From an uncultured Acidobacteriota bacterium (GTDB taxonomy: Bacteria; Acidobacteriota; UBA6911): 64,000 bases of DNA. Location: NCBI GenBank assembly GCA_963747985.1, contig CAVVHG010000014.1, positions 17,149 to 81,148 on the forward strand, written 5' to 3'. The translations under genes and the position numbers were made by a program. This document shows, piece by piece, positions 1-64,000 of the stretch. Positions within the stretch are counted from its first letter, which is position 1; the number at the start of each line of letters is the position of its first letter. The notes beneath the pieces were generated by a model that did not search any database, was not told the DNA's origin, and saw only the letters and a list, made by a program, of their open reading frames with translations.

Positions 1-2
1 CA

Positions 3-779
3 AGCCAGCTGGACGCCGACCAGGCCATGAGCCTGGTCGCTACTGCGGCGGCAACCATCGCCGATGTCGAACGACGGCGCGAGCAGACTGAAAACTACCT
101 CAGTACGCTGCTGGGCCGCAATCCGGGGCCCGTGGCCCGATCCAAGATTCTGGCTGATCAGAAGTTGAAGCCGGAAGTGCCCGCCGGACTGCCTTCCGCC
201 CTGTTGGAGCGGCGGCCCGATATCCGGCAGGCCGAGCAGCTGCTGGTTGCTGCCAATGCCCGCGTCGGAGTGGCCAAAGCCCTCTTCTTTCCGACCATCA
301 GCCTCACCGGTTCAGGCGGGTATCAGAACAACCAGATCTCCGGCCTGATCCACGCCAGTGGCGTAGGCTATGGCTACGGAGGCAGCCTGGTGCAGCCCCT
401 CTTCAACGCCGGCAGACTCTGGGCCAACTACAAGGCTTCGAAAGCTCGACGTGAAGCGGCGGTCCTGAGTTACCAGAAGAGCGTGCAAAATGCCTTCCGG
501 GACGTGGCTGACTCCCTGATCGGTTATCAGAAGACCAGGGAATACCTGGCCCAACGCGAGCTTTTTGTCGTCACGCTGCGGGACCAATTGCGCCTCGCGA
601 ACATGCGCTATGTCGGCGGCGTCTCCAGCTATCTGGAAGTGTTGGATACGGAGCGTCAGGCACTTGATGCAGAACTGAACTACGCCCAGGCCTACCTTGG
701 CCACTTGGACTCCGTCATTTTTGTGTACAAGGCCCTTGGCGGAGGCTGGGATCTGGGGACAACCACAACTACCCCTTAG
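3..779 (+). CDS. RND efflux outer-membrane factor (NodT/OprM/TolC family), 5'-partial
   Basis: VPAGLPSALLERRPDIRQAEQLL, FFPTISLTG and YKALGGGW motifs; frame is open to the window edge. Confidence 0.92.
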   Translation, partial: SQLDADQAMSLVATAAATIADVERRREQTENYLSTLLGRNPGPVARSKILADQKLKPEVPAGLPSALLERRPDIRQAEQLLVAANARVGVAKALFFPTISLTGSGGYQNNQISGLIHASGVGYGYGGSLVQPLFNAGRLWANYKASKARREAAVLSYQKSVQNAFRDVADSLIGYQKTREYLAQRELFVVTLRDQLRLANMRYVGGVSSYLEVLDTERQALDAELNYAQAYLGHLDSVIFVYKALGGGWDLGTTTTTP

Positions 780-787
780 GGTTCGAA

Positions 788-1396
788 ATGACAACCTGCA
801 ATCGCTGGATGCTGACCGCGCTGCTCGCTGCCGGAATGATTTGCACGGGCGCGTTGGGAAAGACGAAACTCCTCCAGAGTTGGGCGGATCCGTCGGTGAA
901 GAACTACAAGTTCAGCAAGGTGCTGACCGTTGCGATCATCGATGCCCCGGAGATCCGCCGGATCGCGGAATCCGCGATGGCGCGGAACATCAAGAAGTTC
1001 AAGGCGATCCCTTCCTGCACCATTCTTGAAAAGGGCGAGGAACGCGACGTCGAGACCGCCAAGCGAAAGCTGAAGCAGGAAGGCTTTGACGGCGCGGTAG
1101 TCCTGCGCATGGTCAGTGGTGACAACAAGATCCAGTACGTAGCACCGACGATGCCCGATCCGTACCTGAGCTACTGGTCCTACAACACATGGGCCTGGCC
1201 GATCAACACCACTCCCGGCTATATCAAGTTCGACCAAATTGTCCAGCTGGAGACGCTCTTCTACTCGATCAAGGACGACAAGCTCCTCTGGTCCGGGGTG
1301 AGTAAAGTATCCAATTTCAGGAATGTCTCAGAGCTAGTCGATGACATCGCCAAGGTGATCGCAAAGGAACTGGATAAGAAAGGCATCACAAGGTAA
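788..1396 (+). CDS. Exported conserved hypothetical protein (DUF4136-like)
   Basis: N-terminal signal peptide, DGAVVLRMV and ETLFYSIKDDKLLWSGVS segments typical of DUF4136-like proteins; starts 8 bp after the OMF gene. Confidence 0.6.
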   Translation: MTTCNRWMLTALLAAGMICTGALGKTKLLQSWADPSVKNYKFSKVLTVAIIDAPEIRRIAESAMARNIKKFKAIPSCTILEKGEERDVETAKRKLKQEGFDGAVVLRMVSGDNKIQYVAPTMPDPYLSYWSYNTWAWPINTTPGYIKFDQIVQLETLFYSIKDDKLLWSGVSKVSNFRNVSELVDDIAKVIAKELDKKGITR

Positions 1397-1454
1397 GTGG
1401 GCGCGCTTCGCCGACCCCTTTCGCCGCGGCGCGGCGGACCCACTTGGTCGCCTG

Positions 1455-3095
1455 TCACCGACTCTTGAGCTCTCGACAGCGGCGGATCAGGTTATTCGTC
1501 GAACTGTCATGGCTGAGCTCGGGTTCCGCATCGCTCTCCAGCTCAGGCACGATGCGCTGCGCCAGCACCTTGCCGAGCTCGACACCCCACTGATCAAAGG
1601 AATTGATCCCCCAGATGACGCCTTGAGTAAAGACGCTGTGCTCATAAAGCGCGACGAGTCTGCCGAGCGCCTCCGGCGTCAGACGCTCCCCGAGGATCAC
1701 GTTCGACGGCCGGTTGCCTTCGAAGACCCGGTGGGGCACGAGCCGACCGGCCGTGCCTTCCTCGCCCACCTCCTCTCGCGTCTTCCCGAAGGCCAGTGCC
1801 TCTGCCTGGGCCAGCACGTTCGCCAGAAGCATATCGTGGTGCCCACCCAACGGATTGAGCGATTCGGTGAAGGCGATGAAGTCACAGGGGACAAGCCTGG
1901 TGCCCTGGTGCAGCAGCTGGTAGAACGAGTGCTGTCCGTTCGTCCCCGGCTCGCCCCAGTAGATCGGACCTGTCTGGTAGTTCACCCGGCTGCCATCGAG
2001 CCTGACATACTTGCCGTTGCTCTCCATGGTCAGCTGCTGCAGGTAGGCGGGAAAACGCTTCAGATACTGCTCATACGGCAGTACTGCAACCGTTTCTGCG
2101 CCGAAGAAGTTGGTATACCACACGGTGAGCAGGCCCATCAGCACAGGCATGCTGCGATCGAAGGGAGCAGAACGAAAATGCTCGTCCATCTGGTGGAAGC
2201 CGTCGAGCATGGATCGAAAATGATCCGGGCCGACAGCCAACATCGTCGAGAGGCCTATCGCCGAGTCCATCGAGTAGCGCCCGCCGACCCAGTCCCAGAA
2301 CTCGAACATGTTCGCAGTGTCGATTCCGAACTCGGAGACTTTTGCCGCGTTCGTCGAAACTGCGACGAAGTGCCTGGCAACGGCGCTGGCATCCCCGCCG
2401 AGGCCCTTGAGTAACCAGTCGCGCGCACTTCCGGCATTGGTCATCGTTTCGAGTGTGGTGAATGTCTTTGAGGAGACGATGAAGAGCGTTTCCGCCGGGT
2501 CCAGGTCGCGAGTCGCTTCCACGAAATCCGTTGCATCGATGTTGGAGACAAACCGGAACGTCATGGTGCGATCGGCGTAATGCTTTAACGCCTCGCAGGC
2601 CATCACCGGGCCCAGGTCGGAACCCCCGATGCCGATGTTGACGACGTTGCGAATCCGTTTGCCCGTGTAGCCCGTCCATTCTCCGCTCCGCACGCGATTG
2701 GAGAAATCGGCCATCTTGTCGAGCACCGCGTGAACCTGGGGAACCGCGTCCTCACCGCCCACGACGACCGATGAGCCTCTCGGGGCACGCAGGGCCACAT
2801 GCAGGACGGCCCGCTTCTCCGTGACGTTGATCCTGTCTCCGCGAAACATGGCTTCGATGCGCCCGCGAAGACCGGATTCTTCGGCAAGCTGAACGAGGAG
2901 CCTGAGTGTTTCGTCTGTGATCCGGTTCTTCGAGTAATCCAGGTACAGGCCTGCTGCGTCCAGGGTCAGGCGCTCGCCCCGGCCGGGGTCATCCGCGAAA
3001 AGCTGCCGCATATGCAGTCGCCGAACCGTCTTGAAGTGGGCTGCAAGGGCCTTCCACGCAGGCCGCCTTGTTGGTGTCTTGATTCGCTCTTTCAT
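1455..3095 (-). CDS. pgi: Glucose-6-phosphate isomerase
   Basis: [45 protein letters not shown]; GGAG RBS before ATG at 3095. Confidence 0.98.
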
Positions 3096-3184
3096 GTTCT
3101 CCAACTCCAATTCATTCGGGAATAAAAGCGCTTGGCCGAAGCACGCAATATCCGCGCCGGCGAGGCAGCCTCGATGTACCTGCT

Positions 3185-3381
3185 ATGAATCGGGCTTCCA
3201 GCCCTCCTTCCTCTATCTGCAAAATTCCTGGGGCTTCGCCCCAGGCTGGTATAAGGTCGCGCTTGCAGCGCTCTACATGCTGATTTGGGCACAGCTTTGA
3301 GGGCCGAAGGCCCGATTCATACCAGCCTGGCGCAACGCGCCAGGCACTGGAGCCAAAATGCGTTCGAGGGCTGAAAGCCCT
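3185..3381. repeat. Cluster of REP-like palindromic units in mixed orientation
   Basis: GAGGGCYGAARGCCC-type hairpin at 3185-3206 (reverse), 3299-3320 and 3366-3381; ATACCAGCCTGG-N-CCAGG hairpin at 3227-3252 (reverse) and 3319-3344. Confidence 0.75.
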
Positions 3382-3447
3382 TATCATAGTAGATTCCGAG
3401 ACAGCCTCGTTGGCGCGGACCCGCCTCGCAGTCATGGTACGGCGGAA

Positions 3448-4533
3448 TCAGTGCGATTTGAGTGTGGCGCACCGCGAGGCGATGACCGCCATCAAGTCGT
3501 TCCAGGACTTGGTGAATGACTTGGCGCCTTCCTCCTGGAGCCGCTCGGCAAGAGCGTCGATGTCGATTCCTGCCCTGGTAAATTCTCGGAGCACTTCCTC
3601 GCAATCGCCGCCATCCGCCGGCAGCACCTCGCCCGGTTCTCCGTGGTCAGCGACGGCCTTTAACGTGGATTCCGGCATGGTGTTGATGGTGAACGGGGCT
3701 GCCAGGGCCCGAACATAGAGAATATCCGACGCATTCGGGTCCTTGGTACCGGTGCTGGCCCAGAGGAGGCGCTGCGGCCTGGCACCGAAATTGTAGGAAC
3801 GCTGCCAGCGCCGCGAGCCGAGCAGGTCGTAATAGGCCTTGTATGTGCGCCTCGCGATAGCGATGCCAAGCCTGTTGCGCAGCGCCTCCGGCACCTTTCC
3901 GGAAACCGCCACGTCCCAGCGGCTGACGAACAACGAAGCTACTGAACGCACGTCAGGATTGAGCCCGGCTGCGATGCGCCGCTCGATCCCGCGCAGGTAT
4001 GCTTCGGATGCCGATACGTACTGCTCCCGGGAAAACAGGAGCGTCACGTTTACAGGCACGCCTGCGAACGTGGCCTCCTCGATGGCAGGCAGTCCTTCCC
4101 TGGTGCCGGGTATCTTGATGAAGAGATTGGGGCGTCCCGCCCGCGCATGAAGATACTTCACAGATGCGAGGGTGCGGCCGGTGTCGAATGCCAACAGCGG
4201 GGAGACCTCCAGGGACACCCACCCGTCCATGCCATTGGTCAGTTCATAGACCGGCCGGAACATGTCGGCAGCCCGGCTGAGGTCCTCTAATGCCAGTTCG
4301 AAGAAAAGTGCTTCGCCCGACTTGCCTGTCTTCAGCAACTCGTTGAGCGATGCATCGTAGTCGGAGCTGTTCTTGACGGCCTGATCGAAGATCGTGGGGT
4401 TGGAGGTCAGTCCTGTAACGGACAACTCGTCGATGTAGCGCCGGAGCGTGCCACTCTCCAGCAGGGCACGCGTGATGTTGTCGAGCCAGATGCTCTGGCC
4501 CAAGTCGTGAAGCTGTTGTGTGGCCTTCATCAT
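3448..4533 (-). CDS. tal: Transaldolase (type 3, actinobacterial/plant-like)
   Basis: GQSIWLDNI, GLTSNPTIF, VSLEVSP, FIKIP (Schiff-base Lys), RLLWASTGTK. Confidence 0.97.
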   Translation of the reverse strand: MMKATQQLHDLGQSIWLDNITRALLESGTLRRYIDELSVTGLTSNPTIFDQAVKNSSDYDASLNELLKTGKSGEALFFELALEDLSRAADMFRPVYELTNGMDGWVSLEVSPLLAFDTGRTLASVKYLHARAGRPNLFIKIPGTREGLPAIEEATFAGVPVNVTLLFSREQYVSASEAYLRGIERRIAAGLNPDVRSVASLFVSRWDVAVSGKVPEALRNRLGIAIARRTYKAYYDLLGSRRWQRSYNFGARPQRLLWASTGTKDPNASDILYVRALAAPFTINTMPESTLKAVADHGEPGEVLPADGGDCEEVLREFTRAGIDIDALAERLQEEGAKSFTKSWNDLMAVIASRCATLKSH

Positions 4534-4603
4534 GTCACCTCGAAGCTCACGGAGGCCGTCCGCAGCATAACCTCAGCCGGTGACACAGCCGGCCGCGGCC
4601 GCG

Positions 4604-6253
4604 TCACGGGCGGGCCTCCAATGCGTTGTTAACCATTTCCCGGGCTTCCTTGACGATAGCATCCAGATGGCTCTGGTCCTTGAGGCTCTCTGCATAAATC
4701 TTGTATATGTTCTCTGTGCCTGAAGGCCTGGCGGCGAACCAACCGTGGGCGGCGACGACTTTAAGGCCGCCGATCGGGGCGTTGTTGCCCGGGGCTCTCG
4801 TCAGCTTGGCGATGACGGGCTCGCCGGCGAGGTTCGATTCTGTTACGGCGTCAGCGGATAGCTTCTCCAGCCTCGCCTTCTGCTCGGGGGTGGCCGCCGC
4901 GTCGATCCGCGTGTAGTGCGCCGAGCCGAATTCCGCCGTGAGTTCGCGGTAGTGCTCGCCAGGATCATTGCCTGTGCACGCGGTGATCTCGGCCGCCAAC
5001 AGGTCCATGATCAGGCCGTCTTTGTCCGTAGTCCAGACCGTGCCATCGCGCCTCAGGAAGCTCGCACCCGCGCTCTCCTCACCGCCGAAGCAGTAGGACC
5101 CGTCGAACAGGCCGGGAACGAACCACTTGAAGCCCACCGGAACCTCGCACAATCGTCGACCGAACTTCTTCACCACCAGGTCGATCATGCTGCTGCTCAC
5201 GAGCGTCTTCCCGACCGCAGCCCGCTCTGGCCAGCGGGGCCGGTGCCCGAGCAGGTAGCGGATGGCGACCGCCAGGTAGTGATTGGGATTCATCAGGCCC
5301 GCGACGGGCGTGACGATGCCATGGCGATCCGAGTCCGGATCGTTGGCAAAGGCAACACGGTACCGATCCTTGAGGCCGACAAGCCGTGCCATCGCGTATG
5401 GGCTGGAGCAGTCCATGCGGATCTTACCGTCGTGATCCACCGTCATGAATGAGAATGTCGGGTCGATCACCGGGTTGACAATTGCGATGTCGAGCCCATA
5501 GACCGTGTTGATCGGCTCCCAGTAAAGGCTCGCCGCCCCACCCAGCGGGTCCACGGCCAGTCTGAGTCCGGCGGCCCGGATCGCTTCCATATCGATCACG
5601 TTCTGCAGGTCGCGAACGTAGGGAAGGATCAGGTCCTCCTCATGTGTGGTTGCCGCCTTTATGGCGGCGTCGAACGGCACGCGCTTCACGCCGCCGTTAC
5701 CGTTCCGCAGCAGTTCGTTCGCACGGCCCTGGACCCACCGCGTCACGTCGGTTTCGGCAGGGCCTCCGTTCGGCGGGTTGTACTTGAAGCCTCCGTCCTG
5801 CGGCGGATTGTGCGACGGGGTGATGACTATCCCGTCCGCCTCGTGTTCGCTGCGGCCGTGGTTGTAGGCAAGGATGGCGCGCGATATGACCGGCGTCGGC
5901 GTGAAACCATCCTTTTCCTGGATGATGGTCTCCACGCCGTTTGCAGCCAGCACCTCGAGCGCCGTACGCTGCGCAGGCTCTGAAAGCGCGTGCGTGTCTT
6001 TGCCCATGTAGAGAGGGCCGTCGGTACCCTGGTGACGCCTGTAATCGCAGATGGCCTGCGTGATGGCCAGGATGTGGGCTTCTGTGAAGGTGCCTGGCAG
6101 CGGCGAGCCCCGGTGCCCGCTGGTACCGAAGCTGACCATCTGGTTTGGGTCATCCAGGTCGGGCCGGCGTTCGAAGTATTCCCGTTCGAGCACGGCTACA
6201 TCTATGAGCATCTCCTTGGGGGCCGGTTTGCCTGCAAGGGGGGATATCGCCAT
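4604..6253 (-). CDS. pgm: Phosphoglucomutase (alpha-D-glucose-phosphate specific)
   Basis: [16 protein letters not shown] (phospho-Ser), DPDSDR metal loop, GGEESAG, RPSGTE; GAGGAG RBS before ATG 6253. Confidence 0.98.
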
Positions 6254-6290
6254 GTCAAAGCTCCTCGGAGGGACAGTGGTGACTGTCGCC

Positions 6291-8801
6291 CTACTCGACC
6301 GGGCAGGGCCTTGCGTTCCAGATGTCGGCCGCGTATTCGGCAATCGTCCGGTCGCTTGAGAATCTTCCGGAGCCGGCTACATTCAGTATGGCCTTGCGAG
6401 CCCACGCGTCTGTGTCAGCATACAGTTCGCACAAGCGCCGGTCCGTCTCAAGATAGGACCTGAGATCGGCAAGGTGCATATAGTGATCCCCGTGCGCCAG
6501 GAGCGTGTCCAGCAGCGGTACAAACACCCCCGGCTCATGGCGGCTGAAGTGGTCGGAGCGGATCAGGTCCAGCGCGGCCCGGGTCTCAGGCTCGTTCTCA
6601 TAGTGCCAATACGGGCTGTACCAGCCGCGGCTTTCGACCACCTGCTGCGCAGTCAGGCCGAACAGGAAGAAGTTTTCCTCGCCTGCTTCCTCTGCCATCT
6701 CGATGGTCGCCCCGTCGCGCGTACCGATCGTCAGCGCCCCATTCATCATGAATTTCATGTTGCTCGTGCCGCTGGCCTCGTAGCCGGCGGTCGAAATCTG
6801 GTTGGAAACATCGCTGGCCGGGATCAACCTCTCTGCGAGCGAGGCACAGTAGTCCGGCAGGAACAGGACCTTGATGCGGCCTCGAGTCGCAGGATCGCCC
6901 TCAATCGTGCCGGCCAGGTTGTTGATGAATTTGATAACGAGTTTAGCCAGACGGTAGGCCGGCGCTGCCTTGCCCGCAAAGAAGAAGGTTCGCGGCTCCA
7001 GTTCGAGCCCCGGGTTGTCGCGCAGCCTCTGGTAAAGCACGACGATGCGCAGCGCGTTGAGCAGTTGCCGCTTGTATTCGTGGATGCGCTTTACCTGACA
7101 GTCGAAGATGGTGCCCGGGTCTACTGTCTGGCCGGAAGTTGACTTGAGCCAGGCGGCAAACTTCGACTTGGCTTCTTGCTTCGCCTTGCTAAAGGCATCG
7201 CAAAAGCCTTTATCTTCGGCCAGCGGCTTCAGCCTGGCCAGCTGATCGAGGTCGCCGATCCAGGCCTGGCCGATGGCTTCGCTGATCGTGCGGGAAAGGG
7301 AGGGGTTGGCCAGCCACAGCCAGCGCCGCGGCGTCACGCCGTTCGTCTTGTTGCCGAAGCGCTCCGGGAACATCTCGGCCAGGTCGCGAACTGTCACGGT
7401 ACGCAAGAGCCCGGAGTGAATCGCGGCCACGCCGTTCGTGCTATGCGAGCCGACGATGGCCAGGTTGGCCATACGGATCTTCTGGTGAGGAGCCTCCTCA
7501 ACCAGGCTTACACACTCGATCCGCCCCGCGTCACCCGGGAACCGCTCCCGAGCCTCGTCGAGCAGCCGACGGTTGATCTCGAGGATAATCTCCAGATGAC
7601 GCGGCAACATGGTCTTGAACCAGACCAACGGCCATTTCTCCAGCGCCTCGGGCAGCAGCGTGTGGTTCGTGTAGGCGAGGGTCCTTCGGGTGAGGTCCCA
7701 GGCGTGGTCCCAGCCGAGTTGCGCCTCGTCAAGCAGGATCCGCATCAGCTCGGGCACTGCCATCGCCGGGTGCGTGTCGTTCAGCTGGATGGCGGCCTTC
7801 TCCGGAAGCGCGTTCCAGTCCTGGTTGAGACGCCGGAACCTGCGGATGAGGTCGGCCAGCGAACAGGCGACGAGGAAGTACTCCTGCAGGAAGCGGAGCC
7901 CCTGCCCCATGCTCGTGGAATCATCGGGATAGAGCACCCGCGTGAGGGATTCGGCGCCGAGGGTTTCGGCAACGGCCCCTACAAAATCGCCGCTGCTGAA
8001 TTCCTGAAAGTCAAAGGAATCGGGAGCAGCCGCCGCCCAGAGCCGGAGCGTATTGATGGTCTTTCCTCCGTAGCCTACGACCGGACGGTCGAACGGGATG
8101 CCGATCAGGCTGACCGGATGGCCCGGGACTGCCCGCAGAGCCCCTCCTCGCAATTCAAACGAGCAGTGGAGTTTCACTTCGACCTTTTCGTGCAGCCGGG
8201 CGACCTCCCACGGGTCTGGCCGGCGGAGCCAGTTGTCCGGCTGCTCCAGCTGCCAGCCGTCACTTATGGTTTGCCTGAAAATGCCGTATTCGTAACGCAG
8301 TCCGTAGCCCATGGCAGGAAGCTGCATCGTTGCCATCGAATCGAGGAAGCATGCCGCCAGTCGTCCCAGGCCGCCGTTGCCCAAACCGGCGTCGGGTTCC
8401 TGCTCGACGAGGTCGAGCCAATCGACGTTCGTGCGCTTTACTGCATCATTGATGAGCGGATCGAGCAAGAGGTTGGCGATGTTGTTTGACAGCGAACGGC
8501 CGATGAGGAACTCCATCGAGAGGTAGTAAATTCGCTTCGGATTCTCGCGTGCGTAGGTGTTTTCGGTTTGCAACCATCGCTGCGAGAGGACATCTCTCAC
8601 GGAACGGGCCACCGCTTCAAAGCGTTCCCGTTGGCCGGCATCCTTCGGGTTGAGCACGTGGTCGAAAACGAGATGCCGCTCGTAGAGCGCGTTGTCCGTA
8701 CCGGCGAACTGAACCGGTCCGCACCCGTATTGGCGCACTATTCGTGAGACAAAGTCAGGATCGGCCGAGGCAAGAGGCCCAGTAATCTTTGCGTCGCTCA
8801 T
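6291..8801 (-). CDS. glgP: Glycogen/starch/alpha-glucan phosphorylase
   Basis: [49 protein letters not shown] (PLP Lys). Confidence 0.98.
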
Positions 8802-8854
8802 CGCAGGAATCTCCTTGTTGCAGGATCACAGGATACCATTTCAGAGTCATGGGT

Positions 8855-9094
8855 ACAGGCTACTCAACCTCAAAATTCGAGGCGACTTTCACCTGAGCCG
8901 GCCATTCCCGGGCCATCGTTCTTCCTGAGGTGCGGGGTCGGCTACGGCGGGGTCGAGGTGTTTGGCGGGATTCTTCTGAAGTTGTTACAGGACAGGAGGA
9001 TAGTTACACGGTCAGTACCGGGATTACCGCGGGCGCGGAGGGCCTCCCGTCACGCCCGGGTCGGTCCGGGAGATTTCGAGGTTGAGCAGCCTGT
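8855..9094. mobile_element. Putative MITE / non-autonomous IS derivative (240 bp)
   Basis: 22-bp terminal inverted repeats matching 20/22: ACAGGCTACTCAACCTCAAAAT (8855-8876) and ATTTCGAGGTTGAGCAGCCTGT (9073-9094); no convincing internal ORF. Confidence 0.65.
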
Positions 9095-9099
9095 CCCAA

Positions 9100-12000
9100 T
9101 TACTCGCCGGGCTGGTGAGGCAGGAACACCTGGATGGATATCTCTGATTCCTGCCCGTGGACGACGCGACTGAAACCTCCGGTGCGCCTGATGATATCTT
9201 CGAGTGTGGAGGTGCTCGAAGCAGCGCGCGCACCAAGTCCCAGGGCGCTCACGGACAGCCGCACATAGGCGCCGGGAACCGCGGCCTCGCCCCATCCTTC
9301 GTCGGCGCTTTCCACCTGGATCCTTCCTGTCTCCAGGGTAACGGCCCCTCCCGCCGGAAGCGCGTCCCGCGCGATGACGACGATCGTCGTCACAGCCTGC
9401 TCGAGTTCCTGCTTGACCATTGCGACCCGCTGCGGCTCAGGATCCAGACTGAGGTGAAGATCAATATCCTCGCCGGTCAGGCGGCGCAGGATGCTTTCCT
9501 GCTCCTTCAACTGCGAGTTCAGGTCGAACACTTCAGGTTTGCGGTCCTGCTTCTGGCTGAACATCCAGAGCTGCTGCGCGAGCCTCCGCGCCCGGCTGGC
9601 GTCCTTGGCGGCGTGGGCCGCGAGGTCCCGTTCTGTAGCCCCGCGGGCCTCGGTCTGCCGGAGACGGCTGTAGAGGCCTTCGACGGATGTGAGCAGGTCG
9701 TTCAAGGCCGGAGCCACTTCTGTTGCGAGCCGCCCGACCGCCTCCATGCGCCGACTTCGACGCAGCTCCTCTTCGAGCGCATATCGTTCGGTGATGTCGC
9801 TGAAAAACCACTCCAGGCGCGGCGGCTCACCCTTGTTCCCTGCCGCCGGACCGGCATACCCCTGCAACACGACGGTGCGGCCGTCCGCACGTTTCGCGCG
9901 GCACCGCACGTCGGGGGCCCCTCCAGGTTCGCCCAGGCGCCCCCCCTTGCCGCCATGTTCATCCACAACCGGTTTCAGTATGTCCGCTGCGGCGGTGAGC
10001 ATATTCCTGGCTGATTCATACCCGAGGATCCGGGCGAAAGCGTCGTTGCACTCGAGGAGTCTTCCTTCCGGAGTCGTCAGTGCGTAGGCCACCAGGCCGC
10101 CATCAACCAGATTCCGGTGACGCATGCTGAATTTGTCCAGCTCGGCCTGGACCGACATCTTCTCGGCGCCAACCTCTTCCGTCAGGCGCTGTTGCTCCGC
10201 CTGTGCGCGAGCGAGTTGTTTCTCGAGGGTTTCGTGCTCGGCCTTCAGGGAGCGTTTGGCGGATTCAGCCTCTGCCGTCAGGCGCTGAAGGTCCGCCCGT
10301 GCGCGGGCCAGCTGTTCCTCGAGGCTCTCACGCTCGGCGCGCTGTTGGGCGCTGATCTTCTGGATCCGTTCTTCTTCCTCCTGCTGGCACCGAGCGACCG
10401 TGCTGGTGAGCGCGTGCTCGAAATCCGACGACCATTTTCTGATCAGCTCCTGGTGCCGAACGATCGTCTCCCGTTGCAGTTGGCGCAGCCGATCGACCTC
10501 GCCCTTCTGGGCCACCAGCTCTTTCAGGGAGTCCTGATACACTTCGTTTCCAGCGCGAAGCTGTTCGGACAGTTCGTCCCGAGCCGCCCGGGCTGTCTGC
10601 AGTTCTACCGTGAGCGTGGCGCGGTCCTCTTCGGCACGCCGCAGCTTCTCTTCGATCTCCAGTAAAACTGGCTGGTGCTTTTCCTTTTCCGCCTGCAGGA
10701 GGACCGCCAGTTCCTCGCATCGGGCTCGCGCCGAGCCGAGAGCTTCCTCCAACCCGGCCCTCTCGCGCTCGACTCCGCGGATCTGCTCTTCCAGCTCCTT
10801 GCGGAGTGCCTCCAGCCGCGCGTGCTCGACCTCGACCCGCTCGTTCAATTCGGCGGCGCGCTTCTCAGAGGCGGCGAGAGAGGATTCAAGAGAGGCCCGC
10901 TGCTCTTCACCTGTTCGAAGCAGGTCTTGCCGGGTGGCTTCCCACGTGTCACGTTCCGTCTGGAATCGGGCCATGGTTTCAGCCAGTCTTGCCTCGGTCG
11001 CGCGAAGCATCTGGCTGCGCGTGGATTCCAGTTCCTCAAGCCCCTGACAGCGGCTCTCCAGTTGTTGTCTCGCGGTGAGCCAGTGAGATCGTTCAGCTTC
11101 AAAACCGCCCACGACCTGGTCGAGCTGCAGCTGGATCGTGCGCGACAATTCCCTGAGCGCCTCGCGTTCGCCTTCGGCGGACCGAAGCCGGCTTTCGAGT
11201 TCGTTCCGCTCCTCCTGCCATCGGGCTTCGGCGGCTTGATGGTTCGCGGACAGCTCATCCTGCCGGGACTGTGCACTTCGGACTGTTTCTTCGAGGGCGG
11301 CGCTTTGAGCTCCGGCCGCATTGATCCGCTGCTGGAGGTCCGCTCGCGCAGCTTCCCAGGCGGTTCGTTCACCCTGCAGGGCGGCGGTTTCTTCGGCCAG
11401 TGTGGCCTCCGCCGCGCGAAGTTCCTCTGCAAGCCTGCCGGCCTGTTCTTCGGCGAGCCGCCGCTGCTCTTCGGCCGCCTGACGCTGCCGATCCAACTCC
11501 TGGCGCCCGGCTTCCCACGTGTCGCGTTCGCTCTGAAGCGCCGCGGTCCCTTCGGCGAGTTTAGCCTCCATCGCGTGAAGTTCCCCGGCAAGCCTGCTGA
11601 CTTGTTCTTCGGCAAGCCGCCGCTGCTCTTCGGCCGCCTGACGCTGCCGATCCAGATCCTGACGCCCGGCTTCCCACGTGTCGCGTTCGCTCTGAAGCGC
11701 TGCGGTCCCTTCGGCGAGTTTAGCCTCCATCGCGTGAAGTTCCCCGGCAAGCCGGTTGGCCTGTTCTTCGGCGAGCCGCCGCTGCTCTTCGGCCGCCTGA
11801 CGCTGCCGATCCAGATCCTGGCGCCCGGCTTCCCACGTGTCGCGTTCGCTCTGAAGCGCTGCGGTCCCTTCGGCGAGTTTAGCCTCCATCGCGCGAAGTT
11901 CCCCGGCAAGCCTGCCGGCCTGTTCTTCGGCGAGCCGCCGCTGCTCTTCGGCCGCCTGTCGCTGCCGATCCAATCCTGGCGCCCGGCTTCCCACGTGTCG

Positions 12001-14473
12001 CGTTCGCTCTGAAGCGCCGCGGTCCCTTCGGCGAGTTTAGCCTCCATCGCGCGAAGTTCCTCTGCAAGCCTGCCGGCCTGTTCTTCGGCGAGCCGCCGCT
12101 GCTCTTCGGCCGCCTGACGCTGCCGATCCAATCCTGGCGCCCGGCTTCCCACGTGTCGCGTTCGCTCTGAAGCGCTGCGGTCCCTTCGGCGAGTTTAGCC
12201 TCCATCGCGCGAAGTTCCCCGGCAAGCCTGCTGACTTGTTCTTCGGCGAGCCGCCGCTGCTCTTCGGCCGCCTGACGCTGCCGATCCAGATCCTGACGTT
12301 CGGCCTCGATCCGGGAGCGCTCCTCCTCTGCTTCCGCCAGCGCCCCGTTAAGGCGCAGATGCATCTCTTGCTTCTCCGCGTCGAGCGCGTTCCGCTGGGC
12401 GGCCAGCTCCGACTGCTGACGGTCAGACTCCTGGCGAACCGCCTCCCATCGCACATTCTCAGCGTTGAAGCTTTCCCTGAGCGCCCCGTAACGCTCCTCT
12501 GCCGACCGGAGAAGGCCGTTCATGAACGCCACCCGGGCTTCTGTGTTGCTGCGACTCTCCTCGAGCTCCTGACGCACCTTCTGCCACTGCGCCCGCTCGT
12601 CTTCCAGAAGCGACGTGAGTTCGGCCACGCGTTCCCGCGCCGCTGTCAGTTCGTCGCCGACGGCCCTGTGCTGTTCCTCGGCGGCTGCCAGGCTCCGCGC
12701 AAGCTCGTCGCGCGCTGCCTCCGCCTGGGTCTTCTCGGCACGCAACGCAAGCACAAATTCCTCGTGCTTTCCCTCGAGTTCGTGGAGTATCTCCTCCAGG
12801 GTATTCTTCTCGTCACGGGCAGCCTGAGCCTTTTGCTCGACCTCGGCCATGCGGTTCTGCAGCTGGCCTATCTCCGCCTGGTGGCTGTCTGCCAGCTCCG
12901 TGCATCTCGATTTGGCGGCCAGCAGCGCCTCTTCGAGCATGGTCCGGTGTTCGTCGGCGGACTGGAGCTGCTGCTCAAGGTCCTTCAGTGTCGACTCCAA
13001 GCCAGCCCGTTCGGAGGCATGGCGGGCGGCGGCCTCGTCAAGCCGTTCTTCTGCGACCTTGAGAGCATCCTCCGCCGCTTTCGCTTTTTCGGCGGCTTCG
13101 CCCTCCTTCCGCCGGGACTCCTCCAGCGATGATTCCCATCGACCCCGCTCGCCCTCCTGCAGCGCGGCGGCTTCGGCCAGCTTTACCTCCGCCGTTGCAA
13201 GCGCTTCCTCCGCAGCCCTCTTCTGCTCCGCCAGTTCCTGCTTCGCAGCCTCGATCTCCTTCAGATCCTGGCTGAGCCGATCGCAACGCTCCTGCAGCGC
13301 CAGCACCTCCTCGCCCGAAGCGACGTGCGTGACGTCCTGGATTACGGCCAGGGCAACGGTCGTGCCATTCGGGTCGCGCCTCAGGGGCACGGCCCGCATC
13401 TCCAGTTCGCGCGCAAGCCCGTCCAAGCCGGCCCACTTCACGCGGACGCTATCCCTTTCGCCGCCGCAGATCCTGGATACATACGCACGCAACTGCTCAT
13501 CCTGGGGAGGGCCGAGGAGCGTGAACAGATTCTTCCCCACTATGTCATCTACGTGCTTGGCCCCCACGAGAGACAGACCAGCCCAGTTCATGGCCAGGAA
13601 GGTCCCGTCGGAGGCGAGGAGGGCGACACAGGCGGGCACGAACTCGATAATCATACGCAGGCGTTCTTCGCTGGCTCGGAGCGCCATCTTCTCGCGCACC
13701 ATGTCCCGCCGCGCAATCAGGCCATCGAGGGACAGGAGAAATCTCCCGTAGTAATCGCCACTCTTGATGATGCAGTCCGAGGCACCCAGTCGCAGCGCCT
13801 GGATCGCCATCTCCTCCTGGCCGGCTGCAAGAAGGAGTACGACGGGATAGTCGGGCCAACGGGAGATCACGTCCTTCAGGACCTTCAGGACGTGCACGCC
13901 CAGGGCCTGATCCTCGAGGACCACCAGGTCGCAGGCGAGCGAGGTCGGATGAGTCCCTGGCGGGCGATGGACGGTCCCATCCTCGTTGACAAACGCCGCC
14001 TCCAGCTCGACAAAAGGCACCGAGCCCAGATGACGGCGGGCGTTCTCCATGTCGCCGGCGTAGAGCACCCTGATCGTTCTGGCGCGGCGCTGGGCGCGAC
14101 CGCGATAACGCTCGAGGGTCTGCTGGAGAAGCGCAGGCACGCGGCTCACGTAGTTCGGGCGTTTCACTACGTAGTCATCAGCTCCTCCAGCGATGAATTT
14201 TGCCGGAGGATCCTCGTCGTTAGGGCCGATGACCACCACGACAGCCAGGGGCAGATTCTGCTGCCGGATGCGGTTGATCAGGGCCTGGCATTCCCCGTTC
14301 GGAAGCTGGGCATCGATCAGGACAAGGTCGTAGCTTGCCGAGGGATCGAGGCGCGAGACGGCATCGCGGGCATCGGGGGAAATTTCAATCTGGATGTTGG
14401 ATGCAACCTTCTTGACCTCGTGCTCGAGAAAGTCGCCGTCTCTCAGGTCTCCGGTAACGAACAGGACTTTCAT
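9100..14473 (-). CDS. Giant REC-REC-PAS-coiled-coil-PAS-degenerate histidine kinase, frameshifted twice (about 1,791 aa if repaired)
   Basis: ORFs 11879-14473, 10845-12152 and 9100-11994 join into one protein; 1-bp deletions near 12130 and 11972; HisKA H-box reads VAPALNDLL and the ATP-lid boxes are degenerate. Confidence 0.85.
11413..12298. repeat. Intragenic tandem repeat, 159-bp (53-aa) unit, about 5.6 copies
   Basis: Anchor CCGCTGCTCT at 11461, 11620, 11779, 11938, 12096, 12254 (spacing 159,159,159,158,158). Confidence 0.97.
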
Positions 14474-14611
14474 AGGCTTCCTGCCCTGGACGCCCGCAGG
14501 ATACGGGCATCGCCCCAGGGGGGCGACTCCGGCGGAAGTTCAAACCGGGAGCCCGGTCTCGTGGGGCCTCAAGACCCCTGAAGGGCGCCCGGCCTGAGGT
14601 TCACCGGAGAA

Positions 14612-15151
14612 TCACCAGCTGTTGACTCCAAAAATCTGGCACAGATCATGCTCGGTCTCAGTGACCACTGCCGTTACCGTCACAATGCCCGGCGCGTCAC
14701 CTTGATCTGCGGCGCCTGAAACAGGTGCTGTGGGCGGGCCCGACGGCATTTCAGGCTCCTGTCGGGGTACCGCTTCTTTAGCGGCGGAATCCGCCTTGTC
14801 CTCGGAGAACAGGGCGACTTCCTCGTCGAAGGCTACGGCGGACCTGTACCGGACCAGACCCGGCTGCAGGCACGACACGCGAGACCGCAAAACGCGGCCG
14901 TCGATCAGGAGAGTCGTGTCTGTCGTGACCAGCCGGAGGCATACCCTGGTTCCCGGAGGCAAGGGCGTTTCGCTCTCAAGCTGAGCCCCGCCCCGTGAAA
15001 CATCAATGAGGCGTACTTCGGGTCCGGCAAGGAGTTTAACACTTTTCAGGAAAGGAAGTTCAGAGGCAGGCCTGCGAGGGGATGCCCGACGCTCCCTGAC
15101 CACATTTGTCTCAGTCGCGTTTTGCTCGATCCATGCATTACTCTTCATCAT
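14612..15151 (-). CDS. PilZ-domain protein
   Basis: ERRASPRR (RxxxR) and IDVSRGGA (D/NxSxxG) c-di-GMP-binding motifs, followed by a low-complexity tail. Confidence 0.85.
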   Translation of the reverse strand: MMKSNAWIEQNATETNVVRERRASPRRPASELPFLKSVKLLAGPEVRLIDVSRGGAQLESETPLPPGTRVCLRLVTTDTTLLIDGRVLRSRVSCLQPGLVRYRSAVAFDEEVALFSEDKADSAAKEAVPRQEPEMPSGPPTAPVSGAADQGDAPGIVTVTAVVTETEHDLCQIFGVNSW

Positions 15152-15294
15152 AAGCCACACCCTTCGGGCCGCCGGCCTTCGTCAGACTTCACATCGGCAG
15201 ATATCCTGGAAAAGATGAGCGTTGCAGGTTACCCTCAGGGGTAGAATAGCCGGGGATCAGGTTGCACATCTCTGCCGCATCAAGGAGACCCGTC

Positions 15295-15873
15295 ATGGCC
15301 AAGAAGATACTGATGCTCGTCGGCGATTTCGTCGAGGATTACGAAGTCATGGTTCCCTTCCAGGCGCTCAAGATGGTCGGGCACGAGGTGCACGCCATCT
15401 GCCCTGGGAAAAGGAGCGGCGAGACGGTCAAGACCGCCATACACGACTTCGAGGGAGACCAGACCTACAGTGAGAAGCCCGGCCATCGCTTCGCGTTGAA
15501 TGCCGACTTCGAGGGCGTCTGCCTCGAGGACTACGATGCCCTCGTCATCCCGGGCGGGAGGGCACCCGAATACATCAGGCTGAATCCGGTAGTTCTCGAG
15601 ATTGTGCGCCATTTTGCCTGGCAGGGGATGCCGATCGCGGCCATCTGCCACGGAGCACAGTTGCTGGCGGCTGCCGGCGTGCTGGACGGCAAGAGTTGCT
15701 CCGCCTACCCTGCGTGCCGGCCTGATGTCGAACGTGCAGGCGGAAAGTACATGGACATCGCGCTCGACTCCGCTCACGTCGACGGTAACCTTGTCACGGC
15801 ACCCGCGTGGCCCGCACACCCGAACTGGCTGAGGATGTTCCTCGATGTTCTGGGGACGAGGATCAGTCCCTGA
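15295..15873 (+). CDS. pfpI: DJ-1/PfpI family protein (protease/glyoxalase/deglycase)
   Basis: [26 protein letters not shown] nucleophile elbow; AAGGAG RBS. Confidence 0.92.
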
Positions 15874-15958
15874 GCGGAGAACGTTTTCCGGACGCCTCGA
15901 GCACTGCGCACACCACCATCCTCTGTCCGCAGGGAGATACGAGGCAAGAGAAGATGTC

Positions 15959-15987
15959 ATGGGCGCCGTGCAATGCACGACGCCCAT
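15959..15987. terminator. GC-rich palindrome between convergent genes (terminator or REP)
   Basis: ATGGGCGCCGTGCA-A-TGCACGACGCCCAT, one mismatch. Confidence 0.5.
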
Positions 15988-16030
15988 CGGCAATCAGGTA
16001 ATTCGGGACCGCCGACCCACGGGGCCGGGG

Positions 16031-16621
16031 TTACTTTGCGCCGGAAAACCGCGCCGAGACTGCTTTCCAGTCGATGGCCTTGAAAAAGGACGCGATATAG
16101 TCGGGACGCTTCAGTCCGTAATCGGTAAGGAAGGCATGTTCGAAGACATCCATGACCAGCAACGGCGTTGCGCCGGACAGGTGCCCCACGTCATGCTCGT
16201 TGATCCAGACATTGAAGAGCCGCTTGCCTGCAGGTTCGTGATAGAGGATGGTCCAGCCGATCCCGCGCATCGCACCGGTCGCTCTGAAATCCTTCTCCCA
16301 GTTCTCCATTGAACCGAATTCCTGCTCAATCTTCGCGTGGAGCGCAGCGGACTTATCGAGCGCTGCACCGCCCTTCACCATATTCCCGAAATAGTACTCG
16401 TGCAGCCGCATCCCGTTGAATTCCCAACCGAATCTGCGGCTCAGTTCGGCGTATTCGGGGGTGGCGGCCTTGCCCTCCTTCAGCAGGGCATCCAGGGTTT
16501 CTGTGAGCTTGTTCGTATTGGTAACGTAACCCTTGTACAGGGTAAAGTGGTTGTTGAGAAGGGTGTCGCTGAATCCTGCCGTACCGAGCAGGTGCTCGAA
16601 ATTCATCGGATCATAGGCCAT
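16031..16621 (-). CDS. sod: Fe/Mn superoxide dismutase (short, ChrC-like clade)
   Basis: NHFTLYKGYV, NGMRLHEYYF and MDVFEHA metal-ligand motifs. Confidence 0.9.
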   Translation of the reverse strand: MAYDPMNFEHLLGTAGFSDTLLNNHFTLYKGYVTNTNKLTETLDALLKEGKAATPEYAELSRRFGWEFNGMRLHEYYFGNMVKGGAALDKSAALHAKIEQEFGSMENWEKDFRATGAMRGIGWTILYHEPAGKRLFNVWINEHDVGHLSGATPLLVMDVFEHAFLTDYGLKRPDYIASFFKAIDWKAVSARFSGAK

Positions 16622-16713
16622 ATTGTTCTCCTCTCCTTGCTGCGAATGGTTTCACAGTTTTCTTACGGTGTCCATGCCCTGCCGCTCCTTGCCTTCGGGA
16701 TCAGCAAGACTGC

Positions 16714-18171
<1,458 letters not shown>

Positions 18172-18306
18172 TTACCACGAGTGATCCCGAGTCGTAAAAG
18201 CATCGATTCCATGTCTTGTTGAGAACTGACGGGAATCGAGTTATTCTCCGGAACCAGGATGTCGATTTGGGTTCGAGCTCACCTTTCGACCATGGGGACC
18301 TGACGG

Positions 18307-19050
18307 ATGGCCACCAATCGCAAAACGAAGCCGCAACAGAAACCGATTCGAAGGCCCGGCGCGAGGACTCTCGCCATCGACATAGGCGGGAGCGGAATCA
18401 AGGCTATGGTGCTCAACCACAAGGGCGCCCCCGTTACCAGGCGACTCCGCCACCCCACCCCACGAACCCCACGACCCCGAACCGTTGTCGATGCCATCTG
18501 CAGCATGATTCCGGCGCGGATCAAGTTCGATCGGGTCTCGGTCGGGTTTCCCGGCGTGGTGACCAGGGGAGTGGTCTACACCGCCGTGAACCTGCATCCC
18601 GACTGGGTCGGATTCGATCTGGCGCGCACCCTTCAGCGGAGGCTCGGGAAGCCGGTCAGGGTGGCGAACGACGCCGACATTCAGGGCTATGGCGTTATCG
18701 AGGGTGTGGGAGTGGAACTGGTTTTGACCCTCGGCACCGGTCTGGGTTCGGCCCTCTTTGTCGATGGCTGCCTCGTGCCTAACCTGGAGTTGGCCCATCA
18801 CCCGTTCCGCAAACGACAGACCTACGAGGAACAGGTCGGCCGTGCCGCTCTCGACGTGGTAGGCAAGAAGAGATGGAATCGCCGGGTTTTGCAGATGCTG
18901 GATCTGCTGGGGCGGATCATCAATTACCGCAAAGCGTACCTTGGGGGAGGCAACGCCAAAAAACTCGAGGGGCCTTTGCCCAAGAATGTCCGGGTCGTGA
19001 GCAACGAGGCCGGACTTCTCGGCGGCATCGCACTCTGGCATAAACACTGA
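18307..19050 (+). CDS. ppgK: ROK-family polyphosphate glucokinase
   Basis: AIDIGGSGIK, VGFPGVV, ANDAD, TLGTGLGSALF, PNLELAH, AGLLGG. Confidence 0.85.
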   Translation: MATNRKTKPQQKPIRRPGARTLAIDIGGSGIKAMVLNHKGAPVTRRLRHPTPRTPRPRTVVDAICSMIPARIKFDRVSVGFPGVVTRGVVYTAVNLHPDWVGFDLARTLQRRLGKPVRVANDADIQGYGVIEGVGVELVLTLGTGLGSALFVDGCLVPNLELAHHPFRKRQTYEEQVGRAALDVVGKKRWNRRVLQMLDLLGRIINYRKAYLGGGNAKKLEGPLPKNVRVVSNEAGLLGGIALWHKH

Positions 19051-19111
19051 GCGAGGCGGTGACCGCTAGAGTGCCATCCATGTGCACCACTATTCTCTCG
19101 CGGAGGGTAGG

Positions 19112-20473
19112 ATGACTATTCCCCGGGCAACTGCAATCGCGATCCTCACGGTATGCCTGTCGGCCGCCTCACGGCTCTTTCCCGCGCCTCCCGAGCCGCA
19201 ACCATTGCCGCCGCTTCGCGACCAGGCTTCGATACAACAACAATGGCTCAAAATCCGCCTGGAGCGGGTTCTTCCTCAACTCATGAGGAAGCACGGCGTC
19301 TCCATGTGGCTGGTTATCTCTCGCGAGTACAATGAGGACCCCGCCTTCTTCTCACTGGTCTCACCCACCGTGTTGGCCGCGCGGCGGCGCACAATCCTCG
19401 TGTTCTTTGACCGAGGCGCCGACAAGGGGGTGGAGCGACTGAGCCTGGGCGGAGGGTCCAACGACGGGCTGTACCAGGTCCTGCGCGATCCCTCCGCGGA
19501 AGCCCGCGAATTGTGGGGTGAAGGCCAGTGGACCCTGCTCCGCAAGGTAATCGAACAGCGCAATCCCCGTAACATCGCGGTGGATATCTCGCAAACCCAT
19601 GCGTTTTCCGACGGACTCTCCGCAGGCGAATGGGAAAAGCTGCAGCAGGTGCTCGGCCCTGAATACAGCGGTCGGATCATCCGGCCCGAATTGCTGCCGC
19701 TCGAATATATCTCGGTTCGAATTCCCGAGATGCTGCCCTATTACCGGCAGTTGATGGAAACCGCTCACTGGCTCATCGGCCGCGCCTTCTCCAACGAAGT
19801 GATACAGCCCGGCAAGACTACCAGTCAGGACGTCGTGTGGTGGTTGCGGCAAGAACTGAGCAGTATGGGGCTGACAACCTGGTTTCAGCCCTCCGTCCGG
19901 GTTCAGCGCATGGGAGCAGGAGTCAATCCAACGCCCGGTGACGATTCAGCCGACGTCATCCGCCGCGGCGATGTGCTTCACGTGGATTTCGGGACCAAGG
20001 CGATGGGGCTTGCCACAGACACACAGCACATGGCGTATGTCCTGCGCGAAGGCGAGGAGGACGTCCCTGCCGGAATCAAGGCGGCGCTTGCGACTGCAAA
20101 CCGCCTGCAGGACATCATCATCAAGCGGATCAAGCCGGGACGCACGGGCAACGAGATCCTTGCCGACGCTCTCAGGGCAATGCGTTCGGAGAATATCAAC
20201 GGATCGGTCTACTCCCACCCCATCGGGGATCACGGGCATGGGGCGGGCCCGCTGATCGGGCTGTGGGATCGGCAGGAGGGCGTTCCCGACCGCGGCGATG
20301 TTCCGGTCATCCCGGACACCTGGTTTTCGATCGAGCTGAGCATCCGCGCCCCGGTACCGGAGTGGGGCGGCCAGGATCTCTTCATCGGTGCGGAGGAGGA
20401 TATGACCGTCGACGCGGAGGGGAAGCCTTCCTGGGTGCTGCCAAGGCAGACCTTGTATCACCTGATCCGATAA
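19112..20473 (+). CDS. Exported M24 (Xaa-Pro aminopeptidase-like) metallopeptidase
   Basis: Signal peptide; HVDFG, TDTQH, YSHPIGDHGHGAG, SIEL and EED metal ligands; start chosen from GGAGG RBS. Confidence 0.88.
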   Translation: MTIPRATAIAILTVCLSAASRLFPAPPEPQPLPPLRDQASIQQQWLKIRLERVLPQLMRKHGVSMWLVISREYNEDPAFFSLVSPTVLAARRRTILVFFDRGADKGVERLSLGGGSNDGLYQVLRDPSAEARELWGEGQWTLLRKVIEQRNPRNIAVDISQTHAFSDGLSAGEWEKLQQVLGPEYSGRIIRPELLPLEYISVRIPEMLPYYRQLMETAHWLIGRAFSNEVIQPGKTTSQDVVWWLRQELSSMGLTTWFQPSVRVQRMGAGVNPTPGDDSADVIRRGDVLHVDFGTKAMGLATDTQHMAYVLREGEEDVPAGIKAALATANRLQDIIIKRIKPGRTGNEILADALRAMRSENINGSVYSHPIGDHGHGAGPLIGLWDRQEGVPDRGDVPVIPDTWFSIELSIRAPVPEWGGQDLFIGAEEDMTVDAEGKPSWVLPRQTLYHLIR

Positions 20474-20550
20474 GCCGCGAGGGTCTCCGCCTCGATCGCT
20501 TCGATCTGCCGCCAGAGGCATTGAGGTTCACATCTCCCGAAGGGTAGACA

Positions 20551-22518
20551 ATGAGCGATGCTCCCAATGTCCATGTGATTCGTTGCGGGCGTGTAGACGC
20601 TCCGCCCCAGAGCATTGAGCTGCGGGCCGGACCGCTCGCGATGCTGTTTGACCCGGAGACGACGAACCTGCGCAGGATAAGGTTCGGCAAGCTGGAAGTC
20701 CTTCGCAACATTTACGTCGCCGTCAGGGACCGCAACTGGAGAACGGTGCCCCCGAAAATCTCCGGCATGAATGTGAACCGATCCGAAGACAGCTTCGACC
20801 TCGAGTTCGACGTTGAGTGCCGCGAGCGTGAGATTGGATTCTCCTGGCACGGCCGGATTGAGGGTGACCGGGACGGGGCCGTAACCTTCACGATGGACGG
20901 AGAGGCGCTCACGGATTTTCTGCGCAACCGGATCGGATTCTGCGTGCTCCATCCCATTCGCGAGTGCGCCGGCAGGCCCTGTTCGGTCGAGAAGGTCGAC
21001 GGATCCAGGGAAGAGGGCGTCTTCCCGGACCGGATTGCGCCACACCAGCCGTTCAAGAGCATTCGAGCCATCTCGCACGAGATCTCCCACGGGCTGCTGG
21101 CGGAGGTGAGGATGGAGGGCGACACCTTCGAGATGGAGGACCAGCGCAACTGGTCCGACGCTTCGTACAAGACCTATTGCACGCCGCTCGGCCTCCCGAT
21201 GCCTGTCAAGGTTGCCGCAGGCACGAAGATCCGGCAATCCGTGAGGTTGAGCCTCGTGGGTATCCCCCCTGATGATCATAGGGTCGAGCCTGCACCTTCG
21301 CCGGTAGTACGGATCGCAGTCAAAGATCAGCCGCCGGTGAAGCTGCCCGCGCTCGGCCTGGCAGTGGCGATAGATCAGGGGGTGCCCGGAGACACTGAGA
21401 TCCGGCGGCTGCGGGCTCTCAACCTGGCGCATCTGCGGGTAGACCTTCACCCGTTCGACCCGGATTGCGCTGACCATTTCCAGGACGGGCACGCGCTGGC
21501 CGGCCGCCTTGGCATCCCGCTCGAAGCCGCCCTCCACCTGTCGGACCGGGCAGACGCTGAGCTGGCGGCCGTGGCTTCCGAGTGCAGGCGCCTCAAGGTG
21601 ACGGTTGCGCGCTGGCTCATCTTCCATCGCAAGGAAGGCTCGACGTCGCGGCCCTGGGTAGAACTCGCCCGTCGCAGGCTCGGTTCCGTGTGTCCCGGAG
21701 CCCAGCTCGGCGCGGGGACTGACGGCTATTTCGCCGAGGTAAACCGCGTCCGCCCGCCGGCCGCGGTCCTGGACGTCGTGTGCTACTCGATCGTCCCGCA
21801 AGTCCACGCCACCGACAATGCCACCTTGGTGGAGAACCTCGTCCCGCAATCATGGATCGTGGGCAACGCGAGGGAATTTGCCGGCCGGCCCATTGCCGTA
21901 ACCCCTGTCACCCTGAAATCCCGCAAGTACTCGAGCGGATTGGACCAGGCGTCTTTTCTGGCGGCCGGGCGCCTGCCGGACGGAGTGGACCCGCGCCAGC
22001 TGTCACTCTTTGGTGCCGGGTGGACGCTGGGCAGTCTCAAGTACCACTCCGAGAGCGGCGCCTCCAGCCTGACCTACTACGAGACGATCGGCTGGCGTGG
22101 GGTCATGGAAACCGGGCGAGGGTCGACCCTGCCCGAAGCTTTCATGTCGATCCCGGGGGCCGTGTTTCCGCTGTATCACGTGCTGGCTGATTTCGGTGAT
22201 TTCGCCGACGGGGAAGCGTTGCCATCCCTGTCAAGCGAGCCGGAACGAGTAGAGTCGCTGGTGCTGGCCAAGGGGGGAAAGACCCGGGTGACGGCAGCCA
22301 ATCTCGGGCCGAAATCGCAGACCATCCAGCTGGCAGTGCCGGGACTCCAAGGCGAGGCCACGGTGCGGTATCTGGACGAGCGCAATGCCCTCGAAGCCAT
22401 GAGAAACCCTGAAGCGTTCAGATCGAGTCCCGGCGCCCGCCTGCCCGTCGAGCACGGAGTCGTCGAACTCGAGCTTCTGCCCTACGGCCTGGTCCGGATC
22501 GACTCAGAAGGAAAATGA
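20551..22518 (+). CDS. Conserved protein resembling the D-apionate lactonase (ApnL) family
   Basis: VRDRNW, RNRIGFCVLHP and FEMEDQRNWSDASYKTY motifs recalled from ApnL-like proteins; not verified by search. Confidence 0.55.
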   Translation: MSDAPNVHVIRCGRVDAPPQSIELRAGPLAMLFDPETTNLRRIRFGKLEVLRNIYVAVRDRNWRTVPPKISGMNVNRSEDSFDLEFDVECREREIGFSWHGRIEGDRDGAVTFTMDGEALTDFLRNRIGFCVLHPIRECAGRPCSVEKVDGSREEGVFPDRIAPHQPFKSIRAISHEISHGLLAEVRMEGDTFEMEDQRNWSDASYKTYCTPLGLPMPVKVAAGTKIRQSVRLSLVGIPPDDHRVEPAPSPVVRIAVKDQPPVKLPALGLAVAIDQGVPGDTEIRRLRALNLAHLRVDLHPFDPDCADHFQDGHALAGRLGIPLEAALHLSDRADAELAAVASECRRLKVTVARWLIFHRKEGSTSRPWVELARRRLGSVCPGAQLGAGTDGYFAEVNRVRPPAAVLDVVCYSIVPQVHATDNATLVENLVPQSWIVGNAREFAGRPIAVTPVTLKSRKYSSGLDQASFLAAGRLPDGVDPRQLSLFGAGWTLGSLKYHSESGASSLTYYETIGWRGVMETGRGSTLPEAFMSIPGAVFPLYHVLADFGDFADGEALPSLSSEPERVESLVLAKGGKTRVTAANLGPKSQTIQLAVPGLQGEATVRYLDERNALEAMRNPEAFRSSPGARLPVEHGVVELELLPYGLVRIDSEGK

Positions 22519-22519
22519 G

Positions 22520-24100
22520 ATGAACCGGGATGAACAGATCGGTCGGATCCGGGACCGCTCCGGGCCATGGGACATCCTGGTCATCGGCGGGGGCGCGACC
22601 GGGGCCGGGATCGCCGCAGATGCAGCCTCACGCGGCCTCGACGTCGTCCTCGTCGACCTGAGCGATTTCGGCAAGGGGACGTCGAGCCGGAGCACGAAAC
22701 TCGTACACGGTGGGGTAAGGTACCTGGAGCAAGGCAACATATCGCTGGTAATGGAGGCTTTGAAGGAGCGGGGCATTCTGCGCGAGAACGCGCCACACCT
22801 GGTGCGCGACCTTGCCTTCATCGTCCCAAGCTACGAATGGTGGGAAGCCCCCTTCTACGGAATCGGGCTGCGGCTGTACGACCTGCTGGCCGGCAAGTAT
22901 GGATTCGGGCCTTCGAGAAATCTCACGCGCGACGAAACCCTCGAACGCATCCCGACGCTGAAGACGGAGGGATTGCGCGGAGGGGTGATCTACTACGACG
23001 GCCAGTTCGACGACGCCCGGCTGCTGATCAATCTGGTCCAGACTGCTTTCGAGCAGGGGGCGACACTCGTCAACTATTGTCCGGTGGTGGCATTGACCCG
23101 AGGCGCGGACGGCTTCATCACCGGCGCGATCGCGCGCGACGAAGAGCAGGGAGAGGAGCTCGAGATCAGGGCCAGATCGGTCGTCAACGCCACGGGCCCG
23201 TTCGCCGACCAGGTCAGGCGGATCGCGGATCCCGGTGCTTCGCCGCTCCTGGCGCCCAGCCAGGGCATTCACCTCGTGCTTGATCGATCGTTCCTGCCCG
23301 GGGAGGATGCGATTATGGTGCCGCACACAGCCGACGGCCGCGTCATGTTCGCTATCCCTTGGCACGGACACACCCTCGTGGGCACCACGGATACGCCGAT
23401 CAACGAGGTATCGCTCGAGCCTAGGCCGCTTCAGGAGGAAATCGACTTCATTCTGGACACGGCGTCACGGTACCTGCATCGTGCCCCGGGACCTCATGAC
23501 ATCCTTTCCGCTTTTGCGGGGATCCGGCCGCTGGTCATGGCGGGCGAAGGAAAGAACACCGCCTCACTCTCGCGCGACCACGTCATTCACGTCGACCAGA
23601 ACGGCCTGCTGACGATCGTCGGGGGAAAGTGGACCACGTATCGCAGCATGGCCGAGGACTGCGTCAATCACGCGGTGATGCTCGGGTCGCTCGACGAGCG
23701 CCCCTGCGGCACGAGGCACCTGAAGATTCACGGTTATCACCGGAATGCGGAGAAGTTCGGGAACCTGGCAGTCTACGGAACCGACGCGGTCGCGATCCAG
23801 GCACTGACGCGCGCTCACCCCGAGCTGGGCAGGCAACTGCACCCGGACCTGCCCTACTGTGCCGCGGAGGTTGTGTGGGCGGCACGCGCCGAGATGGCAA
23901 GGACACTGGAGGATGCGCTGTCGCGGCGGACTCGGGCGCTGCTGCTTAATGCCCGTGCAGCGACGGAGATGGCTCCCCGCGCCGCTGCGCTGATGGCCGC
24001 CGAGCTTGGGCGTGGCGGGGACTGGATCGCCGGGCAGATCGGGAGCTTCACCCGGCTGTCTGAGAATTATCTGCCGGCCTCCGCCGATGCGCATCGATGA
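22520..24100 (+). CDS. glpD: FAD-dependent glycerol-3-phosphate dehydrogenase/oxidase
   Basis: IGGGATGAG, GTSSRSTKLVHGGVRYLE, DGQFDDARL, VGGKWTTYR, RRTR. Confidence 0.93.
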   Translation: MNRDEQIGRIRDRSGPWDILVIGGGATGAGIAADAASRGLDVVLVDLSDFGKGTSSRSTKLVHGGVRYLEQGNISLVMEALKERGILRENAPHLVRDLAFIVPSYEWWEAPFYGIGLRLYDLLAGKYGFGPSRNLTRDETLERIPTLKTEGLRGGVIYYDGQFDDARLLINLVQTAFEQGATLVNYCPVVALTRGADGFITGAIARDEEQGEELEIRARSVVNATGPFADQVRRIADPGASPLLAPSQGIHLVLDRSFLPGEDAIMVPHTADGRVMFAIPWHGHTLVGTTDTPINEVSLEPRPLQEEIDFILDTASRYLHRAPGPHDILSAFAGIRPLVMAGEGKNTASLSRDHVIHVDQNGLLTIVGGKWTTYRSMAEDCVNHAVMLGSLDERPCGTRHLKIHGYHRNAEKFGNLAVYGTDAVAIQALTRAHPELGRQLHPDLPYCAAEVVWAARAEMARTLEDALSRRTRALLLNARAATEMAPRAAALMAAELGRGGDWIAGQIGSFTRLSENYLPASADAHR

Positions 24101-24133
24101 GAGGCGCGCATCGGCGTCGGCCTGCCGCATCTG

Positions 24134-25537
24134 CTACTTCTTGCTGCCCTGAACCTCTATCAGCAACTCGGCGGCTGCAACATCAGGCAACTCTTTCACC
24201 TTCGCCGTCACGGAGTCAGGCCCAGGCTGCGATCCGGACTTGATAGTCACCCTGTAGACAGCCACACCCTGACCCAGTTCCCGATGTACAGCAGGTTCCA
24301 CAAGTCCGCCGGTACTGACCAGGTCAACAGTCAGCAGTGCCTTCTGTGGCGGCATAACGAGGAGGACAACATCCCGGGTGTCGTTTGTGCCCATCTTGAT
24401 GTGGTCCGGGGCGAAGGCTATGCGGACAGCCGCACCGGGCTGTTCGTTGTCCTCGTCGGAATACATCCCGACACGGACTGTTGCAGTCGCCGTGTCCCCC
24501 GACGCGAGCTTGGCCGTGATCGTCGCCTGGCCGGTCGCGTCGCCCTTGACCGTGAAATCGGCGGTCTTGGATCCCGCCGGGATCGTGATCGAGCTCGCAC
24601 CAAGCGTTATCGCATTGTCCGGGTCCGTCTCTTCCAGTGTAACCGCAACATCGGCAGTCGCCGTCTCGCGAAGCTTCACGGTGAAGATAGCTTCCTGCCC
24701 GATCTTGATCTTGCGCTCGTCGGGCTTGATCTCAAGGGCTCCGACCACGGTGATTTCTTTAGCCGTGATCGAATAATCCGTGTTCAGCTTCCCCATCACC
24801 TCGACGAACGACCCGATCTGCAGGTCGCCATGAACCTCAGTGTCGGAGTTCTGGATGACGATCTGGTTGGCCGGCGGCGTGCTTTCGACCGCGATGGTAA
24901 TCGTACGATCGGGAGCTTCGCCCTCGGAGGCTGTCACTTCACCCTCGAACCGGACCATCCCATGCTTCTTCTCTTTAGAGACCAGTTGTATGGCCGTTGC
25001 CGTCCAGGTCGGTCCGGATATTGCGCCATCGATCTGCACATTCGAGCCTATCTTCAGAACAGGCCCCCATTCGGTCTTAAGGTCACCTGTCACTTCGATC
25101 GTGATGCCGAGAAGAGCGACGAGCATCTTATCAGGGTCTTCTGAGGGAGGAAGGTCCGTGATGTGTCCCCGGATCGAGAATCCGCTGTCGGGCAATTCCG
25201 TGATTACCTCGACGCGCGAGGCCAGGATACCGCCGGACGAGAACTTACCGTCCACTCGGATGATGTCCTCTTTCTTGAGGTCGGCCATCGTGAGTTGGTC
25301 CTCACCTTTGCGGATTTCCGTGCTGGAATTCACGAGCACCCGCAGGTCGGTCGCGTCGACATCGACCAAGAGGGATCCGCCGCCGTCGCCATTCGGCATG
25401 ACCTCGGTTATTGTTCCTGTGAACTCGAGTTCGTTGTTATTCAGGACCTGCGCTGCGGCCACTCCGGCCATGGCCCCGGAAAGCAGCAAGGTACAGATCG
25501 CAATCTTGAGGAATCGTTCGCTTTTCATTGCAGACAT
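24134..25537 (-). CDS. Exported protein with three DUF5666-like domains and two Ig-like modules
   Basis: Signal peptide; three repeats of EFxGxIT...LKxGxxVxVxG...AxxI; C-terminal beta-rich ATITA/ADFTV modules. Confidence 0.7.
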   Translation of the reverse strand: MSAMKSERFLKIAICTLLLSGAMAGVAAAQVLNNNELEFTGTITEVMPNGDGGGSLLVDVDATDLRVLVNSSTEIRKGEDQLTMADLKKEDIIRVDGKFSSGGILASRVEVITELPDSGFSIRGHITDLPPSEDPDKMLVALLGITIEVTGDLKTEWGPVLKIGSNVQIDGAISGPTWTATAIQLVSKEKKHGMVRFEGEVTASEGEAPDRTITIAVESTPPANQIVIQNSDTEVHGDLQIGSFVEVMGKLNTDYSITAKEITVVGALEIKPDERKIKIGQEAIFTVKLRETATADVAVTLEETDPDNAITLGASSITIPAGSKTADFTVKGDATGQATITAKLASGDTATATVRVGMYSDEDNEQPGAAVRIAFAPDHIKMGTNDTRDVVLLVMPPQKALLTVDLVSTGGLVEPAVHRELGQGVAVYRVTIKSGSQPGPDSVTAKVKELPDVAAAELLIEVQGSKK

Positions 25538-25759
25538 CTCCCGAAAGGCGGCGCCACCCAGATGACACGGATGCCCGAACCGCTGCCACCGTCGATGGTC
25601 GCCAGAGCTAAAGTGAGGGGATGTTTAATTATAACCGAATCGCCTCTCCCCACAACATGAAATTCGATCCGGTCCGGCCCGTGGATGCAGATTGAACACC
25701 AACTCTGCCTGCGATAAGGTGACGATTGACACCAGAACGCAGGATGCAAGGAGCGTGGG

Positions 25760-26275
25760 ATGGAATTCCTGGAGATTGCAGGGCGGCGTCGGTCGATTCG
25801 CGAATTCGCCGACCGCCCTCTGGAAGAGGAAAAGCTTCAGCGGATCCTGGAGGTTGTCAGCCTGGCGCCATCGGCGGGGAACCTGCAGGCGCACGAGATT
25901 TACGTCGTCATGGACCTGCAAAAGAAGAAGGCGCTGGCAAAGGCTTCCCTGGGCCAGGAGTTCGTGGCGGCCGCACCGGTTGTCCTGGTGTTCTGCGCCC
26001 GCCCCGAGCGCAGTGCCGGCCGCTACGGTGAGCGCGGCCGGCGCCTCTACTCGCTTCAGGACGCCACCATCGCCTGCACATATGCCATGTTGGCCGTGAC
26101 CGACCTGGGTCTGGCGACGGTATGGGTCGGGGCCTTCGGCGACAGCGCGGTCAGCAGCGCCCTCGGGCTTCCCGCCGAGTTGCAGCCCGTAGCCCTGCTC
26201 CCGATCGGCTACGCCGCGGAGCAGCCGGCGGCTACCTCACGACGGCCCTTGAACGACCTTGTGCACTGGCTGTAG
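25760..26275 (+). CDS. Nitroreductase family flavoprotein
   Basis: RRRSIREF, LAPSAGNLQ, LGLATVWVGAF, LLPIGY. Confidence 0.92.
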   Translation: MEFLEIAGRRRSIREFADRPLEEEKLQRILEVVSLAPSAGNLQAHEIYVVMDLQKKKALAKASLGQEFVAAAPVVLVFCARPERSAGRYGERGRRLYSLQDATIACTYAMLAVTDLGLATVWVGAFGDSAVSSALGLPAELQPVALLPIGYAAEQPAATSRRPLNDLVHWL

Positions 26276-26299
26276 CGGCATTCCGGGGATTGGGACCGT

Positions 26300-27118
26300 C
26301 TACCTCGGGGCCGCGGTGTAGTCCACCTCGGAGCCGAGCACACTGTGGGGAATCATGAAGACAGCCAGGGTGACGAAGGCGGCCGCCAGAACCCAGCCTT
26401 TCGCCGGAGGATTCCGGCGCGCGCGCCAGAGCGCTAGTCCCCAAAGAGCCGTACAGAGGAAAGTCTTATTGTCGGTCAGGTCCTTTCCCATCGGCCACCC
26501 GGTCCAATAGGCGTCGAATGCGTATTTCTGGACGACCGGTCCGAGAGCCAACCCCCCCAGGATGAGCAGGATGAAGGTGTAAAGCGACAGCCGGTAGACT
26601 CTCTCTCCTGACAGCAGCACATCCAGACCGGCCCTGTTCGAGAAAAGCATGGCGGCAAACATAAGCACGATGTGAGGGACCATCACTATGGCCGGAACCG
26701 ATCCCCGGAACCTGATTTGGACAGGCGCGGGTGTGAGCGGCGTATTCGTCCCGTCCTTCCCAACGAGCTCTATGCGGTACATGACCTTCCCGGCGAGAGG
26801 CTGGTGAGGAATCCGGCCTGCCAGGTAACCGCCGTCCCGCTCCATAGCGACCGAGGTCCACGGATCGTTGCTCGGGAAACGACGCAGCTGCAACGTGCCC
26901 CCGGAGACCTGCTCCGGGACGAGCAGACGGATCTCCTCGTCTCCATCTCCGGCATGGGATCGGTTCAGCCTGAACTTCACCTGTGACCCTCCGATCGACA
27001 CCTTGCCGAAGACGGGCCAGGTCGGGCCGGTGACCCTCTGGTACAGGGCTGCCGAGAGCGTAATTACCAGCGCGAGCACCCAAAGCATCCATGTTTTGAC
27101 TGCGGGTCGAGCCATCAA
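26300..27118 (-). CDS. Conserved hypothetical membrane protein
   Basis: One N-terminal TM (YQRVTGPTWP), a soluble beta domain, about four C-terminal TMs with QKYAFDAYWTGWP and DLTDNKT. Confidence 0.75.
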   Translation of the reverse strand: MMARPAVKTWMLWVLALVITLSAALYQRVTGPTWPVFGKVSIGGSQVKFRLNRSHAGDGDEEIRLLVPEQVSGGTLQLRRFPSNDPWTSVAMERDGGYLAGRIPHQPLAGKVMYRIELVGKDGTNTPLTPAPVQIRFRGSVPAIVMVPHIVLMFAAMLFSNRAGLDVLLSGERVYRLSLYTFILLILGGLALGPVVQKYAFDAYWTGWPMGKDLTDNKTFLCTALWGLALWRARRNPPAKGWVLAAAFVTLAVFMIPHSVLGSEVDYTAAPR

Positions 27119-27394
27119 TTCCTCCGGGCGAACGTGAATTCTATCTTCCCGCCAGGACCCGGAAAAGACCGAATCGCGCGGTTCTCCGAGTCATGCACTG
27201 AAACCGGCCGACAGGTATTCACTGAGAATCCGCTTACGGGTGGTTCCGAATTCGGCTCGAGTCGGTTAGACTAGCCGGATGCGGCAATCGAATGGTTCGG
27301 CCCGCCTGGTTGGGCAGGTCTTCATCCCCATCAACGCTTCGTTGCAGTCGGATGAGCCGCGCCGCATGACACTCTGCCAGATTGTGAGGCGACC

Positions 27395-28375
27395 GTGACG
27401 ACTGAATCCTCAGCTGTGAAGAATGCCGGCCGTAGCATCCGGATCGGGATATCGTCCTGCCTTCTGGGCGAGCAGGTTCGCTACGACGGCGGGCATAAAC
27501 ACGACCGTTTCCTCACGAACACCCTCGGGCAATACTTCGAATGGGTTCCCGTCTGCCCCGAGGTCGAGCTGGGACTGGGGGTACCGCGCGAGACCATTCG
27601 CCTGGTGCAGATTGACGGGGGCGTCGGCCTGGTGATGCAAAAGAGCGGGCGCGACCTTGGTGAAGAGATGCGCGATTACGCGAGGGCTCGTGTCCGCCGG
27701 CTGGCGAAGGAGGACCTGGGCGGTTACATTCTAAAGAGCGATTCGCCAAGCTGCGGCATGGTGCGGGTCCGCGTATATGCCCCCAGTGGAATGCCCACGA
27801 GGAACGGCACGGGATTCTTCGCACGGGAGCTGCTGGAATATTGCCCTGACCTGCCCATCGAAGAAGAGGGTAGACTGTCCGATCCTCACCTCCGGGAAAA
27901 CTGGATCGAGCGCGTATTTGCATACCGCCGCCTGCGTACGCTCTGGGAAGCACGCTGGACCCTCAAGGACCTCGTATCGTTCCACACGGCCCACAAGCTG
28001 ATCCTGCTTGCTCACTCTCCGAAAGCCTACAAGGAGCTCGGGCAACTGGTCGCCGGAGCCAAGGGCGTTTCCAGGCAGGAGCTGAAGCGGCGCTACCAGA
28101 CGGAGTTCATGGCCGCACTGAAAATCCTTGCCACCAAGGGGAGGCAGGCCAACGTCCTTCAACATATGTCCGGCTATTTCAAGAAGCGGCTGGACGAGGC
28201 TTCACGGCGGGAACTCCTCGATTACGTCGAGGACTACCGCCGGGGCTTCCTGCCCCTGATCGTCCCGGTGACGCTTCTGAAACACTACGTCCGGCGTTTC
28301 GGCGAACCCTACCTGGACGGCCAGATCTATCTCAATCCGCATCCCAAGGAACTCGCGCTTCGCAACCACGTATAA
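27395..28375 (+). CDS. ybgA: DUF523/DUF1722 protein (YbgA; 2-thiouracil desulfurase-like N-terminus)
   Basis: GISSCLLGEQVRYDGGHK, PVCPEVELGLGVPRE, SDSPSCG, FHTAHK, YLNPHPKEL. Confidence 0.92.
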   Translation: MTTESSAVKNAGRSIRIGISSCLLGEQVRYDGGHKHDRFLTNTLGQYFEWVPVCPEVELGLGVPRETIRLVQIDGGVGLVMQKSGRDLGEEMRDYARARVRRLAKEDLGGYILKSDSPSCGMVRVRVYAPSGMPTRNGTGFFARELLEYCPDLPIEEEGRLSDPHLRENWIERVFAYRRLRTLWEARWTLKDLVSFHTAHKLILLAHSPKAYKELGQLVAGAKGVSRQELKRRYQTEFMAALKILATKGRQANVLQHMSGYFKKRLDEASRRELLDYVEDYRRGFLPLIVPVTLLKHYVRRFGEPYLDGQIYLNPHPKELALRNHV

Positions 28376-28387
28376 TTGAAAAATTGG

Positions 28388-28412
28388 AATTTCAGGGTCA
28401 GACCCTGAAATT
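28388..28412. repeat. Perfect 25-bp palindrome with GGGTCAGACCC core (REP-like or operator)
   Basis: AATTTCAGGGTC-A-GACCCTGAAATT, 12-bp perfect arms in an AT-rich spacer. Confidence 0.7.
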
Positions 28413-28431
28413 GAAATTTCGGAGGTGCGGC

Positions 28432-29568
28432 ATGCGGTGGTCATTCACAATTGCTCGCGTTGCCGGAATCGAAATCAAGATTCATGCCACGTTCTTCCTC
28501 ATCCTCCTGCTGGGCGCAATCCAGTGGGGAGGCCCGAACGGCTTCATGGGATCTTTCTTCGGCATCCTGCTCATGGCCCTGCTCTTTTTCTGCGTTGTCC
28601 TGCACGAACTCGGCCACAGCCTTGTGGCCAAGTATTTCGGCCTGCCGGTGAGCGAAATCATCCTGTTGCCGATAGGCGGCGTCTCCAGAATGGAGAAGAA
28701 TCCCCAGAAACCGCTGCACGAACTCCTGCTCGCGATTGCAGGGCCGCTGGTAAACGTAGTCATCGCGGGAGTGCTGGTTGTTGCCGCGGGGGCCTCGGGC
28801 ACCCTCAGCAGCCTGAATGCGAAGGGCCTGGTGAGCGGCCAGCCGCTCTCACCGTCTCCGTCGGTGCTGCTGGGCTGGCTGCTCGCGGCCAACGTGACGC
28901 TCGCGCTCTTCAATCTGGTGCCCGCCTTCCCGATGGACGGCGGCCGGGCATTGAGGGCGATCCTCTGGATGTGGGTCGGTTTCACCAAGGCGACGCAGAT
29001 CGCATCCGCCTTCGGCCAACTGCTTGCGTTCGCCTTCGGCCTCTACGCGGTCTTGAGCGGGCACTTCCTCCTCGCCTTGATAGCACTCTTCATCTACCTG
29101 GGAGCGGGCCAGGAATGGACTGAAGAGCGGGCCCGCACGGTGCTCACCACCTTCAAGTTGGGGGACGCCTACAACAAGCACGCCCTGACCGTCAGTCCTG
29201 GCGACCAGGTCAGTGAGGTCGTGCACTTCCTCCTGACAAGCTATCAGCCGGACTTCGCGGTGATGCAGGGGAATTCACTGCTCGGCGTGGTAACCAGGGA
29301 GGATGTCCTGAAGACCCTGGCGACAGAGACCGAGGATGTCTATGTCACCAGCATCATGCGCAGGGAGGTGCCCCGGTTTCAGGCTTCGATGCACCTGGAC
29401 GAGGTCCGCCGCGCAATGGTGGAAAACGGGATAAAGGTTGCGGCCGTGTACGAAGGAGACAAGTATCTGGGATTGATCAGCCAGGACGATCTCAACGAAG
29501 CGGTTCTGATCGCCACCTTCATGAAGGAGCAGGAACGAAGGCGACAGGCTCAGTCGCAGCCGGGATAG
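28432..29568 (+). CDS. Site-2 (M50) intramembrane metalloprotease with tandem CBS domains
   Basis: HELGH zinc motif, NLVPAFPMDGG, C-terminal CBS pair; GGAGG RBS. Confidence 0.94.
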   Translation: MRWSFTIARVAGIEIKIHATFFLILLLGAIQWGGPNGFMGSFFGILLMALLFFCVVLHELGHSLVAKYFGLPVSEIILLPIGGVSRMEKNPQKPLHELLLAIAGPLVNVVIAGVLVVAAGASGTLSSLNAKGLVSGQPLSPSPSVLLGWLLAANVTLALFNLVPAFPMDGGRALRAILWMWVGFTKATQIASAFGQLLAFAFGLYAVLSGHFLLALIALFIYLGAGQEWTEERARTVLTTFKLGDAYNKHALTVSPGDQVSEVVHFLLTSYQPDFAVMQGNSLLGVVTREDVLKTLATETEDVYVTSIMRREVPRFQASMHLDEVRRAMVENGIKVAAVYEGDKYLGLISQDDLNEAVLIATFMKEQERRRQAQSQPG

Positions 29569-29734
29569 GCGCAACAACGGCCGGCGCAGGGAGCCGTGTT
29601 CCGTCGGAGCGGGGCCACTCTCGTTTGACGGGCTGCGACGAATCTCCCGCGCCATTCACCTGCCAATTGAATCCTGTACACGCCGGGCTTCATTTCCGTT
29701 ACTCTCTACACTTCCGTTTTGGCGTGGAGGAAGA

Positions 29735-31194
<1,460 letters not shown>

Positions 31195-31198
<4 letters not shown>

Positions 31199-32112
31199 CC
31201 GCAATGCCAGGATTTCGGATCTTCTATTCGGACAAGTATTGCCTGCCGCTCGGAGAACACGTCTTCCCCGCCGCCAAGTACAGACTGACAAGACAACGCC
31301 TCGTCGAGCAGGCCGTCTGCGTCGAGGCCGATTTTGTTGAGCCGGATCGCGCGCTCGACGAAGAGATCGCGCTCGTCCATACCCTTGAGTATATGCACAA
31401 GCTGAAACGCGGAAGGTTCAGCGGCGCAGAGATCGCGCGCATGGAAGTGCCCTACTCGGCTTCACTTGTCGAGGCGTTCCGGCTTGCTGCCGGCGGAACT
31501 ATCGCCGCATGCCGCCAGGCGCTGCAGGACGCTTGCGCCGTGACTCTGTGTGGCGGATTCCATCACGCTTTCCCCGACCACGGCGAAGGATTCTGCCTTA
31601 TCAACGATGTCGCAGTCGCTATCCGGACGCTTCAGCGTTCCGGCATGATCCGCAGTGCGCTGACGGTGGACTGCGATGTCCACCATGGGAATGGCACTGC
31701 GGAGATCTTTCGCCAGGACCCGTCCGTTTTCACACTGTCGATCCACCAGCGCGACAACTATCCATACATAAAGCCTCCCTCCGATATCGATATCCACTTG
31801 GAGGATGGAACCCACGACGAGGCGTACCTTCTTCGCCTGGGTCAAGGGCTGGCTTCGGCCCTGGGTGGATTCCGCCCTGACCTGATTGTCTATCTCGCAG
31901 GTGCGGATCCGTATGAGCAGGACCAGCTCGGCGGGCTGGCTTTGACTATGGAGGGTCTGAAACGGCGCGATCGTCTCGTCTTCGAGACTGCGAGCAAGTC
32001 AGGCATTCCCGTTGCCGTAACGCTCGCCGGAGGATATGCCCGCAAGGTCGACGATACTGTCACCATCCACATCAACACCGTCAAAGTGGCACAAGAAGTG
32101 TTCGTCGGTTGA
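31195..32112 (+). CDS. Histone deacetylase family (HDAC11-like) amidohydrolase
   Basis: GGFHHA, GFCLINDVA, DCDVHHGNG, GADPYEQDQLG, GGY; 4-bp overlap with the upstream gene. Confidence 0.93.
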
Positions 32113-32251
32113 CTTGCCCGGCGTGCCACCTGTACTCTCCTCCCCTGACCGACCCATGTCTGCGCTGGCGGCGCGGACCCGCTTCGATCCGGCTTCCAAT
32201 GCCGTGGCGCCCTGTGATAAAAAAGCTGACAAACCTCAAAGGAGAGCAAAA

Positions 32252-32788
32252 ATGGCGAGCTTTACTGATCGGATGCTGGGCGCCGCCAAACTCGACGCCC
32301 GCATTTATGAGGAAGTCGAGGCAGACAAAGACGCGACTGGGCAGGCATTGGGAGTGGTAGCAATCTCCAGCATCGCCGCAGGCATCGGCAGCTTCGGTTT
32401 TGGCGGAATCTCGGGAGTGATCTGGGGCTGCGTGGCTTCACTCATCGGCTGGGTGGTGTGGGCTTTTCTGATCTGGCTCATCGGCACCAAGCTGCTTCCG
32501 GAGCCACAGACCAAGTCCGACGTGCCCGAATTGCTCCGCACCACAGGTTTTGCGAGCGCCCCGGGCGTGGTGAGGATCCTCGGCGTCCTCCCGTTTGTCG
32601 GTTTGCTGATCTCCTTCCTGGCCGGGTTGTGGATGCTGGTCGCGATGGTGATCGCGGTCCGCCAGGCACTGGATTACCAGAGCACGGCCAGGGCAATCGG
32701 TGTCTGTATCATCGGCTTCATAGTCAACCTGATTCTGGTCTGGCTCCTCCTCCCCAAGGCGACTCTGACCGGAGGATTCGGAATCTGA
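32252..32788 (+). CDS. Yip1-family membrane protein
   Basis: YEEVEAD, multiple TM helices, RTTGFASAPG, AVRQALDY; AAAGGAG RBS before ATG 32252. Confidence 0.8.
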   Translation: MASFTDRMLGAAKLDARIYEEVEADKDATGQALGVVAISSIAAGIGSFGFGGISGVIWGCVASLIGWVVWAFLIWLIGTKLLPEPQTKSDVPELLRTTGFASAPGVVRILGVLPFVGLLISFLAGLWMLVAMVIAVRQALDYQSTARAIGVCIIGFIVNLILVWLLLPKATLTGGFGI

Positions 32789-32861
32789 GCAAGACGTCGC
32801 AGGATAGCGGGCCCCCCCCGCAAGATCCCGTTGCGACTGTCCGGCCCTGCCGGTCGTTTCA

Positions 32862-33626
32862 TCAAAACGTGGCGAGCCAGCCGCCGTCCACGAAGATTGT
32901 CTGGCCGGTGATGTAATCGGCAGCGGGCGAAGCGAGGAACACAGCCGGCCAGGCGACGTCTTCAGGCGTGCCCCATCGGCCCAAAGGACACCGTTTCGTC
33001 ACCCATGCATCGAATTCCGCGTCCCTCCACAGCGGCTCGGTCAGCTTGGTGGCGATGTAACCGGGAGCGATGGCATTGACGTGGATCCCATGATCCGCCC
33101 AGTCGACGGCGAGGGCCTTGGTAAGTTGCCCAATCCCGCCCTTGGAGGCGGTGTAGGCAGCCGTGGTCCTGCGGGATGCCACCGTCATGAGCGAAGCAAT
33201 ATTGATGATCCTTCCCTCCTGTCCGCAGGCGATGCAATCCCGTGCGAACGCCTGCGACAGGACGAACACAGCCGTCAGGTTTATCGCCAGCGTGTCCTGC
33301 CAATCCTCGAGCGTCAACTCGTGTGCGGGTGCGCGATGCATAACGCCGGCAGCGTTGACCAGCGTGTCGGGGCTGCCGTATCGACCGGCGACACCGCCGT
33401 ACCAGGCGGGGATTTGATCCGTCTGGTGCAGATCGAAAGGAGCAACGGCCACCGACCTGCCGCTCGATCTGAGCTGTGCGGCTGCCCCCTCGAGTTCCGA
33501 TTCGCCCCTTGAGACAAGAATGAGATCAGCACCCGCCTCTGCCATGGCAGTCGCGATTCCCAGCCCGATCCCCTTGCTGGCACCGGTGACCAGCACAAGC
33601 CTGCCGTCCAAACGGAACATATTCAT
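32862..33626 (-). CDS. SDR oxidoreductase, gluconate 5-dehydrogenase/KduD-like
   Basis: TGASKGIG, NAAG, YTASK, VNAIAPGY, GQTIFVDGG. Confidence 0.88.
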   Translation of the reverse strand: MNMFRLDGRLVLVTGASKGIGLGIATAMAEAGADLILVSRGESELEGAAAQLRSSGRSVAVAPFDLHQTDQIPAWYGGVAGRYGSPDTLVNAAGVMHRAPAHELTLEDWQDTLAINLTAVFVLSQAFARDCIACGQEGRIINIASLMTVASRRTTAAYTASKGGIGQLTKALAVDWADHGIHVNAIAPGYIATKLTEPLWRDAEFDAWVTKRCPLGRWGTPEDVAWPAVFLASPAADYITGQTIFVDGGWLATF

Positions 33627-33674
33627 GCGCTCCTCCCCTGTACCTTGATCCTGGTTTGGGGGATATTTTAGGGC

Positions 33675-34223
33675 ATGGCGCCTGCGATCCAGCTGCGATT
33701 CTACGAGGAACTCAACGATTACCTCGCGGCGGAACGGCGAAAGCGATCCTTTTCCGTCTCGTTCGCACGAGGTGCTACCATCGCCGAACAACTCGACCTT
33801 TTGGGCGTACCGATTGACAAAGTCGATCTGGTGCTCTGCAACGGCGCATCCGTCGGACTCTCGCAAGCCTTGCACGACGGAGATCGATTGAGCGTCTACC
33901 CCGTCTTCGAGTCCTTCGACATAGCCCTCGTCCAGCGACTGCGCGAGAGGCCGTTGCGTACTCCCCGGCTCCTTGCCGGCCGGAGTCTGATCAGCCTGGT
34001 CCGGCTGCTTTCTGAACGCGGCCTTGACGCCAGGGTGGAAGATGCTGAGCCCGAGGTGCTCTGCCGGATTGCGGAGGAAGAGAGCAGGATCCTGCTGGTT
34101 GAGGGAAGGCTGCCCAACGATGTCGTTCCGCCTTCCCGCATCTGCCGCGTTGTGTCGACCGAAGCCCGGGAGCAACTCAACGAAGTCCTGGCCCGCCTGG
34201 ACTTGCGAGATAGAAATCACTGA
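33675..34223 (+). CDS. Mut7-C ubiquitin-like domain fused to a degenerate, truncated Mut7-C RNase domain
   Basis: LRFYEELNDYL...LGVP..VDLVLCNG...GDRLSVYPVFE; second half lacks the PIN acidic residues and the Zn ribbon. Confidence 0.78.
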   Translation: MAPAIQLRFYEELNDYLAAERRKRSFSVSFARGATIAEQLDLLGVPIDKVDLVLCNGASVGLSQALHDGDRLSVYPVFESFDIALVQRLRERPLRTPRLLAGRSLISLVRLLSERGLDARVEDAEPEVLCRIAEEESRILLVEGRLPNDVVPPSRICRVVSTEAREQLNEVLARLDLRDRNH

Positions 34224-34267
34224 GTCGCGGGCTGCTCAAATGCGATGTTCCTGCGGCTGAAGTGCGG

Positions 34268-34312
34268 GTCCGCGCCGCCGGCGCGGACAGTGCGCGCTTC
34301 GGCAAAGCGCGC
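34268..34312. terminator. Two adjacent GC hairpins between convergent genes
   Basis: GTCCGCGCC-gcc-GGCGCGGAC and GCGCGCTT-cggca-AAGCGCGC. Confidence 0.5.
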
Positions 34313-34338
34313 CCACTCACAATCTTGCCGATCGTTCT

Positions 34339-34761
34339 TTACTCCCCCACGATGGTCACCGTAACTTCCCGGTCACGAGGGCGATCGTCGAAATCACACA
34401 GCACGATCTGTTGCCATTCTCCGATCCGGAGAGTCCCCCCGGTCAGCGGAAATGAGCGGGCTGTGCCCACCAGCGCGCTGCGGAGATGGGAATATCCGTT
34501 TTCGTCTCCCCACCGGGCGTTGTGCGCATAGTCTCTGTTTGCCGGCGCGATCTTCTCCAGTGCGCGCCGCAGATCGGCGACGCAACCGGGCTCGAACTCG
34601 AGGGTCGTGATGCCGGACGTCGATCCACGGCTGGAGACGTTTACGATTCCATTCCGGGCTTTGCTCTCAGTGACTACGGACTCCACCCTGGCACTGATGT
34701 CCAACACGTCACAGTTACCCTTCGTTCGGACGGAGAAACTGCGTTGAAAGACCTCGACCAT
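34339..34761 (-). CDS. yjbQ: YjbQ/UPF0047 family protein
   Basis: TTLEFEPG, YAHN..WGDENGYSHLRS, IGEWQQIVLCDFD.RPR.R. Confidence 0.9.
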   Translation of the reverse strand: MVEVFQRSFSVRTKGNCDVLDISARVESVVTESKARNGIVNVSSRGSTSGITTLEFEPGCVADLRRALEKIAPANRDYAHNARWGDENGYSHLRSALVGTARSFPLTGGTLRIGEWQQIVLCDFDDRPRDREVTVTIVGE

Positions 34762-34820
34762 GGAGAAACCTCCTCTGCGGGCAAACTCGCCGCCGGTGCG
34801 GTTCGGATATACCCGCCGGC

Positions 34821-36230
34821 TCAGGCGCAGGCGCCCTGAATTCTGCCGGCGACGGCGTGGGCCATTTTGACGCAGTCGTTCAGCCCGACACCGTAGTAGG
34901 CATTTCCAACTGCGTGGAGCCCCTGGTGGCGCGCTGCGAGTTCCTCGATCCTGCGTCGACGCTCCCGGTGCCCTAGCGTGAATTGCGGGATGCCTTCCTG
35001 CCAGCGATAGATGCGCAGAAATGCCGGCGCGCCGCGGATGCCGAGCAGAGGGCCGATCTCCCGCTGCACGGTGGCCCACAACTCGTCACCCGACATCCCT
35101 GTCACCGAAGGATCCCCCGCACCACCGAGCATTGTGCGAAACTGGACGTGCCCTTCCGGTGCCCGGCCTGAGAAGATGGACGAGGTCCAGATTGAGCCGA
35201 GCGTCCTCAGCCCTTCCGAGCGCGGAATCAGGAATCCGAAGCCATCGAGGGGATGCGCGATATCCTGTCGCCGATGGCCGCTCGCGACAACGGCGATAGC
35301 AGCATACGGAATCGCGGAGAACGCCGCCGACAGGTTCGGGTCCAACTCCTTTGTTATGCGTGCGGCCGCGCCTGTCGGACAGGCAATCACCACGCGTCTC
35401 GCCCGTACCCGGTTTCCAAGGTTGTCGTACACCTCCCACATGCCATCGCGGCGCGAGATCTCTGTAACCGGACGTCCGGTGCGGATGATCCGCTGCAGGT
35501 CTTCACGCAGCGCTTCGACCAGGACATCGAGGCCGGTCTGGAAGGATGTCAGCCAGCCACCGGGGCCTGCGGGGCCGCCGGCCTTCTTCTGCCTGGCGTC
35601 AACCTGCGCGCTCCGTTCCCGCCGCCGGGCAATGAGTGCTTTCACGAGGCTTCCGTATCGCAGCTCCATCTCCCGCATGATCGGAAAGCATGATGGAAGT
35701 GAGAGTTCCCGGGCCAGACCTCCGAATACTCCCGACACCATGGGATCGACGAAGGTCGCTGCAGCAGCTCGCCCGATGCGCCTGGCCGCGAAGTCGAATA
35801 CAGATTCATCTTCGTCGTCACGCCGGGCGGGTATGAAGGGTTCCGCAAAGAGCCGCAGCTTCTCGCGCGGACGGAGAAGCCCGGTCTTCAGCATCGCGGG
35901 CGGCGAGAACGGGACCGGGTGCAATCGGCCACCTTTCAAAATAAACCGCTTCTCACTCTTCTCATCTGCACGCTCCAGCCGCGATGTCAGGCCTAGTTCA
36001 TCGACCATCTTCAACGTCAGCGGCTCACGGTCGAGGAAACCGTTGGGACCCCAGTCGATGGAGTATCCGTGCTCGCGGTCGGTGCCGATGGTGCCGCCCA
36101 CCCGCTCTGAGGCTTCCCAAAGCTGCCACGAACCAGGGTTTTCGTGCAGGCGCAGCCAGTGTGCCACCGCAAGACCGGAAATCCCTCCGCCCACGATAAG
36201 CCCGTCGAGATCACTCCCCGAATCATGCAT
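34821..36230 (-). CDS. hemY: Protoporphyrinogen/coproporphyrinogen oxidase (HemY/HemG)
   Basis: VGGGISGL, VGGTIGT, DWGPNGFL, SGVFGG, GFGFLIP, IPQFTLGH, GVGLNDC. Confidence 0.95.
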   Translation of the reverse strand: MHDSGSDLDGLIVGGGISGLAVAHWLRLHENPGSWQLWEASERVGGTIGTDREHGYSIDWGPNGFLDREPLTLKMVDELGLTSRLERADEKSEKRFILKGGRLHPVPFSPPAMLKTGLLRPREKLRLFAEPFIPARRDDEDESVFDFAARRIGRAAAATFVDPMVSGVFGGLARELSLPSCFPIMREMELRYGSLVKALIARRRERSAQVDARQKKAGGPAGPGGWLTSFQTGLDVLVEALREDLQRIIRTGRPVTEISRRDGMWEVYDNLGNRVRARRVVIACPTGAAARITKELDPNLSAAFSAIPYAAIAVVASGHRRQDIAHPLDGFGFLIPRSEGLRTLGSIWTSSIFSGRAPEGHVQFRTMLGGAGDPSVTGMSGDELWATVQREIGPLLGIRGAPAFLRIYRWQEGIPQFTLGHRERRRRIEELAARHQGLHAVGNAYYGVGLNDCVKMAHAVAGRIQGACA

Positions 36231-36355
36231 GCGCATAAATTAACCACAGAGGTGCGGAGTTCGCAAAGGACTCTCTTGACCTGCTCGCGAAAAAGCGGGC
36301 GTAAGGGCATGCGATTGGATATTATCCTGGCAGAATCACTCGCGAGGGAGGTGCC

Positions 36356-37306
36356 ATGCCCCGCAAGAAGAAGGTCGTTCGCAGGAAGAAGGCCGCACCC
36401 GGCTCCAGGGGGTTGTCCCCGAAGGAGACGGCGGCTCCGGCCGGTGCGGCGGCGCATGATCTCGCCGCAGCTGTCGAAGCAGATGGCGGCGCCGTCATCG
36501 GACACTTCAAGGATCCTTTCGGCGTGCGGGACCTGTTGCTGGCAGTCCTGCCGACCGATCGGGTGGAGCCCACGCCTTACCAGCGCGACGCGTCGGACAC
36601 TCATGTGAAGCGGCTGATGAATGCGATCGAGAAGGTAGGCAGCTATCTGGACCCGATCGTCGCCATCCGGCACGAGAATGCTTACTGGACACCGAACGGC
36701 AATCACAGGCTGCAGGCAATGAAGAAACTCGGCGCAAGATCGATCACGGCGCTCCTGGTGCCCGAACCCGAAATTGCCTTCAAGATCCTGGCCCTCAATA
36801 CCGAGAAGGCGCACAACCTGCGGGAGAAGTCGCTCGAGACAATACGGATGCTGAAGGCCATGGCGGAAGAGAGTGGCAAAAACGAAAGCGACTTCGCTTT
36901 CGAGTTCGAGGCTCCGGTCTTCCTTACACTCGGCGTCTGCTACGAGAGCCGCCCAAGGTTCAGCGGCGGAGCCTATCAGCCGGTTCTGCGCAGGGTGGAT
37001 GATTTCCTCGACCTGCCGCTCAAGGAGGCACTCGCCGAGCGCGAGCGGCGTGCTCAGCTGATCCTGCAACTCGACGAGGCGGTCTCCGAGGTGGTCGCCA
37101 GGCTGAAAGAGCGGGGATTAGAGAGCCCTTACATGCGGGCATTCGTGGTCGCCAGGATAAATCCGACCCGGTTTGCCAGGGCGCCCGAATTCGATTTTGA
37201 CGATGTGTTTGGCAAGATGATCTCTGCTGCATCCCGATTCAAGGTCGACAGGATAAGGCAGGAGGACATAGCCCGCACCGGTGGCGCGCCGGACTTGGAG
37301 GAGTGA
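36356..37306 (+). CDS. ParB N-terminal (ParB/Srx-like) domain protein
   Basis: PTPYQRD, LDPIVA, TPNGNHRL, LNTEKAHNLREK; basic N-terminal tail; no obvious HTH. Confidence 0.8.
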   Translation: MPRKKKVVRRKKAAPGSRGLSPKETAAPAGAAAHDLAAAVEADGGAVIGHFKDPFGVRDLLLAVLPTDRVEPTPYQRDASDTHVKRLMNAIEKVGSYLDPIVAIRHENAYWTPNGNHRLQAMKKLGARSITALLVPEPEIAFKILALNTEKAHNLREKSLETIRMLKAMAEESGKNESDFAFEFEAPVFLTLGVCYESRPRFSGGAYQPVLRRVDDFLDLPLKEALAERERRAQLILQLDEAVSEVVARLKERGLESPYMRAFVVARINPTRFARAPEFDFDDVFGKMISAASRFKVDRIRQEDIARTGGAPDLEE

Positions 37307-37353
37307 AAATGGCGATGTTCGGCCATCCGGGTGAGCGAGGCGAGGACCCGACG

Positions 37354-37947
37354 ATGAAACACCTGATCCGCCAGTTCAGGCTGGAACAAGGGGCACTCGA
37401 AATACAGTACATCGAGGAGTACTTTGACGAGTTCAGAGAGAAGAAGACCTCGGAGGAAATCGTCGACCGGCTATCCGGACGGGAGCACCTCATCCTGATG
37501 GCACTGGCAGCCTCGCCGGACGGTGAACATCAACTCATACCTGTGGCTTTCAAGGTCGGGCACGAATTGAGGGCTTCTGAAACGGATCCTGACCTGGCCG
37601 ACCTTGTCGAACAGCTGCGCGGGAGTATCGACCTGGAGGGGCGCAAAATCTTCTACAGCTGGCTCGGGGGCACCAGGCAGCCCTGGCGTGGACGGGGCCA
37701 CTATCGTGCCCTGACGGAGCAGCAGGAGGAGTGGGCCCTGGCAAACGGGTACCAGGAGCTTGTCGTCAAGACGAAGAACAAGTTCTATACCATGCGGGCG
37801 ACCCTGGACCACCTGCGCTTCAACGTTGTCCGATTCCAGCCGTTTCACCAGGACAACGGCGAGTCCAAGGTGTACCTGAGCAAACTCATCCGTGCGGAGC
37901 TGCTCCGGCACCACCAGACAGACCGCACCCTGGTTGAGTCAATCTAG
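37354..37947 (+). CDS. GNAT-family acetyltransferase
   Basis: YSWLGGTRQPWRGRGHY acetyl-CoA motif A, VKTKNKF; start is 37354 or the overlapping 37303. Confidence 0.75.
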   Translation: MKHLIRQFRLEQGALEIQYIEEYFDEFREKKTSEEIVDRLSGREHLILMALAASPDGEHQLIPVAFKVGHELRASETDPDLADLVEQLRGSIDLEGRKIFYSWLGGTRQPWRGRGHYRALTEQQEEWALANGYQELVVKTKNKFYTMRATLDHLRFNVVRFQPFHQDNGESKVYLSKLIRAELLRHHQTDRTLVESI

Positions 37948-38104
37948 CGCCCTGCCCGCATTCCGCTGAATCACATCCGAACCGGGACCAGCTCCACGCC
38001 GACGGAGCGCCGAGACCTGCGAGACAGCGGAAATTTGCGGCCGAACATGGTAGGCTCTTGGCGGAATTGTCATCTATTGCTTCGGGGAGGGACAGGAAAG
38101 GATT

Positions 38105-38854
38105 ATGACCTACACTCTGGTACTTGTGCGGCACGGGCAAAGCACCTGGAATCTGGAAAACCGTTTCACGGGTTGGACCGACGTCGACCTTACAGAACAG
38201 GGCCGACAGGAGGCCATCTACGGCGGCCGTGTGCTGCGGGAAAACGGCTACACGTTCGACATTGCATATACCTCTGTGCTCAAGCGTGCGATAAAGACAC
38301 TCTGGCTCGTCATGGAGCAGATGGACCTGGAGTGGCTGCCCGTCATCAACGCTTATCAGCTGAACGAGCGCCACTACGGCGCGTTGCAGGGGCTGAACAA
38401 GTCTGAGATGGCCGTCAAGTATGGCGAGGCGCAAGTGAAACTCTGGCGCCGCAGTTATGACATTCCTCCGCCGCAGCTGGACCTCGATGACCCGCGCCAT
38501 CCCCGCTTCGACAGGCGCTATGCCTCCCTCGCCCCGGAGCAATTGCCGCGGTCGGAGTCTCTCAAGGACACGGTTGCGCGCATGCTGCCTTACTGGCACA
38601 GCACGATCGCACCGATGGTGAAGACCGGTCAGCGGGTCCTTGTATCAGCCCACGGCAATAGCCTCAGGGCGCTGGTGAAGTACCTCGACAACGTCTCCGA
38701 CCAGGAAATCGTCGAGCTCAACATCCCGACCGGCATCCCGCTCGTCTATGAGCTTGACGAGAATCTCCGCCCGATCAAACATTTCTACCTGGGAGACCTT
38801 GAGGCCATCCAGAAGGCGATAGACGCCGTTGCCGCGCAAGGAAAAGCGCGCTGA
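38105..38854 (+). CDS. gpmA: 2,3-bisphosphoglycerate-dependent phosphoglycerate mutase
   Basis: [36 protein letters not shown]. Confidence 0.98.
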
Positions 38855-38884
38855 AACGCTCTACCGCAGGCTTGCGGCGTACCG

Positions 38885-39952
38885 ATGCCCAAACCGGAGA
38901 CATTTTCCTGGATACTCGATTCGGGCGGCGCTGGACGCGGGGCGTGGCAGGGCGGTGTCATCCACCAATTCATGCGCTGGGCGCGACTGAACGGGTCCTA
39001 TCCATCCATCAGTATGGGCGCATCTGCCGGCGGATACGCAGCGGCTGACGTCGCTACCGGTACGGAAGCCACGGTGATGAAGGGCTGGACGCGATGGGGA
39101 GATGAGGAGATCCCTCATCCCCGCAGTGTGCCGGCCGGCGATAAGAGCTTCTGGGGTCTGGGCCGCTTCCGGCTGCACCTCATGGCTTCGATCCGCTATG
39201 TGATGGCCGCGGGCGAGACGTCGGCCGTCTTCGACCCCGGCCACTCCCGCAAGCTGCTCGTCTTCACGTCACGGATCAGGCGCCGGGACGGACGGGAGAT
39301 CGGCGCTTCCGACATGAACCGCCTTTTTTTCAGGGCCGCTACACGAAAACTACCGACGCCGCTGAAGTACCTTCCGCGGATCTACGTCGAAGAGCCGATC
39401 GTATTCGCAACCCCTCTGCCCGCCGAGCTGCATTCGGAGTACGTCCGTCCTCTGACCCCGCGGAACTACCACCGCGTTCTCCTTGCTTCCTGCCTCGTGC
39501 CCCTGGCAATGGGAGCACCTCTTCATCACGAAGAACTGGATCCGCACGGAGCGAGTTCCGCTGCGACGTCCTATCCCGGCGACCACCGTGCTGTCTTCAT
39601 CGATGGCGGGTACACGATGAAGATGCCCATGGCGATCTTCGAGGAGAATCAGTACTTTCATGACCTCGCCCGGTGGGTCGCAGCTGAGAAGACCATCATC
39701 TTCTGCTGTGATCCGGGCGCACAGCTTTGGGAGACGAGTTTCAGGTTGCGGGCGCTTAATCAATATCCATCGGTTGCCCGGGCGGTCGCAGAAAATCGGT
39801 GGCTGGTGATTTTCCCTGATCACCCGATCGAAGCCGGATTCCTGTGCTACGACAACGAAGTGGCCATGAGGACCTTTCGCCGGGGCCAGGAGCAGGCAGA
39901 CCGCCTCCTGCGCAGCGATTCTGTCCGTCGCCTTTTGGACGGCTCCGAGTGA
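38885..39952 (+). CDS. Patatin-like phospholipase
   Basis: Gly-rich SGGAGRGAWQGG, GASAG nucleophile, IDGG catalytic Asp. Confidence 0.75.
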   Translation: MPKPETFSWILDSGGAGRGAWQGGVIHQFMRWARLNGSYPSISMGASAGGYAAADVATGTEATVMKGWTRWGDEEIPHPRSVPAGDKSFWGLGRFRLHLMASIRYVMAAGETSAVFDPGHSRKLLVFTSRIRRRDGREIGASDMNRLFFRAATRKLPTPLKYLPRIYVEEPIVFATPLPAELHSEYVRPLTPRNYHRVLLASCLVPLAMGAPLHHEELDPHGASSAATSYPGDHRAVFIDGGYTMKMPMAIFEENQYFHDLARWVAAEKTIIFCCDPGAQLWETSFRLRALNQYPSVARAVAENRWLVIFPDHPIEAGFLCYDNEVAMRTFRRGQEQADRLLRSDSVRRLLDGSE

Positions 39953-40000
39953 CCACGCTCTCGTCCGCGTCATCGCACACCGGCGACGCGAGCCCACTTG

Positions 40001-40762
40001 CTATCCCACTGTCCTCCCACCGTCAACAGTGAGCACTGCGCCGGTGATCCACGCTGAATCGTCGGACGCAAGGAAGAGAGCGGCCTTTGCCACTTCCTCA
40101 GGTGTGCCGAGCCTTTTCAGCAGGGTCGCGGCCGCGGCGTCGGCTACCGCTGACGCGGGATCCGGGAATGCCCGGGCGGAATCCCAGATCAGGGGTGTGT
40201 CGACAGGACCCGGACAGATCACGTTGACGCGAATTGTGGGAGCATAATCGGCGCTGACCTGCCGTGCGAATGCTATGAGCGCCCCCTTGCTTGCGCAATA
40301 TGCTGCGTGATTGGGAAAGCCTTTGAACGCGGCAATCGATCCGGTGACCACGACTGCACCGCGGCCTCGCTCGAGCATTCCCGGGATTCCCGCTTTGAGC
40401 AGATAGAAAACCGCGTCGAGGTTAGTGGCCATCGTCTCGCGCCATGATTCGACGGAGGTTCCGGTGACCGAGCCCAGGCCCAGGCGCCCCGCGTTGGGCA
40501 CGAGGATATCGACCCCACCGAAGCGCTCCGCTGCAAAGGCGACGAGGGCCTCACTGGCCTCGGGCGCAGCGATGTCTCCCGCGACAAATTCCGCCTTCCC
40601 CCCTCGAGCGCGTACCCGATCTACCACGGCAGCGCCTCGGGCTGCATCGCGTCCCCCGATGATCACGCTCGCTCCTTCGCCTGCGAACAGTTCAGCGATG
40701 GCGCTGCCCATGCCTCTCGTCCCGCCCGTAATGATCGCCACTCTGTCTGTCAGTTTGCCCAC
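40001..40762 (-). CDS. SDR family oxidoreductase
   Basis: ITGGTRGMG, PNAG, YCASK, VICPGPVDTP; GTG start after GGGAGG. Confidence 0.9.
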   Translation of the reverse strand: MGKLTDRVAIITGGTRGMGSAIAELFAGEGASVIIGGRDAARGAAVVDRVRARGGKAEFVAGDIAAPEASEALVAFAAERFGGVDILVPNAGRLGLGSVTGTSVESWRETMATNLDAVFYLLKAGIPGMLERGRGAVVVTGSIAAFKGFPNHAAYCASKGALIAFARQVSADYAPTIRVNVICPGPVDTPLIWDSARAFPDPASAVADAAAATLLKRLGTPEEVAKAALFLASDDSAWITGAVLTVDGGRTVG

Positions 40763-40886
40763 GACGCCCTCCCCGGAAGGCAAAGGATACCCTACGAGCG
40801 CTGGTATTCTGAATGCCTGCTCGCTTGCTTCGAGAAAATCTCTCGCGGGGTTATGTGCCCGAGCCTTCTCCTGCTATGCTGTCGCT

Positions 40887-41597
40887 ATGATCCAGGGCGC
40901 GATTTTCGACATGGACGGGGTGCTGGTAAACAACCTCGAGTACCACATCCGTGCCTGGCAGCAGCTGGGAAGGGAGCACGGGAGGAACCTCACCCCGGAA
41001 TCCGTCCGCCGCGTGTTCGGCCGGCGCAACGACGAGATGATTCGCTCGCTCTTCGGCTCGCCGCTCTCGCGCGATGTGATCCTCCTCTACGCAACGCGCA
41101 AGGAGGACATATATCGCGCACTCATGGCGCCGGAACTCACGCCGGTGCCCGGCCTGCCCATGCTGCTCGCTGTTCTGAAGGAAGCCGGCATGAGAAGCGC
41201 GGTAGCCACGAGCGGCCCGCACGAAAACGCCAACCTGGTGCTGGACGGATTGAACATCAGGCAGTATTTCGACGCGGTCATCACCGGAGATGATGTCTCC
41301 CGGAGCAAACCCCATCCGGACATATTTCTGCTGGCCGCCAGGCGTATCGGCCTGCCCACCGAACAATGTGTCGTCTTCGAGGACTCCAGTGCAGGGATCG
41401 AGGCCGCTTCCCGTGCGGGTTGCCTCTGCATCGCCCTGTCGACGACCCATCGTGCGTCGGAGTTGGAGGCCTATCGAACCGCCCTCATCATCCCGGATTT
41501 CACGACGCTTTCCGTCTCCGTCCTTAAGGAATTGAGGGGGACCGTCGCCAGTGTCCCACCGGAAGTAGAAAAAGGGAAAGCAAAGTCCAAAGGCTGA
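40887..41597 (+). CDS. HAD-superfamily phosphatase (beta-phosphoglucomutase-like)
   Basis: FDMDGVL, ATSG, SKPHPDIF, VFEDS. Confidence 0.93.
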   Translation: MIQGAIFDMDGVLVNNLEYHIRAWQQLGREHGRNLTPESVRRVFGRRNDEMIRSLFGSPLSRDVILLYATRKEDIYRALMAPELTPVPGLPMLLAVLKEAGMRSAVATSGPHENANLVLDGLNIRQYFDAVITGDDVSRSKPHPDIFLLAARRIGLPTEQCVVFEDSSAGIEAASRAGCLCIALSTTHRASELEAYRTALIIPDFTTLSVSVLKELRGTVASVPPEVEKGKAKSKG

Positions 41598-41734
41598 GCC
41601 TCAGCGCGAGAGTGCCTCTGACGATCTGAGCCCAGTGCTGGTCTTCCCAACGCAATGCGCCGGCATGCTGGGGATGCTGGTAGCTGCTCTCATCACCACA
41701 GAGGCTCAGACCACCTCAATGGAAACAAGGGATT

Positions 41735-41840
41735 CCTTGTACGCTAAGAATGGGCCCGGAAATCCGTCCTGAGGCCTCTTTTGGGAATGAATATATCCAC
41801 ATCTGACTGAATCAACAGGTCTTGCCGCGGTCCGACCCCG
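41735..41840. repeat. About 105-bp dispersed intergenic element, copy 1
   Basis: Shares CCTTGTAYGCT, AGGCCTCTTTTG, TGARTCAA and CGGTCCGACCCCG blocks at near-identical spacing with 61713-61819. Confidence 0.7.
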
Positions 41841-41925
41841 ATCAGCGAAGCGGGAATCCGGTGCTGACAGCCTGTCTCTAAGAGGCAATATATGAGATTA
41901 TTGTGAACGGAGAAGGCGAGAGTAC

Positions 41926-42726
41926 ATGGGCAATGTAGTCCAGTTCCCAGGTGTCACCCCTTCGAAGCTCGACTTCGAACGCATACGGTCGACTTATTCG
42001 GTGCGCGATATCAGCCGGCGGTTCGGTATCAGCGAGCACTATATCCGCCGCTGGGCGCGCGAGGGGCTGATCTCCTGCATCCCGTCCCCCGATAGCCACG
42101 AAGTCCGTTTCGACCTGCAGGGCTTGCGACGGTTCAGGCGGGTGCGTGAACTTCGCAGCCAGGGACTGTCCGTCAGCCAGATCGATTCGGAACTTCGCGG
42201 ACAATTGAACCTGTTTCCGCCGCCCTCGGGCCAGGTCATACAGATTCCCGTCAAGCTCAGCCCCTTTTCCGAAGCACTGCTGCTCCACGAGCGTGGTGAC
42301 CCGAGAGCGCGGGAATGCTACGAGAAGGCGATCTCCGAGGGGGAGTCGGTCACGGATGCCTTCTGCAACCTGGGCATTCTCGAATTCGAGGCGGGGAATG
42401 CACCCCGGGCATTCGACTGCTTCACCCGTGCGTTGCGCCACGATGCCCGGCACTTCGAATCGCACTTCAATCTGGGCAATCTTTACTTTGAATCCCGCGA
42501 CCTGCGCCTGGCCAGGCTCCACTACGAAATAGCCGCCAGGATAGAGCCCGGTTGCTCTCATCTCTTCTTTAACCTCGGCCTTGTATACGCCATCGACGGC
42601 GACCTCCGTTCAGCGGTAGAGGCGTTGAACAAGTCAAAGGAGAAGGCGGCAGACGAGGACAGGCGGAGAGCGGACGAACTGCTTGCGAGCCTCGAGAGCA
42701 TCATCGCTTCCCGCGGTGAAGACTGA
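41926..42726 (+). CDS. MerR-type HTH plus TPR-repeat protein
   Basis: YSVRDISRRFGISEHYIRRWAREGL wHTH; three to four TPRs (FCNLG, HFNLGNL, FFNLGL); linker GQLNLF. Confidence 0.85.
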   Translation: MGNVVQFPGVTPSKLDFERIRSTYSVRDISRRFGISEHYIRRWAREGLISCIPSPDSHEVRFDLQGLRRFRRVRELRSQGLSVSQIDSELRGQLNLFPPPSGQVIQIPVKLSPFSEALLLHERGDPRARECYEKAISEGESVTDAFCNLGILEFEAGNAPRAFDCFTRALRHDARHFESHFNLGNLYFESRDLRLARLHYEIAARIEPGCSHLFFNLGLVYAIDGDLRSAVEALNKSKEKAADEDRRRADELLASLESIIASRGED

Positions 42727-42760
42727 CGCGGGCTTATGATTCAAGTAAGGAGAAATGCCC

Positions 42761-43722
42761 ATGCTGATTAAGAGACCCTCCGACGTTCGATCTTCAGAGA
42801 TCACCCCAAAGGAGATCTATCTGAACCGCCGCACGTTCATGAAGGAAGCCGCCGTGACGGGCGCCGTCCTGGCTGCGAGCCGGGTTCTCTGCCCGCCCTG
42901 GGAGCAAGCCTTCCCCAGGCGGGCGAGCGGCTGCAGTTCAGGAAAAGCGACCTCAGCACCCAGGGCGAAGAACTAACACCACTCAAGGACATTACGACCT
43001 ACAACAACTTTTACGAATTCGGGAGCGAGAAGGGGGATCCGTCCAAGAACGCCGGCACGCTCCGCACCGTCCCCTGGACGGTCTCGATTGAAGGCGAGGT
43101 AAAGAAGGAACGGCTCTACGACGTCGCGAGCATCCTCAAGATGCATCCTTCTTTGGAGGAACGTGTCTACCGGTTGCGTTGTGTCGAGGCGTGGTCGATG
43201 GTGATTCCCTGGATCGGGATCCCGCTTGCATCGGTGATCAAGGCGGTCGAGCCGGCCTCAAAGGCGAAATATATTGCCTTCCAGACGCTCCACGATCCGA
43301 AGCAGATGCCGGGGCAGAATCGCTCGATCCTCCGCTGGCCTTATGTCGAAGGACTCAGGATGGACGAGGCGATGCATCCGTTGACCCTCCTGGCGGTCGG
43401 GCTCTACGGCGAGACGCTGTTGAACCAGAACGGCGCGCCGATCCGCCTGATCGTGCCCTGGAAATACGGGTACAAGAGCATCAAGTCTATCGTCAGGATC
43501 CGCTTCGTCGAAAAGCAGCCGCCGACCAGCTGGAACCTGGCGGCGCCGGACGAATACGGCTTCTATTCTAATGTAAACCCGGAAGTCGACCATCCCCGGT
43601 GGAGTCAGGCCAGGGAAAGGCGCATCGGAGAGTTCTTCAAGCGCAAGACGCTCATGTTCAACGGGTACGCCGACCAGGTCGCCGGGCTCTATGCCGGCAT
43701 GGATCTGCGCAAATACTACTAA
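42761..43722 (+). CDS. msrP: Protein-methionine-sulfoxide reductase catalytic subunit, one frameshift near 42880-42930
   Basis: SEITP..YLNRRTF Tat signal in one frame; [34 protein letters not shown] in the -1 frame. Confidence 0.9.
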
Positions 43723-43727
43723 CCCCC

Positions 43728-44357
43728 ATGACCCGGAAAAGGATCGCGGTCATAAAGGTATTCGTTTGGGTGGCCTGCCTCACTCCACTGCTACGGCTTG
43801 GCTGGAAGGGGCTGACCGGCGGCCTCGGAGCCAATCCAATTGAGTTCATCACTCTCTCGACCGGAACCTGGACGCTGGTATTTCTGCTCGCCACACTGGC
43901 AATCACCCCTCTGCGTCGCCTCAGCGGACAATCATGGCTGATCAGGTTCCGCCGCCTGGTCGGGCTGTTTGCCTTCTTCTATGGGGTGCTTCATTTCATC
44001 ACCTATATCTGGTTGGACAAGTTCTTCGATGTTCGGGACATGGTCAAGGATGTTGCCAAGCGGCCGTTCATCACGGCGGGATTCCTGGCATTCCTGCTCC
44101 TGATTCCGCTGGCCGCCACATCAACAGCAGGGGCGATCCGTTGGATGGGCGGAAAACGATGGCAACTTCTGCACCGTCTGATCTATGTCAGCGGCGCCTC
44201 TGCCGTCATCCACTTCTGGTGGAAGGTGAAGGCAGACGTCCGCAAGCCGGCGATCTACGCAGCGGTTCTCGGCATCCTGCTCGGCCTGCGGCTCATCTTC
44301 TGGATCCACGCCAGGCTGTCAAATCCCGGCACTCGATCTGCCCGCCCCCGGGCGTAG
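43728..44357 (+). CDS. msrQ: Protein-methionine-sulfoxide reductase heme-binding subunit
   Basis: LGANPIE, RRLVGLFAFFY..LH, KRPFITAG, WQLLHRLIY..A.IHF. Confidence 0.95.
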   Translation: MTRKRIAVIKVFVWVACLTPLLRLGWKGLTGGLGANPIEFITLSTGTWTLVFLLATLAITPLRRLSGQSWLIRFRRLVGLFAFFYGVLHFITYIWLDKFFDVRDMVKDVAKRPFITAGFLAFLLLIPLAATSTAGAIRWMGGKRWQLLHRLIYVSGASAVIHFWWKVKADVRKPAIYAAVLGILLGLRLIFWIHARLSNPGTRSARPRA

Positions 44358-44557
44358 GACCGGCACATCGCCTCCCTCAACTGCGTCCAGCCATGACGAT
44401 CAGGTGAGATGAAGCGCGAATAACAAGTATAATGGCCGAATGAACCCCGAGGCCATTCAGGCCGTAAAGAGGTCAGGGTGACACGGCCGTGCGGATTCCC
44501 GTCGCCCCCTCAGTGCCTGACCCTGTTGCTGGACGGGTTCGACGAGGGACCGGTCAC

Positions 44558-45490
44558 ATGACGGAGGGTCGCGTATCGAAAGATCGGGTCGCGGGGATCG
44601 TCCTGCTCGGTGTCGCGGGCCTCGCGCTCATGTTGTCCGGATGCTCGATCAGGAAGGTAGCCGTCAACGTTGCCGGCAAGGCCCTTGCGGACTCCGGATC
44701 GACGTTTGCATCCGACGACGATCCGGAGCTGGTGGCCGCCGCAGTACCATTCGCGCTCAAGACGCTCGAGGCTCTGCTCGCCGAGTCCCCCAGGCACAAA
44801 GGTCTGCTGCTCGCGGCGTGCAGCGGGTTCACGCAGTACGCGTATGCCTTCGTGCAGCAGCCGGCCGACTACATCGAGGACCAGGACCTCGCTCGCGCCA
44901 CCGAAATGCGGGCGCGCGCCAAGAAGCTGTACCTGCGGGCCGTGGGCTACGGCATGCGGGACCTGGAGATACAGTTCCCAGGGTTCGCCGACAGGCTCCG
45001 CGCGAATCAGGATGAGGCGCTCGCGAAGACGACGAAGAAACAGGTGCCTTTGCTTTATTACACGGCGGGAGCGTGGGCTGCCGCTTTCGCCCTCGACGTG
45101 GCGGACTCGCAGTTGTCGGTGAACCAGACGCTCATCGAGAAAATGATGGCACGAGCCCTTGCTCTCGACGAGAGCTGGGAACTGGGAACGGTGCACGATT
45201 TCTTCATTTCCTGGGAGGCCGCCCACGAATCGGCCGGCGGATCGATCGAAAAGGCAAACGAACACTACCGCCGGGCAAGGGAGCTTTCCGCCGGGAAGCG
45301 CTTGTCGCCGCTTCTGACTTACGCCGAGGCAGTGCTGATCCGGGAGCAGAAGAAGGCCGAGTTCGAGGCGCTACTCAACGAGGCCCTCCAATTCGACGTC
45401 GAGAAGGCGCCGCCCGAACAGAGACTGGCCAACGTGCTTAGTCAGCGGCGGGCCAAGTGGCTGCTGTCGCGAGTCGACGTGCTTTTCTGA
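44558..45490 (+). CDS. TRAP transporter TatT component (TPR-like lipoprotein)
   Basis: LSGC lipobox, DDDPELVAAAVPFALK..E.LL...P, FTQYAYAF, N.L.QRRA.WLL. Confidence 0.88.
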   Translation: MTEGRVSKDRVAGIVLLGVAGLALMLSGCSIRKVAVNVAGKALADSGSTFASDDDPELVAAAVPFALKTLEALLAESPRHKGLLLAACSGFTQYAYAFVQQPADYIEDQDLARATEMRARAKKLYLRAVGYGMRDLEIQFPGFADRLRANQDEALAKTTKKQVPLLYYTAGAWAAAFALDVADSQLSVNQTLIEKMMARALALDESWELGTVHDFFISWEAAHESAGGSIEKANEHYRRARELSAGKRLSPLLTYAEAVLIREQKKAEFEALLNEALQFDVEKAPPEQRLANVLSQRRAKWLLSRVDVLF

Positions 45491-45514
45491 GCGGAAGCCT
45501 GGAGATACTCGATC

Positions 45515-46573
45515 ATGATTGACAGAAATGTTGAATGCCATCATCGCTTCATACGATGGATTGTTTTGTGCGTCTTCTGTGCCGCCTTGTGCCTGATGCC
45601 ATCCCCATTGAGCGCACAGGTGATCACCATCAAAATGGCTACGCTCGTGCCCACCAACTCATCCTGGTTTCTCGTGTTGAAGGAGGTGGCGAACAAGTGG
45701 AACATGCTGTCGGGCGGTAGGGTAAGGGTCATTCTGTACGGTGGAGGTACGAAGGGAGACGATCCGGAAGTCGTGCAGGCCATGCGGCTCGGTGAACTTC
45801 AGGGGGCGCTATTGACCTCCGTCGGGCTGGCTGAGATCGAGAGGTCGGTCTACGCTCTGAGCATCCCGATGGCCTACGACTCGTACGACGAGGTGTACGC
45901 CGTACTCGCAAAGCTGCGTCCACGCCTCGAGGCCTCGATCGAGGCGAACGGTTTCGTGGTCCTCAACTGGGTCGATGCGGGATGGATCCATTTCCTCACG
46001 ACCAAGCCCGTTGCAACGCCCGACGATTTGAGGAAATTGAAACTGTTTCAATGGAACGGGGATCCGAAGTCGCTGGAGATTTGGAAGATCGCCGGTTTCA
46101 ACCCTCGGCCGGCCTCGTCCGCTGATCTGCCGGCGGGTCTCTCAACCGGGCTCTTCGAAGCGTGCGGCCTCTCGCCTCAGGTCGCCCAGATCGGCCGCTA
46201 CTACGAGAAGGCGAAATACATGACCGACCTGAACTGGGCGCTGCTCCTCGGCGCAACGGTAATCAAGAAGGATACATGGGCCAGGGTCCCGGCCGAAGTC
46301 AAGCCGGCACTGCTAAAGGCGATGGATGAGGCGGGCGTCAAACTCCAGGCCGACATCCGCCGGAGCGGCGAGGCGGACGTGACTGCAATGAAGAGCGCGG
46401 GGCTGACGGTCGTGCCGGTAGACGCAAGGACGAAGGAACTATGGCGAAAGACCGCCGAGAGTGCCTACGGAAAGATCCGCGGCGATTTCGTCCCTGCAGA
46501 AGCGTTTGACGAGGCCATGAAGGCCCGCGACGAATACCGGAAGCAGCACACAGGGCAGGAACCGAAGAGATAG
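45515..46573 (+). CDS. dctP: TRAP substrate-binding protein DctP (TatP type)
   Basis: IKMATLVP..S.W, VQAMRLGELQGA, PDDLRKLKLF. Confidence 0.9.
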   Translation: MIDRNVECHHRFIRWIVLCVFCAALCLMPSPLSAQVITIKMATLVPTNSSWFLVLKEVANKWNMLSGGRVRVILYGGGTKGDDPEVVQAMRLGELQGALLTSVGLAEIERSVYALSIPMAYDSYDEVYAVLAKLRPRLEASIEANGFVVLNWVDAGWIHFLTTKPVATPDDLRKLKLFQWNGDPKSLEIWKIAGFNPRPASSADLPAGLSTGLFEACGLSPQVAQIGRYYEKAKYMTDLNWALLLGATVIKKDTWARVPAEVKPALLKAMDEAGVKLQADIRRSGEADVTAMKSAGLTVVPVDARTKELWRKTAESAYGKIRGDFVPAEAFDEAMKARDEYRKQHTGQEPKR

Positions 46574-46584
46574 CGGAGCGTCCC

Positions 46585-48450
46585 ATGACCGATACGGCGA
46601 GCGCGTCCCCCACGGGCGACACTGGCTTTCTGGGATCGCTCTGCAGACGCACCGAGCAGGCAGTGCTGATGGCCACGTTGGCACTCACGACGGTCCTGCT
46701 GCTGATTGACGCCTTCGGCAGGCCGCTGGGCGGTTTTCACGTTCCCGGCAAGGATGAGTACGTCAAGCAACTGACTCTGTGGCTCGCTTTCGTCGGAGGC
46801 CTCGCTGCGGCCGTTCAGGCCAGCCACCTGAAGCTGTCTACGGCCGAGTTCTTCGGTGAAGGGCGGGCCCGCCAGATCTCCCGCCTGATTGGCGGCTCGG
46901 TCGCGGCAGCAGTAGTTGCCGTTCTTGCCAAGGGCGCTCTCGACATAGTCCGGGTCCACCGTAACCTGCCTGAGCCGGAGATCCTGCCGATCGGGTTGCC
47001 TGAATGGGTGTCAGAAGCGATCATGCCGTTTGCCCTGGGAGCAATGGCGCTGGTATTCGCCTGGAAAGCCTCGGATCGCTTCCCCGGCCGCGTGATCGCG
47101 TTGCTTGCTATTCCGGCCGCGTTCGCCATCGGCCTCGTGCCGCCGGAGTCGGCCGCACACCTCTGGCCTCTCGCGCTGGTCGTTCTGGCCTCCGCCTTTC
47201 TCGGCGCACCTGTATTTGTGGCGATGGGAGGAATTGCCGCCGTCCTGTTTTTCACCGAGGGCAGCCCCGTTTCTGCGGTCACCCGCAGGGTCTACGACCT
47301 TATTGCGTCCCCAACCCTCCCCGCGATACCGCTGCTGACGGCGGCCGGCTACGTACTGGCAGAGAGCGCTGCGGCAGAGCGCCTGGTGCGTGCCTTCCGC
47401 GCGATATTCGGCTGGATGCCGGGAGGGATCGCGGTGATGGTGGCAGCAGTGTGTGCGCTGTTTACCACGTTCACCGGCGGCTCGGGGGTGACCATCATCG
47501 CGCTGGGCGGTCTGGTCTACCCGGTTCTCCGAAAAGACGGTTATTCCGAGAGCTTCTCGCTCGGGCTTGTTACGGCAGCGGGCTCACTGGGCCTGCTCTT
47601 TCCGCCCAGTCTGCCTGTCGTGCTCTACTCGGTGGTCGCCAGTTCGCGCGAACAGGTCGTACCGCTCGACCAGCTCTATATCGCCGGGTTGCTGCCGGGT
47701 CTGTTGCTCGTCGTCCTGACAGCCATCTACGGGATCATCGTCGGCCGTCACGTCGCGCGGGGCAGGCAGCCGTTCTCCTGGCGCGAAGCAGTCGTTGCGA
47801 CCTGGAAAGCAAAGTGGGAACTGGCGTTGCCGTTTGTCATCATAGGCCTGTTCGCAAGCGGCTTCCTGACCATGCTCGAGACGGCGGCCGCCGCCCTTGC
47901 CTATGCCGTCGTCGTCGAGTGCTTTATTACGCGCGATCTCCACATCTTCAAGACGCTTCCGGAGGTCCTCCTGAAGGCCGCGGGGCTGATGGGAGCGGTG
48001 CTGATCCTGCTCAGCATAGCCATGGGACTGACGAACTACCTCGTTGATGCCCAGATACCGGACCAGATGCTCGAGTGGGTGCAGTTGCACATTCATTCGC
48101 AGGCAATGTTCCTGCTGGCTCTCAACGTATTCCTGCTGGTGGTGGGCAGCGTAGTGGAAATCTATGCAGCGATCGTGATCCTCGCACCGCTGATCGTTCC
48201 GATGGGCACCGCGTTCGAGGTCAATCCTGTTCACCTGGGCGTCATTTTCCTGGCGAACCTCGAGCTCGGTTTCCTCTTCCCGCCGGTCGGCCTGAACCTG
48301 TTCCTTTCATCCTCACGGTTCGGCAAGCCGCTCACCCAACTCTACCGTCACGTGGTCCCGTTCCTGATCATCCTGGGGATAGGTGTCCTGCTTGTGACTT
48401 ACATCCCGTCGATGTCGCTGGGCCTCCTGCACCTTTTGGGCAAACCCTAG
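46585..48450 (+). CDS. dctM: Fused TRAP small and large permease (DctQ-DctM)
   Basis: N-terminal DctQ-like four-TM region followed by DctM (AIPLLTAAG, FTGGSGVTI, GSLGLLFPPS, NLELGFLFPPVGLNLF). Confidence 0.92.
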   Translation: MTDTASASPTGDTGFLGSLCRRTEQAVLMATLALTTVLLLIDAFGRPLGGFHVPGKDEYVKQLTLWLAFVGGLAAAVQASHLKLSTAEFFGEGRARQISRLIGGSVAAAVVAVLAKGALDIVRVHRNLPEPEILPIGLPEWVSEAIMPFALGAMALVFAWKASDRFPGRVIALLAIPAAFAIGLVPPESAAHLWPLALVVLASAFLGAPVFVAMGGIAAVLFFTEGSPVSAVTRRVYDLIASPTLPAIPLLTAAGYVLAESAAAERLVRAFRAIFGWMPGGIAVMVAAVCALFTTFTGGSGVTIIALGGLVYPVLRKDGYSESFSLGLVTAAGSLGLLFPPSLPVVLYSVVASSREQVVPLDQLYIAGLLPGLLLVVLTAIYGIIVGRHVARGRQPFSWREAVVATWKAKWELALPFVIIGLFASGFLTMLETAAAALAYAVVVECFITRDLHIFKTLPEVLLKAAGLMGAVLILLSIAMGLTNYLVDAQIPDQMLEWVQLHIHSQAMFLLALNVFLLVVGSVVEIYAAIVILAPLIVPMGTAFEVNPVHLGVIFLANLELGFLFPPVGLNLFLSSSRFGKPLTQLYRHVVPFLIILGIGVLLVTYIPSMSLGLLHLLGKP

Positions 48451-48539
48451 ATCTGTCTCTGCAGGTGCAATGAAGATCTCGCACTCCTCCACCTGAAGCG
48501 GGTGAAGGCGAGCTCGGAATGGCTGTCGCCTCCGCCGAC

Positions 48540-49442
48540 TCATGACCTGCGGATCACGCCTCTGTTCAGCGCGACTGCAAATTCCCGGATGTGTTCCGGC
48601 GTGGTGCCGCAGCAGCCGCCGATGATGTTCGCGCCGGCATCAGCCAGCGACATTACCTCCGCGGCCATGGCCGCGGGCGCCTGGCGGTAAAAGATCCTGT
48701 CGCCCTCCAGCACCGGCGATCCCGCGTTGGGGCGGATCAGTACCGGCTTGTCGGTGGCGGATCGGAAGCCTGCCACAATTGCGGCATAGTCGGGCATGGA
48801 TAGACCTGTGCCGCAATTGCTGCCCACCACGTCCGCTCCTTCATCTGCCATGAACTTCGCCGCGTCGCCGGGAGTGACTCCCATCATTGTGCGGCAACTC
48901 CCCCTCCCTTTTTCGAATGTCATCATGGCCGCGATCAGAGCGGCACCGGCTGCCCGGGCTGCCCGGATCCCCACCGCGACTTCCTCTCTTGCGGCCATCG
49001 TTTCCAGGACAATCCCATCCGCGCCGCCTTCCAGCAGCGCCGTGGCCTGCTCCAGGAACCAGGCGTGCAGTTCCTCCTGAGAAGTGTCACCGAGCGGTTC
49101 CAGGAACCCGCCAAACGGTCCGATGCTGCCCAGAACCCATGCCTTATCGCCCGCAGCCCTCCGCGCCAGTTCGGCCGCGCGGCGATTGACCTCCGCGACC
49201 CGATCTCCCAGCCCGAACCCGGCAAGCGCAAGGCGCGTGCCGCGGAAGCTGTTCGTCGTGAGAAAACGAGCCCCCGCGTCCACATAGGCACGGTGGACTT
49301 CCTCCACCCTGTCCGGATGCAGGATGTTCCACGCCTCGGCGCAAGCGCCCGGTTCGAGGCCGCACCGCTGCAGTTCGGTCCCGATCGCTCCGTCCGCCAG
49401 CAGCAATCCGCTGTGTAAGGCACTTCCGACAGGCTTTCTCAT
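48540..49442 (-). CDS. Stand-alone homocysteine S-methyltransferase domain protein (MetH N-terminal-like)
   Basis: LADGAIGTEL, TTNSF, GSIGP, VLETM, GSNCG and IGGCCGTTPEHI zinc ligands. Confidence 0.92.
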   Translation of the reverse strand: MRKPVGSALHSGLLLADGAIGTELQRCGLEPGACAEAWNILHPDRVEEVHRAYVDAGARFLTTNSFRGTRLALAGFGLGDRVAEVNRRAAELARRAAGDKAWVLGSIGPFGGFLEPLGDTSQEELHAWFLEQATALLEGGADGIVLETMAAREEVAVGIRAARAAGAALIAAMMTFEKGRGSCRTMMGVTPGDAAKFMADEGADVVGSNCGTGLSMPDYAAIVAGFRSATDKPVLIRPNAGSPVLEGDRIFYRQAPAAMAAEVMSLADAGANIIGGCCGTTPEHIREFAVALNRGVIRRS

Positions 49443-49506
49443 GATGATTCTCCGCCGGCCGCATTATAGTGCACAGCAGGTCCGGTCTGTAAGGCTGGAT
49501 CGCCCC

Positions 49507-50679
49507 TCACTGATGGCGGCTCTCGGCCGCGCCGACGAGGATCTCGAGATTCTCGGGCGGCGTGTGCGGCGGAACCGAGCAGGCAGAGCTCAGGATATAA
49601 CCGCCACCTTCTGCTGCCGTCTCAATGCAACTGCGCGCCGCCGCATGCACTTTATCCGGGGTTCCCTCGAGCAGGACGTGGACAGGATCTATATTCCCTT
49701 TAATGAAGAGTCTGCTTCCGATCCGGGACTTGGCGTCCCGCAGCTCCACGTTCCCGAGCGGCGGCGGGTCCAACGTGTCGATGCCGCCGGTCCCGGTCGC
49801 CTCCATCAGCTCGAGTCGATCGCCGATGCTCCCGCAGGTGTGAGTATAAATCGGGATGTCGAAGACGGCCCGGATCCCTTCGACAACCTTCTTTTCAAAC
49901 GGCAGCACGAACCTGCGATAGTGTTCCCTCGAGATGAAGCCGGCGCCGGCAAAGGCAGAGGAAATGAGGATCGCATGGACGCCGTGTGCAGCCTGGCCGC
50001 ATCCGAGCGCGATGGCTCCTTCGGCGAGCGAACTGAGGCAAGCCTCGACCTTCCCGGGATCGTCAGCCAGTGCCAGCAGCGCGCTCGTATAACCGATGAG
50101 CTCGAGCAGCTGGCTGAACGGCGAGAAGACCTCTCCGTGCACCGAGACATCGTGCCCAACCCGCCCCACCACGTAATCGATCGTGTCGAACTGCCAGGGC
50201 GGGAAGAAACTTTCGCGCCCGGCGAAAACTCCCGAGAACCCCCAGCTGAACGGATAGTCGGGCCCGCTCAGATCGTGCGGCTCGACATAACAAAGCACAT
50301 CCGGATCGACCTCCTCGAACGCGACCGAATTTCGCGTTCCGTCGGCCCGATACACATGAGGGTTGTCGTCCGGCGGGCACACGGTGTAACAGCCGTTGCA
50401 CCAGTGTATGACTTTGTCGGCGGCTCTCGCTTCGACATGCTTCACGCAGGAACGCCAGTCGGGATCGCGCCCGGGCAGGTTGACCAGGATGCCGTCAAAG
50501 CGATATCGGCGCTGCAACTGGATCAGAGCCTCGCCAAACCCGGCGGTCGAATGCCAGATTTCGATCTCCGGGATCCCGCAGTTCAGGAAGTAATGGCCAA
50601 GCGCCAGCTGGCACATAACAGGAACCCTGTCCGCCGCCTCGAGCCGCATCGCACGCGCCATCCGTTCCCTGCCGTTCAT
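49507..50679 (-). CDS. Uroporphyrinogen decarboxylase-fold protein, MtaA/CmuA methyltransferase-like
   Basis: DRVPV N-terminus, HTCG and SSAC zinc-type ligands, KGNIDP, TPPENL. Confidence 0.85.
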   Translation of the reverse strand: MNGRERMARAMRLEAADRVPVMCQLALGHYFLNCGIPEIEIWHSTAGFGEALIQLQRRYRFDGILVNLPGRDPDWRSCVKHVEARAADKVIHWCNGCYTVCPPDDNPHVYRADGTRNSVAFEEVDPDVLCYVEPHDLSGPDYPFSWGFSGVFAGRESFFPPWQFDTIDYVVGRVGHDVSVHGEVFSPFSQLLELIGYTSALLALADDPGKVEACLSSLAEGAIALGCGQAAHGVHAILISSAFAGAGFISREHYRRFVLPFEKKVVEGIRAVFDIPIYTHTCGSIGDRLELMEATGTGGIDTLDPPPLGNVELRDAKSRIGSRLFIKGNIDPVHVLLEGTPDKVHAAARSCIETAAEGGGYILSSACSVPPHTPPENLEILVGAAESRHQ

Positions 50680-50844
50680 GTCCGGGATTATACGCGCCGC
50701 AATTCCGAAATGCTCGGGGCGTAACTTGATGCCGTCAGAGGCGGGTGGTTAAATGTGTAATCCGGACGAGGCAGGATGTCCACCGGGTTCCGACGGCGAT
50801 GACGGCCCCGGCGCTGATCCCGACGTCGCACAGGAGAAAAGAGT

Positions 50845-52275
50845 ATGCGCAGAGTGACTCGCCGATCGTTTGTATGCTCGATGGCAGTGCCCATAGTATC
50901 TGCCAGGGCCCACGCCCGCACGCACGGGGGGATCCGGATCAAGGAGATCACGCACAAGTACGAGGATTACCTTTATCGGACCCCCATCAAGTTCGGCGGG
51001 ACGGTGCTGGACCGGGCCACGCTGCTCAACGTGAGGTGCGTGGTGGAAGGCGCCGGCGGGCGTTCAGCTTCCGGATTCGGATCCATGCCCATGGGCAATG
51101 TGTGGGCATTCCCCACGAAGCGAATGTCCTACGACGTCACACTCGGGGCCATGAAGGAGCTGGCGGGGAGAATCGAACGGATCACGGCCGGCTTCAAGGA
51201 GGCAGGACATCCGATCGACATCAATGCGGCCCTTGAGCCGGAATACCTGAAGACTGCGCCGGAAGTTGCCGCATCGCGCGAGCTGGTGGAACCGATTCCC
51301 AAGCTCTGTGTCCTGGTCACGGCGAGTCCTTTCGACGCCGCCCTGCACGACGCCTACGGCAAGTTCTACGGCCTGAGCTGCTACAGGACATATGGCCGGG
51401 ATTTCATGGCGCATGACCTGTCGAAGTATCTCGGCCCCGAATTCAGCGGGCAATACCTGGACAGGTACATCAGGCGGACGCCCCGGCCGTCACTGCCACT
51501 CTACCATCTCGTGGGCGCTGTCGACCCTCTCGTGGATTCAGACATCAGTCATCGCATCAATGACGGACTCCCCGAGACTCTGCCCGAGTGGATTCGCTAC
51601 AATGGCCTTACCCACATCAAGATCAAACTGAACGGCGAAGACATCAAGTGGGACGTCGAGCGGGTTCTGACCGTGGACCGCGTGAGTGCGGACGTGCAGG
51701 CGGAGCGCCATGTGCAGCGCTGGTATTACTCGCTCGATTTCAATGAGAAGTGCGCCAACGTGGACTATCTGCTCGATTTTCTGCATCAGGTCGGGGAAAA
51801 GGCTCCGCCTTGCTTCGCGCGCATCCAATACATCGAGCAGCCGACGGCTCGAGACCTCCGCGCAAACCGGCACCAGGTAGTCCATCAGGCGGCCAGGCTG
51901 AAGCCGGTTGTAATCGATGAATCGCTGACCGACCTGGAGAGTCTTGTGATGGCCCGCGAGATGGGCTACACGGGAGCGGCTCTGAAGGCCTGCAAGGGTC
52001 AAAGCCAGGCGCTGCTGATGGCGGCCGCCGCCCAGAAATTCAACATGTTCCTGTGCGTGCAGGACCTGACGTGCCCCGGCGCTTCCCTTATCCAGTCGGC
52101 GGGATTGGCTGCACACGTTCCCACCGTGCATGCCATCGAGGCGAATGCCCGACAGTATGTCCCAGCGGCAAACCAACCGTGGGAGAAACGGTTCCCGGGA
52201 ATCTTCAAGGTCACCGACGGACTGCTCAGAACCGGCACGCTGACCGGGCCCGGGCTCGGCGCTGCGCCGGCATGA
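50845..52275 (+). CDS. Enolase superfamily (mandelate racemase/MLE-like) protein with Tat-like signal
   Basis: TRRSF N-terminus; HIKIKLNG, LDFNE, YIEQP, VIDES, ALKACKG. Confidence 0.82.
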   Translation: MRRVTRRSFVCSMAVPIVSARAHARTHGGIRIKEITHKYEDYLYRTPIKFGGTVLDRATLLNVRCVVEGAGGRSASGFGSMPMGNVWAFPTKRMSYDVTLGAMKELAGRIERITAGFKEAGHPIDINAALEPEYLKTAPEVAASRELVEPIPKLCVLVTASPFDAALHDAYGKFYGLSCYRTYGRDFMAHDLSKYLGPEFSGQYLDRYIRRTPRPSLPLYHLVGAVDPLVDSDISHRINDGLPETLPEWIRYNGLTHIKIKLNGEDIKWDVERVLTVDRVSADVQAERHVQRWYYSLDFNEKCANVDYLLDFLHQVGEKAPPCFARIQYIEQPTARDLRANRHQVVHQAARLKPVVIDESLTDLESLVMAREMGYTGAALKACKGQSQALLMAAAAQKFNMFLCVQDLTCPGASLIQSAGLAAHVPTVHAIEANARQYVPAANQPWEKRFPGIFKVTDGLLRTGTLTGPGLGAAPA

Positions 52276-52316
52276 AACTCGGAGTCGCGAGGCTCCGGAT
52301 TGCGGTTTCGAACTAT

Positions 52317-52355
52317 GCGGGCTCGCAGCCAGGCGCAGGCTGCGCGGAAGCCCGC
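52317..52355. terminator. Nested GC hairpin between convergent genes
   Basis: GCGGGCT-CGCAGCC-aggcgca-GGCTGCG-cgga-AGCCCGC. Confidence 0.4.
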
Positions 52356-52453
52356 TTCAGGGAAGGCAACATAACGTTTGGCCGCCGCGAGCGTGTCTCC
52401 GAGCTCCTCCTCGGGCGCGGCCCCCCGGGATCCGGCATTCAAGGCTGCCGGTT

Positions 52454-53542
52454 TCACTTGTAGTACTGCCCGAAGCGATTTTCCAGGAACGCCTTCAAGG
52501 CGAAACTCTCCTGCGTGATGAACCCCCCACGAGGCGCGGGGTCCTTCAGCACCAGGTCGAGAACGGCGCAGAGCCCGGCCGCTGTTGTCACCTGGATGGC
52601 GGACCAGAGGGAGCCGGCGATCGTCTGCGGGTAAACCTTCTTGACATAGTTCTCTTCGAACAGGTGTCCTTTCTGCGTTCCGCTTACAGAGACATAGATC
52701 AACACCACGTCCTGTCGCGTCTGCGGAATTGCGTTCTCGAGGATTCGCTTGAGCGTGTCACGGTCGTGGCCCAGCTTGAGGTCCTGCATGAGGAAATGAA
52801 TCTTCTCGCAGTGTCCGGGGTACCTGAGAGTCTTGTAGTTCATGGTACGGACCCTGCCGTCGTAGGTGTCGGCCAGCGTGCCCAACCCTCCCGACGTGTT
52901 GAAGGCCTCGTAGAGCAATCCATCCACCTCGATTGTCTCGTACCCCTCAAGAGGCAGAAGGGCCGTCATCTTGCCGTTCTCGATGCCGTTACAGACATTT
53001 CCGTATTCGTTGATCAGACCATCGGTTGACCAGGTGAGCGAATACTTCAGCACGTTGCTCGGGTGGACAGGAAGTGCGCCGACGCGCAGCTTGACCGTGT
53101 CAAGCTCTTCGAAGTGACTCATGAGCTCGTTGGCAACGATGCTGATGTACCCGGGCGCAAGACCGCACTGAGAGACAAACGCCGCGTGCGCTCCCTGGCT
53201 CACGCGCTTGACCGTCCGGGTTACCTCCACATCCTCAGTCAGGTCGAAATAGTGGATTTCGAATTCCCTCGCCACTTCTGCCACGAGCGCACTGCAATAG
53301 TGAGGCAGCGCCGAGGCAATTGCCCTCGGGCCGGCATCCTTCACCCATCGGCTCAACTTCTCCCGCTCCGTCACGTTGAGCACCATGGGGTGCAGGCGCG
53401 GGTGGGGGAGGTCTCTTTTCGCCCGCTGGATCACGCTTGGGTCAATGTCGGCGAGATAGACGGTGTAGTCGCCGGATTCAGCCAGAAGGCAGGATATCAG
53501 CGAACCGATCTTCCCGGCACCCAGCACCAGTATCTTCTTCAT
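52454..53542 (-). CDS. Saccharopine dehydrogenase family (L-lysine 6-dehydrogenase-like)
   Basis: LGAGKIG, CGLAPG, WSTDGLINEY, EAFNTSGGLG, YKTLRYPGH. Confidence 0.9.
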   Translation of the reverse strand: MKKILVLGAGKIGSLISCLLAESGDYTVYLADIDPSVIQRAKRDLPHPRLHPMVLNVTEREKLSRWVKDAGPRAIASALPHYCSALVAEVAREFEIHYFDLTEDVEVTRTVKRVSQGAHAAFVSQCGLAPGYISIVANELMSHFEELDTVKLRVGALPVHPSNVLKYSLTWSTDGLINEYGNVCNGIENGKMTALLPLEGYETIEVDGLLYEAFNTSGGLGTLADTYDGRVRTMNYKTLRYPGHCEKIHFLMQDLKLGHDRDTLKRILENAIPQTRQDVVLIYVSVSGTQKGHLFEENYVKKVYPQTIAGSLWSAIQVTTAAGLCAVLDLVLKDPAPRGGFITQESFALKAFLENRFGQYYK

Positions 53543-53695
53543 GGTGATTTCCAGTGGCAACCCGGAACGTCGTGACAACGGTCCCGCGGTTCCGTTTGAA
53601 GTTGTTGAACAACGAACCGCAATGCTCGGATGACGCAAACGCAGGGCACGAAAAGGTCACCAGATTCGATGCGTCATTCTCTTGCGGTCACCCGG

Positions 53696-55036
53696 TCATA
53701 CCTTTTCAGGAACCGCATAGGGGGCGCGATAGCGGCGCGACAGGTACAGGTCGGCCTGCGCGTCGCTGACGAACCTCTCCGTATTGGGATCGAACTGGAG
53801 CTGCCGTCCGAGCCTGTAGGCGATGTTCGAGAGATGGCACAAGGCGGTCGAGCGCTGGCCCTCCTCGATGTCCGCCGCCAGATCTTCCACTCTCCGGGAA
53901 CGCATCGCATCGATGAAATTCTTGAAGTGCGGGGAGTCTCCTGTCCCGCGCAGGTTCGCAGGATCGGCAGCGTCTTCCGAGGAATCCATGGAGGGACCGG
54001 GTTCGTCCTTCCGCCCGAAGTACGTTTTCCACGTCGATCCATTGAGGTGCATCCAGCCCTTGGAGCCAAAGAAGAGATTCCCGATGGTGATTCCGTCTTC
54101 GGCATTTGTATACAGGCCCCGGACCTCGAATTCGATGATCCTGCCGTCGGCGAACTCCAGGGTCGCCATCTGCGTGTTGGGGGTTTCCTGGTCGGAGTCA
54201 AACAAAAAGTAGCCGCCGGCACAGTGGATCCTGACGGGATAATCGTATATATCCATCCCCCAGCGCGCGATGTCCATCTGGTGTGGGCCCTGGTTGCCGA
54301 GATCGGCACAGCCGTAATCCCAGAACCAGTGCCAGTTGTAGTGAAACCGGTTTTCGTTGAAGGGTCGGTATGGCGCGGGGCCCAGCCACAGGTCGTAGTG
54401 CACTCCTTCCGGGATCGGACTGTTGGGCTTTCTGCCGATGCTCTCCCGGGGCTTGAAGCAAAGGCCCTTGGCCATGTAAACGTCGCCGATGCCGCCCTCG
54501 TGAAGGAACTGGATCGCGGCCCTGACACTCCTGTTGCTGCGGTTTTGCATCCCCGCCTGGACGACCCGGTTGTACTTCCGCGCGGCCTCGACTGCCTGGC
54601 GCCCCTCCCAGATGTTGTGGGACGTAGGTTTTTCGACGTAGACATCCTTGCCCGCCTGGCAGGCCCAGACGGTCGCCAGCGCATGCCAGTGGTCCGGCGC
54701 CGCAACCGAGATTGCGTCTACGTCCTTGTCGTCCAGAATCTTCCGGATGTCGACCCCGGTCTTGGGCTTCCGGGGCGACAGTTTCTCCATCTCGGCCAGG
54801 TGCGGCGGAAAGACTCTCTCGTCGATGTCGCAGAGGTAAGTAACCTCGACATTCGGTAACTTGGCAAACTCCGTGTAATGGCTGGTTCCACGGCCCCGGA
54901 CGCCCATGACGGCGATGTGGATCGTATCGTTGGGGCTGGTCTGCGACCAGGACGGCTTGACCAGAGGCGCGGATGCCGCTGCAGCGGCGACTGTCCCTGC
55001 GTTCTTCAAGAACTTGCGGCGGTTCAGGGTATTCAT
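53696..55036 (-). CDS. Tat-exported Gfo/Idh/MocA oxidoreductase
   Basis: LNRRKFL Tat motif, GVRGRG, PDHWHA, VYVEKP, YDLWLGPAP, GNQGPHQMD. Confidence 0.95.
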   Translation of the reverse strand: MNTLNRRKFLKNAGTVAAAAASAPLVKPSWSQTSPNDTIHIAVMGVRGRGTSHYTEFAKLPNVEVTYLCDIDERVFPPHLAEMEKLSPRKPKTGVDIRKILDDKDVDAISVAAPDHWHALATVWACQAGKDVYVEKPTSHNIWEGRQAVEAARKYNRVVQAGMQNRSNRSVRAAIQFLHEGGIGDVYMAKGLCFKPRESIGRKPNSPIPEGVHYDLWLGPAPYRPFNENRFHYNWHWFWDYGCADLGNQGPHQMDIARWGMDIYDYPVRIHCAGGYFLFDSDQETPNTQMATLEFADGRIIEFEVRGLYTNAEDGITIGNLFFGSKGWMHLNGSTWKTYFGRKDEPGPSMDSSEDAADPANLRGTGDSPHFKNFIDAMRSRRVEDLAADIEEGQRSTALCHLSNIAYRLGRQLQFDPNTERFVSDAQADLYLSRRYRAPYAVPEKV

Positions 55037-55451
55037 CTGGAAATCCTCCTTTGTTCATCCGGGACACCGAGTCTCCGGCGAGCGGCACGAAATCGCGGCT
55101 CCGCCATTATAGCGGAACGGCCGAATCAATAATACCTGTGCGCTGACACTGCCGGAGCAGGTATCATGAGGACACAGCAGAGTTTCAGGTTGCCAGGAGA
55201 GATTCATGACGCGGCGTGCAACGAATCCGATTATTCACGGCCAGGCCCATCCGTCGCACGGGGTACTGCCGGTGATTCCGAGGTGAAGCAGGTACTACCT
55301 CAGTCGACGGCGGGAAAGGGCAGACGCGAAGTGCCGGAAGTACGCAGCCACGCGCGTCAGCGCGTGGTTGCTGACGACAAATAGAATCGCGCCCCGTCCC
55401 GGCACACCCGAATCGAATGATTGATTCGCACGTTCCGACTGGACAGGTGAG

Positions 55452-56234
55452 ATGGTGAGCGTCGCTTTGACCATTGCAGGGTCGGATCCCTCAGGAGGGG
55501 CCGGGATCCAGGCAGACCTGAAGACATTCCACCAGTTCGGAGTCTACGGGATGAGCGTCCTGACTCTCGTGACGGTGCAGAATACGCAGCGTGTTAGTGC
55601 TGTCCACCCGCTGGATCCGGCTATTGTGGCCGCGCAGCTCGATGCCGTGCTCGAGGACATCCCGCCGGCAGCGGCCAAGACGGGAGCTCTGGGCACGGCC
55701 GGGATCATACAGGTAATCGCGGACCGGGCAGGCGACTTCGGATTCCCGCTCGTCGTGGATCCGGTGATGATCAGCAAGCATGGCGCACCGCTGATCGCCG
55801 CCGACGCCCGCTCGGTGCTCGTGCGCTCGCTCCTTCCCAGGGCTTTCGTGGTCACGCCGAATCTCCAGGAAGCCGAAGCGCTGGCGGAAATGCCGGTCGG
55901 CAATGTCCGGGAGATGGAGGAGGCCGCACGCCGCATTTCGGCGTTCGGCCCGGCAGCCGTGCTGGTTAAAGGCGGCCACCTTGCCGATAAGGCGGTTGAC
56001 GTGCTGTACTGGAGGGGCACAGTCCAGCATTTTGTCGCACAGAAAGTTGCGACCGTGCACACGCACGGCACAGGTTGCACCTACTCAGCTGCGATCGCCG
56101 CGGAGCTGGCAAAAGGCCGGCGGCTTCCCCAGGCCGTGGAAACTGCCAAACGGTTTATCACGGCTGCAATCCGGACAAGCCCGGGAATCGGCAAAGGGGT
56201 TGGGCCGGTGAATCATCACGCGCAGCTCGAGTAA
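55452..56234 (+). CDS. thiD: Hydroxymethylpyrimidine/phosphomethylpyrimidine kinase
   Basis: [45 protein letters not shown]. Confidence 0.97.
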
Positions 56235-56308
56235 GGAGACTTGCCCCGGTGCAGCCGGTTACTTCGGCAGAACCGCCGCAAGGCCCCGGTCAAGAACAAG
56301 CGATCTCT

Positions 56309-57169
56309 ATGAAGAAATCGGGATTTGAAGGATCACAGGAAACCGATGGCGAACACGCGCCGTCAAAGGCCTACGAGAACCGGCGCTTCCTGCACAGCCG
56401 GGACGCGCGCGTAGTGCGGGTGCTGAGCGAATACCTCGAGCCCGCCAGCCGGTTCCGCTGGCAGAACGTCGAAGACTTCGTCGTCTTTTTCGGTTCTTCC
56501 AGGGCAAGGTCAGGCGAGGAAACGCAGGCGCGGCTCAAACAGCTGCGATCGCAGGTTCCCCGGGGCGCAAACCCGGAGGCTGAACTCGCGGGGCAGATAC
56601 GTCAGGCGGAGCAGGAGGTCAAGCTCTCGCGGTATTACGAGGATGCGCGGGTTCTCGCGCGCCTGCTGGCCGACTGGGCGAAGGGCTTGAACGGCGGCCT
56701 CAAGCGACTTATGGTCTGCTCGGGGGGAGGGCCGGGGATTATGGAGGCGGCGAATCGCGGGGCCAGCGAGGCAGGAGTTCAATCCATCGGCCTGTCCATA
56801 AGCCTGCCTCAGGAACAGAAGGTAAATCCCTATGTCTCGCACGAACTCGCTTTCCAGTTCCATTACTTCTTCATGCGCAAGTTCTGGTTCGTGTATCTGG
56901 CCAAGGCTCTCGTGATTTTTCCCGGCGGCTTCGGTACCATGGATGAGATGTTCGAGCTCCTCACGCTCATCCAGACCGGGAAGACCCGGAAGAGGATGCC
57001 CGTGCTGATCTACGGACCCGAATACTGGAATGATGTGTTGAACTTCGATGCCCTGGTGCGATGGAATACGATTTCCGAGGAGGATCTTCGCCTGATCCAC
57101 TTCTCAGATGATCCCGAGGAAGCGTTCGAGCACCTGAGGAACGAGCTCACGGCCATCTACAAACTTTAG
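56309..57169 (+). CDS. LOG family (TIGR00730-like) nucleotide phosphoribohydrolase
   Basis: [39 protein letters not shown]; helical insertion; alternative GTG start at 56249. Confidence 0.92.
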
Positions 57170-57200
57170 AAGACGGGTTCGGGGGACCCGCGCGCGAGAC

Positions 57201-58541
57201 ATGGACAGTATCCTTCTGGAACGGTTGCACGACGAACCTCCGCCCTCTCCCAGGGACCATCGGCACCCCACGGAGAGGGACCGCGACCGGATCCTGCACA
57301 GCTCAGCGTTTCGCAGGCTGCAGGGGAAGACCCAGGTCTTCGGGATTGGCCAGGCGGACTTCTACCGGACCAGGCTCACACACAGCATCGAAACCGCGCA
57401 GATAGCCCGCGCCATTGCCAACAACCTGATCGCGGAGGAAGCTCTACTCAACGGGTGTCTTATCCCCGAACTGGCTGAAGCAGTCGCCCTTGCGCACGAC
57501 CTCGGCCATCCGCCTTTCGGACATGGCGGCGAGCAGACGCTGGATGCGTGCATGGGCGACGTGAGTCGCCGCTTCAATCTCAGGGGCAGGCGCGCGCTAC
57601 GCTTTGAAGGAAACGCCCAGACGTTCCATATTCTGGTTGCGGTGGAGCCGAAGTCGCCCGCTTATCCGGGCCTGAACCTGACCCGGGCCACACTGGCAGG
57701 CGTAGTGAAGTACCCCTTCGAGCAGGATACGGGGAACCACAGGTTCATCTTCACATCCGACAGCGAACAGGCCCGCTGGGCGCTCGAGGGCGGGTCACAG
57801 CTCATCAGCGCCAGGCAGAGAAACGCGGGAGTCAGGCCCAGGACAGCAATTGTCTGCCAGATCCTGGATTGGGCTGACGATTGTGCGTACTCGATCCACG
57901 ACATCGAGGATGCCCTCCAGGCCAGGTTCCTGCGAGCCAGCGACCTGTCGGATGCACGCTTCTGCCGCCGTGTCGCGATGCACTATGACGAGAGGTGCGA
58001 GAGCGAGGCAGTCCCCAGGCTGACTTTGGCGGAGGTCCGTGACCGCCTGAACGACTTCGCTGCCAGAATCCGGCCGCCCGACATCGGTGATGAGCGCGCT
58101 CACAGAAAGCAGGCCCTGCGCGACGTCCTGAATGAATTGATCACGTCTGTCGGGCTCGCCCGGCGGCCGGGCCGGCAGAGGGCTGATTTCAGCTGGGACC
58201 TCGTCGTCCCGGCCGAGTCACGCACCCTCTCCGTGCTCTGCAAGTCCGTGGTGTGGGAGGCGGTCATCACGGATCCCCGGGTCGCAGCGATGATCACAAA
58301 GGGCAAGGAGATCCTGCACGACCTCTTCTACCTGCTCCTGGAGGAACTCGTCGTCAGGAAGAGCTGCAACCTGTTCCCACGGTATTACAGGCCGATCGCC
58401 GAGGAGTGCCTGCAAAAGGGCGAACTCGAGTCAGCCCGGGGCGTGTGCAATTTTCTTGCCCTGCTGACCGACCAGGACGCGCTCAGGTTGCATTCACTGC
58501 TCAAGGGTGCGAAGGTCTCGTCCATTTTTGACCTGCTTTAG
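57201..58541 (+). CDS. dgt: dGTP triphosphohydrolase (HD domain)
   Basis: RDRDRILHS.AFRRLQGKTQVF, RTRLTHS, AHDLGHPPFGHGGE, FEGNAQ, ADD.AY..HD.ED. Confidence 0.95.
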   Translation: MDSILLERLHDEPPPSPRDHRHPTERDRDRILHSSAFRRLQGKTQVFGIGQADFYRTRLTHSIETAQIARAIANNLIAEEALLNGCLIPELAEAVALAHDLGHPPFGHGGEQTLDACMGDVSRRFNLRGRRALRFEGNAQTFHILVAVEPKSPAYPGLNLTRATLAGVVKYPFEQDTGNHRFIFTSDSEQARWALEGGSQLISARQRNAGVRPRTAIVCQILDWADDCAYSIHDIEDALQARFLRASDLSDARFCRRVAMHYDERCESEAVPRLTLAEVRDRLNDFAARIRPPDIGDERAHRKQALRDVLNELITSVGLARRPGRQRADFSWDLVVPAESRTLSVLCKSVVWEAVITDPRVAAMITKGKEILHDLFYLLLEELVVRKSCNLFPRYYRPIAEECLQKGELESARGVCNFLALLTDQDALRLHSLLKGAKVSSIFDLL

Positions 58542-58660
58542 TAAACTCCGATCCCCTGCCCATCGGTCATGCCTTGCCCTATTTGCACACCTGAGGGGTT
58601 CAGGACCTGCTGGCGCCCGAGCGTGTTACACTCTATCGGAAACATCGGAGGGTCTTTGGG

Positions 58661-59503
58661 ATGAACAGGCGAATTCTACTGACTTGTGCAGGGGTTGCCC
58701 TGTGCGCCAGCCTGCCTCTTGCCCGATCTCAACAGAGGAGCTGTGACGAAATGGAGCAGTTTCTGCGACAAGCCGGCATCGCCGACGTCCGGGATACGCC
58801 AAAGGGCGTCACCCGCCCGAAGCGCGCGACGCTGGAGAGCGGCAGCCTGAAACACGACGCCAGTATCCAGACCGTCGATCAAACGTTGAAGAGCCCGACC
58901 ATGGGCCCGGGAAGTATCGAGCTCAATATCCGCGACTACTGGGGCTACAACATCGCCGGCTACGAACTCGCCAAGATGTTGGAACTCAACATGGTCCCGC
59001 CTTACGTCGAGCGAAGGATCGAGGGGTATAGAGCATCGCTGTCATGGTGGGTTCCCGGCGTGGTGATGGATGAGGGTGAACGCCTCAAGCGCAGGCTCGA
59101 ACCGCCTGATCCCGAGCAGTGGAACAGGCAGATGGCCGTGGTCCGGATCTTCAGCCAGCTGATTTACAACGCAGACGACAACCTGACGAATTTTTTGATC
59201 ACCAAGGACTGGCGCCTCTGGATGATCGACTTCAGCCGCGCGTTCCGGCCGCACAAGACGCTGCGAAATCCGGAAAACCTCACACGCTGCGATCGCCGGT
59301 TTCTGGATAACATGCGCCACCTGAACAGAGCGTTGCTCCAGCAGAAGCTGAGCCCCTACCTGAAGCGCTCGGACATCGAGGCGCTGCTCTCGAGGCGCGA
59401 CAAGATCGTGAAGTTATTCGAGGACGAGATCGCGCGGAAGGGGGAAGCGGAAGTCCTGTTCGATCTGGGACGCGTCGGAGAGACCTGCGGCACTGGTCTG
59501 TGA
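58661..59503 (+). CDS. Exported protein with PI3/PI4-kinase-like (atypical kinase) motifs
   Basis: Signal peptide; YNIAGYEL...LELNMVPP.VER, catalytic-loop-like NADDNLTN and WMIDFSRAF. Confidence 0.6.
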   Translation: MNRRILLTCAGVALCASLPLARSQQRSCDEMEQFLRQAGIADVRDTPKGVTRPKRATLESGSLKHDASIQTVDQTLKSPTMGPGSIELNIRDYWGYNIAGYELAKMLELNMVPPYVERRIEGYRASLSWWVPGVVMDEGERLKRRLEPPDPEQWNRQMAVVRIFSQLIYNADDNLTNFLITKDWRLWMIDFSRAFRPHKTLRNPENLTRCDRRFLDNMRHLNRALLQQKLSPYLKRSDIEALLSRRDKIVKLFEDEIARKGEAEVLFDLGRVGETCGTGL

Positions 59504-59549
59504 GGGCAGCTCCGGCGCGACGTTCGAGGGCTCAGTCGGCCTTCCGTCC

Positions 59550-60329
59550 CTAACGGGGAACCCCCGGACTGTCGGCGATATAAGGCCGGATCCTGGCGCG
59601 GGTGGGGCGCGAGTGGGCCGGGACAACGCACCTCCACAACGCCGTCGCCCACCACGACGCCGCCTCCCGGAATGACAAGGCGTTTGGCTCAATCCTGACC
59701 TGGCCGCGCTTGACGGCCGCGATCACGGATCGCACTCCGGGTTCTGCCCGGATCCAGGTAAACGTCCTTCCCAGCTGCCACAGCACGTGAGCGTCGGAGT
59801 TTCCGATCAGCGGCTTCCCGTGCTTCAGGCCTATCCGCTCCGCGTGACGGTTGAAATCCACCCGCCTGGTGAAGAAGCCTGAAAACTCGATAGCATCAAA
59901 CAGGTCTATGTGCCTCTCGAGCTGGCTCCGCAGGGAGGTCCAGGCCGGGTAGTACGGGTGCGGAGCAACCACCAGCGTGTCCGGCCCGCGGCGTGCCCGG
60001 ATCTTCTCAAAAGTGCTGAGATTCTCCCACCCGGTTCTGAAGTTGTAGACCAGGGTATGGAACCGCCCCTCCGCGTGGACCTCCATGCCGGGAATGAGGG
60101 TCACACCCAGGCTCTCGGCGTACTCCGAGAGTTCCCGGCTCCAGACGTCCAGATCGTGGCACGTAATGGCAAGGACCTCGTAACCGAGCCTGGCCGCCTC
60201 CCGGATCAGTTCATCCGGAGAATGTGCGCACATTCGATAATCGTACGGGTCCAGGCTGCAGTGCGCATGCAGCTCCGCCTTGAGCCAGCGCTCACCTGAT
60301 TTCGCCGAATCTGCCAAGATCACCTGCAC
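59550..60329 (-). CDS. PHP-domain phosphoesterase
   Basis: ELHAHCSLD, ITCHD, IPGMEV, FH, APHPY, NSDAH. Confidence 0.88.
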   Translation of the reverse strand: MQVILADSAKSGERWLKAELHAHCSLDPYDYRMCAHSPDELIREAARLGYEVLAITCHDLDVWSRELSEYAESLGVTLIPGMEVHAEGRFHTLVYNFRTGWENLSTFEKIRARRGPDTLVVAPHPYYPAWTSLRSQLERHIDLFDAIEFSGFFTRRVDFNRHAERIGLKHGKPLIGNSDAHVLWQLGRTFTWIRAEPGVRSVIAAVKRGQVRIEPNALSFREAASWWATALWRCVVPAHSRPTRARIRPYIADSPGVPR

Positions 60330-60636
60330 CCTTCGTCAAATGCTTGCGTATAGAACAAAATGATGCCAGATCGAGACCAGAGGTCCAACCCCGAGACCCT
60401 TATCGACGCTGCCAGGCCTGTGGGTAACCTGTATTCGCCCTGGAGCCGGCCGGATGCTGGGGTAAACCCCTCCCCGCCCGACCTTTTTCCCGGCTGACGC
60501 CTGGAGAAGTGCTCCACTATCGAAATTCGGGCGAATAGGCGAACCGGTGTTGAACTATCATAGGCACGGAAGTCGAAGGAAGATAGCATTGTCAGGGGAT
60601 CGGGGAATCAAGGTAGATCCTTGACGCTGACAGCTG

Positions 60637-61020
60637 CTACCCAATCAGATCTATCTTCCTGGATCTCGGCGGGTCGGCCTGGTACGGTCCCCTCCGCTGG
60701 CCGCTTTTCGGCACGGACCGGAATTCATTCGTGGCTGGTTCGGCCGGCGCGGGCGCAGACTTTATCTTGGCGCCTCGCAGCCGCTCGGAAGCCTGTTCCA
60801 TGCTGGCCAGCATGTCGACTGCGGCGGCAGGGGGATGGGTACGAATGTTGCCGGAATTGAAATCCTGACCGGTTGCCTTAGCCGAGGGGCGTATTTGCGC
60901 AACTTCTTCGACCAGATGCTGAACCGGCTGCCTGACGGATGCCCGCGCTGCGGCTGCGGCGGCGCTCCGCGCCACGGAGCGCTGCGCACTGGCGATGCCG
61001 CTGGCAAGTATCTGAGACAT
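60637..61020 (-). CDS. Hypothetical small protein, possibly flagellar-regulon associated
   Basis: GGAG RBS 7 nt before ATG; Ala-rich N-terminal helix (SGIASAQRSVARSA); C-terminal RKIDLIG. Confidence 0.5.
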   Translation of the reverse strand: MSQILASGIASAQRSVARSAAAAAARASVRQPVQHLVEEVAQIRPSAKATGQDFNSGNIRTHPPAAAVDMLASMEQASERLRGAKIKSAPAPAEPATNEFRSVPKSGQRRGPYQADPPRSRKIDLIG

Positions 61021-61111
61021 AACGCTTCTCCGGGCGTCCTGTCATGTACCGTAGTCGAGACAGGACACCTGGCGCGGGTGGGGAAGTGCGCTATTTCTGG
61101 TTGTATTCTCC

Positions 61112-61139
61112 TTATCGGAATCGCTTACGCCTTTCTTTA
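61112..61139 (-). promoter_or_regulatory. Candidate sigma-28 (FliA/SigD) promoter
   Basis: Minus strand TAAA-N16-TCCGATAA versus consensus TAAA-N15/16-GCCGATAA, about 90 nt upstream of the 61020 start. Confidence 0.45.
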
Positions 61140-61147
61140 GGAGCAGT

Positions 61148-61582
61148 ATGCCCGATCCAATTTTCGTCGAGGGAGGCGTTCTGGTCCCGGCGGACGCGCT
61201 GGAGGTACGCGCGGTGCGCGCATCCGGTCCGGGGGGACAGAACGTGAACAAGGTCGCTTCCAAGATTGAGCTCAAGGTGAACCTGGAGAAGATCCAGGGC
61301 ATGGATGCCGCCGGCCGCAAGAGGCTGCTTCGGATTGTCGCCAAGCGCATCGACAGCGGGGGGAGGCTTCTTGTCACGAGTCAGCGTACACGGGACCAGT
61401 ACCGCAACCTTCAGGATGCCCGCAAGAAGGTTCACGACTGGATCACCCGGGCGCTTCGCCCCCCGAAGAAGCGAATCCGGACACAGCCTTCGGGGGCGTC
61501 CACCCAACGCCGCCTGGAGGCTAAACACCATCTGTCTAAGATCAAGCAGGCCCGTCGCGCGGTTACGCCGGTCGAAGACTGA
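61148..61582 (+). CDS. arfB: Alternative ribosome rescue factor B (peptidyl-tRNA hydrolase YaeJ)
   Basis: RASGPGGQNVNKV (GGQ), SQRTRDQYRN, basic tail PPKKRIRT...RR...K...S.IK..R. Confidence 0.96.
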   Translation: MPDPIFVEGGVLVPADALEVRAVRASGPGGQNVNKVASKIELKVNLEKIQGMDAAGRKRLLRIVAKRIDSGGRLLVTSQRTRDQYRNLQDARKKVHDWITRALRPPKKRIRTQPSGASTQRRLEAKHHLSKIKQARRAVTPVED

Positions 61583-61712
61583 AGCGGACCGGAGGAGAGT
61601 GTCTTGCCTCGCACTGTATGCGGTCACGGGCGCGGGCACCGAGCGCCTTTCCCTGTGCTGTTCCTGTGCCAGCGAGATGCCGGTCCTGAGCGCCCACCCG
61701 CGTTCTCGAGTC

Positions 61713-61819
61713 CCTTGTATGCTGAAAACCGACCCCAAATGGCCCGCTAAGGCCTCTTTTGTGCCCAGCAAACAAGGCTAACTGGATGAGTCAAAAACAG
61801 ATAGCTCGGTCCGACCCCG
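61713..61819. repeat. About 105-bp dispersed intergenic element, copy 2
   Basis: Same four conserved blocks and spacing as 41735-41840. Confidence 0.7.
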
Positions 61820-61825
61820 TATGTC

Positions 61826-61851
61826 CAGGGGCCGCGAGACCGCGGCCCCTG
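61826..61851. terminator. Perfect 11-bp hairpin downstream of the TonB receptor
   Basis: CAGGGGCCGCG-agac-CGCGGCCCCTG. Confidence 0.6.
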
Positions 61852-61872
61852 TGTTCAGGGAGGAGAGGATCC

Positions 61873-63999
61873 TCAGAAGACAAAGCGGAGGCCGAAGCGG
61901 AACTGGCGTTCGTCAATTCCCTCCCGGCCCAGATTGATCACTCCGTTGATGGTCATGAAATCCGACCCGTCCGGAATCGAGCCGTCAGGCACGTCCAGGT
62001 GAGGTGTGTTGGTGAAGTTGAACGCCTCCATGCGGAACTGCATGCTCAGGTTCTCGGTGAACCTGAACTCGCGGAACAGACCGAAGTCCCAGTTGAAGAG
62101 GCCCGGCCCGCGCAGCGTGCTGCGCCCGGCATTTCCGAAACGAGCCTCGGTCACATCCGCGAAGGCGCTCTGATCGAAATACGGAGTTGTGGCCCCGAGT
62201 CCGCCCAGCTTGGTCACAGTTTGTTTTACTTGATCCCCGTACTGAGTAGGTGCCTGGCAGGTTCAATGAAGTGTCGTCCGAGTAGACGGTGAACGGAACA
62301 CCGCTCATGACGCTGAACATGTTGTTGACTCTGCCAGCCACCGAGGATCGCCGAAGCGGCTCCTTTGTCGCTCAGATAGCGCTTCCCCTTCCCGAAGGGC
62401 AGCTGCCAGACGTTCGTGATCCCGAGGTTGTGGGTGCGGTCGAGAAACGACCGCGCATAGTTCCGGGTCATATACGACAAGGCCTGGGTCTCCGGGGTAT
62501 AGTCGCTGTTTTCGAGAGGAGTCATGGTCTTGGCATAAGTGTAATTCACGCGTCAGCGCCAGGCCCGCGGTGAATCGACGCTGCAGTTGGGCCTGCAGTG
62601 AGTCGTAGTGGCCTGTGCCGACCGGCTGCAGCATTATGGTCGCGGCAGTCCTGCCGAACTTGGAGTAGAGGGGTCTGCCCTCCTCCCCGGCCCCGATGAT
62701 CTGGCCCGCGTTGATATCGACCAGACCCAGCGTCCGGGTCGACCGCGTGGCAACGTACCCAGCCTGCGCCGTGAATCCCCGCGGCAGCTCCCTCTGGAAG
62801 GTCAAGTTCCATGACTGGATGTAGCCGCGATTCAGCTTCTTTGGCAATCCCTGGAAAATGTAGTCGCTCGGGATGTCAAGGATGCCGTTCCCGTAGTCGG
62901 GCACCTGGATAGCCGGAATACCCGTCGCCAGAGTTGCCGCGGGGGTAAGGCCATCGGGAGACTCGAGTCTGTTCTGAATCAGTATCGGGTAGTTAGCGCG
63001 GAGCGGTTCCATGGCTTCATACGGATCGTTCGTCAGTCCGTAACCGGCCCGGATAACTGACTTGTCTGCGAGTCGATACGCCAGACCGACACGGGGACTG
63101 AAGCGCTTCTTGCTCACCTCGATTCCGCAATCCTTGGGAATGGAACCATAGCCGCACATCGATATTTGTTGGTTTCCGGGATCATAGTACTCGATGCCGC
63201 GATCGGGCCGCGTCGGCACCGGGAAGTACTCCCAGCGAATCCCGTAGTCGAGAGTCAGCTTGGGAGTGACAGTCCATCGGTCGCGCGCGTAGGCGCTATA
63301 GAGCCAGGCGATGATGTGATATTCATCCGGAACCTGGAGCGTCCTGCCTGCCGCGTCTGACTGACCTACCAGAAATGCCGCGAAGCTGTTGTACCTGGAA
63401 CTGCTGGACGTTTCCAGGCAGTCGCCGGTTGCCGGATCGATTGCTTCGCAGCGTTCGGTCATGCCCCTGCTGAAATCAAATCCGCCCTGGGGGCCGTAGC
63501 CGCCACTGGCAAATTCCGCCTGGGCATGGTTCAACGCCTGTCGGTAGAAGTCCATACCAAATCGTATGTTGTGTTTCCCCTTCATCCAGTTCACGTTGGC
63601 CACATACTGGTACTGAGGGTCGCTACGGTAATAGGGCATGAAGTTGTTGGGAACCCCGATCGTAGAGAAGTTCTCTATGTCGAATTCGGGCCAGCCGCTC
63701 TCAAAGGCGCGAGGGCCGTTGGTTCCGGGTATACCCAGTACGTCACTACCAACGTTTGTGCCCAGGCCCGGCTGCTCTGACGAGGTACCCTGGCGCGCCC
63801 AACCGAAGTGAGCGTCCAGGACAAAGTTGGACGTGAACGTATAGGTGCCCATCACGGTGAGTCGGAACGTGTTCCCGTGTGAGTGCCCAGGGTTGCTTAT
63901 GCTCTGGATCGCCGGCCCCACTCCAGCGTCGCCGAAAACCGTTGGGTTGACACTGTCGAAATGGAGGACGCCGAAGGTGCCAATGAGGTTCAGTTTGGA
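61873..63999 (-). CDS. TonB-dependent receptor (Oar-like), 5'-partial, three +1 frameshifts near the 3' end
   Basis: YARDRW, LDYGIRWEY, FSPRVGLAYR, QSWNLTFQ, GPGLFNWDFGL, FRMEAFNFTN, RQFRFGLRFVF; pieces lie in successive frames with extra bases near 62550, 62330 and 62248. Confidence 0.9.
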
Positions 64000-64000
64000 A

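Follow-up and report, generated by a model that had tools for sequence, protein, structure and literature searches.

The locus analysed here lies in a window of 64,000 nucleotides from an uncultured Acidobacteriota bacterium. It raises the question of whether a giant gene that ends in a kinase-like module, next to a stand-alone PilZ gene, encodes an enzyme, the decaying remnant of one or a protein that acts by binding, and whether the copy at hand is intact. An earlier note, made from the letters alone, had read the gene as a REC-REC-PAS-rod-PAS-pseudokinase protein of about 1,791 aa once repaired. We confirmed this layout at the following coordinates and found every motif string that the note had quoted:

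14612..15151, minus strand: stand-alone PilZ gene, 179 aa including the stop codon (Pfam PF07238)
14474..14611, minus strand: intercistronic leader from PilZ to the giant gene, 138 nt, GC-rich, with predicted stem-loops
9100..14473, minus strand: giant gene, 1,791 aa once the two 1-nt deletions are mended; REC1-REC2-PAS1-coiled coil-PAS2-DHp-like-CA-like
14108..14473, minus strand: REC1 (aa 1-122), Pfam Response_reg; D54, K104
13700..14074, minus strand: REC2 (aa 134-258), second Response_reg stretch; PDB and NCBIfam receiver matches over aa 170-249
13319..13678, minus strand: PAS1 (aa 266-385), matches to PAS_4, PAS_9 and PAS; TIGR00229 over aa 266-385
10141..13288, minus strand: coiled-coil rod (aa 396-1445, 1,050 aa) of degenerate 46/53-aa repeats
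11366..12295, minus strand: array of 159-bp (53-aa) tandem repeats, 5.9 copies; TRF score 1608, 94% matches
12130..12131, minus strand: first 1-nt deletion, start of repeat unit 2; GATCTGG to GAT-TGG, frame shifts after Asp780
11972..11973, minus strand: second, identical 1-nt deletion, start of repeat unit 3
9796..10125, minus strand: PAS2 (aa 1451-1560), matches to PAS_8 and PAS_9
9544..9792, minus strand: DHp-like helical hairpin (aa 1562-1644), Pro1589 in place of the phospho-accepting His
9103..9534, minus strand: CA-like alpha/beta domain (aa 1648-1791), N-box Asn, G1 Asp and F/G2 ATP lid missing

A conserved pair of genes

The PilZ gene and the giant gene form a conserved two-gene module in Acidobacteriota. 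In the window clade and in the relatives L083, L091 and L094, the gene just upstream of the giant gene is a PilZ orthologue, with flanking genes that differ each time; a family-specific PilZ HMM matched at this place in L083-L091 and in L094 with E-values of 1e-37 to 1e-96. The adjacency, whose conservation the earlier note had proposed to check, is thus kept in four genomic contexts that are unrelated in other respects, Vicinamibacterales and a further Acidobacteriota MAG among them. Because it outlives complete turnover of the flanking genes and the two genes are tightly coupled, we argue that they are a functional pair. The genes near the locus include no diguanylate cyclase, kinase, motility or secretion gene hinting at a pathway. 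In the leader, AGGAAG stands 5 nt ahead of the giant-gene ATG, mean column identity across five relatives is 94%, and RNAalifold predicts a fold of -71 kcal/mol with 48 pairs, 4 of them with compensatory changes; a search of Rfam gave no match. The leader is clade-specific, since the spacer between the two genes in L094 is only 9 nt long.

The PilZ protein scored 29.6 bits against PF07238 (cut-off 22.5) and its L094 orthologue 33.5 bits. The earlier note had described an upstream, co-oriented PilZ protein with intact RxxxR and DxSxxG motifs; both strings are present, as RRASPR (R22..R26) and DVSRGG (D50-V-S-R-G-G55), and both genes lie on the minus strand. Homologues at 63-98% identity have 178-182 aa. 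Behind a low-complexity linker, the C-terminal part ends in a conserved tail, VTVTAVV....DL.QIFGVN.W, which is invariant, together with RxxxR and [D/N]xSxxG, in nine orthologues, including ones at 39-43% identity; residue by residue, orthologues with as little as 39% identity all keep R22, R26 and S52-R-G-G-A56, and either Asp or Asn occupies position 50. AF2 modelled the protein with too little confidence (pLDDT 42) for the model to be used, and the PilZ profile matched none of the solved PDB structures by sequence. Family and motifs together suggest a PilZ protein of the c-di-GMP-receptor type.

Homologues of the giant protein were found at E-values of 1e-198 to 1e-232, so the match is not by chance, and the family has protein lengths of about 1,400-1,800 aa. 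Pfam recognised Response_reg in two stretches (PF00072, 52.7 bits against a cut-off of 30.2), PAS (aa 266-385) and a second PAS. A search of family databases, NCBIfam included, found no curated family that covers the REC-REC-PAS-rod-PAS-pseudokinase architecture and a literature search found no paper on it, in agreement with the earlier impression that this is not a characterised system. Existing resources label proteins of the module just "PAS domain protein" or "histidine kinase".

State of the copy in the window

As sequenced, the giant gene is split into an ORF of 864 aa (11879..14473) and one of 964 aa (9100..11994) in two frames. It carries exactly two 1-nt deletions, GATCTGGATC to GAT-TGGATC, at the equivalent position in repeat units 2 and 3, and restoring both yields a single 1,791-aa ORF. 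Judged from its reading frames, the window copy is broken: it would encode a truncated N-terminal product, expression of the remainder is uncertain, and the module may be non-functional in this genome. The orthologues in L085 (7768..12825; 1,685 aa), L091 (3538..7830; 1,430 aa) and L094 (1,730 aa) are uninterrupted, and dN/dS is 0.19 against L085, the closest full-length orthologue, and 0.14-0.27 downstream of the frameshifts. Since the orthologues are open and dN/dS is low also past the breaks, these are either an assembly or base-calling artefact in a hard-to-assemble array or a very recent inactivation.

The array itself is highly uniform, units 1-5 differing from one another at just 3-7 of 146 nt, and it is labile: L085 has four units, more diverged than those of the window, the counts among close relatives are six, four and one to two, and P0169 and P0322 differ by exactly one unit. 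Could both deletions then be real and the locus freshly dead, one lesion having spread to the next unit through gene conversion or unequal crossing-over? We regard this as a serious possibility, if distinctly short of an even chance. The deletions do stand in the sequence as given, and the same lesion in adjacent, non-identical units (4 of 146 nt differ) is what within-array gene conversion would be expected to leave. Units 1, 4 and 5 have the local context in common and were read correctly, which speaks against base-calling error of a purely systematic kind, and no other gene of the synteny block is frameshifted, which points to a low general error rate (12 neighbouring genes have full-length ORFs, 9 of them within 4 aa of the orthologue length, the rest differing at the start). 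However, the frame is open in all relatives with coverage, the dN/dS past the breaks shows no excess of replacements, so that any inactivation would be very recent, and the short-read contigs of relatives end exactly at the array, which marks it as error-prone. Just as well, a synonymous change of CTG to TTG, the codon used in unit 6, could have been followed by a contraction of TTT to TT, which is a typical homopolymer error. If the locus is freshly dead, its product would be only the 864-aa REC-REC-PAS-coiled-coil part, its last 84 residues out of frame and the pseudokinase head lost. Near-identical repeats inside a gene break short-read assemblies and carry frameshift calls; such genes are therefore systematically fragmented in metagenomic catalogues.

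Two heads, a rod and their possible role

The C-terminal head combines a recognisable fold with the loss of every element that the earlier note had reported missing from the kinase module, namely the phospho-His, the N-box Asn, the G1 Asp and the F/G2 boxes. The string EAVGRLATEVAPALNDLL holds P1589 at the His position, and when the DHp-like hairpin is aligned to that of CckA (5idj), MQAIGQLAGGVAHDFNNLLT against MEAVGRLATEVAPALNDLLT, Pro1589 falls opposite the His. I1701 replaces the N-box Asn (TIVVIARDAL), A1744 replaces the G1 Asp (SALGLG), and a 20-residue gap stands where real kinases have FEPFFTTK..GTGLGL, the F/G2 lid. In the AF2 model of the head (pLDDT 87.5), residues 4-113 form the PAS fold of PAS2 (pLDDT mostly 79-96 but 61-65 in the 50s-60s loop), followed by helices 115-160 and 166-197 and an alpha/beta domain, and an unbroken helix of 46 residues leads out of PAS2 and into the DHp. 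Foldseek matched this model with probability 1.00 to PAS/LOV kinases, CckA (5idj/5idm), ZraS and RetS, the top matches being dimeric LOV/PAS kinases. By sequence, the best PDB match is CckA (5idj, E 1.9e-15), the best NCBIfam match is also CckA, far under its cut-off, and the next-best homologues are PAS-HisKA-HATPase-REC hybrids annotated as CckA (31-34% identity, E to 1e-44). This similarity shows the predicted head to be a descendant of a CckA-type histidine kinase.

A single degenerate copy could simply be decaying, as the earlier note had allowed if close homologues kept the boxes. Close and distant homologues alike lack the His and the ATP lid: in 28 of 28 relatives (28-85% N-terminal identity) the His is absent and the same 20 residues of the lid are deleted, so that the head is an old pseudokinase kept by selection and no product of decay. 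The N-box Asn and the G1 Asp are mostly lost, a few members keeping one or the other, and the surface residues MEAVGRLA and LAxQLxxFSxKQ of the DHp are strongly conserved. Homology to kinases at E 1e-44, the losses in 28 members and dN/dS values of 0.27 for the DHp and 0.14 for the CA domain place the head among the pseudo-histidine kinases; on its residues, the kinase module is catalytically dead. That it might still be an active kinase, using another residue or phosphorylated in trans, seems to us barely conceivable. The fold is retained and those few members keep the Asn or the Asp, but the His is found in none, the lid that closes over ATP is gone from all, and Pfam recognised neither HisKA nor HATPase_c in the giant protein at E ≤ 0.1.

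At the other end, both receivers look degenerate in their catalytic residues. REC1 has D54 (in DLVLID) and K104 (in VVK), but calling it canonical, as had been done, overstated the case: aligned with the AdeR and PhoP receivers, it shows T-G-D where the acidic pair of AdeR reads E-D-D, and Val in place of the beta4 Thr/Ser; one residue of the acidic pocket is missing. At the site of its Asp, the Vicinamibacterales-type subfamily carries Ser and P0170 carries Glu. REC2 is atypical, as had been noted, with Glu187 (LVVLE) at the phospho-Asp site; Ala occupies the Thr/Ser site and K237 is kept. Across the family the phospho-Asp site of REC2 is Asp in 11 of 16 aligned members and K237 is nearly invariant. 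The full catalytic set (acidic pair, Asp, Thr/Ser, Lys) is thus incomplete in both domains, and a phosphorylation input is doubtful because neither receiver retains its Asp family-wide. In PAS1, R271, R273, P280, G290, A294, N296, G304 and R366 are invariant.

The earlier estimate of about 1,050 residues of coiled coil agrees with aa 396-1445 in composition (one Pro; E, A, R, L and Q make up 70%) and in periodicity (hydrophobic period 3.5-3.6). Each repeat carries an ER..WE..R..LE motif, and autocorrelation peaks at 53, 106 and 46 aa, or at 46 or 39 aa in other members, all of the form 7n+4. If its helix is continuous, the rod would be about 150 nm long. Rod length runs from 575 to 1,041 aa across the family; the rod of the module comprises about 600-1,050 residues, with repeats of 39, 46 or 53 aa.

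The reading we favour, to which we give just short of an even chance, is that the giant protein works without catalysis, as a dimer that serves as scaffold or tether and binds partners with its heads, and that the PilZ protein is its c-di-GMP adaptor. Through the DHp hairpin and the long helix that leads into it, the protein would form a parallel homodimer, as in PAS-histidine kinases, and the resulting dumbbell of some 100-150 nm, with no enzymatic output, would act by binding. Like DivL or RetS, its pseudokinase head could bind a genuine kinase or a response regulator, and the REC-REC-PAS head could take a phosphorylation-like or ligand input or serve as a localisation module, as in FrzS. 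PilZ loaded with c-di-GMP might dock on one head through its conserved tail, much as HapZ does on the SagS receiver, and thereby switch partner binding or localisation; the rod would be a spacer or tether of variable length rather than a precise ruler. In this proposal we infer c-di-GMP binding, the contact between PilZ and rod, the orientation of the dimer and any partner.

Two other readings draw on the same features. One takes the protein to be mainly a self-assembling cytoskeletal filament, like intermediate filaments, crescentin, Scy or FilP, with heads that merely regulate assembly. The 1,050 coiled-coil residues, their regular 7n+4 repeats with stutter-like periodicity and a weak Pfam hit (E 0.007, 16.4 bits) for the rod of intermediate filaments speak for it. 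That match, however, is far under the 40-bit cut-off and of a kind that comes with any long coiled coil, both ends carry large globular heads, and the rod is free to vary in length between close strains, unusual in lattice-forming filaments, so that we consider a filament improbable. Somewhat less improbable, though still unlikely, is a DivL/RetS-type pseudokinase that acts on a genuine CckA-like kinase, by titration or allosteric control, or that senses the phosphorylated form of a response regulator, with the rod as an incidental spacer and PilZ as a separate effector that is no more than co-transcribed. CckA-type kinases are indeed the nearest relatives, RetS is among the structural matches, the DHp surface is conserved and DivL offers a precedent (PMC4211667). 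Yet the coiled coil is present in every family member under purifying selection (dN/dS 0.19-0.24), which argues that it is not incidental, and the persistence of the tightly coupled PilZ neighbour points to a functional pair.

Returning to the scaffold or tether, we tentatively put forward a stronger version, for which the chances are clearly lower: the two proteins would be a previously unrecognised cell-organising device of Acidobacteriota, a dimeric tether of 100-150 nm that bridges distinct cellular sites with its two signalling heads, is switched by c-di-GMP by way of its own PilZ adaptor and is tuned in length between strains by gain or loss of 46/53-aa units. Acidobacteriota are abundant in soil and their cell biology is poorly studied, and the module is widespread and selectively maintained there. 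It unites pseudo-histidine kinases, pseudo-receiver coiled-coil scaffolds and PilZ adaptors, so far studied apart. With the lid deleted family-wide, it would show clearly how a kinase fold can be converted for good into a module for binding, and if PilZ does dock on the rod in a c-di-GMP-dependent way, it would be a new second-messenger route to spatial organisation.

Comparison with known systems

The coiled coils of crescentin, Scy and FilP resemble the rod in being very long, built of repeats and periodically interrupted; these proteins have no signalling heads, and a filament lattice of the giant protein would be conjecture. HapZ of Pseudomonas aeruginosa binds the receiver domain of SagS, and the two genes are not known to be neighbours. 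Unlike the dead head here, SagS works as a hybrid kinase that is catalytically active. The likeness is that a single-domain PilZ protein works with a protein of the histidine-kinase family (PMC12564702). Unlike HapZ, the PilZ protein of the module has an extra conserved C-terminal tail and no sequence match to solved PilZ structures.

FrzS and AglZ of Myxococcus xanthus are non-enzymatic scaffolds with a receiver-like N-terminal domain followed by a long dimerising coiled coil, and this much of the comparison drawn in the earlier note stands. Specific homology and a shared domain set do not: both proteins come from a different phylum and lack PAS domains, a kinase-like head and a linked PilZ gene. 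FrzS receiver structures are present in the PDB. When REC1 and REC2 were compared with PDB receivers, no chain named FrzS was among the 44 matches at E ≤ 0.01, and we found no specific receiver similarity; FrzS and AglZ are therefore an analogy and not a case of membership. FrzS, a pseudo-receiver with a coiled coil, uses the surface of its pseudo-receiver to work as a polar beacon (PMC12632262).

Closer to the C-terminal head are DivL and RetS, in which the kinase fold is reused for protein-protein signalling without autophosphorylation, as it would be here. DivL keeps its CA domain and has Tyr instead of His, and RetS retains its domains and acts on GacS. Neither is known to have lost the lid, to carry N-terminal receivers or a giant coiled coil, or to work with a PilZ partner. 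DivL is described as a repurposed kinase in PMC4211667, and pseudo-histidine kinases are described as a concept in PMC12632262. The nearest relative of the PAS2-DHp-CA head in both sequence and structure is CckA of Caulobacter (5idj/5idm), which has the same PAS-to-DHp helix arrangement and is bound and controlled by c-di-GMP (PMC12564702). Unlike CckA, the head here has no His, N-box Asn, G1 Asp, ATP lid or C-terminal receiver, and the giant protein adds the 1,050-aa rod and two N-terminal receivers. In CckA, c-di-GMP enters through the CA domain, whereas here it would enter through a separate PilZ protein.

The interrupted giant gene

The giant gene is interrupted in the window, where two overlapping open reading frames, both on the minus strand, represent one gene in two frames and share a tandem array:

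11879..14473, minus strand: upstream piece of the giant gene (864 aa)
9100..11994, minus strand: downstream piece, ORF B (964 aa)
11366..12295, minus strand: 159-bp tandem repeat, 5.9 copies, 94% matches

Repeat units 2 and 3 start with GATTGGATC rather than with the GATCTGGATC of units 1, 4 and 5, and the unit-to-unit spacing is therefore 158, 158, 159, 159 and 159 nt. When the bases missing between 12131 and 12130 and between 11973 and 11972 were both restored, we obtained a single ORF of 1,791 aa, in agreement with the length that the earlier note had given for the repaired gene; all the peptide strings quoted there were also found in the window sequence. Programmed frameshifting was rejected, as GGATTGG contains no slippery heptamer, units 1, 4 and 5 read these same codons in frame, and the orthologues are in frame from end to end. 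Two separate genes are also unlikely, since the split form occurs in no relative and no obvious ribosome-binding site precedes ORF B.

Several observations are evidence for the breaks being an artefact or very recent. Uninterrupted orthologues are present in L085, the closest full-length relative (7768..12825, 1,685 aa; four array units, more diverged), L091 (1,430 aa) and L094 (1,730 aa), and the frame of L086 is open for 1,369 aa, as far as the contig end. The array is hard to assemble, because short-read contigs of relatives stop at or inside it: L087 and L089 end at its start (residue 726), and L088 and L084 end within it, while the contigs of L001 and L002 start beyond it. Twelve neighbouring window genes have full-length ORFs, nine of them within 4 aa of their orthologues and the other three differing by 10-30 aa at the start. 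Downstream of the breaks, dN/dS (0.14-0.27) is as low as upstream, and the lesion can alternatively be read as a synonymous CTG-to-TTG change followed by a TTT-to-TT contraction; unit 6 has TTG. We regard a real, recent inactivation, which would leave the locus simply dead in this genome, as a serious possibility, if one short of probable, given that units 1, 4 and 5 share the same context yet read correctly, and that one lesion common to two non-identical adjacent units is an outcome of gene conversion.

Receivers, rod and C-terminal head

Pfam recognized two Response_reg stretches in the giant protein, a PAS domain at 266-385 and a second PAS towards the C-terminus, and neither HisKA nor HATPase_c was matched. 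An AF2 model covering the C-terminal 344 residues, based on an 80-sequence alignment (pLDDT 87.5), shows a PAS fold and an unbroken 46-residue helix leading into a helical hairpin and an alpha/beta domain, for which Foldseek returned dimeric LOV/PAS histidine kinases, CckA (5idj, 5idm), ZraS and RetS with probability 1.00. The closest relatives outside the family are PAS-HisKA-HATPase-REC hybrids (31-34% identity, E down to 1e-44), several of them annotated as CckA, and among solved structures the top sequence match is Caulobacter CckA (E 1.9e-15); the C-terminal receiver of the CckA-type hybrids is absent from the window protein. There, the catalytic sites are replaced by Pro1589 (phospho-His), Ile1701 (N-box Asn) and Ala1744 (G1 Asp), and the F and G2 boxes give way to a 20-residue gap.

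We searched exhaustively with the first 417 residues and obtained 305 cluster representatives at E < 1e-30, many of them 1,100-1,780 aa long and matching across residues 1-410. Among 38 representatives retrieved, 27 have both a long rod and a kinase-like tail; P0189 was kept out of the alignment for its truncated N-terminus, which left 26, and in P0174 and P0232 the rod is present and the gene is cut or frameshifted ahead of the tail. With the window protein and L085, the aligned set comprises 28 members (N-terminal identity 28-85%). The phospho-His is absent and the 20-residue deletion identical in all 28, and the N-box Asn and G1 Asp are kept only sporadically. Comparison of the window with L085 gives dN/dS values of 0.27 (DHp-like domain) and 0.14 (CA-like domain). 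The dead kinase module described in the earlier note is thus not a case of mere decay, as the His and the lid are retained in none of the 28 members and the module is under constraint; because of these two results, the C-terminal head is best read, from sequence, as a selected pseudokinase that is long dead. A subfamily represented by L091 (3538..7830) and P0171 lacks the second PAS, its rod leading straight into a degenerate DHp-like hairpin, so this PAS is dispensable for the core design of the family.

At the other end of the protein, the term canonical receiver, applied earlier to REC1, proved too strong. REC1 retains D54 and K104. In an alignment with AdeR and PhoP, it shows T-G-D at the acidic pair, against E-D-D in AdeR, and Val instead of the beta4 Thr/Ser; elsewhere in the family, its Asp is replaced by Ser (Vicinamibacterales-type subfamily) or Glu (P0170). 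In REC2 of the window clade, Glu187 stands in for the Asp and Ala for the Thr; across 16 aligned members the former position is Asp in 11, the latter is commonly Thr or Ser, and K237 is nearly invariant. That 16-sequence N-terminal alignment was too diverse for pattern scanning, for which sub-alignments worked. As neither receiver site is universally conserved, pseudo-receiver behaviour, the subject of a review (PMC12632262), is likely in at least part of the family.

Between the heads, rod residues 396-1445 contain one proline and are 70% E/A/R/L/Q, with a hydrophobic periodicity of 3.5-3.6 residues in most windows that is absent from the globular parts. The repeats are degenerate and share the motif ER..WE..R..LE. 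By autocorrelation, the window rod (10141..13288) has peaks at 53 and 46 residues, while most relatives have theirs at 46 and two at 39; since 39, 46 and 53 all equal 7n+4, a regularly spaced, stutter-like offset in each coiled-coil repeat is suggested. The number of 53-aa units changes readily, with six in the window and four in L085, and P0169 and P0322 are 99.7% identical except for exactly one such unit.

The PilZ partner and its surroundings

The gene upstream encodes a protein above the Pfam PilZ threshold, with RxxxR and DxSxxG motifs, a variable linker and a conserved tail (VTVTAVV....DL.QIFG.N.W); motifs and tail are invariant, or almost so, in orthologues as low as 39% identity.

14612..15151, minus strand: PilZ gene (179 aa)
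14474..14611, minus strand: 138-nt spacer between the PilZ and giant genes
15262..15873, plus strand: DJ-1/PfpI gene (Pfam E 1e-43)

With a family-specific HMM we found four settings in which this PilZ gene immediately precedes the giant gene, so the adjacency described in the earlier note is conserved.

Settings of the PilZ-giant pair
Window clade, L084-L090: flanked by DJ-1/PfpI
L083
L091, Acidobacteriota MAG: flanked by MacB/FtsX
L094, Vicinamibacterales MAG: flanked by prolyl oligopeptidase

What is shown is thus a conserved pair, in which a PilZ protein accompanies a rod-shaped, non-catalytic protein that bears a signalling-type head at each end. Apart from the pair, surrounding genes are not conserved, and no cyclase, kinase or motility genes lie near it in the window. 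The AF2 model of the PilZ protein reached a pLDDT of only 42, and its profile had no match in the PDB. The Anaerolineales loci L092 and L093 encode ordinary REC-REC-PAS proteins without a PilZ partner and served as outgroup. The PilZ partner always ends in N-x-W (window 14615..14640), which resembles the W(N/G/D/S)W(L/T) C-termini of the Vicinamibacterales-type giant proteins P0228, P0236, P0250, P0253 and P0276; the short terminal motifs may be related, or the likeness may be coincidental.

The spacer is about 94% conserved over five relatives, including L084, though its PilZ is just 76% identical, and RNAalifold predicts GC-rich stem-loops for it (-71 kcal/mol), in which 4 pairs carry compensatory changes. 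Against Rfam it gave only a sub-threshold DicF match, and promoter and terminator scans did no better than with shuffled sequence. In L094, 9 nt from the PilZ stop codon to the giant-gene start take its place. The DJ-1/PfpI gene is found in all close relatives, in the orientation opposite to PilZ, and a 237-aa ORF (15280..15993, minus strand) with no family match was rejected as its shadow. On the other side, a glycogen phosphorylase gene (6291..8801, minus strand) sits between the giant gene and a PGM-transaldolase-PGI block; it is missing at that junction in L001 (1660..2103), and in L002 (2141..2967) a FitA-like/PIN toxin-antitoxin pair occupies its place. The junction is a variable insertion spot.

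Every family member with a known taxon is from Acidobacteriota, by which the window would belong there too, and the window clade is known only from metagenome contigs. None of the close relatives that the exhaustive search found came up in a word-indexed protein search from the N-terminus, where the best match was 33% identical. The C-terminal head had no relative in the contigs of GTDB species representatives, synteny via glycogen phosphorylase, an enzyme too conserved for placing the organism, recovered the module in none of 80 loci, and a metagenome scan gave two loci, each starting within the rod and hence without upstream context.

Proposed working and comparison with known systems

In the earlier interpretation, the architecture, conservation and PilZ linkage are solid; the receiver was rated too highly, and the giant gene is not continuous in the window. 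The proposed scaffold with a c-di-GMP mechanism is plausible. Two copies of the giant protein would pair in parallel as a homodimer, joined by the DHp-like hairpin and its entering helix, as in similar dimeric PAS kinases, giving a dumbbell of about 100-150 nm. Having neither His nor ATP lid, it would have to act by binding: a genuine kinase or a response regulator may dock on the pseudokinase head in a DivL- or RetS-like manner, for which DivL is a precedent (PMC4211667), and the N-terminal head could be an input or localisation module, by analogy with FrzS (PMC12632262). The PilZ protein would be a c-di-GMP-dependent adaptor, perhaps through its conserved tail, as HapZ-SagS exemplifies (PMC12564702). 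Because rod length varies freely, the rod would be a spacer or tether rather than a ruler or strict lattice, and the same variation counts against a filament former. A residually active kinase conflicts with the family-wide loss of the phospho-His and the shared lid deletion. In a further alternative, the protein would be purely a regulator of the DivL type, and its rod would be incidental.

Source annotations of the family are generic, NCBIfam gave no model at cut-off (best CckA, 101 bits against 1000), and we found nothing specific in the literature on the PilZ/REC-REC-PAS-rod-PAS-pseudokinase architecture. FrzS and AglZ resemble the giant protein in layout only, with no specific sequence similarity, and unlike it they lack PAS and kinase-like domains. 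With CckA-like kinases the C-terminal head shares descent, yet it lacks every catalytic feature of membership. We rate the module as a combination of known kinds, in which a pseudo-histidine kinase and pseudo-receiver coiled-coil scaffold is joined by a PilZ adaptor.

Follow-up and report, generated by a model that had tools for sequence, protein, structure and literature searches.

A coiled-coil rod of 46-residue modules, conserved in register and variable in length, in a giant kinase-dead two-component protein

The gene examined here lies in a 64,000-nucleotide stretch of DNA (hereafter the window), probably from an Acidobacteriota bacterium, and its long repetitive coiled coil raises the question of what kind of protein carries such a rod and whether selection acts upon its length or upon the phase of its hydrophobic seam. 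A first-pass annotation had suggested that register or length is selected, as in a molecular ruler or a filament protein.

A receiver-led protein with a degenerate kinase module

The gene lies on the minus strand (9100..14473, from the ORF list and read-through translation) and as assembled, read from 14473 to 9100, it occupies three frames (ORFs 11879..14473, 10845..12152 and 9100..11994), which read-through across two 1-nt deletions joins into a product of 1,791 amino acids with no other stops. The product opens with a receiver (REC), a REC-like domain and a PAS domain, continues as a coiled-coil rod of ~1,050 aa and closes with another PAS followed by a kinase-dead DHp/CA module, with Pfam matches to Response_reg (6.8e-14), PAS_4 (9e-8) and PAS_8 (2e-5). 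The encoded product is a giant, kinase-dead cytoplasmic two-component signalling protein and not a classical cytoskeletal protein. Its REC-REC-PAS input module (13319..14473, minus strand; Pfam and an alignment of four family members) comprises a receiver domain (aa 1-120) retaining Asp54 and Lys104, a second receiver-like domain (~aa 133-250) and PAS (~aa 266-385); D54, K104 and K237 are invariant in the alignment, and ordinary hybrid kinases in loci L004-L007 begin with the same module.

At the other end, the output module (9103..10113, minus strand; phmmer, alignment and Foldseek) comprises PAS (~aa 1455-1560) and, after it, a helical hairpin of DHp type with a degenerate CA domain. The module matched genuine HisKA/HATPase_c kinases at 4e-16 by phmmer, LOV-HK (8a6x, 1e-13) and CckA (5idj, 2e-12) by Foldseek, and the NCBIfam CckA model at 3.7e-29, far below that model's cut-off. 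Alignment with genuine kinases showed that the phospho-acceptor His, the N-box Asn and the G2 box are absent from it, AHDFNNLL being replaced by APALNDLL and NARDA by IARDA, and a ~20-aa deletion in the CA domain removes the F and G2 boxes. Judged by its sequence, the module is homologous to real kinases yet kinase-dead.

Directly upstream of the rod gene is a PilZ-domain gene (14612..15160, minus strand; Pfam PilZ 9e-7), whose product keeps the RxxxR and DxSxxG motifs and ends in FGVNSW. A PilZ gene adjoins the rod-protein homologue in all five loci compared (the window, L001, L002, L083 and L084) and the FGVNxW tail is conserved.

Anatomy of the repeat

The rod comprises seven old 46-aa units, six of 53 aa and about six further 46-aa units, and a unit HMM places 19 anchors in register along it. 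The old units were delimited by stacking, autocorrelation and the unit HMM. The seven on the N-terminal side (aa 407-728; 12290..13255, minus strand) have anchors at W446, L492, L538, A584, W630, W676 and I722, giving the 46-aa spacing six times, and the six on the C-terminal side (aa 1047-1322; 10510..11337, minus strand) have theirs at W1086, W1132, W1178, L1221, H1267 and Y1313, at intervals of 46, 46, 46, 43, 46 and 46, the 43-aa interval reflecting the loss of 49 aa (7 heptads) by comparison with the orthologue P0076. Beyond these is a degenerate rod end (aa 1323-1450; 10126..10509, minus strand; lag-32 signal and pairwise alignment with P0076), which includes a 32-aa tandem duplication (10201-10296) that is not present in P0076.

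The Trp-type anchors described in the first-pass annotation (WQKV, WEAV, RIEAE, WEAA, WQEE, WLTA and WEAT) are those from residue 630 onward (630, 676, Ile722, 775, 828, 881, 934, 987, 1040, 1086, 1132 and 1178), and their intervals were reproduced exactly as 46, 46, six of 53, then 46, 46 and 46. The array is longer than was noted there, the register extending back to W446 and forward to L1221, H1267 and Y1313. The proposed 46-aa periodicity was recovered by BLOSUM62 autocorrelation with the recent array left out, as a lag-46 peak with z=10.4 (aa 395-721) and z=9.1 (aa 1041-1450), compared to a largest z of ~4.2 in 500 shuffles. TRF found no 138-nt period beyond the recent array, which marks the 46-aa tier as old in its DNA. 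Its module consensus is LEQK[IF]QEAEEQRAALEEALREAEARLAELAEEHNAERSQWEAARQE; this 46-residue repeat is previously undescribed, and no family fitting it was found in Pfam or the PDB.

The recent tier (aa 729-1046; 11338..12289, minus strand; TRF and copy-by-copy comparison) is made of six 53-aa (159-nt) units with anchors from W775 to W1040, the copy number being that of a single assembly; TRF reports the array at 11366..12295 (period 159 nt, 5.9 copies, 94% matches). Five of the units share 97-98% DNA identity, while the sixth is identical, and hence recent, in its first 84 nt only. Variants are common to non-adjacent copies, which from these sequences would point to recombination or gene conversion. 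That the recent unit is the 46-aa unit plus one heptad agrees with an alignment of 53-mer and 46-mer made by eye, in which the extra 7 aa fall in the first-half AEEQRRL/AEEQAGRL stretch. This coincides with a 21-nt period found by TRF inside every 53-aa unit (~2.2 copies, 80% matches; minus strand, for example 11443..11488, and also 11606-11647, 11761-11806, 11904-11952, 12078-12123 and 12240-12281).

Within the 46-mer, hydrophobic columns follow one another at alternating steps of 4 and 3 apart from a single 4,4 step, as expected from the earlier proposal of one stutter per unit, and the module corresponds to five heptads and one hendecad. Fourier analysis of aa 407-1440 (1,034 residues) gave a peak at 3.537 (46/13) with power 7.8, where shuffled sequences had a 99th percentile of 1.4; power at 3.500 was essentially absent (0.2) and there was none at 11/3. 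A hydrophobic period of 3.537 without power at 3.500 means one stutter per unit, and the seam periodicity of 46/13 = 3.54 is coherent along the whole rod. The stutter may fall either within columns 26-37 or between column 40 and column 4 of the following unit. AlphaFold2 predicted aa 1047-1230 (four units) as a single unbroken 182-residue helix (pLDDT 95.5) in a single-chain model, suggesting that the rod would be a continuous alpha-helical coiled coil. Its continuation into a PAS-DHp module leads us to predict that the rod forms a parallel homodimer. The most conserved unit positions include many charged residues (E2, E9, R12, R25, E36, R37, E41, R44 and E46).

Register, length and the role of the rod

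A profile search with the repeat matched only 21 among 1.84 billion representative proteins, and all those inspected have the architecture of the window protein. The orthologue P0076 is intact, with 1,547 aa and 77% identity to the window protein, which differs from it by indels of +5x53, -49 (the 7 heptads above) and +32 aa. Across relatives the units are 32, 39, 46, 53, 60 or 67 aa long, their middles varying and both ends conserved, and the 53-aa unit is present once in P0076, twice in the near-identical protein P0115 and six times in the window, in line with the suggestion that the rod lengthens by heptad insertion and unit duplication. Single-unit intervals were 4 mod 7 in 87 of 92 from 12 proteins (counts that are not phylogenetically independent), the exceptions being 42, 42, 43, 47 and 47; when non-46 length classes were counted once per protein the figure was 11 of 15 (binomial p=4e-7). 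More distant relatives have other periods, of 49 aa (P0005) and 25/50 aa (P0006).

Length change in whole heptads and whole units implies that seam register is conserved and rod length is not, so of the two proposed targets of selection register stands, on the 87 intervals, and length does not, family members having rods that range from ~400 to 1,050 aa. The molecular ruler fails on the same range and on a 248-aa difference in rod length between the 77%-identical orthologues. That indels stay in phase is what any continuous coiled coil ordinarily demands. Purifying selection on the gene is shown by the orthologue pair, with dN/dS of 0.15-0.18 for the rod and 0.15 for the pseudokinase module.

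The two 1-nt deletions bear on how the window copy itself is to be read. Both, found by unit listing and pattern search on the minus strand, shift the frame at a unit junction: in the first (12130..12131) CAGGAT/CTGGATCGG becomes CAGGAT/TGGATCGG, the slash marking the junction, and the second (11972..11973) is the same change at the next junction. They may be real, and the window allele may thus be non-functional, or they may be assembly errors. Were the copy a decaying pseudogene, its 53-aa amplification and frameshifts would be neutral, non-adaptive junk accumulated after inactivation; the same deletion in adjacent units fits a single event later copied by unit duplication, rods are interrupted elsewhere (an in-frame TAA in L001, a frameshift in L084, a frameshift-like tail in P0082), and the other window genes checked are intact, so that the window is not generally indel-rich. 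However, dN/dS against the orthologue is 0.11-0.18 across every part of the gene and hence any inactivation must be very recent, recent arrays also occur in the intact relatives P0003, P0079, P0083 and P0115, and collapsed repeat-unit contigs from two other metagenomes have an extra base at the junction, GAT/CTG (X1) and GAG/TTG (X2), which keeps it in frame. Tandem arrays are also where assembly or polishing errors classically fall, and we regard decay as improbable.

Three other roles for the rod were weighed. It is unlikely that it self-assembles into intermediate-filament-like polymers, with the stutter and the 46-aa charge/Trp periodicity setting dimer stagger and the end domains regulating assembly: a long rod with regular stutters, sub-threshold Pfam matches to Filament (23.7 bits, cut-off 40) and other coiled-coil families, and the polymerisation of the coiled-coil-rich bacterial proteins FilP and Scy, with their non-heptad periodicity (PMC9858780), would suit such an element, but unit number and rod length vary highly even among close relatives, a poor fit to a fixed-stagger lattice, and both ends are globular signalling modules unlike intermediate-filament heads and tails. 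We think it quite unlikely that the rod is a periodic docking platform. Each Trp-anchored module would then bind a partner, much as tropomyosin binds actin with a period of ~40 residues, and the number of units would set the valency of a rod loaded with many copies of, for example, the PilZ protein. The conserved charges, the conserved ends and variable middles of the units, the PilZ gene with its conserved tail at every locus and the polymorphic copy number are consistent with docking, although interhelical salt bridges of a plain coiled coil also predict conserved charges and each locus has a single PilZ gene, with no stoichiometry match seen. Very improbable is a long-range signal wire, that is a very long signalling helix whose register is preserved to transmit rotation or piston movement from the N-terminal REC/PAS to the C-terminal PAS-DHp. 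A PAS domain on one flank and PAS-DHp on the other is the usual setting of signalling helices and heptad phase is strictly kept, but faithful mechanical coupling over ~60-155 nm of strain-variable length is implausible, the output module lacks the kinase chemistry that such a signal would control, and phase conservation is needed by any coiled coil.

We consider it rather probable that the rod is the spacer or scaffold of a giant signalling protein, built of 46-aa modules whose register is selected while length is free. The ERxxWExxR anchor belongs to a conserved third of each module, and the stutter would lie there as well. Unequal recombination between units is the probable source of whole-unit gain and loss, and changes in unit length would come from short stretches duplicated in tandem or deleted in the variable unit middle; the variants that persist would mostly be those in phase for the hydrophobic seam, with whole heptads within the unit and one stutter per unit. 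One unit probably gained a heptad to reach 53 aa, already in the common ancestor with the orthologue, and has since been amplified to six here compared to one and two in close relatives. Selection would thus target register and anchor motif, leaving length free to vary. Architecture and gene neighbourhood suggest that the rod most likely holds two heads apart, a REC-REC-PAS module that can be phosphorylated and a kinase-dead, CckA-like PAS-DHp-CA module for docking, and that the protein may act jointly with the PilZ c-di-GMP receptor encoded beside it.

Comparison with known systems

Scy of Streptomyces exceeds 1,000 residues, and FilP/Scy consist almost wholly of hendecads (period 3.67), with a DivIVA-like N-terminal motif and rods enlarged by internal expansion (PMC9858780). 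The window protein resembles them as a very long cytoplasmic bacterial rod with a regular departure from heptads and internal expansion, but differs in its period of 3.54, with one hendecad per five heptads, and in ending in REC-REC-PAS and PAS-pseudokinase modules. As the profile search retrieved so few proteins, those inspected being of the window protein's own architecture, there is no sequence relationship to FilP/Scy.

DivL of Caulobacter is a histidine pseudokinase acting as a scaffold or modulator. PsmA of Streptomyces is a hybrid HK-like pseudokinase at a coiled-coil-based polar complex (PMC12963549). Like both, the window protein has a DHp/CA module without the phospho-acceptor histidine in a multi-domain signalling protein; beyond that loss its CA domain also lacks the N-box Asn and the F and G2 boxes, and its pseudokinase module has the CckA DHp-CA as its closest structural match. 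To our knowledge neither DivL nor PsmA has a rod of ~1,000 residues or a 46-aa repeat.

FrzS and AglZ of Myxococcus are cytoplasmic regulators of polarity or motility in which an N-terminal receiver precedes a long coiled coil. The window protein shares this arrangement, homology having been compared by the generic REC match only, and we know of no PAS-pseudokinase C-terminus, 46-aa Trp-anchored repeat or PilZ partner in proteins of the FrzS/AglZ type. Tropomyosin, also, carries a ~40-aa period upon its heptad pattern, matched to the actin lattice and fixed in number; the window rod is similar in having such a period over heptads in a long, here presumably two-stranded, rod, and differs in its variable repeat number. 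The cytoplasmic hairpins of chemoreceptors reportedly fall into heptad-quantised length classes from 24H to 44H (Alexander and Zhulin 2007). These hairpins are antiparallel, with indels symmetric on the two arms and few conserved length classes, whereas the window rod is a tandem module array of unconstrained length, but the two have in common that a signalling coiled coil mostly changes its length by whole heptads, so that its register is preserved.

A stuttered 46-residue repeat

The rod makes up all of the giant protein from about aa 395 to 1450, with tryptophans at aa 446, 630, 676, 775, 828, 881, 934, 987, 1040, 1086, 1132 and 1178 and also at 1348. The first-pass annotation had counted five intervals of 46 residues between ERxxW-type anchors, and these were reproduced exactly, with Ile722 as the equivalent in the RIEAE segment, together with six intervals of 53 residues in the recent array (six units of 53 aa, or 159 nt). 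The 46-aa periodicity is significant, as BLOSUM62 autocorrelation outside the recent array reached its maximum at lag 46 (z = 10.4 on the N-terminal side and 9.1 on the C-terminal side, with a shuffle maximum of about 4.2), lag 92 coming second. This older tier is larger than had been recognised: seven 46-aa units stack at that period over aa 407-728, with Leu or Ala in place of Trp at aa 492, 538 and 584, and about six further units stack in the same way after the recent array. A profile HMM made from 13 units placed 19 anchors at intervals of 46 (six times), 53 (six times), 46 (three times), 43, 46 and 46. TRF, which found the 159-nt array at 11366..12295 (5.9 copies, 94% matches), gave no period of 138 nt, and in DNA terms the older tier is therefore indeed old. 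DNA identity is 97-98% among five of the 53-aa units, the sixth matching only over its first 84 nt, and variants common to non-adjacent copies point to recombination or gene conversion.

Core positions were taken from the 13 window units and 44 non-redundant units of ten family members, and hydrophobic or Ala residues were found in columns 1, 5, 8, (12), 15, 19, 22, 26, 29, 33, 36/37, 40 (the Trp) and 43/44, with Leu at 93% in columns 15 and 19. Thirteen core positions in 46 residues follow a 4,3,4,3 pattern with a single unavoidable 4,4 step, which bears out the earlier proposal of one stutter per unit; the unit is five heptads and one hendecad. The stutter belongs to the conserved, ERxxWExxR-bearing third of the unit, and two placements fit equally well, in columns 26-37 or from column 40 as far as column 4 of the following unit.

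Fourier analysis of hydrophobicity gave peaks at 3.536, 3.534 and 3.550 residues in three sub-arrays and at 3.537 over the entire rod (1,034 aa; power 7.8, shuffle 99th percentile 1.4), with power of about 0.2 at exactly 3.500 and 0.17 or less at 11/3. As 53/15 (3.533) is practically the 46/13 pitch, the hydrophobic seam stays in phase through both tiers. An undistorted helix has 3.63 residues per turn and heptads have 3.50 (PMC9858780), and the 3.54 period of the rod thus implies a left-handed supercoil that is about one-third relaxed. AlphaFold2 modelled four units (aa 1047-1230) as one unbroken helix (residues 2-183 of the model, pLDDT 95.5) and, being a monomer model, this informs on helix continuity and not on oligomeric state. 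With an in-phase seam near 3.5 and a helix that is uninterrupted across unit boundaries in the monomer model, the rod has the features of a stuttered coiled coil, and from the PAS-DHp module that follows it we infer a parallel dimer.

Several other classes were considered and rejected. A helical hairpin or spectrin-like bundle (2 x 23 aa) does not agree with z = -2.4 at lag 23 or with the single continuous helix modelled by AlphaFold2, and an ER/K single alpha-helix does not have so strong and coherent a hydrophobic seam as this E/R/Q/A-rich segment. A Scy/FilP-type hendecad rod was dismissed on the lack of power at 11/3 and on an N-terminus that is a receiver domain and not a DivIVA-like motif. 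The sole SMC-like match was to the coiled coil of TIGR02168, below threshold (28.9 bits, cut-off 567) and without ATPase head domains, and intermediate filaments likewise gave sub-threshold coiled-coil matches only.

Relatives and the growth of the rod

The N-terminal 781 aa, used in a word-indexed search, retrieved a few proteins of the same architecture (P0002-P0006 and P0012) at 28-36% identity, and an exhaustive search of 1.84 billion representative proteins with the 46-aa unit profile returned only 21 proteins at E<=1e-3; all the full-length proteins inspected among these consist of REC-REC-PAS, a rod and a kinase-like end, and the rest are fragments of such proteins. The top profile match, P0076 (1,547 aa, 321 bits), is an intact and syntenic orthologue at 77% identity, with a PilZ gene upstream and phosphoglucomutase and transaldolase genes downstream. 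No relative was found in species-level genomes when they were scanned with a single N-terminal protein; a scan with a four-sequence alignment gave one close locus only, L003, in an Acidobacteriota MAG from peat (cut at the contig end), which is almost identical to P0002 and is the closest species-level genome, while four further loci (L004-L007) encode ordinary hybrid kinases with the same REC-REC-PAS module and no rod. The repeat family has no sequence relative in the PDB, is covered by no Pfam or NCBIfam model, and a literature search for a "46-residue repeat" gave only an unrelated designed TIM barrel. Window 31-mers are present in soil, wetland, sediment and sludge metagenomes; a unique part of the gene, 12300-13300, shares 31-mers with 20 or more public metagenomes from soil, wetland, freshwater sediment, sludge and a bioreactor, at consistently low depth, and the organism or its close relatives are widespread but rare.

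Anchors in the homologues are far from randomly spaced. The relatives P0003, P0078 and P0079 show runs of 46, and the others show 39, 46, 46, 46, 42 and 42 (P0002), 46, 39 and 32 (P0080), 46, 39 and then 46 four times (P0081), 53, 39, 53, 46, 53 and 46 (P0082), 67, 60, 46, 60, 60, 60 and 47 (P0083), and 32, runs of 46 and 47 (P0077). A length of 4 mod 7 is found in 87 of 92 single-unit intervals, which are not phylogenetically independent; when non-46 lengths are counted once per protein, 11 of 15 are 4 mod 7 (binomial p = 4e-7 against 1/7, kinship ignored). Units of 32 to 67 aa are conserved at both ends and vary in length in the middle, and the periods of more distant relatives are 49 aa (P0005) and 25/50 aa (P0006).

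The 53-aa unit had been described as 46 residues plus one heptad, and a likely source of that heptad is now visible. Aligned by eye, the 53-mer and 46-mer are collinear over their C-terminal 29 residues (ELRAMEAKLAEGTAALQSERDTWEAGRQD and MLRATEARLAETMARFQTERDTWEATRQD), so that the seven additional residues fall within AEEQRRL/AEEQAGRL in the first half of the unit; TRF reports a 21-nt period of about 2.2 copies within every 53-aa unit, and the extra heptad is likely to be an internal 21-nt tandem duplication. P0076 has one 53-aa unit where the window has six, and hence the heptad was gained before the amplification; P0115, which clusters with P0076 at 90%, is essentially P0076 with this unit present twice. 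That close relatives have 1, 2 or 6 copies is direct evidence of unit duplication and, with the relatives' unit lengths, agrees with the earlier suggestion that the rod grows by whole heptads and by duplication of units. Relative to P0076, the window gene is also without 49 aa (seven heptads) around 10920 (minus strand), between aa 1182 and 1183, and this accounts for the only 43-aa interval between anchors. Towards its C-terminal end the rod has a 32-aa tandem duplication (ADLQRLTAEAESAKRSLKAEHETLEKQLARAQ; 10201-10296, minus strand) which is absent in P0076; its length is 4 mod 7.

Gene integrity, neighbourhood and end modules

The giant gene (14473..9100, minus strand) is assembled in three reading frames, as ORFs 11879..14473, 10845..12152 and 9100..11994, and would encode a 1,791-aa product, with no further stop, if both of two identical 1-nt deletions are read through. 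These deletions (CAGGAT/CTGGATCGG to CAGGAT/TGGATCGG) lie between 12131/12130 and 11973/11972, at two successive unit junctions of the 159-nt tandem array. The assembly is not generally prone to indels, as about twenty other window ORFs have full-length domain matches. In two other metagenomes (X1 and X2) the array is collapsed to a 189-nt unit contig, and both have an extra base at the deletion site, the junction being GAT/CTG in X1, which has the most words in common with the window and flanking contigs of 99%+ identity, and GAG/TTG in X2; given the collapse, and as contigs show presence and cannot show absence, these Logan contigs give neither a copy number nor the absence of the deletion allele. 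Neither junction allele had an exact match in JGI metagenome contigs, and 61-nt probes centred on each deletion matched 0 runs, as did the intact-junction control probe.

Rods of relatives are also interrupted, which counts against a pure artefact in the window: locus L001 has an in-frame TAA inside the rod (around 10320), after which the same frame continues into the PAS-pseudokinase, locus L084 has a rod frameshift (around 7900), after which another frame is open for about 800 aa, and the tail of P0082 looks frameshifted. Such interruptions mean either that rods with recent repeats are commonly assembled wrongly or that family members frequently become inactivated or split within the rod, and for the window deletions the chances of an assembly or polishing error in the tandem array and of a very recent real inactivation are roughly even. 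Long plus-strand ORFs opposite the rod (10675-12012, 12236-13132 and 12849-13751, one, for example, of 445 aa) were rejected as genes; their translations are repetitive and rich in Pro, Gly, Phe, Leu and Arg, and they look like by-products of a GC-rich, stop-poor repeat.

Directly upstream of the giant gene lies a PilZ-domain gene (14612..15160, minus strand; Pfam 9e-7), with a PF07238 score of 29.6 bits (cut-off 22.5), RxxxR (RRASPR) and DxSxxG (DVSRGG) motifs and an FGVNSW tail. A PilZ gene adjoins the giant gene in all five loci examined, the other four being at L001 7414-7941, L002 4587-5114, L083 387-926 and L084 4341-4976; it is directly upstream on the same strand in four of the five, and the tail F(G/R/N)(V/G)N(S/D/N)W is conserved in all five proteins, which suggests that the giant gene and PilZ form a functional pair with a link to c-di-GMP. 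On the downstream side of the giant gene (3448-8801, minus strand) are glycogen phosphorylase, phosphoglucomutase and transaldolase genes; at the orthologous locus, L083 (5885-9510), a FitA-like/PIN toxin-antitoxin pair replaces the phosphorylase and is followed by the same phosphoglucomutase and transaldolase.

Pfam identified an N-terminal receiver domain (6.8e-14; Response_reg PF00072, 52.4 bits, cut-off 30.2), a PAS domain at aa 270-383 and a second PAS near aa 1455-1500; the phospho-acceptor D54 and K104 are invariant in a four-member alignment. No Pfam HisKA or HATPase_c match was found in the giant protein at E<=0.01, and NCBIfam holds no family model for it, its CckA-type matches being far below threshold. 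The C-terminal 351 aa do, however, match genuine HisKA/HATPase_c kinases (phmmer 4e-16 and weaker), and Foldseek of an AlphaFold2 model of moderate quality (pLDDT 64 overall, 70-93 in DHp/CA) found a LOV-HK (8a6x, 1e-13), the CckA DHp-CA (5idj, 2e-12) and the CckA CA domain (5idm, TM 0.68). The DHp hairpin and the CA alpha/beta fold are thus present and homologous to those of kinases. In the H-box, APALNDLL replaces the AHDFNNLL of real kinases, with Pro where the phospho-acceptor His should be (by eye, the His is likewise missing in P0005, P0012, P0077 and P0079); the N-box has changed from NARDA to IARDA (Asn to Ile) and the G1 box from DTGxG to SALGLG, and the F and G2 boxes are gone with a deletion of about 20 aa. 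Kinase homology and fold together with the lost His, N-box Asn and F/G2 boxes show the output end to be a kinase-dead CckA-like PAS-DHp-CA module. This dead kinase-like end (9103-9795, minus strand) is under purifying selection despite the lost residues, and the same losses occur across the family. Between the window gene and the orthologue (dS about 0.87), dN/dS was 0.11 in the N-terminal module, 0.15 and 0.18 in the two old halves of the rod and 0.15 in the PAS-pseudokinase, so that purifying selection clearly acts on rod and dead kinase alike.

What the rod may do, and its likeness to known systems

Register or length was earlier thought to be under selection, as in a molecular ruler or filament protein, and of this the part concerning register stands and the part concerning length does not. 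Few features of the family are less conserved than rod length (about 400-1,050 aa overall, differing by 248 aa between the 77%-identical orthologues and by 53 aa within a 90% cluster), and this variation, with the 53-aa unit present once, twice or six times, rules out a ruler. Insertions and deletions that keep phase are a requirement of any continuous coiled coil; what is specific to this family is exactly one stutter beside the ERxxWExxR anchor in each unit, whatever its length. It is thus the anchor module that is conserved, with the intervening heptads serving as spacer. In our judgement the giant protein is probably a dimeric spacer or scaffold, in which the rod would join the phosphorylatable REC-REC-PAS head to the kinase-dead docking head and which would act together with the putative PilZ c-di-GMP receptor.

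Other readings were weighed against the same evidence. The conserved anchor modules could form a periodic docking platform with a partner bound by each, which we think unlikely; in a more particular version, which is improbable, the rod would be a length-variable multivalent platform on which each stutter-plus-Trp module (ERxxWExxR.EL) docks the co-encoded PilZ protein or another partner. Were that true, the recombination-prone number of units would set the count of c-di-GMP-loaded effectors per REC/pseudokinase scaffold, making this a tunable second-messenger scaffold, a type that has yet to be described. A rod that self-assembles into a filament is also unlikely, and one that serves as a long-range signal wire is very improbable. 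That the window holds a neutral, decaying copy is quite doubtful: the two frameshifts would suit it, and the low dN/dS excludes an old pseudogene.

For the natural evolution of a very long coiled coil, the rod is an unusually clear example: across the family one 46-residue stuttered module has been multiplied, shortened and lengthened, almost always by whole heptads, and the hydrophobic seam consequently stays in phase at 3.54 residues per turn over more than 1,000 residues, with total length free to drift. Coiled-coil specialists are offered a novel class of repeat, in which Trp at a probable core position adjoins a regular stutter, that can be modelled and crystallised, and to bacterial signalling it adds a rare family, so far without annotation, of little-studied soil and wetland bacteria, comprising REC-REC-PAS, rod, PAS and a kinase-dead CckA-like module, which may be a scaffold linking phosphorylation to c-di-GMP signalling; it has no bearing on long-standing open questions. 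Among known systems, the giant protein is like FilP/Scy and other bacterial coiled-coil-rich proteins in having a non-heptad rod, but both defining features of FilP/Scy, the hendecad period and the DivIVA-like head, are absent from it. Its output end resembles the pseudokinases DivL and PsmA, and the heptad-quantised length changes of its rod recall the length classes of chemoreceptors.
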